Source of the DNA: a virus
Taxonomy: Duplodnaviria > Caudoviricetes
DNA length: 64,000 nt
Virus record (IMG/VR): IMGVR_UViG_3300010340_001122
Strand: one strand, 5' to 3'
Of the stretch, positions 1 to 64,000 are shown piece by piece. Made by a program: the position numbers and the translations under genes. Position 1 is the first letter of the stretch; every line of letters begins with the position of its first letter. The notes below the pieces were generated by a model that was not told where the DNA came from, did no database searches, and worked only from the letters and a program-made list of their open reading frames with translations.

Positions 1-1005
1 TGGTTTGCCAAATGTCATGACTGATACAAGTTCATTATTATGATATAATCCTAAATTTATACTTGACTTTATTGAACCCTGTAAATGATTATTAGTTAAA
101 AATTCATTAGTTTCTTTAAAATTTATTTCTTTGATATGACATTTTCTAGCATAAATTTTAATTTTATTTAAATGTAATAAATTTTTAATCCTACTTTTTA
201 CAATTTCTTGTTTATTTATCCATTCATCTTCATATATTTGAATTAATACTATATTATTCTTACATGACTTTTTATATTTAGAGTAATGATAATCTTTTTT
301 TTTATTTATTTCAGAATGCCAATAGAGACCATTATATTCAAATCCTAAATTTAAATCCGGTATAAATATATCAATTTCGGTTCCTATTAATTTTCTATCA
401 TTATAAATTATTTTTCCTGTATAAATACTTTTAATAAAATTTCTAACATCAATTTCACCATTTGAGACACTAAATGAATAGCTTACACAGCTTCTCCAAT
501 CTAAACCAAGATATATTCTTTGTTCTATAACTTTTCTTTCAATTTTGTGTGTTTTTTCACATAAATCACATATAATTTCATACACATCATCTTCTGTTGT
601 GTTTATTAGCTTCGCATCTCCTATTATTTTTATTAAATCATTAATTCTTTTATTTTTACGATTTTTAATATTTTTTGGTATTAGTGATGGATGATAAACA
701 CCATATTCTTTGAATAATGTTTCTTTAGCTAAATTTTTTGATCCAGATGAACCACAAGAATTTGAACAATATTTTTGATATCCAATTGTTTTATTTTTAT
801 ATTTTACTTTTTTACCACAATTTGGACAATTTGGAGTTTCATTTATATTAAATCTTAATTTATAAGCTTTCTCACTAATAGTATCTCCATCATTTTTTAA
901 TATTTCCTCATATATATTCAAAGCATTATTTAATAACCATTTCTCAGTTGTGTATATACCTGATACATTATTATCATATAGTTCAAAATATTTTTCTATT
1001 CTCAT
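1..1005 (-). CDS. Hef-like/PD-(D/E)XK homing-endonuclease-like protein (partial, runs off window start)
   Basis: Not in ORF track. Manual translation from ATG at 1005: MRIEKYFELY...CPNCGKKVKY...YCSNSC...EIDIYIPDLNLGFEYNGLYWHSE...IQIYEDEW...NHLQG; Zn-ribbon plus DIY..EYNGxYWH nuclease motif. Confidence 0.75.
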   Translation of the reverse strand, partial: MRIEKYFELYDNNVSGIYTTEKWLLNNALNIYEEILKNDGDTISEKAYKLRFNINETPNCPNCGKKVKYKNKTIGYQKYCSNSCGSSGSKNLAKETLFKEYGVYHPSLIPKNIKNRKNKRINDLIKIIGDAKLINTTEDDVYEIICDLCEKTHKIERKVIEQRIYLGLDWRSCVSYSFSVSNGEIDVRNFIKSIYTGKIIYNDRKLIGTEIDIFIPDLNLGFEYNGLYWHSEINKKKDYHYSKYKKSCKNNIVLIQIYEDEWINKQEIVKSRIKNLLHLNKIKIYARKCHIKEINFKETNEFLTNNHLQGSIKSSINLGLYHNNELVSVMTFGKP

Positions 1006-1081
1006 TAATATATTATATATTGAATTAATATTTGGTTTTTTCCCCACACTATATTTAATAATTAAAAATAATATATACCTT

Positions 1082-1480
1082 ATGAAAATAAAAAGATATT
1101 GTAATTTTTATGAGTCGAAATCTGATAAATTTCCAAATATAAAAACTGTAATTATAGATGATTTTACTATTATGATAGGAAAAGATGCTTTGTCTAATGA
1201 TTATTTAACGACAAAGATGGCTAATGATGAGGACCTTTGGTTTCATGCTGCTGGTGTCCCTGGTAGTCATATAGTTATAAGGATTAAAGATAAGTTGCCT
1301 TCTCCAGAATTAATAAAGGAGGTTTCTAAACTAGCTGTTAAAAATTCAAAGGCACCAAAGGGAAATAAAGCTAAAGTAGTCTATTGTAAAGCTAAATTTG
1401 TTAAAAAATCATCTGATATGAAGCCCGGTCAAGTAATTGTTGATTATAAAAACTCGGAAGAAGTCATAGTTGAAAATTAA
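1082..1480 (+). CDS. Stand-alone NFACT-R (DUF814, RqcH/FbpA C-terminal RNA-binding) domain protein
   Basis: IGKDAxxNDYLT...DLWFHAxGVPGSHIVI...LAVKNSKA...VxYCKxKFVKK...PGQV pattern; ATG 1082 follows a TAATATATA motif (track start at 950 overlaps the opposite gene). Confidence 0.85.
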   Translation: MKIKRYCNFYESKSDKFPNIKTVIIDDFTIMIGKDALSNDYLTTKMANDEDLWFHAAGVPGSHIVIRIKDKLPSPELIKEVSKLAVKNSKAPKGNKAKVVYCKAKFVKKSSDMKPGQVIVDYKNSEEVIVEN

Positions 1481-1504
1481 TATATAAAAAAACTAAATAA
1501 AGTT

Positions 1505-2863
1505 ATGAATAAAACACTTTATGTGAAATTTACTGATAAGTTATACGACATAATTGATGATATAAGTGGTCCTATCTCTGAGGCTCTTATGAGAATGGAA
1601 GGTGACTATCTATTAAAAAATGAACTAGGAATTGGATTAGTTGATGTGTCAAAGTCTGATTGGAATTTTGATGTTACTATTGATGGTAAGGTTCAAAGAA
1701 TGAAAATTGGTAAATATATTAGATATTTTTTTACTGATGACGATGGTTCTTGTGTATTTAATAATAAACAAATATTTGATTTTGGTCAAAGTTACAATAA
1801 TTTAAAAAATGGAAAACCATTGCCAATTACTAATGATAAATCATCCTATAAAAAAGTTGAAGTAACACAATTTAGTTTTAATCCTAAAGATGTTAGATCT
1901 ACATTTCTATCATTAACGACAATGACTTACCCACATGGACATGAGGAAGAAGTTATGAAGTTTATGCCAAGTGGTTTAGAAAAAGATGAATTTGGTAATT
2001 ATTATAAAATAATTGGAAAATCTGAAACGATGTTTACTTCACATTTAGATACTGCTGATAGAAAGCAGTCTAAAGTATCTATTTATAGTGTTGATAAGGA
2101 CGGAGATGAGATGTTTGTAACTGATGGAACATCCATACTTGGTGCTGATGATAAATCTGGTGTTTCAGTTATGTTATATATGATGGCTCATAATATTCCG
2201 GGTATTTATTACTTTTTTATTGGTGAGGAAAGAGGTGGTATTGGTTCTAATAAAGTTGCTGGTATATTTGAAAGTGTTGTACATTTAAAAGGTGTTAAAA
2301 GATGTGTTTCTTTTGATAGAAGAAATTATTTTTCAATTATAACATCACAATTAGGTAGACAATGTTGTTCAAATGAGTTTGCGACCGCGCTAGCTGGTGA
2401 GTTAAATAAATCAGGATTAAAAATATCTTTGGATCCAACTGGAGTTTATACCGATTCAGCTTCTTTTATAGATGAGATTCCTGAATGTACTAATGTTTCT
2501 GTTGGTTATTTTTCTGAGCATACAGTTAATGAGAGTCAAAACATATCATATCTAACTAGATTAGCTGAGGCTTGTTTGAAGGTAGATTGGGAGAAATTAC
2601 CAACTGTTAAAAAGGTTGGATTTGATGAGGAGATTCTTAGAAAGTATAAGAATTTTATATCAGATTTTAAATCTACGGTATTTACTTTAGAGACTAGAAT
2701 GGTTAGTGAGTATGGAACTGCTTATATAAAAATGGATATAGATGATCCTGATGCTACAAACGTTTATGAAGATTTACAAATGATGAATCTGTTGTTAGAT
2801 AAATATAAAATAGATCCTGATGTTTATTTTGATGATCAATTTATAAAAATAGAATTAAAATAA
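1505..2863 (+). CDS. M28/M20-like zinc peptidase with N-terminal accessory module
   Basis: SHLDT, GADDKSG, GEERG, SFDRR, YTDS and NVSVGYFSEH metal-binding motifs. Confidence 0.8.
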   Translation: MNKTLYVKFTDKLYDIIDDISGPISEALMRMEGDYLLKNELGIGLVDVSKSDWNFDVTIDGKVQRMKIGKYIRYFFTDDDGSCVFNNKQIFDFGQSYNNLKNGKPLPITNDKSSYKKVEVTQFSFNPKDVRSTFLSLTTMTYPHGHEEEVMKFMPSGLEKDEFGNYYKIIGKSETMFTSHLDTADRKQSKVSIYSVDKDGDEMFVTDGTSILGADDKSGVSVMLYMMAHNIPGIYYFFIGEERGGIGSNKVAGIFESVVHLKGVKRCVSFDRRNYFSIITSQLGRQCCSNEFATALAGELNKSGLKISLDPTGVYTDSASFIDEIPECTNVSVGYFSEHTVNESQNISYLTRLAEACLKVDWEKLPTVKKVGFDEEILRKYKNFISDFKSTVFTLETRMVSEYGTAYIKMDIDDPDATNVYEDLQMMNLLLDKYKIDPDVYFDDQFIKIELK

Positions 2864-3279
2864 TGATTTTAAAAAACATAAAACTAGAAACACTCAAAGT
2901 AATTAAAGAAGAGCTTGAATACTTTGAAGATGAATATTATGAAGAAGATGATTTTAATACGAAGGATTCTTATGAAGAAGAAGAAGATGAAGATGAGGAA
3001 GACCACCTTTGTTATCTAATTAGAACATTTCTGAATGGTAATGGTATAACATCTAGTGTTGAAAGATCAGATTTAGATATATCTGTTTATGTTTTTCTTC
3101 AAAGAAAAGAAAAATTTAAAAATATTGTTAAAGCATTCGATGTTGTTATTAATAAGATGAAAAGGGATATCCTACCACAATATGAGTTGGAGGTTGAACT
3201 ATATGAAAGTAAACAAGGTATACCTATTTTATCTTTTTCATTTTTTTACGGTGCTAAAGATGATAGTTCTCCTTTTTAA
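2863..3279 (+). CDS. Acidic hypothetical protein
   Basis: 138-aa ORF coupled by TAATG overlap. Confidence 0.7.
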   Translation: MILKNIKLETLKVIKEELEYFEDEYYEEDDFNTKDSYEEEEDEDEEDHLCYLIRTFLNGNGITSSVERSDLDISVYVFLQRKEKFKNIVKAFDVVINKMKRDILPQYELEVELYESKQGIPILSFSFFYGAKDDSSPF

Positions 3280-3295
3280 AAAAGAAAATAAACTA

Positions 3296-3327
3296 TTTGG
3301 TAGTTTAATATATAAAATGTATATTTG
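3296..3327 (+). promoter_or_regulatory. Bacteroidota-type sigma70 promoter (TTTG-N20-TAnnTTTG) for tmRNA
   Basis: TTTG 3296-3299, 20-nt spacer, TATATTTG 3320-3327, ending 13 nt before the tmRNA 5' end. Confidence 0.7.
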
Positions 3328-3340
3328 TAATATCAAATCT

Positions 3341-3704
3341 GGGGATGATATGAATTGATTCGCAGGGTAATGATGGTTAAGCAAGCATCGGTTTGGTAAA
3401 GTCCGATTAAAATAAATTATCAAAATCGTAAACGGAAACGTTACAGAAGTAGGAACCAGTGAAGATTTAGTAGCTGCTCTACAAAACAACTTGCTCACTG
3501 TGAATGAGCTTGAAGTAGCTTAATTGATACTTTCACAAAATTCACACTGAATCACAACAGTATAAATAGTGATAGTTTTTTGTTAGAGTGTTTTTGAGTC
3601 GAAACAACTATCTATTTTGTGAGTTAAAGAAAAACTTTCTAAGCTTGTGAACGATTGATCGTTTTTAACTGAGGAAGACTCCGGTTCGTTACCGGACATC
3701 TCCA
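3341..3704 (+). ncRNA. ssrA: tmRNA (transfer-messenger RNA)
   Basis: 5' GGGGATG pairs with CATCTCC (3697-3703) including the G3:U alanine determinant; discriminator A3704 (CCA not encoded); T-arm TCCGG-TTCGTTA-CCGGA; internal tag frame 3434-3523 ending GTA GCT TAA. Confidence 0.95.
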
Positions 3705-3736
3705 CTGAACCACTCCAAAGATAGTATCTTTGGACC

Positions 3737-3770
3737 AACACCAACTCAAAAGGTTGGTGTTTCTTTTTTT
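3737..3770 (+). terminator. Intrinsic terminator after tmRNA
   Basis: AACACCAAC-tcaaaag-GTTGGTGTT then T-tract; a second hairpin TCCAAAGAT-agt-ATCTTTGGA lies at 3714-3734. Confidence 0.75.
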
Positions 3771-3808
3771 AATATATCTTAATTACTTTATCTGACTTAT
3801 TATAGATG

Positions 3809-4525
3809 TTAATTGGTGGTGTAATCAATTTTATCCTTTTTGATATCTCTATTTACTCTACTACATAGAGGCTGTAGATTCGTGTAATGGTTTAGCTTTA
3901 TGATTTCTTCTTCGTTTTTTGCTGATGATAGTGGTATAATGTGGTCAATATCCCAACCGTAATTTAACTCACCATTATATAGTCCTTTGTTATCCCAGCT
4001 CATCCAATTCTCAAATTTTGATTCTATATAAATTTTAAAATATTCAAATGAACAACCTAATATATCTTGTGTTTTTGATGTTTTTGAATGACCTTTATTT
4101 TTAATTGATGTGTAAATGATATTTCTAATATTTAAAGTAAATTTAAATAAATAATCAATCTCTTTTCTATTTTTGTGATAAATTGATTTTTTTTCTTTAT
4201 TTTTACTTCTATATTCTTTTTCATATTCTTTTTTAGCATCAATATTCATAATTCTATACTCCTTTTGGTATTTTATTATTTTATCTTTCTTATCCTTATA
4301 ATATTCTAAATGATACTTTTTGCTTCTCTCTTTAATTTTATCTTTATTTTCCTCTAAGTATAATTCTATTTTATCTTTATTTTTTAGATAATATATTTTT
4401 CTTTTTTCTTTATTTTTAAGAAATAAACATTCTTTACAAAAATTAAGATAACCATCTTTCATTTTAATATTTTTATTAAACTCACTAAATTCTTTATTAG
4501 TTTTACAACCTTTACATAATTTCAT
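3809..4525 (-). CDS. HNH homing-endonuclease-like protein
   Basis: N-terminal CxxC..CxxC, K/E/Y-rich linker, WDIDHIIPL...NHYTNLQPLCSRVNRDIK HNH core. Confidence 0.8.
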   Translation of the reverse strand: MKLCKGCKTNKEFSEFNKNIKMKDGYLNFCKECLFLKNKEKRKIYYLKNKDKIELYLEENKDKIKERSKKYHLEYYKDKKDKIIKYQKEYRIMNIDAKKEYEKEYRSKNKEKKSIYHKNRKEIDYLFKFTLNIRNIIYTSIKNKGHSKTSKTQDILGCSFEYFKIYIESKFENWMSWDNKGLYNGELNYGWDIDHIIPLSSAKNEEEIIKLNHYTNLQPLCSRVNRDIKKDKIDYTTN

Positions 4526-4555
4526 AATATATATATTAAAAATAGAACCTTCCTT

Positions 4556-4732
4556 ATGGGTGAAGTTAGAAAAAAGTATAATTCTGATAAAATTTCAAAA
4601 AAGAAGTATAATTCTGATAAAACTTTTATTCAGATATCAAAAGACTTACATCAACAAGTTAAAGTATATTGTGATTTGAGTAACATATCTATTCGTGAAT
4701 TTTTAGAAAAAATAATTAAAGAAAGTTTATGA
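4556..4732 (+). CDS. Small ribbon-helix-helix-like DNA-binding protein (58 aa)
   Basis: Not in track. MGEVRKKYNSDKISKKKYNSDKTFIQISKDLHQQVKVYCDLSNISIREFLEKIIKESL; RHH-like beta-strand/helix/helix pattern; ATGA overlap with next gene. Confidence 0.55.
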   Translation: MGEVRKKYNSDKISKKKYNSDKTFIQISKDLHQQVKVYCDLSNISIREFLEKIIKESL

Positions 4733-5235
4733 TTGATAAATTTGATGGTCGGTATAATTTTCTCTCAAATTTCTACCCTGCTAAGATAGAACATCAGGGT
4801 ATTACTTACCCAACTTTGGAACACTACTACGTATCTATGAAGGTTAAAAACGATCAACAAATAGATGGTAAGTATATCACTATGATCGATTGTAGGGAAC
4901 TCATTGCCAAAATGCCTGATCCGGCAAAGGTTAAACAATTTGGTAAGATAATTAAAGTTAGAAAAGACTGGGATGATGTTAAATTGGATGTTATGTTATG
5001 GGGAATTCGTGAGAAATTTAAACATCAAGACTTAAAAGAAATGTTATTAGCGACTGATGATGAAGAATTGGTTGAAGGCAATTATTGGCACGATAATTTT
5101 TTTGGAGTATGTACTTGTGGTCCTTGTTACGGTCAGGGTCAAAATAATCTCGGTAAGATTTTAATGAAAGTTCGAATGGAATTGGGACAACAAAATGATA
5201 AGCCTTCACTAGAAGATATACTTTTTAAAAAATAA
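4729..5235 (+). CDS. NADAR (YbiA-like) family protein
   Basis: FLSNFY...YPTLEHYY...RKDWDDVKLDVM...KF...LLAT...LVEGNYWHDNFFG...GQNNLGKILMKVR. Confidence 0.9.
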   Translation: MIDKFDGRYNFLSNFYPAKIEHQGITYPTLEHYYVSMKVKNDQQIDGKYITMIDCRELIAKMPDPAKVKQFGKIIKVRKDWDDVKLDVMLWGIREKFKHQDLKEMLLATDDEELVEGNYWHDNFFGVCTCGPCYGQGQNNLGKILMKVRMELGQQNDKPSLEDILFKK

Positions 5236-5247
5236 ATAGAAAATAAT

Positions 5248-6195
5248 ATGTCAATTATAAGTTATTTTGGAGGCAAGAGTTCTTCAATATTTCAAGATTT
5301 AATTAATAAAAGAATTCCCAAAACAGGAATAAAAACCTATATAGAACCATTCTCAGGAGCTATGGGAACGTATATGGACGATGATTCTCTTAAATTTGAA
5401 CAAGTTGTCTATAATGATAAAAATAGACATCAGGTGAATCTATATAAGTGTTGTTCAGATCCTGAAAAGTTTATTACATATTTAGAAAATTTATCCAAAC
5501 CATTTAATATTCTTTATACAGAGTTAAAAACACCACTAGAAAAATGGGATTTTTATAAAGGTGTATATAGGGAATATATCAAGAATAGTTTTCTTGATGA
5601 TATGAATTTTGAAATAGGTAACTTTGAAAAGGCGGCTATATATGCGTTCTTGATCACATCTGCCCATAATTCTGTTTACCCTCGCGGCGCTGGATTTAAT
5701 GGGTATAAGAAAGATAAAGATCGTTTAAAATTAGAGGTTTTAATTAAAAAGTTAAAAAATAATACTTATACAAGTAAATTACACTCAATTACTGAATTTT
5801 ATAACATCGATTTTGAGGAATTAATTTTAAAATATGATTCAGATGATACTTATCTTTATTTAGATCCACCATACGCTCGATTTAATGAGTCAAAGGGTGA
5901 AGATGATGCCAAAAGATTATTTTGGTATGGTTCGGATGGTGATGGTGTATTTGGTCCAGCCTCACATAGAAGATTATTAGAATTAATAAAAACTACAAAA
6001 TGTCGATGGTCTCTTTCATATTACTATTTTCCATTATTAGAGGAACTTTTACCAAGAGATAAATATCGTTGGATTGAAAAGGAAGTATTTAGAAGCTCTG
6101 CTCAGGGTGGTAACAATGCGGATATTAAAAAGGAGCAATCTAAAGGTGTTGAGCTACTTATCATGAATTATGACGAAAACGGAATTAAATTTTAA
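5248..6195 (+). CDS. D12-class (Dam-like) DNA adenine methyltransferase
   Basis: SYFGGKS, YIEPFSGA, YND, YLDPPY and ELLIMNY motifs. Confidence 0.85.
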   Translation: MSIISYFGGKSSSIFQDLINKRIPKTGIKTYIEPFSGAMGTYMDDDSLKFEQVVYNDKNRHQVNLYKCCSDPEKFITYLENLSKPFNILYTELKTPLEKWDFYKGVYREYIKNSFLDDMNFEIGNFEKAAIYAFLITSAHNSVYPRGAGFNGYKKDKDRLKLEVLIKKLKNNTYTSKLHSITEFYNIDFEELILKYDSDDTYLYLDPPYARFNESKGEDDAKRLFWYGSDGDGVFGPASHRRLLELIKTTKCRWSLSYYYFPLLEELLPRDKYRWIEKEVFRSSAQGGNNADIKKEQSKGVELLIMNYDENGIKF

Positions 6196-6945
6196 ATGAA
6201 TATTGAAGAATTTTTTAAAAATGCTTTTAAAAAAGTAAATATTGATTTACCTTTTAAGCGATTAGAATCAGATATTTCAAACTATCAAAAATATAATTTG
6301 TATGTCAATTTACCACCAAAGGTGGTGGATTTCGAGGAAATGTATTATAACTTATTAAGAGAAAATATTGTTCGTGAGATTAATCAGTATGCTTTAAAAG
6401 TTATTATTGGTGATATAAAATCTAAGGGAAGTGTTAATTTTATTGACGTGATAGATATCAATGATAATACTAATTATAGCACAATTATCAGTATGTCAAG
6501 AAAAATTGTTAGTGAGATTAAAAATCTTAATTTACCTAATGTTATCACAAATGGTAGAATAGCTTCAGATTATCTTATGGATTCTCCAGGGTTTAATACA
6601 TATCCGATTAAAACTAGTTTAGATAGATTTAATACCTTTACAAAACATGGAAATCTTTTTGGCAGTATTGATGTTTATCTCGATTCATATATGAAATGGA
6701 ATGATGATTTCATTTTATCTTATGATGATGTCTATTATGATTTATCTGATATAAAAATCAATATTAAACAAGATCCTTCAATTACTCCAGTTCTTGAAGT
6801 TGAATTTATGATATATCATAATATTATTAATCCAAAGTTGACGTATATTGTAGAAAATGTAACTTCAACTGCCTATTCAAAATATAAATCTGAATTAAGA
6901 AATAAACGAATTGATAATATATTAGATGATGATAAAACACCTTAA
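6196..6945 (+). CDS. Truncated T4 gp23-like major-capsid-related protein
   Basis: ENIVREIN, VITNGRIAS and GNLFGSIDVYLDSY resemble gp23 TEIMLEINRE, FIIASRNV and GVLGGKYRVYIDQY (alignment from memory); only 249 aa. Confidence 0.5.
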   Translation: MNIEEFFKNAFKKVNIDLPFKRLESDISNYQKYNLYVNLPPKVVDFEEMYYNLLRENIVREINQYALKVIIGDIKSKGSVNFIDVIDINDNTNYSTIISMSRKIVSEIKNLNLPNVITNGRIASDYLMDSPGFNTYPIKTSLDRFNTFTKHGNLFGSIDVYLDSYMKWNDDFILSYDDVYYDLSDIKINIKQDPSITPVLEVEFMIYHNIINPKLTYIVENVTSTAYSKYKSELRNKRIDNILDDDKTP

Positions 6946-7303
6946 TCGAATTTATAAACTTGGATATGATATTGAGGTCGTTTGGAATAAACAGATTCAA
7001 ATAACATATGATTTCAATAGAATTTCAGGATTTGAAGAGTATGATCCAGTCTCTGTACTTATTTATGTACATGATTTCTGGAATGAATCTTTAAATTTTC
7101 AAAAGTGTTTAGAAGAAACTTGTGAGATATTTTATTCTTGGTATTCCGATAATCATAAGATGATATTAAAATATCTTGAGAATCCTCAAAAGAAATTCGA
7201 TCATTTCGCTTCAAGATCAAATATAGACAGTTTATCACTCGGTGATGTTAGTTCACAGGTGAATCGAGGAATGAGAATTGATGATATATTAGATGATTAT
7301 TGA
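6926..7303 (+). CDS. Hypothetical protein with C-terminal RxxRIxxIL tail
   Basis: 125-aa ORF ending RGMRIDDILDDY. Confidence 0.65.
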   Translation: MMIKHLNRIYKLGYDIEVVWNKQIQITYDFNRISGFEEYDPVSVLIYVHDFWNESLNFQKCLEETCEIFYSWYSDNHKMILKYLENPQKKFDHFASRSNIDSLSLGDVSSQVNRGMRIDDILDDY

Positions 7304-7566
7304 GCTTCATCAAGTGCGTCTTGAAGAACGTTTTGAAAAGCCATATATTGATCTGTATCTCCTTCATCATATATATCGGAGACTCCACTTTCAAAGTCTC
7401 TTATAGCATTTCTGAAATTATCGACTAATTTTCTATATTTTGAAGATTGTTTAAGTTCATCATATACATTATCATCGATAGTGGATTCATTTATTTTAGA
7501 TTCTTCTAATTCTTCTATAGCATCAATTTTGTCTTTAACCATATCTGGACTAAGATTCCAATCCAT
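7297..7566 (-). CDS. Hypothetical acidic protein
   Basis: 89-aa ORF with natural composition. Confidence 0.55.
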   Translation of the reverse strand: MDWNLSPDMVKDKIDAIEELEESKINESTIDDNVYDELKQSSKYRKLVDNFRNAIRDFESGVSDIYDEGDTDQYMAFQNVLQDALDEAQ

Positions 7567-7666
7567 TTTATGAGTTACTTTATTATACTTAATTCTTGGA
7601 TTTCCAATTAATTTTTGTCTTTCTGAATTAGGTTTACTATATATAAATATATTATATTTGTAAATT

Positions 7667-8125
7667 ATGAATCCTCACAAAAAATTAAGAGAGTTGGGTT
7701 TCAAGAAGACCAATTTTTATAAGCCAGGTAGTCATCCTGATACTTATGAATCTATGATGGTGCTTGATAATGAGGATACTAAATGGGAGTATAGAGATGG
7801 AAAAAGAGTTTCTGTTAAAGTTGAAAAAATACATCCTAAGTCTAGCTCATTTTGGATACTAAAGTATAGTGATAATTATATTTTGTGGTGTTTGGTTAAG
7901 AATCATCTTATAGATAAGATTTGGCTTGAGAATAAATCAGGTAAAAGTCTTGGAAATAGGAGAATACTATATTATGGTAGAAATATAGAGGATGAAAGAT
8001 TAAAACTTATATTTGATATCTCTAATCGTGATCATAATCCACTTGAAGGTAAGAATCAAATTATGAATATTTTACCTAAAGAGATTAAAAGAGATTTTTT
8101 ATTGGATCAACTATTTGGATTTTAA
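7667..8125 (+). CDS. Hypothetical protein
   Basis: 152-aa ORF starting 6 nt after TATATTTG (7653-7660). Confidence 0.7.
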   Translation: MNPHKKLRELGFKKTNFYKPGSHPDTYESMMVLDNEDTKWEYRDGKRVSVKVEKIHPKSSSFWILKYSDNYILWCLVKNHLIDKIWLENKSGKSLGNRRILYYGRNIEDERLKLIFDISNRDHNPLEGKNQIMNILPKEIKRDFLLDQLFGF

Positions 8126-8145
8126 TATATAAAACCATATATTTG
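8114..8145 (+). promoter_or_regulatory. Bacteroidota-type promoter for the release-factor transcript
   Basis: TTTG 8114-8117, 20-nt spacer, TATATTTG 8138-8145; same ctatttgg/tatatttgta contexts as the tmRNA promoter. Confidence 0.7.
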
Positions 8146-8237
8146 TATTATTATGAAACTATGACTACATAATTATTAGCGAAGTGAGTAAATTACTCAC
8201 AAACAATTTTATTGTCTAAAAATTAAAAAATAAAGTC

Positions 8238-8915
8238 ATGGAACAAATTATTATAGAAATAAGAGCCGCTGAGGGCGGTCAAGATTCAAAACTTCTTGTA
8301 GAAGATTTAAGAGATATTTATCTCAAAACAGCACGAGTTAATAACTTCGATTGTAAGGTTACTAACAGAGATGGATTTGCATCTATCTGACTGACTGGTA
8401 AGAAAGTTAAGACATTTTTTAAAAATGAAAGTGGACCACATCGATGGTTAAGAATTCCACCAACTGAAAAAAAAGGTAGGACACAGACTTCAATAATTAC
8501 GGTTGCTCTAATTGATCCAAGTGATAAATTAGATTTTAATTTCAATCGTAGTGAAGTTACTAAACAATATACGAGAAGTGGTGGCGCCGGTGGTCAGAAT
8601 GTTAATCGTAGATCCACTTGTGTTCAACTAACTCATTTACCAACAGGTATTCAAGTTAAGTGTCAAGATACAAGAGACCAATGTAAAAATGAGGAATTAG
8701 CTTGGATTCGTCTTGAAGATAAACTTAGAGTAATACATGATGCGACTCAGATCAAGACAGTTTATCAAAATCGTTTCGATCAAGTTGGTACAGGTTCAAG
8801 ATCGGACAAGAAGAGATCATATAGAATCAAAGAGAATTTGGTAGTTGATCATGAAACAGGTAAGACTTGTTCATTTACTGATTTCTTAAAGGGTAGAATT
8901 GATTTATTGTCCTAA
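8238..8915 (+). CDS. RF1-type peptide chain release factor lacking domain 1, with in-frame TGA at codon 51 (readthrough candidate)
   Basis: Missed by track. MEQIIIEIRAAEGGQDSK...GFASI*LTGK...ESGPHRWLRIPPTEKKGRTQTS...RSGGAGGQNVN...HLPTGI...RSDKKRSY...DH...GRIDLLS; PxT at 8457-8465, GGQ at 8589-8597, TGA at 8388-8390, same frame throughout. Confidence 0.9.
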
Positions 8916-9656
8916 TATTAGTTTAAACTCCTCTTCACTTTTAAAGCTTTTTTTGGAGTTATTTATCCTTTTAGTTATACAAAGGTTATCAAGTGATGAT
9001 ATTTCTTCTACTTGATAACCTTTTTTAAATCCTTCAAAGATAGAAATCTTGTGGTCTATTGTTGGATATTTCTCATCATTATAATTAAATTGAAAGTTTA
9101 GGCTTATATTTTCACCATCATAGTAATCAAGTCCATTCCATTCTTGAATTAATTTATTCTTATTTCTTTTCGTTAGATTATCAATGAGTTTTCTGTATTT
9201 GATATATACATCTTTTTCTTTCTCAGATATAAAAAGATTGTTACTTTCAAAGTATTCATTGAGAGACTTTGATATTTTATCTTTGATTTCTGGATTATTC
9301 TCATATAGTTTTAAAATAGAGTTTCTTATTTTTTCTCGAACTTCTGTCCTTTTTGAGGGGTTTTTATCACCAGTCTTTGAATCCGAGTATCTTTTTTTGG
9401 ATTCATCACTTCTTTTTTTCCCTTTACAGGATAATCCAATTCTATCTTTATGCTCTTTTGATAATTTTTTACCTTTGTGTGACTCGGACAGACTTTTTTT
9501 ATGATCATCTGAAAAAATTTGACCTTTTCTTATTTCCGATTGCTTTTTATATCCACATTTTCTACAAGATGATTTTTTATCATTTGCAAAATTTAATGAG
9601 TCTTTCGATTTATAAGATATTTCGATTGAACATAATGGACAATTTCTTTTATACAT
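8904..9656 (-). CDS. NUMOD3/HNH homing-endonuclease-like protein
   Basis: CPLC/CRKC, repeated SxxHKxxLSxxxKGK NUMOD3-like units, PTIDHKISI...NLCITKRINNSKK. Confidence 0.75.
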   Translation of the reverse strand: MYKRNCPLCSIEISYKSKDSLNFANDKKSSCRKCGYKKQSEIRKGQIFSDDHKKSLSESHKGKKLSKEHKDRIGLSCKGKKRSDESKKRYSDSKTGDKNPSKRTEVREKIRNSILKLYENNPEIKDKISKSLNEYFESNNLFISEKEKDVYIKYRKLIDNLTKRNKNKLIQEWNGLDYYDGENISLNFQFNYNDEKYPTIDHKISIFEGFKKGYQVEEISSLDNLCITKRINNSKKSFKSEEEFKLILGQ

Positions 9657-9718
9657 AAAAATGATTTACTTTTATATATTAAATATTTAAGGTCAAAAAG
9701 TAAATAAGGTTAAATATT

Positions 9719-10408
9719 TCATTTTTTACTTATGGTATTTATAATCTCTCTAACATTTTTAATAGTTTCTATTTTAAAATCAGTTAAATCGATATCTCTA
9801 ATTAAATTTCTAAATTTTCTATCAGTGTAACTCCAATCATTTGATGATATGATAATTATACCATCTTGAAGCTTTACAGTGGTGTTATTACTAAATTCAC
9901 TTTTTGCTGATGAATTTCTGCTTTTAATCTCTTTGAATATTTGCATTAATTTAGTGACGCTTGTATCTACTTCAGTTTCTAATAGTATGAATAGGTATAT
10001 TGATGGAGTAAATGATATTGTCCCGGCATTTATATGTAATAAACAATTATCATATCTTTCTGATATTTGATAAAGTTCTTTAAAAATTGTGAATATTTTT
10101 TTATCCTTTATAAGATTTCTCTGACCAAATCTATTTCCTAATTTTAATGTGTCTTTTAATTGATCTAACTTTATTTGAATACAAAAGCAATATTTATCGT
10201 CTTCATAAATTGGATTATTATGAAGAATACTTAAAACTTTATCACCAAGCTGTTCTTTATCTAATGCTTGCTTACTGAAATATCCTTTATGAACTTCATA
10301 ATCTATTAACTCATCAGTTAGATCAAGAGTTACATCTTTTAAATCTTGCTCATCATCTTCATGAGCTTCTCTTAGTAACTCTATAAATTTTAATATTTTA
10401 TTTTTCAT
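9719..10408 (-). CDS. Hypothetical protein
   Basis: Long ORF in minus-strand operon; N-terminus MKNKILKFIELLRE. Confidence 0.7.
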   Translation of the reverse strand: MKNKILKFIELLREAHEDDEQDLKDVTLDLTDELIDYEVHKGYFSKQALDKEQLGDKVLSILHNNPIYEDDKYCFCIQIKLDQLKDTLKLGNRFGQRNLIKDKKIFTIFKELYQISERYDNCLLHINAGTISFTPSIYLFILLETEVDTSVTKLMQIFKEIKSRNSSAKSEFSNNTTVKLQDGIIIISSNDWSYTDRKFRNLIRDIDLTDFKIETIKNVREIINTISKK

Positions 10409-11198
10409 AAACATATAATGTAAATTGTATTAATATTTGTTTATTTTCAGATGATTTATTCATGTCAAATATTTCATTGATATGATATATATCAGGTAAT
10501 TGATTAAGATTATTAATTAATTCTTTAAATTTATTTTTAATTTGGTATAATTCATCTATCATGTTTATTTCAAGTTTATATGATTTTTCTAAAGTTATAT
10601 AATATAATTTTTTAGAACCATTTGTATGCATTAAATTCAATTTACCATCTTTTGCAAAAGATCTACTAACAACAACATCATAACCTTGTTCTCTAAACTC
10701 TGAAAATAACGAATTGAATGAACGAGCTGATTTTTTATGATAAAATGATTTAGATTCTTGGCTATTATCGTCTAATTTAAGATATAGTTTTAAATATCCG
10801 GATCCTCTTTTAAGATCAAATAAGGAATAGTCTTCTATATTGTGTAGAGATTCCATTGCATAAGCATGTATTTTTCTATCATTATCATTATCATTATTCT
10901 TTTTAATATTTACTATAAAACATGGTGTTAGTCCAGATGATGCGTATGCTTCTGTTCTTTCTAAATTTAATTGACCAGGTGGTGTATTAATTGTTAAATC
11001 TTTATGTAACTCATGTTCAAAGTTTTTACCTTTTAGATAAAAATCGATCTCGATATTTACATCTGTTCCATCATGTAGTTCTGCAAATGATTCAAATATA
11101 TCATCTTCATTTAAAAACCAAATAGATTTTATAAATTCCTCATTTCTTGAATATTTTTTCACATATGAGCTTTCAAAAATATGTTTTAAGTTTTTCAT
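10398..11198 (-). CDS. Hypothetical protein
   Basis: 266-aa ORF; N-terminus MKNLKHIFES. Confidence 0.7.
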   Translation of the reverse strand: MKNLKHIFESSYVKKYSRNEEFIKSIWFLNEDDIFESFAELHDGTDVNIEIDFYLKGKNFEHELHKDLTINTPPGQLNLERTEAYASSGLTPCFIVNIKKNNDNDNDRKIHAYAMESLHNIEDYSLFDLKRGSGYLKLYLKLDDNSQESKSFYHKKSARSFNSLFSEFREQGYDVVVSRSFAKDGKLNLMHTNGSKKLYYITLEKSYKLEINMIDELYQIKNKFKELINNLNQLPDIYHINEIFDMNKSSENKQILIQFTLYVYEK

Positions 11199-11199
11199 T

Positions 11200-11889
11200 T
11201 TATTTAAGTTTTTTATCTAGTATTCTAGCTATATTAGATCCAATTGTAAAATGTATATTTCTAATTGTATCAGCTTCGACTGTTTCAACATCATCCATAA
11301 ATTTAAATTGATATCTATAAGTATCATTTTCTTCTTCATCACTATTTCTGTCAATTTTATAAATTGAGACATCAATTTTATAATTATTATTTACATCAAT
11401 TTCAAAATCAAATGTTACTTTATCACATGGTGTTGTTTTGAATTTTGGTTCATATTTAACATCAAAAATAGAATAGTCTGTAATCTTAGCTCTTCTCATA
11501 TAGTAATTTAAAAACATAGCAGGTGCTTCTATAAAATCGGAAAGAATTTGTATATCTTCCCCAAAATCATTCGATTCAATAATATCTTCTATTTTATTTT
11601 TCATATCAACAACATTATTAAAATCAACCTTATGATAATTACAATTTATATCAAATAAATAAATGAATGAATTATCTATTAGATTTCTTTTTTCTAAATC
11701 AGTTTTAAAAATGAATTTTGTGTGTATAATTAGAGTATCTTCAACTGATAATCCATGTATTGATATTACTAATTTATAGAATTCTTCATCACCAGACATT
11801 TCATACGTTGTTTCAACGGATTGAACTAAACCCTCTTCTTCCTCGAAGATATCTTTAAATGTTTGTTCGATTTCTGCTATTCTTATCAT
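11200..11889 (-). CDS. Hypothetical protein
   Basis: 229-aa ORF. Confidence 0.7.
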   Translation of the reverse strand: MIRIAEIEQTFKDIFEEEEGLVQSVETTYEMSGDEEFYKLVISIHGLSVEDTLIIHTKFIFKTDLEKRNLIDNSFIYLFDINCNYHKVDFNNVVDMKNKIEDIIESNDFGEDIQILSDFIEAPAMFLNYYMRRAKITDYSIFDVKYEPKFKTTPCDKVTFDFEIDVNNNYKIDVSIYKIDRNSDEEENDTYRYQFKFMDDVETVEADTIRNIHFTIGSNIARILDKKLK

Positions 11890-11890
11890 A

Positions 11891-12967
11891 TTAAAAATTT
11901 TCTTTTATTTCTTTTAAGAGCTCTTCAAATGAAGAGAATTTCATATCAGATTCATTTTCACCATCTCCATATGGTCCGCTATGACTCTCTCTTCTTTTAA
12001 CAATTATTTCTTCTATATCACTAAAGTTGATTATCCAATCCTCATGAAAACCTTCGGAATATCCAGAAGCACCATATTGAATTTCTATTATTTGATTATC
12101 TTCATTATACTGATAATTTAAAAATTTTGACCAACTATCATAACTTTCTTCTTCATATTTTTTAGATAAACTATCTAATTCATAAAAAAAATTTAAAAGA
12201 GTATCATCATACCACTCATTAATGGATTCAAATTGTTTATCATAAGAGTATCTTTTAAGTTCCATTATTTTACTAACATATCCATTTCTTCTTAATAGTT
12301 TAAAAACTAAATTACCGATTGAAAACTCACCTCCATCTTCTAATCCAGACTGTCTTTGTTTTTTTATTTTTTTCCAAACCTTATCAATTTTTTCTTTTAA
12401 TTTGGAATATTTATCTTCATCAACTTGTTCTTCGATATCATCAATAGACATCATTATAGATTTAGCTTTTTCAGATATCTCATTTTCATCAGGTATAAAT
12501 TCTATTTTTTCAGGCTTTACATTCCATTTATTTTTCAATAATGAAAAAACACCGCTAGATTTATGTATTTCATCAATACTTTGAATATAAACTTCTACTT
12601 CATATCCTTTGATTCTAATATCATGATTATCATTCCATATTTTTTTAGCACTATCTGTGAATTTTTTAACTAATTCAACATTATCATCAACATCGTTGAA
12701 ATTGATTAAGATATGTAAATCATAATCAGAATATTTTTCAGACCAGTTATAATTTGCTAAAGATCCAGTTAAAATAATATCTTTCACATCAGCTTCTAAT
12801 TCAGTTGAATTGTAGAAATCTTGTGCGATTTGTAATAGTTTTTCTCTCACATCTTCATCAAGTTCAAAACTATCCCAAAGTTTTGGATTTAGTTCATCTT
12901 TTAAATAGAATGATTTAATAGGTTCGAGATCCTTTTCTTGGAATTCTTCAAATTTTTTAAATCTCAT
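11891..12967 (-). CDS. Pol-beta-superfamily nucleotidyltransferase
   Basis: ILTGSLANYNW..YSDYDLHIL (GS...DxD) plus VEVYIQ third acidic strand. Confidence 0.75.
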   Translation of the reverse strand: MRFKKFEEFQEKDLEPIKSFYLKDELNPKLWDSFELDEDVREKLLQIAQDFYNSTELEADVKDIILTGSLANYNWSEKYSDYDLHILINFNDVDDNVELVKKFTDSAKKIWNDNHDIRIKGYEVEVYIQSIDEIHKSSGVFSLLKNKWNVKPEKIEFIPDENEISEKAKSIMMSIDDIEEQVDEDKYSKLKEKIDKVWKKIKKQRQSGLEDGGEFSIGNLVFKLLRRNGYVSKIMELKRYSYDKQFESINEWYDDTLLNFFYELDSLSKKYEEESYDSWSKFLNYQYNEDNQIIEIQYGASGYSEGFHEDWIINFSDIEEIIVKRRESHSGPYGDGENESDMKFSSFEELLKEIKENF

Positions 12968-13086
12968 TATCGCACTTCATTTTTTTATATATATTAAAAG
13001 TCAGTATTTAAATAATAAAGAATTATTAAACTTTACTATTGATAATAAAAAACAAAACAATAAAAGTGAATTATAATAATATTGAA

Positions 13087-14400
13087 ATGAGTAAATTAAT
13101 CACATTAAACGGACAAGATGATAAAATTTTAGACGATATCTTTAGTAATGATATAATTGTCTATGAAGATGTTCAAGGATCCAAAATCTGGGTAAATTGG
13201 AATGGTAATTCTTTTGTTATAAAGCCTAAGTCTATATCAAGTGAGGCTATCAATCTAATTGATTTAGCTATGCAGAATTATTATAATCCTGCTATAAACT
13301 ATTTTAATACTTTTGATACTAGAATAAAAGGATTAATGCCAAAAAATTGGTGGTTTTGTTTTGAATATTTTCCAGATAATCAACCTGCTAATATTGAATA
13401 TAATCGAGTTCCTAAAAATGGATTAGTATTAGCTTCTATTTGTAAAAATGGAAAATATGAGTATACTGTTGATGAGTTGGTTGAATATGCTAGATTATTC
13501 ACAGTTGATAGTTTACCTGTTATATTTGAGGGAAGGCTTTCAGATTCAATGAAAGAGGCTATAAAATATTTTCTTAACACATCAGAAAATGATCTGGACT
13601 ATGTTTTTGGTGAGAAATCATTCTCATTTTTCTTTTATAAAATATTGAATCCTCAAAGTGAAGGATCATTTTTAATGGGTGATGATTTTCAAAAAAACCT
13701 ACAAAAAATAGTAATTAAGGTAAAGGATAAGAATATAAATTTTGAGATTTTAAATCCTCTTTATCAAAGAGTAAGTTCTGATAACTCTACAGAATTTGTT
13801 GAAGTATATACTTTAATACTTGTTAATTTTTTAAATTTTTGTCAGAGTGTTAATATTGAAGATATAAAAATAAAAGGTGCTAGAAAAGACGAGTCATATA
13901 TTTATTTAATTTGTAAATTGTTCAATATGTATATTGATGATATTGGTGATGATTTGAGAAATTTTGATTTTGTGGTTCCAGAATTTTTTGATAAAGAAAA
14001 ATTTAAAATCAATAGAGAGTTAATTCCTAATAAATTAACTAATGAAATTATTTCAGATTCTGATAAGTTAGAATATGTTTTCAAGGTGATATTGGGATCT
14101 TTTAATAAGAAGAGAAAAAAGCCAATAGGGATTTTTACTGAAAATACTATTATATTATTTAATAATTTCGTTGATAAAATTGATACTATTATTGATAGGT
14201 ATCTGAATAAATTGAGAGAAGTTGAATTAACACAATCTGGTTTGTTATCATTTGAGGATTTTTTTGAAATTCAGTATGATGTTGATGGTTCGGGAGAAGT
14301 TTATCCAGATGTTTATGCTGAGATAGAAAAGACAATGGATGACAAAAGCAAGGGAAAAAAGGGCATCAAACCTGGTATTCAAACAGATGAGAAGAAATAA
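13087..14400 (+). CDS. Rnl2/ATP-dependent ligase-fold protein with degenerate motif I
   Basis: VYEDVQGSKI (cf. xEKxDGxN), FCFEYF, LPVIFEG and QKIVIK spaced like RNA ligase motifs. Confidence 0.4.
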   Translation: MSKLITLNGQDDKILDDIFSNDIIVYEDVQGSKIWVNWNGNSFVIKPKSISSEAINLIDLAMQNYYNPAINYFNTFDTRIKGLMPKNWWFCFEYFPDNQPANIEYNRVPKNGLVLASICKNGKYEYTVDELVEYARLFTVDSLPVIFEGRLSDSMKEAIKYFLNTSENDLDYVFGEKSFSFFFYKILNPQSEGSFLMGDDFQKNLQKIVIKVKDKNINFEILNPLYQRVSSDNSTEFVEVYTLILVNFLNFCQSVNIEDIKIKGARKDESYIYLICKLFNMYIDDIGDDLRNFDFVVPEFFDKEKFKINRELIPNKLTNEIISDSDKLEYVFKVILGSFNKKRKKPIGIFTENTIILFNNFVDKIDTIIDRYLNKLREVELTQSGLLSFEDFFEIQYDVDGSGEVYPDVYAEIEKTMDDKSKGKKGIKPGIQTDEKK

Positions 14401-15466
14401 TTTTTTCTATCTCTTCTTTTTTGGCTCCATATTTTATTATTAAGAGTTTTATATCGTTTGATGTGCAATATTCTTCTTTGATTTTATCTCTCTTTATAAT
14501 TTCATTGTAATAAAATTCTCCACCGAAAAAATCAACAGGTTTATAGTGTTGAAGTCCGTTGAATTCTATGCATAAATTTTTAGATGGAATATAGAAGTCA
14601 AATTTCAATAGTGATTTATATACACAATTGTTAAATTTATGCTCGGTTTTATAATTAATTTTAAATTTATTCAGTATCTCAGTGATTATTTTTTCACCTT
14701 TCGATTGATTGCATTTTTTACACCCTGAGCCTAATAGATGTGTGTGTGCCAGTTGTTGAAACTCTCCGTGTTTTCGACATATGATTGTTCCTTTTGATTT
14801 TCTACCATTGTATTCAAATTTAGAATAGTCATATAAATTACCGTGTATCTCTTCAAACATTTTAATAATTTTGCACTTTTCTATAATTCTTTTTTCAGAG
14901 TCACATTTTTTACAAGGTATTTTCGTTTGAAAATGATTATCGGGTTTTTGTTGAAAGATTCCATGTTTTTTACAGATAATTTTAACTTTTGTCTTATTAT
15001 TCTTATACTCAACAAGTGAATAGTCATAGATATTTCCAAATTTGTCAATTGACTTTTTCACAAATTCTTCTTTGCTTGATTTTATATTATTCTCTACACA
15101 TTTTTGGCAATTTTGTCCTTGTAAGTGGTTATTTGGTTTTTGCTCGAATATACCATGTTCTTTGCATATAATTTTAACTTTAGTTTTATTGTCAATATAA
15201 TTTACTAATGAGTAATCATATTTATTACCGTGTGTTAGTTTAGATTTTATTATAAATTCTGGTGTGTTTGATTTTCTCACACCTGCACACTCAGGACATC
15301 CTTGTTTTTGAATTGTGTGGTTTTTAGGAGTTTGTTCGAACATGCCATGATATTTACAGATAATTTTCACTTTAGTTTTATTGTTTTTATACTCTACTAG
15401 TGAGTAGTCGAATTTATTACCATGTATATTTTTACATTTTTCTAAAAAATTATTTAATTTTTCCAT
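14366..15466 (-). CDS. Homing-endonuclease-like protein with Zn-ribbon repeats and C-terminal Vsr-like PD-(D/E)XK domain
   Basis: Four GxxYDYS..Y..K..IIC..HG.F.Q...H....CxxC repeats; SKGE...FDFYIP...IEFNGLQHY...RDKIK. Confidence 0.8.
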   Translation of the reverse strand: MEKLNNFLEKCKNIHGNKFDYSLVEYKNNKTKVKIICKYHGMFEQTPKNHTIQKQGCPECAGVRKSNTPEFIIKSKLTHGNKYDYSLVNYIDNKTKVKIICKEHGIFEQKPNNHLQGQNCQKCVENNIKSSKEEFVKKSIDKFGNIYDYSLVEYKNNKTKVKIICKKHGIFQQKPDNHFQTKIPCKKCDSEKRIIEKCKIIKMFEEIHGNLYDYSKFEYNGRKSKGTIICRKHGEFQQLAHTHLLGSGCKKCNQSKGEKIITEILNKFKINYKTEHKFNNCVYKSLLKFDFYIPSKNLCIEFNGLQHYKPVDFFGGEFYYNEIIKRDKIKEEYCTSNDIKLLIIKYGAKKEEIEKIISSHLFEYQV

Positions 15467-15527
15467 ATTATTATATATTTAAAACAAATAGTTATCCATG
15501 TAATATAATTAAAAAAAAATTTTTTAC

Positions 15528-17303
15528 ATGAATAGTGAAACAACAGTTGAAGATAGGATCAGAGCTTTATTTGATGATAGTGTGTCAAAATTTAGATGTA
15601 CTGATGATAATCTTTCCAAATATTATGTTTTTGATAATCAAATTAGCACAGCTAAGGATATAATTTATAATTTTTATTTAAAAAGGCATAGATGGTGTCT
15701 TCTTTTTGCTGAAATGCAATCTGGTAAATCCGGAACATTTTTTTCTATACCTTATATAATAAGTAGAAATAAAACACTTATTGATAAATTAGGTATAGAT
15801 ATGTCTGATAATGAAATAAATGTATTTCTATTAACGGGCATGAATGAAAAAGAACTAATTTCTCAATTTGAGAAGGACATTGATGGATTTACAGGCATGG
15901 ATATAACAAAAAATGTATTACATAATTCAGAAATGCGTAAGTTTTTATCAAAACCAGAAGATTCATGGAACACAAGTGATAAAACTGTTATAAATAAAAT
16001 GAGAAAAAATAGTTTAATTTTAATAGATGAGTCACACTATGGATCTGATAAAAATCAGGTTTTAGATAAATTTTTGAGAAAAATATTAAATATAAATCCA
16101 AACGGAGATAATACGCCATTAATTGAAAATAATGTATATGTGGTTTCAATTTCAGCCACTCCTATGGCGGAATTTATAAACTCAAATATTTCAGATTTTA
16201 AGAAAAAAATAATTCCTCTTAAAAACTCTAATGGTTATTTCGGAATAGTTGACATGTTTAATGAAAATAGAGTTTTCGATTCTTATGATCTTAAAGATGA
16301 TAAATCCTGTAATTTATTGATAGATAAAATTCTGAATATGTATAAAAATGGATATATTCTTATCAGGTGTACTCAAAAGCAACAAAATAGATTAGTTTAT
16401 CAAATTGGTAAAAGAATGATTTCTGCACTAGATATTATAAATTATGATCAATATTCTAAATCTACCATATTAGACAATATGGGTATTAATGATATTTTAT
16501 CTGAAATTCCCAACAAAAAGACTTTAATTTTTTTAAAAGGATTGTTGAGAGCGGGAAAAAGAGTTAATACACAAAATGTTATTATGGTTCATGATACTTC
16601 GGTGTCTAATGTTGATACGACTGTTCAATCTTTATTGGGTAGATGTTGTGGTTACGGAAAGAATAGAGATATAGATATTTATTGTGATAAAATATCTGCC
16701 AAAAAATATAAGAATTGGGTGCTAAGCGGTTATGATTTGAATCACATTCCTGATAAATCTAAAAATATATTAGGTGACTCAAGTATCTCTATATGTTCTT
16801 ATAGAGATCCTATATTATTTGATGTATCTAATAATAAATTCATTATAGATAATTTAAATATTAGGGCAAAAAGAGGTCAGGCTTTATCTAGAAATATAGA
16901 TATTCTCAAATCTTTGAATTCAGATGATATTAATATTATCATAGATTCTGGAATATTAGGAACTGATTACACTATCGGTACAATTTTTAAAGTTGATATT
17001 ACTAAACACAACAAGTGGATTGAGGGTGGTGATAAATATACCTCATATCAAAAGCAATTTTTAGATGTTTTAAACAATAATATTTTTCTTGGTGATTATA
17101 AACCGGAAGAATCCATATCAAAAATGATATTAAATGGTTTGAGTGAAGAAGACTCCATTAAGCGTGAACTTGGAAAGATAGTTTTTTCTGCTGCTTATGA
17201 TATCGGTCAAAAAAAACTATTAGTTTCATTTGGTAGAGTTATTAAAAATAATATAAAATCTTCTGATAAAAGTATGTATCATTTATCTAATCAATTAGCT
17301 TAA
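15528..17303 (+). CDS. SF2 helicase-like ATPase
   Basis: AEMQSGKSGT (Walker A), IDESH (DExH), SATP, QSLLGRCCGY (motif VI). Confidence 0.75.
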   Translation: MNSETTVEDRIRALFDDSVSKFRCTDDNLSKYYVFDNQISTAKDIIYNFYLKRHRWCLLFAEMQSGKSGTFFSIPYIISRNKTLIDKLGIDMSDNEINVFLLTGMNEKELISQFEKDIDGFTGMDITKNVLHNSEMRKFLSKPEDSWNTSDKTVINKMRKNSLILIDESHYGSDKNQVLDKFLRKILNINPNGDNTPLIENNVYVVSISATPMAEFINSNISDFKKKIIPLKNSNGYFGIVDMFNENRVFDSYDLKDDKSCNLLIDKILNMYKNGYILIRCTQKQQNRLVYQIGKRMISALDIINYDQYSKSTILDNMGINDILSEIPNKKTLIFLKGLLRAGKRVNTQNVIMVHDTSVSNVDTTVQSLLGRCCGYGKNRDIDIYCDKISAKKYKNWVLSGYDLNHIPDKSKNILGDSSISICSYRDPILFDVSNNKFIIDNLNIRAKRGQALSRNIDILKSLNSDDINIIIDSGILGTDYTIGTIFKVDITKHNKWIEGGDKYTSYQKQFLDVLNNNIFLGDYKPEESISKMILNGLSEEDSIKRELGKIVFSAAYDIGQKKLLVSFGRVIKNNIKSSDKSMYHLSNQLA

Positions 17304-17356
17304 TATTATAATATATAAAAGAACTTAAATTTACAAAAACAATAAAATTAAAAACA

Positions 17357-17920
17357 ATGAAAAAACTACTACTATTAATTATCATTATGTCATTGTTTAC
17401 TTCTTGTGAACAGAATGAATTGGAAGATTTAGAACCTTTTCAACAACAAGAGCAACCAACAGAACCAATTTCTATGAATGATTCAATATATTATATGACT
17501 AATTATAGAGATAAATACATTGGGACATGGAAGCACCAGCTAGAAATAGCAAACAATAATGGTGATGGCACGGTGATTATTAAACACCAGTCTTATGAAA
17601 ATAAAATTATATTAAAAGATTTTTATGATGAATATCTTGGATCTAATAGTGTAGATTTAATTTTGGAAATAACTCCATATTGGTACGATAGTTTAAATTA
17701 TTATGATCAAATTTATATACCAGACCAAACATTTATTTTATCGTGGAATCAACCATATACATTAACTATAAGTGGATCTGGCTCATGTTTTCCACCTAGT
17801 CCAGGTATTGGAATTGATACAACATTATTTATTTTAAATATGTATCTTGATTATGGTGGTCCATTTGTACCTGGATTTAATGATGGTCAGAGACAATTTT
17901 TCTTTAAGAAAATAGAATGA
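17357..17920 (+). CDS. Putative lipoprotein
   Basis: Signal peptide II MKKLLLLIIIMSLFTS-C followed by acidic residues. Confidence 0.75.
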   Translation: MKKLLLLIIIMSLFTSCEQNELEDLEPFQQQEQPTEPISMNDSIYYMTNYRDKYIGTWKHQLEIANNNGDGTVIIKHQSYENKIILKDFYDEYLGSNSVDLILEITPYWYDSLNYYDQIYIPDQTFILSWNQPYTLTISGSGSCFPPSPGIGIDTTLFILNMYLDYGGPFVPGFNDGQRQFFFKKIE

Positions 17921-18050
17921 GACACCGAAAGAGACTCCTGTCGAATGAATTGTGAATTTTAAATTAGTACGCTTAAATCTGACTAAGAAAAAAGATGGAA
18001 AATTTACTTCTAAAAAATAATCTATTATGTGATTATTTAATATAATCTAT

Positions 18051-19280
18051 ATGATTATTGATAAAATAGTGTCCGAAAATAAAATAGTGTTACCACATAA
18101 TAAAGAATATAGTTTGCAGTTTTTACCAGAAAAATTACTTACTATTTCGGAAGTTAAAAATCTAACTTTCAATGGTGAGAAGCTAAAAACATCTTATATA
18201 ATTGATATAGTTCATAATTTACTATTAAAGTATTATTTCAGAAAAGAAAACAAATTCCATCTATCTTCTCTTATTCTAAAAGAGAGATATGGTTACTTAT
18301 ATAACTATTATATTAACTATTTAAAAAATGAGAACATTATTATTTTAAAACGAAATCATCTAAAAGGATCAAATGCCAGAGTTTATTCTCTAAATGAGAA
18401 TATCTTCACCGGAAAGATATATCGATATAAAAATTATGATAAAGTTTTATTAAAAAAGTATCTTAATAAGCATGTTAAGTATGAAATAGATAATAATACA
18501 ATAATTGATTCTAATATTAAAAAGAAGTTAATATCTGATTTATATAGTGTTAATATACAATATGATAGGTCCATATTTTACTTAGACTCATTGAAAAATG
18601 AAGACACTGATATTTATCAACGAAATAAGTACTCAGTTGAGTCTATAAATGATAAACATATCTTCTATCACTTTGATACGTATGGTAGAATGCATACAAA
18701 TTTTACAATTCTTAAATCCTTTATTCGTAAGAATTGTCTTTTAATAGATGGTGAAGAAACTTGTGAAATTGATATTAATAATAGTCAGCCTTTATTTCTA
18801 TGTAAGTTGATTCAAGATTCTGATTCAAGATGGGTTAAAAATGATGAGTTTAATCTTTTTTCAATTTTGGTTAAAGGAGGTAATTATTATCAATATTTAA
18901 TTGATAATTTAAAACTTGATTGTAAATCAGAAGCTAAAAAAATAACATATAAGGTTTTATTTGGTCAAAATAGAGTAAATTCTAAACCTGATAAATTATT
19001 TCAATCTTTATTTCCCAGTATTCATAATTTTATAAAATTATATAAAAAGGAAAATTCTGATTATAAGATACTTGCCTATGATTTGCAGAAAGCAGAGTCT
19101 AATTTAATATTTAACTGTGTAATAAGACGTATTATGGATCTAAACCTAGATATAAAAGTTATTACAGTGCATGATTCTATAATATTTCAAAAAAAATGGA
19201 AAGAAACAGTATCAAATATTTTTTTTAATGAAATTTTTGAACATTTTGATAATAGTTTTCAAAATCAATCTAATATATAA
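18051..19280 (+). CDS. Minimal family-A-polymerase-like protein
   Basis: GRMHT, EIDINNSQP (motif A), AKKITYKVLFG (motif B), LQKAES, TVHDSI (motif C); no exonuclease domain. Confidence 0.6.
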   Translation: MIIDKIVSENKIVLPHNKEYSLQFLPEKLLTISEVKNLTFNGEKLKTSYIIDIVHNLLLKYYFRKENKFHLSSLILKERYGYLYNYYINYLKNENIIILKRNHLKGSNARVYSLNENIFTGKIYRYKNYDKVLLKKYLNKHVKYEIDNNTIIDSNIKKKLISDLYSVNIQYDRSIFYLDSLKNEDTDIYQRNKYSVESINDKHIFYHFDTYGRMHTNFTILKSFIRKNCLLIDGEETCEIDINNSQPLFLCKLIQDSDSRWVKNDEFNLFSILVKGGNYYQYLIDNLKLDCKSEAKKITYKVLFGQNRVNSKPDKLFQSLFPSIHNFIKLYKKENSDYKILAYDLQKAESNLIFNCVIRRIMDLNLDIKVITVHDSIIFQKKWKETVSNIFFNEIFEHFDNSFQNQSNI

Positions 19281-19283
19281 TTT

Positions 19284-19439
19284 ATGAGAACATATTATTT
19301 AAAGCAAAATTATGATGATAATGATATAATTTTAAAATTTAATTGTTATGAATATGATCAAGCTTGTGATTATTTCTCCGTAATTAAAAACCTATCAATT
19401 TACGATTTATTAAAAATTTATGTGGTTGTTTTAAGTTAA
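19284..19439 (+). CDS. Small hypothetical protein (51 aa)
   Basis: Not in track; MRTYYLKQ...; ATG directly after TAATATATA; fills the intergenic gap. Confidence 0.45.
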   Translation: MRTYYLKQNYDDNDIILKFNCYEYDQACDYFSVIKNLSIYDLLKIYVVVLS

Positions 19440-19449
19440 TATATAGATT

Positions 19450-19986
19450 ATGTTAGATCTAAAAAGTCCTCAAATATCTTATGTTTTATTATCATCTGAT
19501 AATATTAGAAGTTTGACTTCATATTTATATTCGAGAGAGTATTATTTACTTGATATTAAAGGATATTATGAGGGAAAATTTGAGGATTCAATACTGGCTT
19601 TTAATTCTTTAGATCATAATCAATTAAGAAATGATTGTCTTCATATAATGGACCATTTTGATCAAGATTATGTTATAGTTAAGTATAAAGATGAATCAGT
19701 TCCTAAAAAACTATTTAAAGATGGACAAGAAAGACAACTCGGTATTTTAATGTATAATACAGATTCTAATAATAAGTCTTATATACATGAAGGACTTTCA
19801 TTTTCTTTTGTTGATAAACAATTATATTATTTTCCAAAAAAGAAAGAGGATTTTAAGCAAGGAATGATTGTTGAATGTTTTTCAAATAATAAATGGATAG
19901 AAAGACGTGTGGCTAATGTTGATATTGAGTTTGAAAAAATGTATAATCTTTTAATGAAATATGATAAAATACGAATATCTATATGA
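19450..19986 (+). CDS. Hypothetical protein
   Basis: 178-aa ORF after TAATATATA. Confidence 0.7.
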   Translation: MLDLKSPQISYVLLSSDNIRSLTSYLYSREYYLLDIKGYYEGKFEDSILAFNSLDHNQLRNDCLHIMDHFDQDYVIVKYKDESVPKKLFKDGQERQLGILMYNTDSNNKSYIHEGLSFSFVDKQLYYFPKKKEDFKQGMIVECFSNNKWIERRVANVDIEFEKMYNLLMKYDKIRISI

Positions 19987-20927
19987 TTTTTATCAAAACA
20001 TTTGAAAATATAAATGTTAATAAAGAAAATTTCATTAAAAAATCAAATATTATCCATAATAATAAATATGATTATTCAAAGGTAGAGTATTTGAACGCTA
20101 GAACACCTGTTAAAATAATCTGTCCTGTGCATGGTGAATTTTTACAATTGCCTTATAATCATTCCCTTGGAAAGGGATGTAAATTTTGTGCAATACATTT
20201 AAATAGTGATAAATTGAAAAAGAGCAAGGATCAATTTATCAGAGATGCTATTAAAGTTCATGGTGATAAATACTCTTATAAAAATTCTCAATATATTAAT
20301 GATTCTTCAAGAATGGAAATAGAGTGTCCTTTACATGGAACATTTTCACAAGTTGCTAATAAACACTTACAAGGTAATGGTTGTCCAGATTGTAAAATTC
20401 AAAAAACAAAAGAAACTAATACAAATAAACATTCGTTATTATTTCCAAAAAAATCTAGTGATATTCATAATAATTATTATGATTATTCTAAAGTAAATTA
20501 TAAAAATTCTAGAACACCTGTTGAAATTATCTGTCCAAAACATGGATCTTTTATTACTATGCCTTATAACCATCTTCTTGGTAGAGGATGTCCAGTCTGT
20601 TCACAATCATATGGTGAAAAAAAAGTAGAAAAATTTTTACTAAGTAAAAAAGTTAGTTATGTGAGACAAAAAAAGTTCACCGATTGTCGAAATAAATCTC
20701 CTCTATCATTTGATTTTTGGATAGAATCTGAGAATATTTTAATTGAATTTGATGGACAACAGCATTATAAAGCATTTGGTTATAGTGGTGGTGTTGATAA
20801 ATTGGAATATACCAAATTATGCGACAATATTAAAAATAAATATTGTATTGAAAATAGAATCAATTTAATTAGAATTCCATATTGGAAATATAATGAAATT
20901 GATTCTATTCTTTCTCAATATTTTTAA
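19983..20927 (+). CDS. Homing-endonuclease-like protein (Zn-ribbon repeats + PD-(D/E)XK), paralog of 14366..15466
   Basis: Three HxxxYxY..Y..I.CP.HG.F....H..G.GC..C repeats; FDFW...IEFDGQQHY. Confidence 0.8.
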   Translation: MIFIKTFENINVNKENFIKKSNIIHNNKYDYSKVEYLNARTPVKIICPVHGEFLQLPYNHSLGKGCKFCAIHLNSDKLKKSKDQFIRDAIKVHGDKYSYKNSQYINDSSRMEIECPLHGTFSQVANKHLQGNGCPDCKIQKTKETNTNKHSLLFPKKSSDIHNNYYDYSKVNYKNSRTPVEIICPKHGSFITMPYNHLLGRGCPVCSQSYGEKKVEKFLLSKKVSYVRQKKFTDCRNKSPLSFDFWIESENILIEFDGQQHYKAFGYSGGVDKLEYTKLCDNIKNKYCIENRINLIRIPYWKYNEIDSILSQYF

Positions 20928-20929
20928 AT

Positions 20930-21679
20930 TCAATTTTTTATACCAATTTTTGGTAGAGAATTATTTATATGTTTTTGTAAATCCTCTTTACTTAGAGACA
21001 TTAGCTTATTAAGAAGTTCTAAATTTCTTTGATATGGTGTTGGATCCGGAGCACCCCTTTCGTGCCATAAATGATAACAAGTTCCTGATTGCTCATACCA
21101 AGTTAAAAATATTTTGGATTTGTGAGATTGAAAATCATCTTCACCTCCCCATCCTATAAATCCTTGGTCAAATCCACCAATTTTAACTATTGCGTTTTTT
21201 CGATACATGATTATGCCACCTGCTAAACAGATTTTTTGAATATCTGTCTCACCTCTACCTGGTCTATTTATTTTAGACATTTGTTCTAAATTCATATTAA
21301 CTTCATTAGAATTTAAATCAATAACTCTACTATATGGAGACACACACTCATAATTATCTAGTTGTTTTAGAGCTTCTATCATTTTATGTGGGTCCATAAT
21401 TAGATCACAATCTCCAAAAACTATTGTTTGCGTTGTGGAATGTTGTAGTCCAACATTAAAAGCCCATGCTTTGTTGAATGGCATTTCGGACTTTGTGAAG
21501 ATATATTTTATACCTTTAAATGTGAAACTTGGTAATTTTGGAGATTTGTCTTGTTCTACGATTATTATTTCTACTCCTCCAAATCCTGTTACCCAATCCA
21601 ATACTCTTCTCAGATTGTGTATTCTATCATTTCTATGTTTATAAGCTATGATAAATGTGAATAAATGTGAATTTGCCAC
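20930..21679 (-). CDS. GT-A fold glycosyltransferase (GT2/GT7-like)
   Basis: FNKAWAFNVG, DCD (DxD), GGFDQGFIGWGGEDDDF, YHLWH. Confidence 0.85.
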   Translation of the reverse strand: MANSHLFTFIIAYKHRNDRIHNLRRVLDWVTGFGGVEIIIVEQDKSPKLPSFTFKGIKYIFTKSEMPFNKAWAFNVGLQHSTTQTIVFGDCDLIMDPHKMIEALKQLDNYECVSPYSRVIDLNSNEVNMNLEQMSKINRPGRGETDIQKICLAGGIIMYRKNAIVKIGGFDQGFIGWGGEDDFQSHKSKIFLTWYEQSGTCYHLWHERGAPDPTPYQRNLELLNKLMSLSKEDLQKHINNSLPKIGIKN

Positions 21680-21747
21680 TTTTAATTTTGTTTTTTATTT
21701 ATATTAAATAAACCTATAATTGTTGAAAATTTTCATATATTTGTAGT

Positions 21748-22782
21748 ATGGATATAAAAAAGACTTTTATAAATCTTACTAAGTTTACTTACACACACGG
21801 GAATGAATTTTTACTTGAAAAATATCTACCATCTGGGTTTGAGAAAGACGAGTTTGATAATTATTTTTATAAAATCGGTGATAGTGATACTATGTTTACT
21901 TGTCATTTAGATACTGCTACATCAAAATTTAAAATTGTCAATCATATTTTTGAAAATAATTTTATAAAAACTGATGGCACTACAATATTAGGTGCAGATG
22001 ATAAGGCTGGTATGACTATTATACTTTATATGATATCTAAAGAAATACCAGGGCTTTATTATTTTTTTATCGGCGAAGAAGTAGGTTGTATAGGTTCTGG
22101 TAATGCTGCTACTTTAGATTTTAGTAAATATAAAAAATGTGTATCTTTTGACCGGCGCGGCTATGGGTCAGTTATAACACACCAACTAAGAGGAAGATGT
22201 TGTTCACCAGTATTTGCTGATAAATTATCAGAAGAGCTTACAAGATGTGGACTTCCATACAGTCCAGATTCTACTGGTATAATGACAGATTCTGCAATGT
22301 TTGTTGATCAGATTCCTGAGTGTACAAATATTTCAGTTGGGTATTTTAAAGAACATACTCTGAATGAGTCACAGGATATTCTTTATTTGAAAGAACTTTG
22401 TCAAGTTTGTACTGAGGTAAATTGGGATCAATTACCAATTGAAAGAGATCCTTTTATTTATGATAAATATTTCTTTGATGATGTTAATGAAGAAAAAGAA
22501 TATGAATCTGCTAAATTGAAAGTTTGGGTCGGTGATTATCTATATCTTGTTAAATTGACTTCGTATAGAATTATTGATGAAAATAAGTTAATATATGACT
22601 GGGTTTCTAAAACAGGATCATATGCCGGTCTTTTAGGTATAAGCTGGAATGGTAAGTCTTGTTATGTTCAGTATGATGAATATAATGAATATATTGGTGA
22701 CCGCGAAGATATTATTCAAGTCATAGAATCGATTAATTATATACCTCTTAATGATATGATCATACTTAAAAGAATAAAATAA
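21748..22782 (+). CDS. M28-like zinc peptidase, paralog of 1505..2863
   Basis: CHLDT, GADDKAG, GEEVG, SFDRR, NISVGYFKEH; TATATTTG 4 nt before ATG. Confidence 0.8.
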   Translation: MDIKKTFINLTKFTYTHGNEFLLEKYLPSGFEKDEFDNYFYKIGDSDTMFTCHLDTATSKFKIVNHIFENNFIKTDGTTILGADDKAGMTIILYMISKEIPGLYYFFIGEEVGCIGSGNAATLDFSKYKKCVSFDRRGYGSVITHQLRGRCCSPVFADKLSEELTRCGLPYSPDSTGIMTDSAMFVDQIPECTNISVGYFKEHTLNESQDILYLKELCQVCTEVNWDQLPIERDPFIYDKYFFDDVNEEKEYESAKLKVWVGDYLYLVKLTSYRIIDENKLIYDWVSKTGSYAGLLGISWNGKSCYVQYDEYNEYIGDREDIIQVIESINYIPLNDMIILKRIK

Positions 22783-22808
22783 AAAAACTCTCAAATGAGA
22801 GTTTTTTT
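22781..22808. terminator. Bidirectional intrinsic terminator
   Basis: AAAAAAACTCTC-aaat-GAGAGTTTTTTT between convergent genes. Confidence 0.8.
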
Positions 22809-22809
22809 A

Positions 22810-22992
22810 TTATCCGAGTATAAGTCCAGGATTTTTGTATTCTTTTTGAGTTGCTATTTCTAACATTTGAGTTGATGTTAGTTCTTTAGCGTTCCAACCT
22901 TTCTTTTTAGAATACTCGTTTACAAATTTTTCTCTAAGTAAAAGTTGCTCTTCATCAGTAAGAACATTCTTTTTTAAGTTATTTTCAATCAT
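22810..22992 (-). CDS. Small hypothetical protein
   Basis: 60-aa ORF with upstream TATATATA motif. Confidence 0.65.
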   Translation of the reverse strand: MIENNLKKNVLTDEEQLLLREKFVNEYSKKKGWNAKELTSTQMLEIATQKEYKNPGLILG

Positions 22993-23003
22993 TTTGATGA
23001 ATT

Positions 23004-23035
23004 TTTGTTTATATATATAAAAATTTGTATCTTTG
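23004..23035 (+). promoter_or_regulatory. Bacteroidota-type promoter for the 2H gene
   Basis: TTTG 23004-23007, 20-nt spacer, TATCTTTG 23028-23035, ATG at 23040. Confidence 0.65.
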
Positions 23036-23039
23036 TATT

Positions 23040-23564
23040 ATGTTAATCAAGGTAAAAGGTATATTAGATTTTAGCCCAGAAGATGTGACTAGAAAACATA
23101 AAAACCAATCTTCTTGGAAGCGTGTCGCAATGATCCGTACAGATTGTGATATGGATCGATACTATGCTTGGTTTTTAAAGAAAAGATTTAACATTGAATT
23201 AAATCAAAATTTAAGAGGTTCTCACGTTACTTTTATTTCTGATAAAATGGAAAAATCTGTTTTTGATGAGGCTTCTAATATATTTAATGGTAAGGAAATT
23301 TATTTTTATATTGAAACTGAACCAAGAAGTGATGGTAAACACTGGTGGTTAAGAGTTTATTGTCCTGATGCTGAAAGTATTAGAGAGGCTCTAGGTTTAA
23401 CAAGAGATCCATATTTTGGTCTTCACTTAACTATTGGTCATGCTAATGAGAAAAATATTCTTCACTCTGAATACATTCTTAGACAATGTAAGATGTTTGA
23501 ATTAATTTCAAATGAACCAAGAAAACCATTTAATGAACATGATATCAAGGAGTTCAATGTCTAA
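23040..23564 (+). CDS. 2H phosphoesterase family protein
   Basis: Two HxT motifs (GSHVTF, LHLTIG) about 67 aa apart. Confidence 0.7.
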   Translation: MLIKVKGILDFSPEDVTRKHKNQSSWKRVAMIRTDCDMDRYYAWFLKKRFNIELNQNLRGSHVTFISDKMEKSVFDEASNIFNGKEIYFYIETEPRSDGKHWWLRVYCPDAESIREALGLTRDPYFGLHLTIGHANEKNILHSEYILRQCKMFELISNEPRKPFNEHDIKEFNV

Positions 23565-23901
23565 TATATTTGCAGATAAGTTAGTAATAATAAATTCGAG
23601 ATTGGTTGCTAATCAAAATCTCGAATTGGAAGATCTTATAAAAATTGAAAAGCTTCACATGGTGAGAAATTGTTATCTCACCTTGATGGAGAATACCGAT
23701 GATTCTGTTGAGTTAAAAAGATTGAGTTTATTTATTACTCAAATAGATTTCCAATTACAAAAATTGTGGAAATTTAAAGTTGATTCTAACTATCACCGAT
23801 TTTGGGAGCTTCCAAAATGTCAGTGTTCTATATTGGATAATCGAGAAAAATATGGCACAGGTCATAGATATTATAATCCAAATTGTCCTATACATGGTTA
23901 A
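23557..23901 (+). CDS. Hypothetical protein with C-terminal Cys/His cluster
   Basis: HRFWxLPKCQC...CPIHG. Confidence 0.65.
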   Translation: MSNIFADKLVIINSRLVANQNLELEDLIKIEKLHMVRNCYLTLMENTDDSVELKRLSLFITQIDFQLQKLWKFKVDSNYHRFWELPKCQCSILDNREKYGTGHRYYNPNCPIHG

Positions 23902-23998
23902 TTATATCATCATCTTTTAAATCTGTAAGTATAGCTAAAACATCTAAAATATCATTAGATTTCGATTCATTTAAATTTATTTTTTTCAAATATTTCAT
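23888..23998 (-). CDS. Tiny 36-aa protein with CTS-like N-terminus
   Basis: Not in track; MKYLKKINLNESKSNDILDVLAILTDLKDDDIINHV after TAATATATA. Confidence 0.45.
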   Translation of the reverse strand: MKYLKKINLNESKSNDILDVLAILTDLKDDDIINHV

Positions 23999-24046
23999 TA
24001 GATATATATTAAACAATTGGCATACATTTTTGTATAATTTTTAATT

Positions 24047-24856
24047 ATGCCAGAAGCTCCAGAAATTCGTATTATGTCTGATTTTATAAATCAGAACTCA
24101 AAGAGTAACAAATTTAAAAAACTTTTTCATGTTGAAAAGGGTAATAATGCCGTAGATTCTAACTATAATGAATATGTTGTTTCCGCCGATTTCTATGGAA
24201 AACAACTTCAATTAAAGTTTTTTAATAGATTAAATCAATCCATGGATATTTCAGTATTTATGGGTATGAGTGGTAATTGGAAATTAGTTCCGACTGAATC
24301 TTGGTCGGATACTAAATTTACTCGTATGCGATTAGATCGAGATGATGGAATGAGTCTTCTTTTATATGGCGGTTATATGGGGCCAAAGTATAAAATAGGT
24401 GGCTTTAATACAAAAAGAGGATTTGATATTATCAAAGACTTTGATAAGTTTAAAAATAATGTCATTTTAAATTTAAGTTCTAAAGTATTTGATAAGCCTA
24501 TTTGTGAAGTTCTTTTAGATCAGAAATATTTTGATGGAGTTGGTAATTATATTAGAAGCACAATACTTTACTATTTAGATGTTAATCCATTTAAATCGGC
24601 ACGAGAAGTTATCAAAAATAATCCGAATATTTTTGATATGTGTAGAGAAGTTATTGAAAAATCATATATTTTAAATGGAGGTCAATTAAGAGATTGGCAA
24701 AATCCTAATCCGAATTTAAGTTCGGAAGAATTTCTTAAATGGGTTTTTTATCAAAAAGGAATTTCTTGTGAGGATAAAACTGGAAGAACATTCTGGTTTT
24801 CTGAAAAATGGGCGAGTGAATGTCCATATAAAATTAAACAATTAGTATGGAGTTAA
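24047..24856 (+). CDS. Fpg/Nei-family DNA glycosylase/AP lyase
   Basis: N-terminal MPExPE, GKQL, MGMSG, H2TH LLDQKYFDGVGNYIRS. Confidence 0.9.
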   Translation: MPEAPEIRIMSDFINQNSKSNKFKKLFHVEKGNNAVDSNYNEYVVSADFYGKQLQLKFFNRLNQSMDISVFMGMSGNWKLVPTESWSDTKFTRMRLDRDDGMSLLLYGGYMGPKYKIGGFNTKRGFDIIKDFDKFKNNVILNLSSKVFDKPICEVLLDQKYFDGVGNYIRSTILYYLDVNPFKSAREVIKNNPNIFDMCREVIEKSYILNGGQLRDWQNPNPNLSSEEFLKWVFYQKGISCEDKTGRTFWFSEKWASECPYKIKQLVWS

Positions 24857-25290
24857 TAACCACATATATTTGTAAAACATCAGATCTGGGAGTACATGGA
24901 AATATGTTTGGTGGTACTTTAGTATCAATAATTGATGATGCGGGTGCTTCTTATGCTTCACAAATTTGTGATACGCCACGAATGGTTACAATTAAGATTG
25001 ATGAATTTATTTTTAAAAAGCCTATAAAAGTTGGAAATCTAATAAAGGTTTATGGTGAAGTTCGTGAGTTCGGAAACAGCTCCGTGACTTTGTACTTAGA
25101 GGTAAGAAGACATAATGTTTATACTGGTGACCAGGATGTTGTTACACACACTAATATCAAATTTGTTCGTATAGATGATGAAGGAAATGCTATTCCTATT
25201 TCTGAAAGAGTCAAACTGAGATATTCTGAAAGAGTCAAACAGTTTGGAAAAGGTTTACTTTCAAATGAAGAAAAAAAAGTATCTAAATGA
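24847..25290 (+). CDS. HotDog acyl-CoA thioesterase (YciA-like)
   Basis: HGNMFGG..IDD.G...VT..ID...F.KPI.VG...GNSS...FVRID. Confidence 0.85.
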   Translation: MELITTYICKTSDLGVHGNMFGGTLVSIIDDAGASYASQICDTPRMVTIKIDEFIFKKPIKVGNLIKVYGEVREFGNSSVTLYLEVRRHNVYTGDQDVVTHTNIKFVRIDDEGNAIPISERVKLRYSERVKQFGKGLLSNEEKKVSK

Positions 25291-25496
25291 AAGGACAACT
25301 TAATAAAAGAGATCTTGAGAATATCGGAGAATATTATGGAGTAGATATTATTGACGAAATGACTTCTATTTTATCGGATGAATTAGCTAAATCAATTGAT
25401 GCTGAAATTATTAAAAATCTATTCAATAATGAAAAGCAAGAAAAGATTAATAGAATTATAGAAAAAATTAATAAATTTAATGAACAATCTAGATAA
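25287..25496 (+). CDS. Small protein resembling the gp23 major-capsid spine helix
   Basis: YGVDIIDEMTSILSDELAKSIDAEII in register with gp23 HGMDADAELSGILATEIMLEINREVV (from memory); coupled to both neighbours. Confidence 0.6.
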   Translation: MKGQLNKRDLENIGEYYGVDIIDEMTSILSDELAKSIDAEIIKNLFNNEKQEKINRIIEKINKFNEQSR

Positions 25497-26727
25497 AAAA
25501 TATACAGCACTACTTCAAGACATACTTGACAATGGAGTTGAAAAGAAAGATAGAACTGGTACTGGAACAATATCAGTATTTGGTCGCCAAATTAGACATA
25601 AAATGTCAGAAGGATTTCCTTTACTTACTACTAAGAAAATGTATATGAAGGGAATTGTGACCGAATTATTATGGTTTTTAAGAGGTGATACCAACATCCA
25701 ATATCTTGTTGATAATGATTGTCATATTTGGGATGGTGATGCTTATAAAAACTATATTTCTAAGGGAGGAAAAGATTATTCTGAAAAATCAATGAAACAA
25801 ATTTCTTCTCATTTTTCAAAAGAAGAATTCATTAACAAAATAAAAACCGATAATGAGTTTGCTAAGACTTGGGGAGAACTCGGTCCAGTGTATGGTAGAC
25901 AGTGGAGAAGTTGGAAATCATTTGAACACGAGTATGGTGAGGATGAGAATGGTGATGATTTTATTGGAATGTGGAAAGGAAAAGAAAAAATAGACCAAAT
26001 CGCAAACCTAATTAACGACCTTAAAACAAACCCAGACTCAAGACGATTAATGGTTAATGCTTGGAATGTAGGGGAAATTGATGAGATGGTTTTACCACCT
26101 TGTCATTACGGATTTCAAGTTTACACAAGAGAGTTGAGTTTTAATGAGAGATTAGATATCGCCGGTAAAAATAATGGATATGAATATCCTAATAGAATTA
26201 ATGTTACTAAAGAAGATAATAAATTTTGGAATGAATGGCTTTTTGAAAAAAATGTTCCAACCAGAGCAGTCTCTCTAATGTGGAATCAACGAAGTGTAGA
26301 TACATTCTTAGGATTACCATTCAACATAGCTTCTTATGGTTTATTGCTTGAAATCATTGCCAAAGAAGTAAACATGGTACCTGATGAATTAATTGGAAAT
26401 TTAGGTGATGTTCATTTATATTCAAATCACATTGAACAAGCCAAAGAACAAATTGGTAGAGAATTAAGCTTAGATGAGAGAAGGGAGATAGCTAATTTAA
26501 AACAAAACGATATTCATTATGGTGAGTTCATATCACCTATGACTATAGAACATTGGGATAGAATCAATATCCCAATCAGAACAAGAGAACCATATCCATT
26601 ACCAATATTAAAGATAGCGGAAAACGGACCATCAATAATTGAAAAGATAAGGTATTGGCGATCTGGAGATTTTGTAATTGAAAACTATCAATCCCACCCA
26701 ACAATTAAAGCTCCTTTGAGTAATTAA
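25480..26727 (+). CDS. thyA: Thymidylate synthase (with insertions)
   Basis: DRTGTGT, FPLLTTKK, ELLWF, LGPVYGRQWR, PDSRR, LPPCH, QRSVD.FLGLPFN, GDVHLYSNH. Confidence 0.97.
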   Translation: MNNLDKKYTALLQDILDNGVEKKDRTGTGTISVFGRQIRHKMSEGFPLLTTKKMYMKGIVTELLWFLRGDTNIQYLVDNDCHIWDGDAYKNYISKGGKDYSEKSMKQISSHFSKEEFINKIKTDNEFAKTWGELGPVYGRQWRSWKSFEHEYGEDENGDDFIGMWKGKEKIDQIANLINDLKTNPDSRRLMVNAWNVGEIDEMVLPPCHYGFQVYTRELSFNERLDIAGKNNGYEYPNRINVTKEDNKFWNEWLFEKNVPTRAVSLMWNQRSVDTFLGLPFNIASYGLLLEIIAKEVNMVPDELIGNLGDVHLYSNHIEQAKEQIGRELSLDERREIANLKQNDIHYGEFISPMTIEHWDRINIPIRTREPYPLPILKIAENGPSIIEKIRYWRSGDFVIENYQSHPTIKAPLSN

Positions 26728-26743
26728 AAAATAATTTAATAAT

Positions 26744-27241
26744 ATGAGTAAAGAAATAGAATACGATCCAATTTATGATAGTATAGTTCAGCAAATCAAA
26801 CAAATTGATAGAGATGATCTTTCAGATGATGTTGATCAAGGACCATTGAGTTCAGAAGTTGAAAAACAAAAAGTTTATATATGGATTCGTTTGTATATAA
26901 AAGAGGAAATGTCTGGACTTAAAGAAGGTGATGACTTTAAAATCAAATATCTTGATTCTGGTGAGGAGTTAATTACTAAGTTTATTTGTTTTGGTAAAAA
27001 GAATTCATTTAAAGATTCTGATGATTATGATCAAATTCAAATTACATCTGAAGATGATACTAAATGTTTGTGTTTAATGGTTGATGAGCAAGAGATACAG
27101 ACATCAGATGCTATACCATTTATTAGAAGTTTATTTAGAGTTTCAAAGCATTTTGAATACCAGGTTTATAAAAGAGAAGATTTAACATTTACAAATGTTA
27201 GGACTGGTGAATCGGTTGAATATATTGATTGTGATTTTTAA
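26744..27241 (+). CDS. Hypothetical protein
   Basis: 165-aa ORF. Confidence 0.7.
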   Translation: MSKEIEYDPIYDSIVQQIKQIDRDDLSDDVDQGPLSSEVEKQKVYIWIRLYIKEEMSGLKEGDDFKIKYLDSGEELITKFICFGKKNSFKDSDDYDQIQITSEDDTKCLCLMVDEQEIQTSDAIPFIRSLFRVSKHFEYQVYKREDLTFTNVRTGESVEYIDCDF

Positions 27242-27645
27242 TTTCTAAATATAAATAAAAATCTCGATTGGGGGATCCTTTTAGATTTTAAATACTGGTT
27301 TTCATATGCTGTTAGTAATTCACAATTAAATTCAGATTGAAATCTTTTTAATAAGTCTTCACAATCATTATTAAATTCATATAGATCTTTATAGAAAACC
27401 TTAAATAAATCCATGTGTATTATTAAATAAACCTCATTTATATTTTTAATTTCTTTTCCAATTGATATTAATCTATGATATGAGGATATATCTTCTTCTT
27501 CTATAAAGAAGTTATATCCTCCTCTGCAATTAGAATCACCTTCGAATACCATGTCCCATTTATCAACCAATTCTTGAAAAATATCTTTTATTTCTTCTAT
27601 ATCTGGTTGATTAGAAAAACTTTCAAATTTTGAAATAATATACAT
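27238..27645 (-). CDS. Hypothetical protein
   Basis: Likely start MYIISKFESF after a TATATATA motif. Confidence 0.6.
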   Translation of the reverse strand: MYIISKFESFSNQPDIEEIKDIFQELVDKWDMVFEGDSNCRGGYNFFIEEEDISSYHRLISIGKEIKNINEVYLIIHMDLFKVFYKDLYEFNNDCEDLLKRFQSEFNCELLTAYENQYLKSKRIPQSRFLFIFRN

Positions 27646-27690
27646 GACATATATATAAAAATAGTATATAAAAAAAATAAGTAAAAAATA

Positions 27691-29232
27691 GTGCTGATTG
27701 ATACACAATATTTGATAAATACGAAGAAATTAGTTGTTAGTTATGTTGATAAAACAGGTGATATTAAATTAAAATACTATGATTGGCAAAATCCTTTAAA
27801 GTATGTGACTTGTGAGGATACTGACCCTCAAAGGCATCCAGATTATAAGTCTTGGGATAATAAACATGTTAAACAAATTGAAGTAAATCATCCGGATAGA
27901 TATGCGGTTTATGAATTTTTAGATGCTCTTCCTGAAAAAGAAAGAGATGAGATTTTTGAATTTAATTTACCTAAAATATTTTTTATAGATATTGAAACAG
28001 AAATTGTGGATGGATTTCCGGAAGCTGCTGATATATTAAATGCTGATGGTTCGGTTAAAAAAGAAGGAGCATCTACCCAAGTACTATCTATATCTGTTGT
28101 TTATGATGATAAAATAATCCTTTTAGGATTGAAAGATATGCCTCAAGATATGCAGGATCGTATATTAACTAATACGAATAAATATTTTGAAAAATCAAAA
28201 GTTGAATATAAATTCAAATACATTAAATATGATGATGAATTTGATATGTTATATAATTTCTTTTATAAAATGGTTCCAAAAATGCCACTTATTACTGGTT
28301 GGAATTTCTTAAACTATGACTGGTTATATTTGGTAAATCGATCTAGAAAATTAAGTAAATGGGTTAATGGTAAGCAAATTAAAATTGATCCATCTGTTTC
28401 ATCATTTACTAAAAGATTGAATAAAGTCTGGTCTACCGAATATGAAGTTCCCGCTCATAGAATGATATTTGATTATATGCAATTATATGAAATATGTGAT
28501 ACCTCAATAAAAGTTAAAGAAAGTTCTTCATTGGATTTTGTTTCTAATAAATTAGTTGGTGTGGATAAGATTAAATATACCGGTTCACTCCAAAAACTTT
28601 ATGAAGATGATTTTGAAACTTTTATGTATTATAACGCGGTTGACTCCGTTTTGGTGCAGAAAATTCATGAAGCCAGAAATTATATTTCCATTATTTTTGC
28701 TATTTCTTCTCTTGCTAAAATTAAAGTAGTTGATATCGTTTCTCAAATGAATAATGCTCTTGGTTCTTTAGCTATTACTGAGGGTGTTTTAAGAAATAGG
28801 TTCCGTGAAATGGAAAATATAATCTTATTTAAAGATGAAAATGCTGTTCGTGGAGGTGAATCTGGAATTGCAGGTGGATGGGTTAAAGATCCTGTTGTTG
28901 GTATGAATAAGTGGTGCGTAATCTATGACTTTGCATCACTTTATCCAACTACTCAGTTGCAGTTTTTTATAGCACCTGAAACATTTGTGGGTGTTAAAAC
29001 AGAAGAAGAGAATGAATATTGTTTCAATGGTAATCAGAGAATTAAAATTGATCTTGATAAACATGTTGTGTGTGTCAATGGTGTTGTTTTTGAGAAAAGA
29101 TATTCACCAACTTTGAAGATGTTGGATGATGTTTATGCGGATAGAAAGAAGAATAAAAAAATTATGATGCAGAAGAAAGAAGAATATAAAGCGGTCATGG
29201 ATGAGATTAAACAATTAGAATCTGAATTATAA
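27691..29232 (+). CDS. Family B DNA polymerase, N-terminal half (exonuclease + motif A)
   Basis: DIETE (ExoI), TGWN...YD (ExoII), YNAVD (ExoIII), YDFASLYP (motif A); ends before KxxxNxxYG and YGDTD. Confidence 0.85.
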   Translation: MLIDTQYLINTKKLVVSYVDKTGDIKLKYYDWQNPLKYVTCEDTDPQRHPDYKSWDNKHVKQIEVNHPDRYAVYEFLDALPEKERDEIFEFNLPKIFFIDIETEIVDGFPEAADILNADGSVKKEGASTQVLSISVVYDDKIILLGLKDMPQDMQDRILTNTNKYFEKSKVEYKFKYIKYDDEFDMLYNFFYKMVPKMPLITGWNFLNYDWLYLVNRSRKLSKWVNGKQIKIDPSVSSFTKRLNKVWSTEYEVPAHRMIFDYMQLYEICDTSIKVKESSSLDFVSNKLVGVDKIKYTGSLQKLYEDDFETFMYYNAVDSVLVQKIHEARNYISIIFAISSLAKIKVVDIVSQMNNALGSLAITEGVLRNRFREMENIILFKDENAVRGGESGIAGGWVKDPVVGMNKWCVIYDFASLYPTTQLQFFIAPETFVGVKTEEENEYCFNGNQRIKIDLDKHVVCVNGVVFEKRYSPTLKMLDDVYADRKKNKKIMMQKKEEYKAVMDEIKQLESEL

Positions 29233-29235
29233 AAT

Positions 29236-29637
29236 TTATGAGATTTTGATAATTAAATGATAATTAACCAAAGTTTGTAATTCTCTTAATTCAAATGTAT
29301 ATCCAGTATCATTTATTAATTCCAAAACAATTGGATATAATTGATCAATAAATTCCTTTATTTTAGATAAATGTGATGATGTTTTTATGAAATGTTCAGG
29401 ATCTCTAAAAGTTTGATAAACATGGCCTGGTATAAAAAAATCAACAACTATTTCTATACTACCATTTCCTTTACTATATAATTCTTGACCAGAATCTCTT
29501 CTATTGTAAAATTTATCAAATTTTATTTCTATATTATCTATATCGGATAAACTACTATTTGTAAAATATGATTTAACTTCTTCATATATTTCGTTATCTG
29601 ATTTTTCTAAATTTTCGTAAAATTTTTTAATTTTCAT
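29236..29637 (-). CDS. Hypothetical protein
   Basis: MKIKKFYEN start after TAATATATA. Confidence 0.7.
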   Translation of the reverse strand: MKIKKFYENLEKSDNEIYEEVKSYFTNSSLSDIDNIEIKFDKFYNRRDSGQELYSKGNGSIEIVVDFFIPGHVYQTFRDPEHFIKTSSHLSKIKEFIDQLYPIVLELINDTGYTFELRELQTLVNYHLIIKIS

Positions 29638-29669
29638 AATCTTATATATTAAAATAACCTATAACAATC

Positions 29670-31337
29670 ATGTCATTAAAAAAAGATTTACTCAAATATA
29701 CCCCTCGTAAAGAGCAACAAGAATGTATCGATTTTATCGATTCTCAATATAAAAATAATAAAGAAAATAAATTCTTTCTTTTAAACTTACCCGTTGGGAC
29801 GGGAAAATCACATTTAGCTTTGATGATTGCTGATTGGTATTTGAAAAACGTCAACGGTAATGCTAAGTTTGATGTTATTACAAATAGTAAAATCTTACAA
29901 GATCAGTATGTTGAAACATATGAATCTATCAATGATTTAAAGGGTAAGGAAAATTATGAGTGTGCTCAGTATGCTTGTTCTTGTGCTCAAGGTAATGAGT
30001 TCAATAGATTGAATAAAACGAGTTGTGAGTTTTGTCCACATTCTGGTGCGAGAGATGGATATGTTTCAGGTAGAATGTCACTAACTAATTTTTATCTTTA
30101 TATTCTATTTCAGTTATATATGACTAAGATGATGGATTCTAGAGGTAGTAATGTTTTGATTGTTGACGAGGCACATGATTTTGATGATGTGATGTCGGAT
30201 TTTATAACAATTAAAATAACTGAGTTTGTTGTTAAAAAATTGAAATTTTCAAATGAAGATAAGATTCTTAAAGATTTAAAAAAAATCACTAATATTAGTG
30301 GGTATATTGATTTTCTAAAAGAATTACAAGGTGAGATTGCCACTACCATTGCAGATGTTGAGAGATCTTTAAGTGCTGAGAAGAGAAATATTAAATCAAT
30401 TAAAAGAGAAAACTCTGTTAATAAAGTATTGGGTGGTAAAAATTCTGATATTAAATTAATGCAAGTAATAACTGATTTGCAACAATATCAATCTAAGATT
30501 GAAATTTTCTTAAATGAATATAAAGCTAATCCTGATAATTGGGTATTGGAATCAAATTATAATGAGAAAACAAAACAAAAAGAATTATCATTAGAACCTA
30601 TTTGGGCTTTTGATTATCTCGATAAGTATATCTTTTCAAAATATGATATGGTATTTTTAATGTCGGGAACTATTCTTGATAAGAATTTATTTTGTCAACT
30701 TAATGGTTTGGATGTTGAGAAGGCTGTTTATTATTCAATTGAATCGCCATTTCCAGTTAAAAACCGACCAGTATATTACATGCCGCTTGGTAAAATGTCT
30801 TATAAATCAAAAGAAGATACTTTTAAGAATTATGTTCCATTTATTCAGAAAATATTGAATAAATATCCTGATAAGAAAGGAATAGTACATACCAACTCTT
30901 TTGAATTGGCAAGTTGGATATCTCGGGATGTTAGAAATCCACGATTAGTTTATCATGACTCATCTAATAAGGATTTGGTTCTACAAGAACATTATTCTAC
31001 TGATAAACCAACTGTTATAGTTTCTCCGAGTATGGATACTGGTGTTAGTTTTGATGATGATAAGGCAAGATTTCAAGTAATTGCTAAAATTCCGTATCCA
31101 ACTCTAGCATCTCAGAAAAATAAACTAAGACAGAGAATGAATCCCGATTGGTATACTTGGAAAACAGTCTCTGGGTTGATTCAAATGACTGGTAGAGCAG
31201 TTAGATCAAATGAGGATTATGCTGATACAATTATCATTGATGGGTCTTTTTCAGACTTATTAAAGTACTCTGGTCATTTTTTCCCTAATTGGTTTCAAGA
31301 GGCAATTAAGAAAGTTAATGTTAAAATTAACGCTTAA
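29670..31337 (+). CDS. DinG/XPD-like SF2 helicase
   Basis: PRxEQ, PVGTGKS, Cys cluster, VDEAH, MSGT, IQMTGRAVR. Confidence 0.9.
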   Translation: MSLKKDLLKYTPRKEQQECIDFIDSQYKNNKENKFFLLNLPVGTGKSHLALMIADWYLKNVNGNAKFDVITNSKILQDQYVETYESINDLKGKENYECAQYACSCAQGNEFNRLNKTSCEFCPHSGARDGYVSGRMSLTNFYLYILFQLYMTKMMDSRGSNVLIVDEAHDFDDVMSDFITIKITEFVVKKLKFSNEDKILKDLKKITNISGYIDFLKELQGEIATTIADVERSLSAEKRNIKSIKRENSVNKVLGGKNSDIKLMQVITDLQQYQSKIEIFLNEYKANPDNWVLESNYNEKTKQKELSLEPIWAFDYLDKYIFSKYDMVFLMSGTILDKNLFCQLNGLDVEKAVYYSIESPFPVKNRPVYYMPLGKMSYKSKEDTFKNYVPFIQKILNKYPDKKGIVHTNSFELASWISRDVRNPRLVYHDSSNKDLVLQEHYSTDKPTVIVSPSMDTGVSFDDDKARFQVIAKIPYPTLASQKNKLRQRMNPDWYTWKTVSGLIQMTGRAVRSNEDYADTIIIDGSFSDLLKYSGHFFPNWFQEAIKKVNVKINA

Positions 31338-31367
31338 AAGCTTGTAAACATCTTTCTCATTTATATT

Positions 31368-31397
31368 AAAAAACCCACTCAATTTGAGTGGGTTTTT
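31368..31397. terminator. Bidirectional intrinsic terminator
   Basis: AAAAAACCCACTC-aattt-GAGTGGGTTTTT between convergent genes. Confidence 0.85.
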
Positions 31398-31398
31398 A

Positions 31399-31920
31399 TT
31401 ATTTTTTCTTTCTAGCTTCTATTGCTTTTCTTAGACCTTCTGGTAATTTTTTCTGAGCTGATGTTAATCCTTTATCACCTTTACTATCTTTAGCGTCTTT
31501 AGCTGCTTTTTTCATAGTTTCTTTTTTATCGCCGTCTTTATCAATATCTAAAAAATCTGGTTTAGATTTTTTGCTACCTTTTTTATATGATTTTTTTGAT
31601 TCGTCAAATTTCATTATATGACCTCCTGGAAATTCACCTTCTTCTTCCTCTGAAGAATCATACATGTCTGAAAAATCACCTTCTTCTTCATCTGAAGAGT
31701 GCATATCCATATCCATTGAGAAATCATCTTCACCATTTGGTGTTATTTCGCCTGGTTCAGGTTGAGTTATTTCATCATCTTCACAAGGTTCACAGAATTC
31801 TTCTTCATTTTCTGAAGGCTTCATATTTCTGAGGTTTCTCGAGTAATCTAAAAATTCTTGCTCATCAGAATCAACATCTGGTGACAGATAAAAGTTTTCG
31901 AATTTTTTTAAATGTTTCAT
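31399..31920 (-). CDS. Low-complexity acidic/basic protein with DxDxDG motif
   Basis: MKHLKKFENF start; acidic middle; PDFLDIDKDGD; basic C-terminus. Confidence 0.7.
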   Translation of the reverse strand: MKHLKKFENFYLSPDVDSDEQEFLDYSRNLRNMKPSENEEEFCEPCEDDEITQPEPGEITPNGEDDFSMDMDMHSSDEEEGDFSDMYDSSEEEEGEFPGGHIMKFDESKKSYKKGSKKSKPDFLDIDKDGDKKETMKKAAKDAKDSKGDKGLTSAQKKLPEGLRKAIEARKKK

Positions 31921-31989
31921 ATAATAGGTTTTTATTTTAATTATATATTAAAGCTTTAAATCGATTTATTGATTTTTATATATATTGAG

Positions 31990-33171
31990 ATGAAAATTTT
32001 AAACTTTTTTGATTTTATTTTAGAGAATTATAAAAAAATTGAAGTTCCGTTTCAATTTTGTCAAGAATTTGATTATGTTTTAAGAGAAATTGAATCTCCT
32101 ATTTCTTCTGAAATTAGAAAAATGAGACTCCAACCATCTGATATTTCACTCCTAAATATAGGTGATGAACCTGATATGGTATCATATACAACATCTCAGA
32201 AGTTATCACAACATTTTAATACAGAAGACCAGAGGCAACTTAATTTATTGGTTCAACCTTTGAGTAGAAATACTGAAATATATCATAAAAATCGAACTAA
32301 CATTAAAGTTGGTAGATTAGTTAGAAAACTATTTGGTTCAAAATTTAGCGATTCGGAAATTGAAAAATTTGTAAATCAATATAAATCTAGTATGGATGAT
32401 AAAATATTAAATTTTGAAATTTGGGACGGTCAAGAAATAATTGATGGATATCGATCTAAAAATTATACTTATGATGGATCTAGTTCTAATCCTCTTCTAA
32501 ATTCCTGTATGAATGATGAGTTACATCTAATTGATTTTTACCAATATGTTCCAGTAAAACTTCTAGTTTTACTGAATAACGATGGTCACATTTTTGGAAG
32601 ATCCCTTTTGTGGAAAACAGATAAGGGTCTTTTTATGGATAGAATTTATTCAGCATTTGATCAAGATTATTATAAATTTATTGAGTATGCTAAAAATAAT
32701 AATATTATCTATAAAGAGGAGAATAAAAGTGGTAATTTAATTAAATATGTAAAAGATAATAATGTTTCTTGGTTTCCAATGAAAATTAATTTGAAGTTTA
32801 ATATAGAAGATTATAGTAAAGAGGAATTTACTGGAAGTGTAAGAGATATTCCATATATGGATACTTTCATATATGGTCAAAAGAATACGTTATCTAACTA
32901 TGAACCTTTGGATAACAAGTACTATGTTCTTACAGACACAGATGGTGAGCCATTAGAAGTTATACCGCAATATGATGTTAATGGTCAAAGAATTGATACA
33001 GATCAAATGGAATACTATGATTGGTCTAATATACAGAATGGATGGGTATATAGAAAAAGTGGAATTTTTGTGGATTCGGTTATGGACTTTTTATCATTAG
33101 ATTACTTAAAAGATCCTAAAAATGGATTTATTTTTAATGAAAAAGATGGTTGGATTAAAATTAAAAATTAA
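31990..33171 (+). CDS. Hypothetical protein (SCM/GRxLLW/DRIY/PYMDT family)
   Basis: Motifs shared with 34024..36348. Confidence 0.75.
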   Translation: MKILNFFDFILENYKKIEVPFQFCQEFDYVLREIESPISSEIRKMRLQPSDISLLNIGDEPDMVSYTTSQKLSQHFNTEDQRQLNLLVQPLSRNTEIYHKNRTNIKVGRLVRKLFGSKFSDSEIEKFVNQYKSSMDDKILNFEIWDGQEIIDGYRSKNYTYDGSSSNPLLNSCMNDELHLIDFYQYVPVKLLVLLNNDGHIFGRSLLWKTDKGLFMDRIYSAFDQDYYKFIEYAKNNNIIYKEENKSGNLIKYVKDNNVSWFPMKINLKFNIEDYSKEEFTGSVRDIPYMDTFIYGQKNTLSNYEPLDNKYYVLTDTDGEPLEVIPQYDVNGQRIDTDQMEYYDWSNIQNGWVYRKSGIFVDSVMDFLSLDYLKDPKNGFIFNEKDGWIKIKN

Positions 33172-33181
33172 TATATAATTA

Positions 33182-34027
33182 ATGAAAGTTTTAACTTATA
33201 GACAATATCAAATGGCTGAAGATTTATCAAATTTTATAGCAAATTCTCCTATTAATGAATCTGATAATAAAAATACCGAAATTGATGGTATTTTAAAAAA
33301 ATTATCACAGGATTTAAGATTTAATTACGGATTGGTATTTACATTTGGTGTTGGTGTTCGAGTTATGTATCCAATTGTCGAAGGATTAATTACAAATGGT
33401 GTTCTAAAAATAGAACCTACTATGGAAAATATTGTGCTTATTTCTATTGCTGCTCTCACAATAACATATTTAGAAGAATCAAAAAATAAAGTAGGGGATT
33501 CAGAAATTCCTTGCGATTGTAAAAGTAAATCTAAGGATTGTAAAAAATGTGGAGGATCAGGTATGATTAAAAGTGTTGTTTCTAAACAAGATGCTAGAAC
33601 AATTTTAGAGGAACTTAAACTCAGAGGAATTGGAAATGGTATAATTAAGAAAATGGTTGTGTGTTTTAAGTTTTTAGGAACTATTTTAAAAGATTTATTT
33701 AAAAATACCCCATATATTATCAATGGATTAATTGATATGTTAGCTTATACTAGTATTCTTATACCAGCTATGAATGGTATAAGTGCAATAGTTGGTAAAT
33801 ATGATTTAACTATAGATACTCTTATAGGAAATTCTTCAGCTATTTTATTAGGAATTTCAACATTTTTATCAAAATATGGTTTTGACTGGCTTGTTAAGAA
33901 ATTTAAAAAATTTGGATTTAATACAAAGGGATTAAATTTACCAACCGCTGTTAGAACTTATGATATAGTTGATTCCGACACTGACGAGGAAGTTTTCGGT
34001 AATAATAAATTAATAAAAGAACAATGA
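33182..34027 (+). CDS. Membrane protein with DnaJ-like Zn motif
   Basis: Several hydrophobic segments; CxC...CKKCGGSG. Confidence 0.65.
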   Translation: MKVLTYRQYQMAEDLSNFIANSPINESDNKNTEIDGILKKLSQDLRFNYGLVFTFGVGVRVMYPIVEGLITNGVLKIEPTMENIVLISIAALTITYLEESKNKVGDSEIPCDCKSKSKDCKKCGGSGMIKSVVSKQDARTILEELKLRGIGNGIIKKMVVCFKFLGTILKDLFKNTPYIINGLIDMLAYTSILIPAMNGISAIVGKYDLTIDTLIGNSSAILLGISTFLSKYGFDWLVKKFKKFGFNTKGLNLPTAVRTYDIVDSDTDEEVFGNNKLIKEQ

Positions 34028-36348
34028 TGTATAAATATTTTGATTTTAGATACTTTACACTTTTGGAATCTATTTTAAAAGTCGATCCTAATTTTTTATC
34101 CTTAATTAAATCAATTGCTGATAAAGGAGATGCTGTTGGTAGTATGTTAAATAATTTAATAAGTAAAGATATAAAAACTAATGTCAATTATTTAAAAGTT
34201 TCTGATAAAAATGATGACATGAAATTTGTAAATGATACTCAAGTGAAAAGATTTATAGACGCTGGTCAAGATCCATTTGATAGAGCTACAAATAGTGCTA
34301 AAGTTGGTAGAACAGTTAGACAAATTTTAACTACAAATGGTATTTCTGTAACCGATCAACAAATCGAAAAGTTTGTTAATTTATATAAAAATTCTTGGGA
34401 CAAATCATTCAAAAAAACTGGAGAAGGTATCCATTTGGTTTCTGGAGAAGATATTAGGAATTGGTATCATCATTCCAAGTATGTTCCAGGCGGGGGTCAA
34501 TTAAACAGTTCTTGTATGAGATATGATGAGACTCAAGATTTTTTAAACATCTATACTGAAAATCCGGAAGTTTGTCAATTAGTAATTTTAGTTGATGATA
34601 GAAATAGATTACTAGGAAGAGCATTGCTTTGGAAATTAGTTGATGGTATTAATAAATATGGATATTATCTAGATAGAATCTATACAAGATTTGATAGTGA
34701 TGGTGAGAAATTTGCTGATTGGTATAAGGATTTTATAAAAGCAACTGATGATGATTTTAAAGCACATTACATTGGTAGGACAAGTAATTGTAAAGTTCAA
34801 TTAAAAAAATGGAAATTTAAATTTTATCCATATATGGATACATTAGCAATAATAGATTATGAGACTGGTATTTTAGCGACATATCAAATAGAAGATAGTA
34901 AGAGATTACAATTACATATTCAAAATACTAGTGGAGAACCTTATGTTCCTAATTATAATTGGTCTAATTTTCATCAAAAGTATATACCTTTGAGTGAATC
35001 GGTATATATATCAGGACGTCAGGATTACTTCTTAAAAACTGAGTGTGTTCAAGATTATAAAAGCGATTGGATTTATAAAGAAGATGCTATTTATTCAGAT
35101 TATTATCAATCATATATTAAGAAAGAAAATTCTCAAGAATTAGAAGGATTTGGATTAGTTGATTCTGATGATATATTGGAGGTTTATGACTCTATTGTGG
35201 ATGGAGGACCAAGTGATATGAGAAAATTTTTATATACTAAATTAAAAGGATCAAAATATGTAGAGGTTGATATTAGATGGAATTCATATTGGGTTAATAG
35301 TGATTTTTGTTATTATGATGCTTATGAGAATCATTATTTTGTTAAAACAGATTTAGAAGGTAGATATCAGAGTTTATATAGTGTTAGTCTTGAGGAATAT
35401 AGTGATATTAATAATAATTTATTTGATAATTTATTAGATAAATTTAATAATTATTATCAATCATATGGATCGAATAGTGAGTTATATAAATTTCCTATAT
35501 TTCATTATTTATATATGAATGGTGCATCATATAATGAAAAAGAGAGAGATTTCTTTGCAAGTGGTGAAATGTTAGATTTTTTAAATCTAAAACCTGATGG
35601 TAGAACTGCAGTTTATATGAAAAATAATGATTATTTTAAAGGTTTTTCTAAAATGTGTTATAAATATAATATTATAGAACTTAATAAATTATCTGAGAAT
35701 ATAGACGGTTGTGATATCAATCCTTTATTAAAAAAACTTAAAATTATAGATGGTTATTTATATTCTAATGATATTGGTAATTATCGAAGTATAAATGATA
35801 CATATGCTAATATGATTAAGTATGGAACATTTACAAAATATTTAAATAACACTTTGGTAAAATTGTATAAAGGAGTTAATTTTACTGGTGTTCTTTTAAG
35901 TGATAAATCTATTAATGAATATTTTTCATATATTAAAAATCAAAAAGTTATAGTTATTAGCAATAATGGACTTGATTCAATAGATTTTAAAGATACTAAT
36001 TTAAAAGATAATTTAAAAGATATACTTACAAAATTTAAAGAAATTTTATTATATTTTTCTTATTGGTATATTGTTTTGAGTAATGATGACGCTGCTTATA
36101 TGAGGACAGAGGATTATATTTCAACAAAAGGTTTTGAAATATCACCTGATTTATTGAGAGTTCTTACATGGTTTTGTAGATATACTGATGTTGGTGGTGA
36201 GTATTCTGAATATTTACATGGAATTAGATCTTCAATTTCAAAATTTCCAACTTCGGAATTTTTGAAAGAAAATAATATGTCTTTATCATCAGATAAGTCT
36301 AAAAAATCAATTGAGATTTATAATGACTTTTTAGATTTATTAAAATAA
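34024..36348 (+). CDS. Large hypothetical protein (SCM/GRALLW/DRIY/PYMDT family)
   Basis: 774-aa ORF; paralogous domain to 31990..33171. Confidence 0.75.
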   Translation: MMYKYFDFRYFTLLESILKVDPNFLSLIKSIADKGDAVGSMLNNLISKDIKTNVNYLKVSDKNDDMKFVNDTQVKRFIDAGQDPFDRATNSAKVGRTVRQILTTNGISVTDQQIEKFVNLYKNSWDKSFKKTGEGIHLVSGEDIRNWYHHSKYVPGGGQLNSSCMRYDETQDFLNIYTENPEVCQLVILVDDRNRLLGRALLWKLVDGINKYGYYLDRIYTRFDSDGEKFADWYKDFIKATDDDFKAHYIGRTSNCKVQLKKWKFKFYPYMDTLAIIDYETGILATYQIEDSKRLQLHIQNTSGEPYVPNYNWSNFHQKYIPLSESVYISGRQDYFLKTECVQDYKSDWIYKEDAIYSDYYQSYIKKENSQELEGFGLVDSDDILEVYDSIVDGGPSDMRKFLYTKLKGSKYVEVDIRWNSYWVNSDFCYYDAYENHYFVKTDLEGRYQSLYSVSLEEYSDINNNLFDNLLDKFNNYYQSYGSNSELYKFPIFHYLYMNGASYNEKERDFFASGEMLDFLNLKPDGRTAVYMKNNDYFKGFSKMCYKYNIIELNKLSENIDGCDINPLLKKLKIIDGYLYSNDIGNYRSINDTYANMIKYGTFTKYLNNTLVKLYKGVNFTGVLLSDKSINEYFSYIKNQKVIVISNNGLDSIDFKDTNLKDNLKDILTKFKEILLYFSYWYIVLSNDDAAYMRTEDYISTKGFEISPDLLRVLTWFCRYTDVGGEYSEYLHGIRSSISKFPTSEFLKENNMSLSSDKSKKSIEIYNDFLDLLK

Positions 36349-36408
36349 GGAAAAAGTTGCAAACAATAAAATATATTTTGACTATAAAATCAAAATATAA
36401 TAAACATT

Positions 36409-37737
36409 ATGACCTCGTCACTAGAAAAGGTTTTTTTTAATTACATTTTAAAGAATAAGAAATATTTTGAAATTGTACGGCCCTATTTTTTTAGAAACTC
36501 TGAAGTTCAATTTGTATTTGGAATAATTAGAGAATATATTATTAAAAATTCAGAAGCTCAAATACCTACACCAAGACAAATTTTGGAAATGGTATCTTTA
36601 GAAGATAAAAATGGTATAATTACAAAAGAGATTCTTAAATCTTTACTTACTGATAATTTAAAAGATTACGATGAAAAGAATTTTGTTGAACCTAAGTTTA
36701 ATGCTTGGGTTTTAACAAATAGAATTAAAACAGGAACAGTAGATATTATTGATGAGACAAGAAACTTTGATAATATAACTGATTTTGATACAGCTATAGA
36801 GGCTGCTAATAAAATAAGATCTATAGTTGATGATATGTCTTCTACTAGCTTTGTTGATGATGATGACATGGGTTCAGATTTTGATGAAGCAGAATTACAC
36901 GTTCAAGATAGTTCAAGATTCAAAGTTAAGTCTGGGTTTGAAACAATTGATCATATTTTAGGCGGAGGATGGGATATTGGTACTTTTAATTGTATAATGG
37001 CAGAGACTAATAATGGTAAATCACTTTGGATGCAAAATTTTGCTGTTAGATCTGCTGATATGGGTTATAATGTCTTATACATAACACTTGAGATGAGTGA
37101 GCGTAAAGTATTGAAGAGATTAGGATCAATGCGTCTAAGGATACCTATTAATGACTATGATGTTGTTAGTAAAGATACAGAACTAATTCGTAAGAAAATA
37201 AAATCACTTGGTTCTATGAAAGAAGGTGGTGATTTATTTACTAATAAAGTTGGTAAGATTTACTCTAAATTTTGGGCAGCTGGAACGGCTACTGTAAATG
37301 ATTTTGATAACTATATTCAAAAAATTGGTCAGAAAAAAGGAATTAAATTTGATTTAATTATTGTTGATTATATCACATTAATTGCTCCGCCTAAAAATGC
37401 TGGTGATAATCTTTATACAAAAGGTAAAAATTTAGCAGAAGGTTTAAGAGCCTTAGGTGCTAAATATAAATGTCCAATCATTACCGGTGTTCAGGTTTCA
37501 AAGGATGCTTGGAATGCATCCGATATAACATTAGAAAGTGTTCCAGAAAGTAAGGCAATCGCTGAAACAGCAGACACTTTTTTTGCTATAATAAGAACCG
37601 AAGAAATGAAACGTTTAAATATTTATAGATTTAAACTTTTAAAACAAAGAGACGGTGACTTTTTAAAGAGCCAGATAAAATTGACTTTAAACTCTACTTA
37701 TTTAACATTAGAGAATGATCAGTTTTTAGATTCTTAA
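36409..37737 (+). CDS. Replicative DNA helicase (T4 gp41/DnaB-like)
   Basis: AETNNGKS, YITLEMSE, IIVDYI, TGVQ, ESKAIAETAD, KQRDG. Confidence 0.92.
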   Translation: MTSSLEKVFFNYILKNKKYFEIVRPYFFRNSEVQFVFGIIREYIIKNSEAQIPTPRQILEMVSLEDKNGIITKEILKSLLTDNLKDYDEKNFVEPKFNAWVLTNRIKTGTVDIIDETRNFDNITDFDTAIEAANKIRSIVDDMSSTSFVDDDDMGSDFDEAELHVQDSSRFKVKSGFETIDHILGGGWDIGTFNCIMAETNNGKSLWMQNFAVRSADMGYNVLYITLEMSERKVLKRLGSMRLRIPINDYDVVSKDTELIRKKIKSLGSMKEGGDLFTNKVGKIYSKFWAAGTATVNDFDNYIQKIGQKKGIKFDLIIVDYITLIAPPKNAGDNLYTKGKNLAEGLRALGAKYKCPIITGVQVSKDAWNASDITLESVPESKAIAETADTFFAIIRTEEMKRLNIYRFKLLKQRDGDFLKSQIKLTLNSTYLTLENDQFLDS

Positions 37738-37752
37738 AAAAATAAAATATTT

Positions 37753-38694
37753 ATGGGTAAAAAGAAAAAGTATGATGAGGATGAGGATTTGGAAAATTTT
37801 GACGAATTAGAAGATAATTCTAATTTTGAAGAAGAAGTTCCAGAAGAAGATTCAGATTCATCAAGTGATGATGTAGGGGAGTCTTTAATATCGGATGATA
37901 CAGATGATATTGATATAATTATTGAAATATCAGAAGATGATGCTGAAGTAGAAGAAGAACCACCTGCACAAGATGATGTAATATTATCTAAACATAAAGT
38001 TCAAGGAAAACACTCTTTGAAATATGACTCAATCTTTAAAGGAAAAAAAGACGAAAAGTTAGATGAGGAAGCTGGAGATCAAGCTAATATGTATTTTAAT
38101 GAAAAATTCGAAGTTGATAAATCTTCATTTTTTTATGTAGAGTCATATGATAATGAGTTTTATATCAGACAAAAAAATGTAAAAGAAAAAGTTTATAATG
38201 TGTTGTTAGCTCATACAAGTATAAATTTTTTAAATAATCGTAGAAAACCATCAAAGTCTGATTTTAATCATTATTACCATTTGTTAAAAGTTAATTTAGA
38301 AGATGACGGCTTTACAAATATTGAATTATTTAATGAGTTATCTGTCTATTTTTCCGATAATTTATTTAATATGTTTAAATTACTTGATAACAAATGGAGA
38401 AATTTAATTATAATTGAATTACAGGATCATATTGGTAAGAATACAAATTCTAAAGAGATAACAAATAGAAATATTTATGTTGGTACTGAATTGGAATTTT
38501 CACATCTAGATCCTCTAGGTAAAGAAAAAAACTTTACTGGTGTAGTGGTGGAGACCGATTATGATGAATCAATATTTAAGATAGACTCTTATGAAAATAT
38601 TTATGAAATTCATATTACATCTGTTACAAAAATACTAAATAATACAAAATTTAAGTATAATTTAAATAAATTAAACAATATAGATTTTCTTTAA
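37753..38694 (+). CDS. Hypothetical protein with acidic N-terminus
   Basis: 313-aa ORF. Confidence 0.7.
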   Translation: MGKKKKYDEDEDLENFDELEDNSNFEEEVPEEDSDSSSDDVGESLISDDTDDIDIIIEISEDDAEVEEEPPAQDDVILSKHKVQGKHSLKYDSIFKGKKDEKLDEEAGDQANMYFNEKFEVDKSSFFYVESYDNEFYIRQKNVKEKVYNVLLAHTSINFLNNRRKPSKSDFNHYYHLLKVNLEDDGFTNIELFNELSVYFSDNLFNMFKLLDNKWRNLIIIELQDHIGKNTNSKEITNRNIYVGTELEFSHLDPLGKEKNFTGVVVETDYDESIFKIDSYENIYEIHITSVTKILNNTKFKYNLNKLNNIDFL

Positions 38695-38789
38695 AAAACC
38701 TTAAAAAGATATTTTAAACATAAAATTATAACAATATATAAATTTCTAAAAAATAAAACATACTAATATGCAAGAAATGATATCGAAAG

Positions 38790-40436
38790 ATGTTAAGAGA
38801 TCCACTCGTAGTAATGAGGTTGAATGTTAAGAAAAGAAATGGCCAAACAGAAGTATTTGAGGCCGAAAAAATTAATAAGGTTTTAATTTGGGCTACATCT
38901 GGTATAAGTGGAGTTTCCGCATCTGACGTGGCGATGAACTCCCGACTACAATTTTATCCAGGTATAAAAACCTCTGAAATACACAAAGTTTTGATTCAAT
39001 CAGCTGTTGATTTGATTTCAGATAAAAATCCAAACTATCAATATGTTGCTTCGAACTTATTGAATTATTTAGTTCGTAAAGAAGTTTTTGAAACGAAGAA
39101 AGAATTACCATCTCTTTTAGAATGTATCAACCGAAACATTAAAGTAGATTTATATGATTCATTGATATTGTCAAAATATAATAAAGAAGAAATTTCTAAA
39201 TGTGATTCATATATAAAACATGAACGAGATTATGATTTGACATATGCTGGTCTTCAACAATTGATTGATAAATATCTTGTTAAAGATAGAAGTACTGGTA
39301 AATCATATGAAACACCACAATTTTGCTTTATGATGATTGCGATGACTGTTTTTGCAGACTATGATAAATCTACAAGAATTGAATTTGTAAAAGAATTGTA
39401 TGATATGATTTCTGAACATAAGATTTCTCTACCAACACCGATTATGGCTGGTATTAGAACTCCTAATCGTCAATTTTCAAGTTGTACTTTAATTGAGGTT
39501 GGTGATTCACTAGACTCAATATTTCATGGTAATGTTGCAATTGGTCAGTATGTTGCTAAAAGAGCTGGTATTGGTATTAATGCTGGTCAAATTAGAGCAC
39601 TTGGTTCTAAAGTTCGTAACGGTGAAGTAGTTCACACAGGTGTTATTCCTTTCTTCAAAATGTTTCAATCAACTCTACACTCTTGTTCTCAAGGAGGTAT
39701 TCGTAAAGGATCAGCAACTCTTTATTTCCCTTGGTGGCATAAAGAGATTGAAGATGTTCTTGTATTGAAAAATAACAAAGGTACTGATGATAATCGTGTA
39801 AGACACATGGATTATGGTATTCAGTTTGAGAAAACATTCTATAATCGATTCATTTCAAACGGTGATATTGCACTTTTCTCCCCTTCTGATGTACCAGGTC
39901 TTTATGATGTTTTTGGACTTCCAGAATTTGAAGAAATGTATTTGAAATACGAATCTGATAAAAAGATTCCTAAGAAATTTGTTAAGGCGAGGGAGTTGAT
40001 GAATTCTTTTGCTCAAGAAAGAATAGGTACTGGACGTATGTATGTTATGAATATCGATAATGTTAATACAAATTCTCCTTTTATTGAAAGATTGAAAATG
40101 TCTAATCTTTGTTTAGATATAGAGACATCATTTGTAAATTCTGTTGAAATAGATGGTGTTTTATATGAGAAAATGCAGTTATCTGAACTAATTGAAATAT
40201 TCAATAGTGGTAAAAACATAAAAGTCCTATCTAAGAATTTATATAATGGTGAGATGGAATTCAAACAGGTTGAGAAGGCATGGATAACTAAAGAGGATGC
40301 TGATGTTATGGAAATAGAAGATGTTGATACAGGATTTAAAATAATTTGTACACCAGACCACTTAATTTTTACAAAAAATAGAGGATGGATTGAGGCACAA
40401 AATTTAGATGAGAATGATATTTTAGATTTAATTTAA
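38790..40436 (+). CDS. nrdA: Class Ia ribonucleotide reductase alpha, N-terminal part fused to split-intein N-fragment
   Basis: ATP cone (VKKRNG), YETPQ, PTP, QFSSC, SQGGIRKG, MSNL then intein C1; start may be 38814. Confidence 0.95.
   Translation: MLRDPLVVMRLNVKKRNGQTEVFEAEKINKVLIWATSGISGVSASDVAMNSRLQFYPGIKTSEIHKVLIQSAVDLISDKNPNYQYVASNLLNYLVRKEVFETKKELPSLLECINRNIKVDLYDSLILSKYNKEEISKCDSYIKHERDYDLTYAGLQQLIDKYLVKDRSTGKSYETPQFCFMMIAMTVFADYDKSTRIEFVKELYDMISEHKISLPTPIMAGIRTPNRQFSSCTLIEVGDSLDSIFHGNVAIGQYVAKRAGIGINAGQIRALGSKVRNGEVVHTGVIPFFKMFQSTLHSCSQGGIRKGSATLYFPWWHKEIEDVLVLKNNKGTDDNRVRHMDYGIQFEKTFYNRFISNGDIALFSPSDVPGLYDVFGLPEFEEMYLKYESDKKIPKKFVKARELMNSFAQERIGTGRMYVMNIDNVNTNSPFIERLKMSNLCLDIETSFVNSVEIDGVLYEKMQLSELIEIFNSGKNIKVLSKNLYNGEMEFKQVEKAWITKEDADVMEIEDVDTGFKIICTPDHLIFTKNRGWIEAQNLDENDILDLI
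40110..40433 (+). mobile_element. Split intein N-fragment (108 aa)
   Basis: Starts CLDIET directly after extein SNL; block B IICTPDHLIFTKNRGWIEAQNL; followed by stop. Confidence 0.9.
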
Positions 40437-40484
40437 AAGGTAGGTAGTATTATTTAATATATAATTGAAATTATACTACCGACT

Positions 40485-41240
40485 ATGAAAAAAGAATACA
40501 AAGTCTATAAGATAGAAAATATTATGAATAGTAAAGTTTATATAGGATATACATCATTAAGTATCAATGAAAGACTACATAAGCACTATACTAATGCTTT
40601 ATATGGTACAAAATCTAAATTATATGAATCTATAAGAAAAAATGGAATTTCAAATTTTAAACTCTCTCAATTATTTTCATCAGATTCTAAGGAAGAAGCA
40701 TTAAAAATGGAAATATTTTTTATTGAGAAATATGATTCATTCAAAAGTGGATATAACATGACTTTAGGAGGTGACGGTGGTGACTGTACATTGTATATGA
40801 ATCATGATCAACTTAAAGATTATAGGGAGAAATTAAGTTCATGTAATGGTGGATATAACAATAATACTTTTTCTGGATATACTGATGATGAAATAGTTGA
40901 CTTTGGAGTAAAGTGTTATCTTGATAATAACAATTGGGTACAATCACATTGGTTAGAAAATTATTGTTCTAAATTTAATATACCAAAATCTTATTCAAAA
41001 TTTAGATTTAATGGTAAAGGATGGCAAGGACTAAAGATTTTAATTTTAAATAAATTGAATGAAATGGGATATGATGTTAAGGATTTAAAATATAAAAAGA
41101 CTGATGAACACAAAAATAAATTAGCTTCTCTTTATAAGGGAAAGAAATGGTATCATAATGAAGAACTTAAAATAAATAAACAAATATTCAAAGAGGAAGT
41201 GGATAATAGTTGGCTTCCTGGAAGAAAAAAATATAATTAA
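40485..41240 (+). CDS. GIY-YIG homing endonuclease between the nrdA halves
   Basis: VYKIEN...VYIGYT...ER..H...E...I...GYNMTLGG. Confidence 0.9.
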   Translation: MKKEYKVYKIENIMNSKVYIGYTSLSINERLHKHYTNALYGTKSKLYESIRKNGISNFKLSQLFSSDSKEEALKMEIFFIEKYDSFKSGYNMTLGGDGGDCTLYMNHDQLKDYREKLSSCNGGYNNNTFSGYTDDEIVDFGVKCYLDNNNWVQSHWLENYCSKFNIPKSYSKFRFNGKGWQGLKILILNKLNEMGYDVKDLKYKKTDEHKNKLASLYKGKKWYHNEELKINKQIFKEEVDNSWLPGRKKYN

Positions 41241-41242
41241 AT

Positions 41243-42319
41243 ATGTTAAAAATAAAAAGAATATCTCAGAAGAAGAATGTAGGAGACTTAACTGTAAAAG
41301 ACAACCACAACTTTTATGCCAATAATATATTGGTTCATAACTGCGTAGAAATTGTTTTACCAACATCACCGATTGAAAATATCTATGATATTGATAATAA
41401 AAAAGAAACTGAACAATATTCAGATGCTGAAATTGCACTTTGTACATTAGCAGCATTTAACTTAGGGAATATTAAATCTTGGACTGAACTTCATAAAGTT
41501 GCCGAATATATTGTTAGAATACTAGAATATGTAATTGAAAATCAAGATTATCCAATTAATGCGGCTAAAAAGATGTTAAAGCGTCGTTCGGTTGGTGTTG
41601 GTGTTACAAATTTTGCATACTGGTTAGCTAAACAAGGAGTTAAATATTCTGATAAAGAAGCACTTTTCTATGTTGATGAGTTATTTGAAAATATTCAATA
41701 TTCTTTATTGAAAGCTTCAAATAAATTAGCACAAGAATTTGGAAAATGTGAATGGTATGATAAAACTACATATTCTCAGGGTATTTTACCAATTGATCGT
41801 TATAATAAAAATGTTGATGAATTAGTTAAAAGAGATTATTCATGTGATTGGGACACGTTAAGAAAAGATATTGAAGAATTTGGATTAAGGAATTCTGTAT
41901 TGACAGCAATTATGCCAGCTGAATCATCAGCAGTTGTTCAAAATGCAACCAATGGTATTGAGCCTATTCGTTCTCTTGTTATCACTAAGAAGTCTAAATC
42001 AGGACTTGTTAAACAAGTGGCACCAGAGTGTATTAAATTGAAAAATAAATATGAAATGGCATTTGAAATGCCGGATAATCGTGGATATACTAATATTTGT
42101 GCAGTAATTCAAAAATGGATTGACCAATCAATTTCAGCAAATCATTATTATCAATATTCTTCTGATGGTATTTCAATTGGTGGTGTTATTAAAGATGTAT
42201 TATACGCATATAAATATGGATTAAAAACACTTTATTATGCTAATACAGATGATAAAAAATCAGATGATTTAGATTCTATGGGAATGGATGGATGTGAATC
42301 TGGATCCTGCACATTGTGA
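41243..42319 (+). CDS. nrdA: Split-intein C-fragment (33 aa) fused to NrdA C-terminal part
   Basis: VGDLTVKDNHNFYANNILVHN then C(+1)VEI; ALCTL, MPAESS, NGIEP, DQSIS, KTLYY, C-terminal CESGSCTL. Confidence 0.95.
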   Translation: MLKIKRISQKKNVGDLTVKDNHNFYANNILVHNCVEIVLPTSPIENIYDIDNKKETEQYSDAEIALCTLAAFNLGNIKSWTELHKVAEYIVRILEYVIENQDYPINAAKKMLKRRSVGVGVTNFAYWLAKQGVKYSDKEALFYVDELFENIQYSLLKASNKLAQEFGKCEWYDKTTYSQGILPIDRYNKNVDELVKRDYSCDWDTLRKDIEEFGLRNSVLTAIMPAESSAVVQNATNGIEPIRSLVITKKSKSGLVKQVAPECIKLKNKYEMAFEMPDNRGYTNICAVIQKWIDQSISANHYYQYSSDGISIGGVIKDVLYAYKYGLKTLYYANTDDKKSDDLDSMGMDGCESGSCTL

Positions 42320-42352
42320 TATAGGGACTTGTTGTTGTTTAATATATAATTA

Positions 42353-43576
42353 ATGATATTAAACAATATAGAAGTAAATTCTAGAAAAAATTTACTTAGA
42401 TTAGTAAAAAAAATCGATATTCAAACTTTAGAAGATATAGAGGATGATTTTGAAAAGTGGTTTGAATTAAAAATAACAGATAGTGGTAAGATATTAATTC
42501 TTAATATAATAAAAGTATATAAGAGTAATAGAATACTATCTATCTGTTTATTTTTTAAAACAAATAATATTCTTGATTTTTCAGAAGAAAGATTTAAAAA
42601 ATATATGAATTATATTGAACTTCATCCTAAAGATAAAGTATCCAAAGATTATTATAAACTTAGATATGGGAAAGAATATGAAATTTACTACAATAATAGG
42701 ATTAAAAATGGAGCTCTAAGCAAGGAAAAATTTATTAGTAAGTATGGTGATATTAATGGTATTGTACGGTATGATTTGTGGAAAGAATCACAAAAAAAAT
42801 CATCAAAGAGAACAATTGGATATTGGTTAAATATTTATGAAAATTTAGATGTGGCAAAGAAAAAATTAAAAGAATATCAGTCCAATCACACTAAGAAACA
42901 TTTAAGTGGAAAATCAGAAGAATATATAAAAGAGTATAATCAAAAGAACTCACCTTGGAGAGTTGAATATTATTTGAATAGAGGATATACTGAAAAAGAA
43001 GCTAAAGAGATTATATCTAAGATAAAAAAAGAGTCTTCGATGTTTTGTTCAGAATATTATCAAAAGCTAGGACATACAATTGAAGAATCTAATGATTTAA
43101 GTTATGAGTATTGGAAAGAACATTGTTATAAAAACAATTCTAATGTTTCTAAAGAATCATTGAAAATATTTTCAGTTATTTACGAAAGAATAAAAGACTT
43201 GACTAATATATGTGTTTATTATGGTGATCCTAAAATTGATAAGAAAGAGTATTTTCTATATGATAAGAGTGAAAAAAGATATTACTTTTATGACTTTACA
43301 ATACTAAAGGATGATTTAAAGATTATTATAGAATATAATGGTTCCAAATTTCATCCAAGAAAGTATAGTCTAACAGAAGAAGAATGGAAAAACTGGAGAT
43401 GTTTATTTAACGAGGATATTGATGCTGATACTAAGTATAAATATGATTGTAAAAAGAGAGATTTGGCCTTGGATAATGGATTTCAATATTTAGAGATCTG
43501 GTCTGATGATGTTTTTGATTCTAATATAGAAAAATCAATTGATTTCATTCTACAATCACTTCAAAATGTGGTTTAA
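42353..43576 (+). CDS. PD-(D/E)XK homing-endonuclease-like protein
   Basis: Repeated EYY...GYT.EEA units; YDF...IIEYNGSKFHP...D..K...A..NGF..LEIW. Confidence 0.7.
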   Translation: MILNNIEVNSRKNLLRLVKKIDIQTLEDIEDDFEKWFELKITDSGKILILNIIKVYKSNRILSICLFFKTNNILDFSEERFKKYMNYIELHPKDKVSKDYYKLRYGKEYEIYYNNRIKNGALSKEKFISKYGDINGIVRYDLWKESQKKSSKRTIGYWLNIYENLDVAKKKLKEYQSNHTKKHLSGKSEEYIKEYNQKNSPWRVEYYLNRGYTEKEAKEIISKIKKESSMFCSEYYQKLGHTIEESNDLSYEYWKEHCYKNNSNVSKESLKIFSVIYERIKDLTNICVYYGDPKIDKKEYFLYDKSEKRYYFYDFTILKDDLKIIIEYNGSKFHPRKYSLTEEEWKNWRCLFNEDIDADTKYKYDCKKRDLALDNGFQYLEIWSDDVFDSNIEKSIDFILQSLQNVV

Positions 43577-44081
43577 ATTTGTTCCATACTTCAATTATTG
43601 GATCTATATCAATACCTGTTTTAAAAATTATACAATTTGTACATACGGATCCGTCCCCTGAGTAAAGTGGTTGATTAAAGTATCTAATTTGATATCCATC
43701 TATTGATTTTAAATATTGATAATTTATTCTAGATCTTTTATTTAGTTTATCAATCGGACAATCTTCATTCTCCATAAGTGTGTGCATTATTATCAAAACT
43801 TCAACATTTTCCTCTTTTAAAAAGTTTTCGGTAATTTCAGTGACCGTTGAGAGTATGTTATATGGATTTTTATTTGACTGGTGGAATCCGATTTCTCTGT
43901 TAGTTTTTAAATCATATTGTCTAGACCAACAAGATTTATATTCTTTGGTAAAAGATGGAATGAAATCGACTTTATAAGTTAATTCATCAGTTGTAAATTC
44001 ATAACTATTGTCACTGATTTTATTAAAGGGATTTTTTCTATTTGTTAGTTCTATTTCTTCAAAGTATTTCAAGTGTCTCAT
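43545..44081 (-). CDS. Hypothetical protein
   Basis: MRHLKYFEE start. Confidence 0.7.
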   Translation of the reverse strand: MRHLKYFEEIELTNRKNPFNKISDNSYEFTTDELTYKVDFIPSFTKEYKSCWSRQYDLKTNREIGFHQSNKNPYNILSTVTEITENFLKEENVEVLIIMHTLMENEDCPIDKLNKRSRINYQYLKSIDGYQIRYFNQPLYSGDGSVCTNCIIFKTGIDIDPIIEVWNKFKPHFEVIVE

Positions 44082-44124
44082 GTTTTATATATAAACAATT
44101 AATAGTAGAATTTATATAAATATC

Positions 44125-44373
44125 ATGATAAATTGGATTAAAAACTTATTTAAAAAGAAAGAGGAATTAATTATTCCTTTCTCTCTTCCAAATAATTGGA
44201 CAATTAGTAGTACTAACAATAGAGTCGTATATAAAATACTTTTTGGCAAATTGTCTAAAGAAGAAGCTGAGAAACAATTAAAACAACTTATTTCAAATTA
44301 TCAAACTCCACTAACTAAATCTGAAAAAATTGAAAGGATTTTAAACAGAATACAACCTAAAGAGGAAAATTAA
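44125..44373 (+). CDS. Small protein resembling a T4-type gp20 portal segment
   Basis: RVVYKILFGKLSKEEAEKQLKQLISNY in register with gp20-family RRIFYIDVGNLPKxKAEQYLxxxMxxY (from memory). Confidence 0.55.
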   Translation: MINWIKNLFKKKEELIIPFSLPNNWTISSTNNRVVYKILFGKLSKEEAEKQLKQLISNYQTPLTKSEKIERILNRIQPKEEN

Positions 44374-44401
44374 TATAATAAAGACAATAAAATTTAAAAA
44401 C

Positions 44402-45478
44402 ATGAAATCAATAATTAATTTAAATACAGATTTAGACTTTACAAAAGTACCGCTATTCTTCGGTGGCGATCTATCATTACAAAGATATGATAAATTTAGA
44501 TATGAGAAGATTTTTAATATGTTTAAACAACATATTTCTTACTTTTGGAGACCAGAAGAAATTAACTTATCAAAAGATAAAGCAGATTTTCAATCATTAA
44601 CGGAACATGAGAAGTTCATTTTTACAAAAAACTTAGGATATCAAATTCTTTTAGACTCAGTTCAAAGTCGTGGTATTTCTAATCTATTATCAGATTGTTC
44701 AAATCAAGAAGTAGAATTATTTTCAAAGACTTGGGAATTTTTTGAAACACTGCACTCTTACTCCTACACATATATTATTAAAAATATTTACTCAAATCCT
44801 AGTGAAGTTTTTGATAATATTTTAAAAGATGAGGAAATTGTTAAGAGAACAACCTCAGTGACTTATTACTATGATGATTTGATTAACTCACTTGATAGTG
44901 ATACTGAACATGATAGAAAAAAGAAGTTATATTTAACACTTGTTTCTATTAATATTCTTGAAGGTATTAGATTCTATGTTTCATTTGCTTGTTCATACTG
45001 CTTTGCCCAGAATAAGAAAATGGAAGGAAATGCTAAGATTATCTCATTAATCAATCGTGACGAAAATTTACATATGGGATTCACATCATTCTTATTAAAA
45101 ACTTTAAAAGAAGAGTGGTCGGAAGGTTTTCAACAAATTGCAACTGAATGTGAGCCATTAGTTATTAAGATGTATGAGGATGCTGCTAAGGAGGAACTAG
45201 AATGGGCTGAATATCTATTCAAAGATGGTTCAATGATTGGGTTAAATGCTGAGATTTTAACTCAATATATGAAGTGGTTAACAAATAATCGTATGAAAAT
45301 TATTGGTTTAGATCCTCTTTTCGATAAAGTTCAGAATCCAATTTCTTGGATTAATAACTGGACATCTGGTTCTACATCAGTTCAAAATGCTCCTCAAGAA
45401 ACTGAGATTGAAACTTATGTGGTTGGTGCTTATAAGCAAGATGTTGATGAGGAAAGTTATGATGAATTTGATTTTTAA
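44402..45478 (+). CDS. nrdB: Class Ia ribonucleotide reductase beta
   Basis: FWRPEE, LDSVQ, ETLHSYSY, LEGIRFYVSF, RDENLH, APQETE. Confidence 0.97.
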   Translation: MKSIINLNTDLDFTKVPLFFGGDLSLQRYDKFRYEKIFNMFKQHISYFWRPEEINLSKDKADFQSLTEHEKFIFTKNLGYQILLDSVQSRGISNLLSDCSNQEVELFSKTWEFFETLHSYSYTYIIKNIYSNPSEVFDNILKDEEIVKRTTSVTYYYDDLINSLDSDTEHDRKKKLYLTLVSINILEGIRFYVSFACSYCFAQNKKMEGNAKIISLINRDENLHMGFTSFLLKTLKEEWSEGFQQIATECEPLVIKMYEDAAKEELEWAEYLFKDGSMIGLNAEILTQYMKWLTNNRMKIIGLDPLFDKVQNPISWINNWTSGSTSVQNAPQETEIETYVVGAYKQDVDEESYDEFDF

Positions 45479-45480
45479 TA

Positions 45481-45828
45481 ATGAATAAACATGAATTACA
45501 TGAATTAACTGTGTATTTTGATTATCTTAATACTCACAAAATAGAGATTTTTAATTCTCTTCACAAATTAAAAAATAATAGAGAATTGAAACTCTCTAAT
45601 TTATTAAATGGAGATGATTTATTACCTGAGGTAATATGCGAAATTGATAATTTAATTTTAAATTTAAATAAAATTTCAGAAAAAAATGATGAATTAATTA
45701 AAAATTCTGATGATTTAAATTTTATAAAAGATTGGTTAGAGTTTTATGCAAAACGACTTGATGATGTTATTTTATATATCGAGTATCTTGATGAAACAAT
45801 AAACCGACAAAAGTATTGGAAAATTTAA
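45481..45828 (+). CDS. Hypothetical protein
   Basis: 115-aa ORF. Confidence 0.65.
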   Translation: MNKHELHELTVYFDYLNTHKIEIFNSLHKLKNNRELKLSNLLNGDDLLPEVICEIDNLILNLNKISEKNDELIKNSDDLNFIKDWLEFYAKRLDDVILYIEYLDETINRQKYWKI

Positions 45829-45838
45829 TAAATACATA

Positions 45839-47314
45839 ATGGAAAAAAAGATATTACCTTATTTAGTAGTACTTTCTGCACTTTCTGTTTCTTTATCAGC
45901 AGCGTTCTACTCTGTTACTGGACTTGGAAAGATGTTTTCAGGTGCTAGTATTCAAGTGATGATTATGATGGGTTCACTTGAGATAGCTAAATTAGTTTTA
46001 GCGTCATTATTATACCAATATTGGGGAAAATTAAATAAAGCATTAAAATTTTATTATTTTGTAGCTTTATTTGTTCTTATGTCTATTACATCTGCTGGTA
46101 TTTATGGATATTTATCATCAGCTTATTCTGAGACTTCTAATAAAGTTGAAAATATTGATAAACAAGTTAAAGTTCTTGATACAAAACGTGAGATGTACCA
46201 AGTTCAATTGAATGATGTTAGATCTGAGAAGGAAAGAATTAGCTCAAATATTTCAGAATTAACAAAAGCGGTTTCTAATAATTTTATTCAGACAAAGGAT
46301 AGAAAGGGTAATATTATCACAACATCTTCATCTGCTAATAGAAAGGTTTATGAGGAACAACTTAAATCGTCACAAAAAAGAAGAGATGATATTTTACTTA
46401 CTGAAACTGCTTTAAATGATTCTATTACTAAAATAGATTTAAAAAAATTAGACTTAGAAACTAATACTGATATTGCTGGTGAGGTTGGTCCTTTAAAATA
46501 CATCGCTAAATTAACTGGCAAATCAATTGATCAGGTTATTAATTGGTTTATTATTGCTTTAATGTTGGTATTTGATCCCTTAGCAGTTTCTCTTGTAGTA
46601 GGTGCGAATGTTATTTTCAGAGATAAGAAGAAAGAGGAAGAAAAATTATTACTTAGTAAAGAAATTGATAATAAAATAAAGGATTTTGAAATAAAAGAAA
46701 AGGAATTTAATATTTTAAGTAAAGAGTTTGAAAATAAGTTACTTAAAATTAAAAATGATGAGATTAATTCGTTGGAAAAAATATCTCAGAGAGAAAAGGA
46801 AATTAATGAAAAGGAAAGTGAGATAAAGGAGTTGGGTGAAAAGGTTAGAGTTAAATCTGAGGAAATGAATTTAGATTTTCAAACAAAAGAAAAAAGTTTT
46901 GAAGACTATGCTGATTCTGAAAGAAAAAAGTTAGAAGAAAAAAGATTGGAAATTAATGATTTACAAAATGAGCTACAACAAAAAACTGAAAATTATAGAG
47001 AGCTTATTCTAAAAGAAGAAGAAGAATATAAATCTAAGTTGGACACACAAAGAAAAAAATTAGAAGAAGATTCTCAAATATTAAAAAAGGAAAGAAAAGA
47101 ATTTAATAGTTTTAAGAAAAAAGTTCTTGAAGATAGAGAAGATGTCGATGATTTGATGATTAAGTTAGAATCTAAAGAAGAAGAACTAAATCAAAGAGAA
47201 AATGAATTGGACCGAATAAAGGAAGAACTAGAGAGCTTAGACCAAGAGATCAAATCTTGGGAGTCACAAAATTTTAAAATGAAAAGAATGAATAGACCAC
47301 CATCCTCTTTGTAA
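45839..47314 (+). CDS. Membrane-anchored long coiled-coil protein
   Basis: N-terminal TM segments, a further TM at about residues 235-260, E/K-rich heptad C-terminal half. Confidence 0.75.
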   Translation: MEKKILPYLVVLSALSVSLSAAFYSVTGLGKMFSGASIQVMIMMGSLEIAKLVLASLLYQYWGKLNKALKFYYFVALFVLMSITSAGIYGYLSSAYSETSNKVENIDKQVKVLDTKREMYQVQLNDVRSEKERISSNISELTKAVSNNFIQTKDRKGNIITTSSSANRKVYEEQLKSSQKRRDDILLTETALNDSITKIDLKKLDLETNTDIAGEVGPLKYIAKLTGKSIDQVINWFIIALMLVFDPLAVSLVVGANVIFRDKKKEEEKLLLSKEIDNKIKDFEIKEKEFNILSKEFENKLLKIKNDEINSLEKISQREKEINEKESEIKELGEKVRVKSEEMNLDFQTKEKSFEDYADSERKKLEEKRLEINDLQNELQQKTENYRELILKEEEEYKSKLDTQRKKLEEDSQILKKERKEFNSFKKKVLEDREDVDDLMIKLESKEEELNQRENELDRIKEELESLDQEIKSWESQNFKMKRMNRPPSSL

Positions 47315-47441
47315 AAAATCCACACTTGAATTTTTTTAATTTTTTGACATCATATATAATAACATCTGAATATTTAAAAATTTTAAACTTTATTAAAACT
47401 TTTAAAACTTTTAATATAAAAGATAGACAATCAAAAATAAT

Positions 47442-47502
47442 CCAGTAGCGATTTTGAGGGTTACTTCGTATGGAAAAAATACTCTCGAAAAGTTATCTCT
47501 GG
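47442..47502 (+). ncRNA. Putative short Y-like RNA (Ro60-associated), element 1
   Basis: CCAG..CTGG closing stem; TTTGAGGGT pairs ACTCTCGAA; shares TAG(C/T)GAT...GAG..GTTACTTCG with element 2. Confidence 0.55.
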
Positions 47503-47525
47503 TCCATTATATATTGAATGTTAAA

Positions 47526-47786
47526 GCAAACATAGTGATAGATTGAGTTACTTCGAATATAATTCAACTAAACACAGAAAGACTGAAAGCTAATCCAAGC
47601 AATCAGATTGGTAGTGAAATAATAAGCTACTCGGTGAAAAAGGATAGAGTAATTCACTTTAAGGATTCAAGAATTTACCACTTCTTGTAAATAAAGAGTA
47701 GGATAAGATGTATATCCTAAAGAATATCGGTCCTAGACTTCGGGATGAAGTCCGGATGACATCTCACTCTAGATTTACTTGTTTGC
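47526..47786 (+). ncRNA. Putative long Y-like RNA (Ro60-associated), element 2
   Basis: 5' GCAAACA-T-AGTGA-TAGATTGAG pairs 3' CTCACTCTA-GAT-TTACT-TGTTTGC; internal hairpins TAGGATA/TATCCTA and GACTTC/GAAGTC; no ORF in track; directly upstream of the TROVE gene. Confidence 0.6.
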
Positions 47787-47802
47787 CACATTAATATAAA
47801 GA

Positions 47803-47835
47803 AGACCAGATTTACGTAAGTGAATCTGGTTTTTT
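47803..47835 (+). terminator. Intrinsic terminator between the RNAs and Ro60
   Basis: ACCAGATTTAC-gtaa-GTGAATCTGGT followed by T-tract. Confidence 0.8.
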
Positions 47836-47860
47836 ATTGAAAAAAATTAAAAATTAATAT

Positions 47861-64000: not shown

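Follow-up and report, generated by a model that had tools for sequence, protein, structure and literature searches.

Autoregulation of release-factor synthesis is a textbook case of recoding and, to our knowledge, is known only for RF2. In prfB, a +1 frameshift at CUU UGA C makes the synthesis of a class-I release factor depend on failed termination at a stop codon that is read by only one factor, with feedback on termination capacity. Among 12,753 bacterial genomes surveyed in 2025, programmed frameshifting was found in prfB and not in prfA, and TAG was never the sensing codon (PMC12421855). In leader-peptide attenuation (ermC, ermB, cat and secM-secA), the position or dwell of a ribosome on a short upstream open-reading frame (uORF) opens a structure that hides the start of the next gene, and in tnaC-tnaA the control lies in the fate of the ribosome at the UGA of the leader peptide, namely in RF2 action. 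In AMD1, readthrough ribosomes pause at a second in-frame stop with a regulatory consequence (PMC13025110). Release factors are also encoded by phages: huge phages carry RF1 and RF2 genes (PMC7162821), and code-change modules (RF1, a UGA-suppressor tRNA and TrpRS; Borges et al., 10.1101/2021.08.26.457843) link a phage RF1-type factor to UGA in a host with the standard code. The locus described here would resemble these systems in the features just named and differs from each of them in others. In the searchable literature, we found no published description of its leader, of the in-frame stops in its release-factor (RF) gene or of the CUU UAG C sites that occur in some of its relatives.

The locus lies in the window, that is, the whole 64-kb stretch of viral DNA analysed here, which contains 27% G+C and is densely coding under the standard code. 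Genes of phage type in the window include those for a Dam-like methylase, a ribonucleotide reductase with an intein, helicases and a NUMOD3 protein. The top matches of the RF protein of the window (49–57% identity) are found in the 'uncultured phage' genomes LR756501-4 and LR745206 (634–735 kb), which are Mahaphage genomes with Bacteroidetes as predicted hosts (PMC7162821). The source of the window is an AT-rich huge phage, kin of the 'Mahaphage' group. The gene for the ribonucleotide reductase large subunit (38790–40436, plus strand) has its end broken by an intein splicing domain (Pfam PF14890). The gene for the NUMOD3-motif protein (8904–9656, minus strand), probably a homing-endonuclease-like gene, lies tail to tail with the RF gene, the two overlapping by 12 nt.

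The RF gene itself (8238–8915, plus strand) consists of 225 codons and encodes PCRF (Pfam PF03462, E-value = 6e-17) and RF-1 (PF00472, E-value = 2e-26) domains with a PPT motif (of the PxT type) and GGQ, without domain 1. In NCBIfam comparisons, residues 3–223 align to positions 105–333 of the RF1 model, and the protein scores 181 bits with the prfA model and 120 bits with the prfB model. A full-length RF1 would have about 360 aa with domain 1; with its 225 aa, and 181 bits against an equivalog cut-off of 400, the protein did not qualify as one, and by its domains and model scores it is a short RF1-like factor and no prfA equivalog. A lone in-frame TGA occupies codon 51 (8388–8390, in the context ATC TGA CTG), and the alignment to the RF1 model runs uninterrupted across it. 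A prfB-type +1 frameshift is absent, the homology staying in the same frame on both sides of ATC TGA CTG. An internal restart downstream of the TGA was also rejected: the next in-frame ATG, GTG or TTG, a TTG, comes only after about 150 codons, and no ORF of at least 30 aa begins there. Because the RF frame offers no usable restart after the TGA, the catalytic part of the factor is obtainable only via readthrough of the TGA. In contrast to prfB, the window gene thus has in-frame readthrough and no frameshift, and its UGA is not read by the encoded RF1-type factor.

The RF gene is the sole gene split by TGA in the 64 kb, and TGA closes ten of the 56 long ORFs. A phage-wide code in which TGA means tryptophan (code 4) was rejected, given this normal use of TGA as a stop, the lack of any other split gene and the fact that TGG never substitutes for the TGA in homologues. 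In LR756502, LR756501 and the 134-kb contig of the closest relative, where about four-fifths of the tRNAs were read, neither a UCA nor a CUA anticodon turned up. As the simplest assumption, we take the UGA to be decoded by near-cognate reading in a leaky context. A different explanation is that a stage-specific phage suppressor tRNA or hyper-misreading tRNA reads the UGA in the RF gene and in the uORF of its leader, as in the code-change programme of TGA-recoded phages. The 50–66 tRNA genes of the relatives and the position of the RF gene beside a tRNA cluster in LR756501 would suit such a temporal control, and code-4 phages have been reported to encode RF1 together with a UGA suppressor tRNA (preprint 10.1101/2021.08.26.457843). 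However, the anticodons read in the three relatives, the ordinary role of TGA in the window with the RF gene as the only exception, and the absence of TGG from codon 51 all speak against it, and we regard it as quite improbable. The code-change modules are reported to use the standard code and to be free of in-frame stops, whereas in the window, where TGA is an ordinary stop, 'readable' UGAs occur only in the RF gene and its leader, and a suppressor tRNA was not seen in the relatives. In LR756501 (735 kb), the tRNA cluster that the RF gene directly adjoins is large (358468–367661 for this locus).

Phage, IMG/VR and metagenome collections yielded about 160 loci that carry a homologous short RF gene (designated by L numbers below). 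Over 164 distinct RF homologues, 139 in-frame TGA, nine in-frame TAG and no in-frame TAA were counted, all at alignment positions 30–57, and the stops cluster at positions 36–39, 43 and 51. At position 51, the site used in the window, 62 TGA and six TAG were counted among the 164, and the homologues without a stop there have E, L, K, C or R; W (TGG) was never found. Because W never replaces it, the stop itself seems to be what is kept at position 51. The base after the in-frame TGA of RF genes is A in 56 and C in 44 cases, so that T and G never occur (100 of 100 are A or C); where TGA is the genuine stop of a long ORF in these loci (n = 40), it is T in 17, A in 15, G in seven and C in one. Where leucine follows the in-frame TGA, its codon is CTN in all 44 cases, though TTR makes up 57% of the leucine codons of these genes. 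UGA-C is the weakest termination signal in bacteria. The context of the UGA in the RF family points to selected readthrough. The UGA of the leader is followed by C in the window subfamily and, in the other leaders, mostly by A and once by G. The first-pass annotation had seen a shared UGA-CUR context in the leader UGA and the internal stop of the RF gene, and this is borne out by the counts of the +4 base and the leucine codons.

Seventeen homologues require a +1 frameshift instead. In the AT-rich loci L062, L065, L074, L077, L079, L082, L145, L147 and L177, the shift is at CTT TAG C at position 51 (about 2650–2662 in each locus), which is the exact place of the in-frame TGA of the window; this site mirrors the CUU UGA C of prfB, but with an RF1-specific stop. 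In the G+C-richer L006, L081, L085, L179 and L181, whose motif is PPT, CTT TGA C follows a GGAGG-like tract near position 37 (about 2600–2615), and L164 has CTT TAG T. All of the RF genes with a +1 frameshift have PxT, a motif that was favoured by the search patterns. In several of the frameshift-type relatives, a tRNA gene and a terminator-like hairpin precede the RF gene in place of a uORF. In L010 and L032 (about 2990–3025 of L010), the RF frame is without a start codon, and the -1 frame has an ATG that opens the string ATG GAA ACA ATT TGT AAT TGA; in L010, the normal N-terminus would be regained by shifting +1 at AAT TGA A, and position 51 is TAG, not TGA. L049/L051 contain two RF-like sequences about 1 kb apart (1454–1648 and 2501–3169): an N-terminal fragment, which has two in-frame TGAs, and a full copy, which has one.

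In the window, the RF gene is preceded by a short leader on the same strand. At its head is a host-type promoter, TTTG-N20-TATATTTG (8114–8145), with TTTG at 8114–8117, TATATTTG at 8138–8145 and the phage motif TTAATATATA (8122–8131) within the spacer. The sigma-A promoter consensus of Bacteroidetes is TTTG/TAnnTTTG (-33/-7), reportedly described by Bayley et al. in 2000, and we take the TTTG located 20 nt 5' of TATATTTG to complete this consensus before the mini-ORF. TATATTTG is retained in L023, L104, L110, L108, L028, L116 and L035, where it lies 4–7 nt 5' of the uORF ATG, and in at least ten leaders the uORF ATG is 3–8 nt past TATATTTG or AATATATA. The motif AATATATA (often in the form TTAATATATA) is probably the phage's own promoter type, judging from its placement: 18 of the 33 copies in the window are within 60 nt upstream of gene starts, against 0.9 expected. 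Copies are found 4–22 nt upstream of many starts, for example at 1480–1500, 33165–33180 and 42335–42350.

The mini-ORF, ATG AAA CTA TGA (M-K-L-stop; 8153–8164), begins 7 nt after TATATTTG, and its UGA is in a UGA-C context. Three other genes had been said in the first-pass annotation to start 4–6 nt past the same element. The spacing was confirmed, with gene 7667 beginning 6 nt and gene 21748 beginning 4 nt past TATATTTG, and gene 23040 beginning 4 nt past its box, but the identity of the box was not, since that of gene 23040 is TATCTTTG, which fits TAnnTTTG and is not the identical 8-mer. The other parts of the leader are where that annotation had placed them, with TATATTTG followed by an ORF that extends to the TAG (8153–8179), a hairpin (8184–8200) and the RF ATG (8238). 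Because the starts follow the promoter box so closely, the mini-ORF and the mRNAs of genes 7667, 21748 and 23040 would be leaderless or nearly so, and the mini-ORF ATG is probably at, or at most 3 nt from, the 5' end of the transcript. A short ORF upstream of the RF gene, as known from erm and cat, is present at 8153–8164, in-frame ORFs are kept in the relatives, and the mini-ORF and the RF gene presumably share a transcript.

The UGA of the mini-ORF opens an 18-mer, TGA CTA CAT AAT TAT TAG (8162–8179, plus strand), which consists of an RF2-specific stop, four sense codons (L-H-N-Y) and an RF1-specific stop. In the form TGA-NTN-CAT-AAT-TAT-TAG with 0–2 mismatches, it recurs before RF genes in a family of nine members (the window, L023/L007, L103, L104/L008, L110, L027, L001, L116 and L141). 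The RF identity to the window across these relatives is 48–88%, and the distance from the end of the 18-mer to the RF ATG is 49–62 nt in all nine members. The 18-mer is the best-conserved block of the leader, above the conservation of the RF protein, and other parts of the leader are unalignable between subfamilies. A relaxed motif scan gave no members beyond these nine. The 18-mer is single-copy in the window, and elsewhere in IMG/VR and in 185,579 genomes only chance matches in unrelated sequence were found, without a nearby RF gene, so that a generic repeat or promoter motif was rejected.

Throughout the 18-mer family, an ORF with an in-frame ATG enters the UGA, and its length is 3, 4, 8, 12, 14 or 65 codons. 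The peptides are MKL in the window and L104, MFKI in L023 and L103 (encoded with TTC in L103 where L023 has the synonymous TTT) and MEL in L110; the ORF has 12 codons in L141 and 14 in L116, and in L001 it is a 65-codon gene. The ATG is shifted by exactly 3 nt between the window and L023. In L027, AGA replaces TGA and the frame is open through to the TAG (MKFRIHNY-stop). Because the ATG moves in frame, the length of the ORF varies and the AGA of L027 keeps the frame open, the leader ORF looks like a frame under translation, its end fixed by the UAG and its passage gated by the UGA. The first-pass annotation had named as a check on its proposal whether uORF, UGA and hairpin are conserved ahead of homologous RF genes. 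They are, and beyond what could be expected: the in-frame pair of UGA then UAG and a hairpin 0–4 nt past the UAG persist while the upstream ORF, the sequence of the hairpin stem and the type of promoter change. It might be argued that an ATG...TGA...TAG string with a small inverted repeat is common in AT-rich intergenic DNA, short ORFs and weak hairpins being frequent at 27% GC. However, an 18-mer that is near-perfect at 48% RF identity, its fixed spacing to the RF start, the compensatory changes in the hairpin and the 5-fold enrichment relative to control regions (both described below) make a chance origin hardly credible.

RF leaders without similarity to the 18-mer repeat the same layout of an ORF, TGA, 3–5 codons and an in-frame TAG. 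In L028, an ORF of 13 codons is followed by TGA GCT TTC TTG TAG. In L109/L111, the ORF is a homologue of the 65-aa gene and continues with TGA ACA TTC TTG TAG, and in L106/L029, it is the upstream gene (read by eye, and presumably IscU-like), which continues with TGA ACT GAT TAT TAG. L108, L118 and L043 have further tandem-stop leaders. When tandems ending 30–130 nt before the RF ATG were counted, TGA-(2–6 codons)-TAG was present in 17 of the 71 AT-rich RF leaders and in 13 of the 273 control regions, the controls being the sequences ahead of further long genes from these loci (odds ratio 6.3, Fisher p = 5e-6). The tandem TGA...TAG is thus enriched about 5-fold in RF leaders. After the clustering of similar leaders, it remains in 10 of 47 clusters (11 with L109), against a background of 4.8%; this limitation to about one-quarter of the RF leader clusters counts against the reading of the leader as a switch that is set out below. 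Other ordered stop pairs in RF leaders showed no enrichment, nor did TGA or TAG as the first stop of the uORF in general, and a general excess of TGA or TAG first stops was accordingly rejected in favour of the ordered TGA-then-TAG pair.

UAG is the rarest stop in the window (two of the 56 long ORFs) and among the rarest in the relatives (34 of 389), TAA closes 81% of the genes in these phages, and TGA closes only 10–18%. These frequencies bear on the possibility that the upstream ORF simply brings ribosomes to the RF start by translational coupling, the UAG being a fail-safe behind a leaky UGA and neither RF1 nor RF2 being measured. Genuine upstream genes do act as the uORF in L001, L109 and L106, and a backup stop would be useful behind UGA followed by C or A. 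However, after ordinary TGA-terminated genes the next stop is TGA in 16 cases, TAA in 14 and TAG in ten, so that no preference for a TAG backup exists, and it is hard to see why the second stop of the leaders should be TAG when TAA is so common, or the first stop TGA when so few genes end in it. Coupling without sensing is for us an improbable account of the leader.

Hairpin 1 (GTGAGTA-aat-TACTCAC, 8184–8200) has a 7-bp stem, GUGAGUA/UACUCAC, and starts 4 nt past the UAG; its region beats shuffled sequences (z = -3.1 in the window). A hairpin starting 0–4 nt past the UAG was significant in 10 of the 15 tandem leaders, and the other five were without a clear hairpin. The post-UAG stems have three unrelated sequences, namely the GUGAGU type, the AUUAAUU types and GUCCGC (L028). 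Within the close subfamily, hairpin 1 shows a compensatory change from G-C to U-A in L027 and a G-U pair in L104. Hairpin 2 (ACAAU-uuu-AUUGU, 8203–8215) is weak and is kept only in the close subfamily. Enclosing both, a long-range stem is predicted between the 5' strand CUAUGACU (8159–8166), which overlaps the UGA, and the 3' strand AGUCAUGG (8234–8241), which includes the RF AUG (8238–8240). In an alternative register, CAUAAUUAUUA (8168–8178) is predicted to pair with 8230–8240, and this is the consensus form in the relatives. The minimum free energy fold of the leader with the long-range stem has z = -2.8, and the predicted duplex of the window's stop region with its RF start region has -10.5 kcal/mol (p = 0.004–0.006 relative to shuffled or flanking windows).

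The register of CUAUGACU with AGUCAUGG is found in the window and L104, that of CAUAAUUAUUA with UAAUAAUUAUG in L023, L103, L110 and L027, and the CAUAAUUAUUA/UAAUAAUUAUG pairing with one mismatch in L001, L116 and L141. The RNAalifold consensus of six close leaders consists of an 11-bp closing stem and two hairpins, and in L104 a double change from U-A to C-G, for which the spacer codon AAT became the synonymous AAC, preserves one pair of the stem. Eleven of the 15 leaders, namely all nine of the 18-mer family (in three registers), L028 and L109, have a stop region with significant complementarity to the RF start (p = 0.002–0.03). Such complementarity is not significant in L106, L108, L118 and L043, that is, in four of the six tandem-stop families, and was rejected as a universal feature of the leaders. 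Start-codon pairing probability alone was likewise rejected as evidence, a third of the control genes in this AT-rich DNA (18 of 53) having equally high values (P of at least 0.8). Because control starts often pair, what speaks for the long-range stem is the constancy of the partner, not the mere fact of pairing. The covariation of the stem amounts to three pairs in six sequences, both strands being conserved and not freely covarying, which is a further point against the switch reading.

This conservation of both strands in sequence, together with the good fold z-scores, could be taken to mean that RNA structure is all that matters: the masking stem and the hairpins would be opened by temperature, a protein or RNase, and the UGA, UAG and ATG would be kept merely as paired sequence. 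The indirect nature of the evidence for uORF translation leaves room for such a view. However, a purely structural element would not be expected to retain an in-frame ATG despite its shifting position and the changing length of the ORF, or to leave the frame open when TGA becomes AGA in L027. Nor would it account for unrelated spacers that again yield TGA then in-frame TAG, with an enrichment specific to the ordered pair. We judge structure without translation to be unlikely.

The first-pass annotation had called the leader attenuator-like, a reading that was not supported. Between 7900 and 9000, nothing terminator-like was found, and hairpin 1 is followed by AAACAAUUUUAUUG and not by a U-run; because of this, a transcription attenuator is unlikely, an intrinsic terminator was rejected, and unmasking of the RF start appears to be the better-supported output. 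The control of tnaC uses Rho-dependent transcription termination and free tryptophan, whereas the window has no terminator or rut-like feature, and unlike that of tnaC, the output of its leader is probably translation initiation. In a scan of the window with Rfam 15, there was no match at the gathering thresholds and only chance-level matches were seen in 8080–8420, so that the leader does not belong to an RNA family known in Rfam.

The leader is a conserved and almost certainly functional cis-regulatory unit of the phage RF gene. Its anatomy, conservation, leaky stop context and complementarity to the RF start can best be read at present as a sensor of ribosome position at the UGA and UAG, as the first-pass annotation had proposed, the inferred output being the unmasking of a start site and not attenuation. 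To the full proposal, a ribosome-operated translational switch for the phage RF1-like gene in which a stop at the UGA or UAG unmasks the RF start, we give an even chance. The host-type promoter would produce an mRNA that starts at, or 3 nt before, the AUG of the mini-ORF. As long as no ribosome is on the RNA, the stretch that contains the two stops and their surroundings would pair with the RF start region and mask RF initiation, aided by the two small hairpins, which would shorten the loop. A ribosome on the mini-ORF would open the masking stem. With rapid RF2 action at the leaky UGA-C, the ribosome would depart, leaving the hairpin intact, and the stem would re-form. If the UGA is read through, the ribosome would proceed by four codons to the UAG, which is readable only by RF1-type factors. 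At the UAG, its mRNA channel would enclose the stem's entire 5' strand together with the 5' arm of hairpin 1, and the RF start would stay accessible until termination there is complete. Low RF2 capacity would thus give more readthrough and more output, low RF1 capacity would give a longer dwell at the UAG and again more output, and a build-up of the phage RF1-like protein would lower the output. Codon 51, the in-frame UGA of the RF gene, would be a second pass of the same RF2-dependent gate. Extra on-demand activity of the RF1 type would make sense because UAA, which ends 81% of the genes, is readable by either factor.

The geometry of the ribosome fits the switch. Taking the usual dimensions of the ribosome, which we assume to hold here, a ribosome with the UGA (8162) in the A site would have its channel extend to about 8169–8174, leaving hairpin 1 untouched and opening only the foot of the consensus stem. 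With the UAG (8177) in the A site, the entrance would be at about 8184 and the channel would extend up to about 8189. Hairpin 1 would accordingly be melted by a ribosome waiting at the UAG and not by one at the UGA. The spacing between the UAG and the hairpin is 0–6 nt in the relatives, so that the geometric relation is preserved. Two features of the window count against the switch: its best stem overlaps the UGA, so that any ribosome on the mini-ORF would open the stem and the UAG is not strictly needed, and the gating codon UGA is one that the encoded RF1-type factor cannot read.

The proposed switch differs from erm, cat and secM in that the trigger would be the rate or place of termination at two factor-specific stops and not elongation arrest by a drug or a peptide; in addition, the window-type uORF would be leaderless and can be as short as three codons. 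It adds to the scheme of prfB, which has no such leader, a tandem-stop uORF with masking of the start. AMD1 differs in being eukaryotic, with stops that are 384 nt apart, a long arrest peptide and a queue of ribosomes that represses the same ORF. In the leader of the window, an RF2-only codon and then an RF1-only codon are offered to one ribosome, and if the switch is real, it would be a small natural device for sensing RF1 and RF2 activity. Taken together with the in-frame stops and the frameshift sites, the leader suggests several new ways by which phages measure termination capacity. It may be that the short RF1-type factor of huge phages with Bacteroidetes-like hosts is wired to termination capacity by interchangeable devices, namely the two-input uORF sensor, UGA or UAG readthrough at one fixed position of the gene and, in some lineages, the CUU UAG C +1 shift at the same position; this is a tentative generalization, which we hold to be nearly as probable as its negation. 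If it is true, the CUU UAG C shift would give prfB autoregulation its first counterpart of the RF1 type, and there would be a reason for huge phages to carry release factors at all. It would also call for caution with gene callers, which are prone to split or miss such RF genes.

A candidate tmRNA of the window (3341–3707, plus strand), which was missed by ARAGORN, matches Rfam RF00023 over its full length, below the threshold (36.7 bits against 47; E-value = 3.6e-13). Its promoter is TTTG-N20-TATATTTG with TTAATATATA within, and is nearly identical to the promoter of the RF leader.

Follow-up and report, generated by a model that had tools for sequence, protein, structure and literature searches.

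A stop codon conserved within an RF1-type release factor gene of huge phages looks like a functional gate

We describe a phage gene for an RF1-type release factor whose reading frame is crossed by an in-frame TGA at codon 51, a stop codon gate that about 90% of 86 related phage genes keep in one form or another. Judged from sequence, the gate looks like a functional and conserved element and not like an error or the mark of a pseudogene. The gene lies in a 64,000-nucleotide stretch of DNA from a virus of the Caudoviricetes (IMG/VR record IMGVR_UViG_3300010340_001122), which at its full length is referred to below as the window. The proposal that we favour, and whose chances of being right we consider about even, is that programmed UGA readthrough in competition with RF2-type termination would set the output of the phage's sole class I release factor.

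A release factor gene with an in-frame TGA

The gene and its parts are as follows (window coordinates).

8238..8915, plus strand: RF1-type class I release factor gene without domain 1; 225 codons including the internal TGA, with ATG at 8238 and the terminal TAA at 8913-8915
8238..8387, plus strand: upstream segment (codons 1-50), in which the structure model places the first strand, the helix tipped by GGQDS (8274-8288) and a beta-hairpin of domain 2
8388..8390, plus strand: in-frame TGA gate, codon 51, in the context ATC TGA CTG and within predicted strand 47-54
8391..8912, plus strand: downstream segment, codons 52-225; PPT at 8457-8465 and GGQ at 8589-8597; no usable start codon of its own

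An earlier note on this DNA had described a 225-codon frame with RF1 motifs and a TGA at codon 51, and every one of its coordinates was confirmed. EIRAAEGG lies near the start of the translation and ESGPHR is also present, while PPT and GGQ occupy residues 74-76 and 118-120 of the readthrough protein. The Pfam domain PCRF (PF03462) matches residues 3-89, thereby spanning the stop, with 62.5 bits, and RF-1 (PF00472) matches residues 98-205 with 93 bits. The +1 frame is closed by TGA at 8392-8394 and the -1 frame by TAA at 8399-8401; since both close within 1-4 codons, the full protein can be made only via in-frame readthrough. Frameshifting at the window's gate is thereby ruled out, in keeping with the view taken in the note that this is not a +1 frameshift of the RF2 kind. 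Beyond the gate the first ATG, GTG or TTG is 149 codons on, and the list of open reading frames holds none of at least 40 amino acids that begins with one of these codons past the gate in the gate frame. Termination at the gate would release a fragment of 50 residues.

Two elements precede the gene.

8138..8145, plus strand: TATATTTG, a match to the Bacteroidetes -7 box TAnnTTTG that the alignment shows to be conserved in L007, L008 and L011
8153..8200, plus strand: leader with the mini-ORF ATG AAA CTA TGA (8153-8164), an in-frame TAG (8177-8179) and a 7-bp hairpin (8184-8200; z -2.5)

We take TAnnTTTG, as in Bacteroides promoters, to be the -7 promoter box of Bacteroidetes, and the element at 8138-8145 is the probable promoter of the release factor gene. 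The TGA-to-TAG stretch of the leader is kept in L007, in L008 and in L001 (LR756502). No motif resembling a Shine-Dalgarno (SD) sequence was seen before the ATG at 8238, and both this and the putative -7 box fit a Bacteroidetes host.

An RF1-like protein without domain 1

Among the NCBIfam models the best match is prfA (NF001859) with 181 bits (181.1), covering profile positions 105-333 of 347, followed by prfB with 120 and release_prfH with 64 bits; all three scores fall under their equivalog cut-offs, that of prfA being 400, and TIGR00019 likewise gives 177.4 against a cut-off of 423. Because the best match is to prfA and begins at profile position 105, which corresponds to residue 107 of Thermus thermophilus RF1, the protein is, on its sequence, RF1-like in domains 2-4 and devoid of domain 1 (about 100 residues). 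The upstream ORF at 7667-8125 was considered as a separately encoded domain 1 and set aside; it has no Pfam match. An AlphaFold2 model built from 32 homologs reached a pLDDT of 89.8 and superimposes best on ribosome-bound T. thermophilus RF1 (TM 0.88), with RF2 at about 0.83-0.85 and PrfH (9mor_A) at 0.65.

The absence of domain 1 had earlier been likened to that of the rescue factor PrfH (RF-H), which is paired with RtcB. The absence itself stands, and both proteins keep GGQ, but the likeness ends there: the window protein retains the PxT loop, scores 63.8 bits against a release_prfH cut-off of 166.65 while reaching 181 with prfA, and resembles RF1 in sequence as well as in predicted fold. 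No RtcB was detected by Pfam among the ten ORFs scanned at 4729-11889, which include a NADAR protein, a D12 methyltransferase and a NUMOD3 protein, the rest being without assignment.

The tripeptide PPT aligns with PVT of T. thermophilus RF1; in the 32 homologs P75 and T76 are invariant and P74 is nearly so. In RF1 structures the threonine of PxT selects A at position 2 of the stop codon, and Gln181, His193 and Thr194 of the T. thermophilus protein help to read the third base, according to RF1-ribosome structures. The alignment places Leu, Gln and Thr of the window protein at these three sites, and the relatives vary there too, with Q, V, I, L or N at the Gln181 site and H or Q at the His193 site. 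The codon range of the window protein is consequently uncertain, and with the Gln181 and His193 sites altered the statement in the earlier note that a PxT factor reads UAA and UAG is less safe than it was made to appear.

The gate is conserved among relatives

A scan of IMG/VR gave 449 relatives, of which 80 were taken; the loci, which come from huge-phage contigs, total 86 and are distributed as follows.

Single frame, one internal stop: 35 loci
Single frame, two internal stops: 27 loci (27 of the 70 single-frame homologs)
Single frame, no internal stop: 8 loci, all at 41% identity or less
Two frames, clear +1 site: 14 loci
Two frames, ambiguous: 2 loci (L054, L067)

One or two internal stops are thus found in 62 of the 86, nearly all of them TGA and 46 at the window's column. 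The +1 sites of the 14 two-frame relatives read CTT-TAG-C in nine, CTT-TGA-C in four and CTT-TAA-C in one, and a GGAGG-like element is clear upstream of three of the four CTT-TGA-C sites.

In an alignment of 84 genes (the window gene and 83 homologs) the gates occupy window codons 37, 38, 39, 43, 47 and 50-52, the lone exception being a TAA at codon 182 in L057. At the window's own column 42 homologs have TGA and 4 have TAG, which bears out the conservation that the earlier note had proposed to look for, and 7 more carry CTT-TAG-C one codon further on. In the structure model the gate positions map to the predicted beta-hairpin of domain 2 (strands 38-44 and 47-54). Four huge-phage homologs all contain in-frame TGAs, three of them at the window's column; in three of the four a TGA stands at one of two nearby columns, and two genes carry both. 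Ungated homologs have S, R, K, E or Q at the gate column, which indicates that the site tolerates many residues. In each of five relatives the genome holds exactly one gene with an RF-1 domain, and this is always the gated one.

The homolog at L006:3001-3660 (LR745208, 57% G+C) reads GGAGGGGT, with CTT TGA C at codon 37, and the PxT loop is missing (HRVQRTSNGRIHSS); from its sequence this member is gated by frameshifting and no longer has the tripeptide. Additional release-factor-like fragments lie a few kilobases from the main gated gene in L036 (2954-3148 and 7697-8017) and in L034 (2954-3148), and these may be remnants of paralogs.

Selection and stop codon context

Compared with L007, L008 and L010, the first of which is 88% identical to the window gene, dN/dS is 0.03-0.21 before the gate and 0.11-0.15 after it. 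Over all pairs the values are 0.03-0.29 upstream and 0.09-0.15 downstream, with dS between 0.26 and 2. Purifying selection on both flanks had been put forward as a check on the gate, and dN/dS indeed lies well under 1 on either side.

Termination is weak at UGA-C and UGA-A, and near-cognate tRNA-Trp reads UGA. The earlier description of the gate as a leaky UGA-C context agrees with the family as a whole, in which C or A follows 68 of 71 gate TGAs (C 34, A 34, G 3, T 0; 61 distinct genes). Ordinary terminal TGAs in the same DNA are followed by T in 54, A in 46, C in 38 and G in 22 cases (n=160; Fisher 1e-10 against the gates), and as the sequences counted for context are related to one another, the P values make them seem more independent than they are. 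Where leucine follows the gate its codon is CTN in 34 of 34 cases, compared with 51% of the leucine codons elsewhere in the same genes; in the window gene it is CTG, which makes up 1.4% of the window's leucine codons. A search for a stimulatory RNA structure in the 91 nt downstream of the gate found none (z 0.32).

TGA is an ordinary stop codon elsewhere

Outside the release factor gene TGA behaves as a true stop, as the earlier note maintained. Among the 75 long frames (at least 100 amino acids) of the window 58 end in TAA, 15 in TGA and 2 in TAG; in TGA-gated relatives TGA ends 22% of the flanking frames of at least 120 amino acids. The C-terminal piece of the ribonucleotide reductase (nrdA) follows the Pfam barrel profile to position 522 of 523 and its ORF then ends in CTL-TGA, and an ATGA overlap is found at 34024. 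Internal TGA is avoided by ordinary genes, and many TGA-ended genes have a second stop within 1-18 codons.

We screened for split genes with coding-like flanks of at least 45 codons, excluding those with a restart in the next 25 codons or with a longer ORF in another frame. The only hit in the window was 8388, and the only one in the complete 642-kb genome LR756502 was 107771, the homologous gate. In 400 kb of LR756501 the screen found no split gene, its double-gated release factor gene being likewise invisible on account of a short flank; a variant with other thresholds returned nothing else and also missed the release factor gene of LR756502, so that the sensitivity of the approach is limited. 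Genome-wide recoding of TGA or TAG was rejected, as the refined screen leaves the release factor gene alone in the window and in LR756502. Although TAG ends just 2 of the 75 long frames, the window showed no TAG-split gene.

At 24-30% G+C, the window is packed with coding frames in the standard code, and its 64 kb contain no tRNA gene. The nearest public genomes are the uncultured phages LR756502, LR756501, LR745206 and LR756504 of 634-735 kb, which belong to the huge phages of PMC7162821; that paper predicts a Bacteroidetes host for phages larger than 634 kb, the nearest complete genomes among them.

Two further features of the window may be recorded here. A convergent ORF of 250 amino acids on the minus strand (8904-9656) carries a NUMOD3 motif, is homing-endonuclease-like and overlaps the last 12 bases of the release factor gene. 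The gene for the large subunit of ribonucleotide reductase (38790-42319) is fractured. ORF 38790-40436 comprises an ATP-cone, the all-alpha domain, the first 215 barrel positions and the N-part of an intein, ORF 41243-42319 opens with the C-part of an intein and continues with barrel positions 204-522, and ORF 40485-41240, to which no identity was assigned, lies between the two pieces; together they resemble a 'fractured gene' of the split-intein type that an ORF interrupts.

tRNAs of the relatives

tRNA genes were called with ARAGORN at default settings, in the whole genome for LR756502 and in the tRNA regions for the other five sets.

LR756502 (whole genome): 46 tRNAs; UCA none; CUA none
LR745206 (tRNA regions): 58 tRNAs; UCA none; CUA none
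LR756504 (tRNA regions): 38 tRNAs; UCA none; CUA none
LR756501 (tRNA regions): 59 tRNAs; UCA none; CUA two (L200:286-359 and 364-439)
G003, 482 kb (tRNA regions): 54 tRNAs; UCA none; CUA two (L184, L185)
G002, 306 kb (tRNA regions): 37 tRNAs; UCA one; CUA one (suppressors at L175:3807-3880 and L177:1967-2042)

The opal suppressor tRNA that the earlier note had suggested as a key to the gate does not hold as a general one: five of the six sets are without a UCA anticodon, though such a suppressor may still play a part in individual phages. Relaxed thresholds gained no UCA tRNA. The contig of L007, the closest relative, which CheckV rates as only 24% complete, has 28 tRNAs and no suppressor among them. 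Default settings yielded a tRNA-Trp(CCA) in four of the six sets; that of LR756502 appeared only when the threshold was relaxed.

Well-formed amber suppressors (CUA) are present in three phages with a double-TGA-gated release factor gene (LR756501, G003 and G002), yet the 400 kb of LR756501 examined showed no gene split by TAG. Genes resembling tRNA-Glu with a 6-nt anticodon loop TTTTCA occur at L121:602-675 (LR756502) and at L133 c5123-5198, L138 c4361-4436 and other sites in LR756504; they are conserved between these two genomes, with several copies in LR756504, and absent in LR745206. They were considered as hidden opal suppressors and discarded on the grounds that the loop cannot place UCA at positions 34-36 and that LR745206 lacks them. 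Anticodon loops of 8 nt are found in L135 c646-721 (LR756504) and L128:865-938 (LR745206), for which ARAGORN gives the four-base anticodons TCTA and GTAG; on this basis they are possible quadruplet or frameshift decoders.

How the gate may work

We propose that a ribosome arriving at codon 51 would meet one of two fates. Either an RF2-type factor would terminate and leave the 50-residue fragment, or a near-cognate tRNA, most likely tRNA-Trp(CCA), would read UGA-C and carry the ribosome on through the PPT and GGQ parts. The output would thus be low and should rise when UGA termination weakens in the infected cell. We infer which tRNA decodes the gate, that host RF2 competes with it, and that the output responds to termination capacity.

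Some observations weigh against this proposal. With basal readthrough the double gates would let very little product through, which hints at a state in which UGA is decoded efficiently; the relative G002 does possess a UCA tRNA; and a stimulatory RNA structure is lacking after the gate. Sensing of RF2 in particular is not singled out over other readings, since the type of gate codon shows no link to the decoding residues: among genes with the nearly identical motif set GGTDA / Q / PPT / VHT, 11 have a double TGA gate and 3 have CTT-TAG-C. In a quick IQ-TREE tree the CTT-TAG-C clade is nested inside the TGA+TGA clade and the gate type changes at least 10 times. There is no clear link between the gate codon and the stop codon usage of the phage either, and SD-like motifs are scarcer near TGA-readthrough and CTT-TAG-C genes (7-11%) than near CTT-TGA-C genes (26%), a difference confounded by G+C content. 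What the earlier note claimed for the gate therefore divides: control of the full-length factor is upheld by a conserved gate with flanks under selection and a leaky context, and sensing of host RF2 is weakened because near relatives whose decoding motifs do not differ are gated by UAG, by UAA or by +1 sites, which suggests a principle wider than UGA and RF2. We rank cross-regulation by host RF2 ahead of a self-limiting loop, and the latter ahead of a fixed throttle, as readings of what the gate senses. More tentatively, the gated family might consist of huge-phage termination factors of self-limiting synthesis and altered codon range (all three stops, or UAA only) that replace or override host termination, the gate serving as a feedback sensor of termination capacity.

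The self-limiting loop, an analogue of prfB, would have the phage factor terminate at its own gate, whether UGA, UAG or UAA, with a codon range wider than PxT suggests. The near-identical decoding motifs behind double TGA gates and CTT-TAG-C sites speak for it, as do the nesting of the two clades, the replacement of Gln181 by Leu and of His193 by Gln, and the presence in some relatives of SPT, the RF1/RF2 hybrid tripeptide; yet PPT, with its threonine selective for A at position 2, is invariant in most members, and a range confined to UAA or the unchanged range of RF1 would explain the residue changes equally well, so that we think the loop unlikely. We regard with similar doubt the idea that the gate merely holds a potentially toxic factor at a constant small fraction of initiations and senses nothing, in which case any stop codon or slip site would do equally well. 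That each of the three stop codons is found as a gate, that recoding takes two modes, and that the presence of a gate is kept through at least ten changes of type, would suit such a throttle, and overproduction of RF2, and less so of RF1, harms Bacillus subtilis (PMC12421855). Against it, a weak promoter or a weak start would be simpler means, every known stop-dependent recoding site responds to the level of a release factor, and double gates would give an extremely low fixed output. Less probable again is a timer in which the phage would produce a UGA-decoding tRNA at a certain stage of infection and so open the gate, after the manner of the code-change modules of stop-recoded phages. Suppressor tRNAs in modules with release factors are known (Borges et al., 10.1101/2021.08.26.457843), the window's genome is incomplete, double gates are common, the tRNA complement of these phages runs to 38-60 and includes odd anticodon loops, and the UCA tRNA of G002 accompanies a double TGA gate. 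Such a tRNA is nevertheless absent from LR756502, LR745206, LR756504, LR756501 and G003, the long-flank screen of the 642 kb of LR756502 and 400 kb of LR756501 reveals no other TGA-split gene and thus no regulon, and the release factor gene of the published modules is in the standard code (Borges et al.).

It is very improbable that the true host reads UGA as sense (code 4 or 25), in which case the gate would stand open there and perhaps act as a switch for host type. The avoidance of internal TGA and the second stops within 1-18 codons do match the pattern of code-compatible phages (PMC10746230). Relatives exchange the TGA gate for TAG, for CTT-TAG-C or for CTT-TGA-C with an SD-like stimulator, however, all of which need a slow stop; the bias towards C or A after the gate would be purposeless if UGA were sense; and Bacteroidetes are the predicted hosts of the nearest complete genomes (PMC7162821). 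Least credible of all is that the codon marks a pseudogene or an assembly error or encodes selenocysteine. A single in-frame stop does resemble a nonsense mutation or a base-call error, but the TGA recurs in the same column of 42 homologs from separate assemblies and dN/dS is far under 1 on both sides. For selenocysteine the hairpin after the stop is wanting, and no tRNA-Sec was found apart from the UCA tRNA of G002; gates at several columns, with TAG possible, count against this group of readings as well.

Relation to known recoding systems

To our knowledge, the +1 frameshift of RF2 has until now been the sole example of recoding within a release factor gene. With prfB, where an SD-like element and CUU UGA C direct the shift, the window gene shares the principle of a release factor gene stopped early in which recoding competes with termination, and the slip site CTT-stop-C recurs in 14 of its relatives, in four of them with TGA. 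The window gene itself differs in relying on in-frame readthrough of ATC TGA CTG with the +1 frame closed, in encoding an RF1-type factor and in having its gate in domain 2, not domain 1. Relatives also place TAG at the slip site; a survey of more than 12,000 bacterial genomes in 2025 found no TAG in 8,164 prfB motifs and no programmed frameshift in prfA (PMC12421855).

Huge phages have RF1 and RF2 among their translation genes (PMC7162821). Stop-recoded phages possess code-change modules whose release factor gene keeps to the standard code, while the recoded stop stands in many of their late genes (Borges et al., 10.1101/2021.08.26.457843). A class I release factor of their own among many translation genes is common to the latter and to the window; the window differs in that the release factor gene alone carries the stop and TGA is otherwise ordinary. 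The passages of these two papers that our searches brought up make no mention of an internal stop in release factor genes, and our full-text literature searches found no description of a stop-gated release factor gene in a phage.

Programmed UGA readthrough in bacteria and phages, of which the A1 protein of Q-beta is an example, resembles the window gene in having UGA followed by C or A, functional sequence beyond the stop and no need of a downstream structure. Readthrough of the Q-beta type extends a protein that already works, whereas the stop at codon 51 would leave no functional product without readthrough, and here the gated gene is itself for a termination factor.

The genes described here make up a family of RF1-type phage genes gated by stop codons, with two recoding modes and all three stops, and thereby offer readthrough and frameshift cassettes in a ready-made natural series for comparison in reporters. 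They raise the question of what role a release factor without domain 1 has in a huge phage, and whether a phage might measure the termination capacity of its host. Were the family indeed self-limiting, it would be the first counterpart of the prfB loop in the RF1 lineage and the first such loop to operate on readthrough.

The gate also has consequences for annotation, since gene callers trim the gene to a fragment of 155 residues or, on short contigs, use code 4. Public proteins (P0001-P0018, P0029 and P0043) include entries of 225 amino acids with W at the gate, which come from contigs of 0.9-4 kb and probably reflect the gene caller's choice of code 4; contigs of up to 145 kb yield 155-residue fragments that begin with (M/L)RIPPTE.
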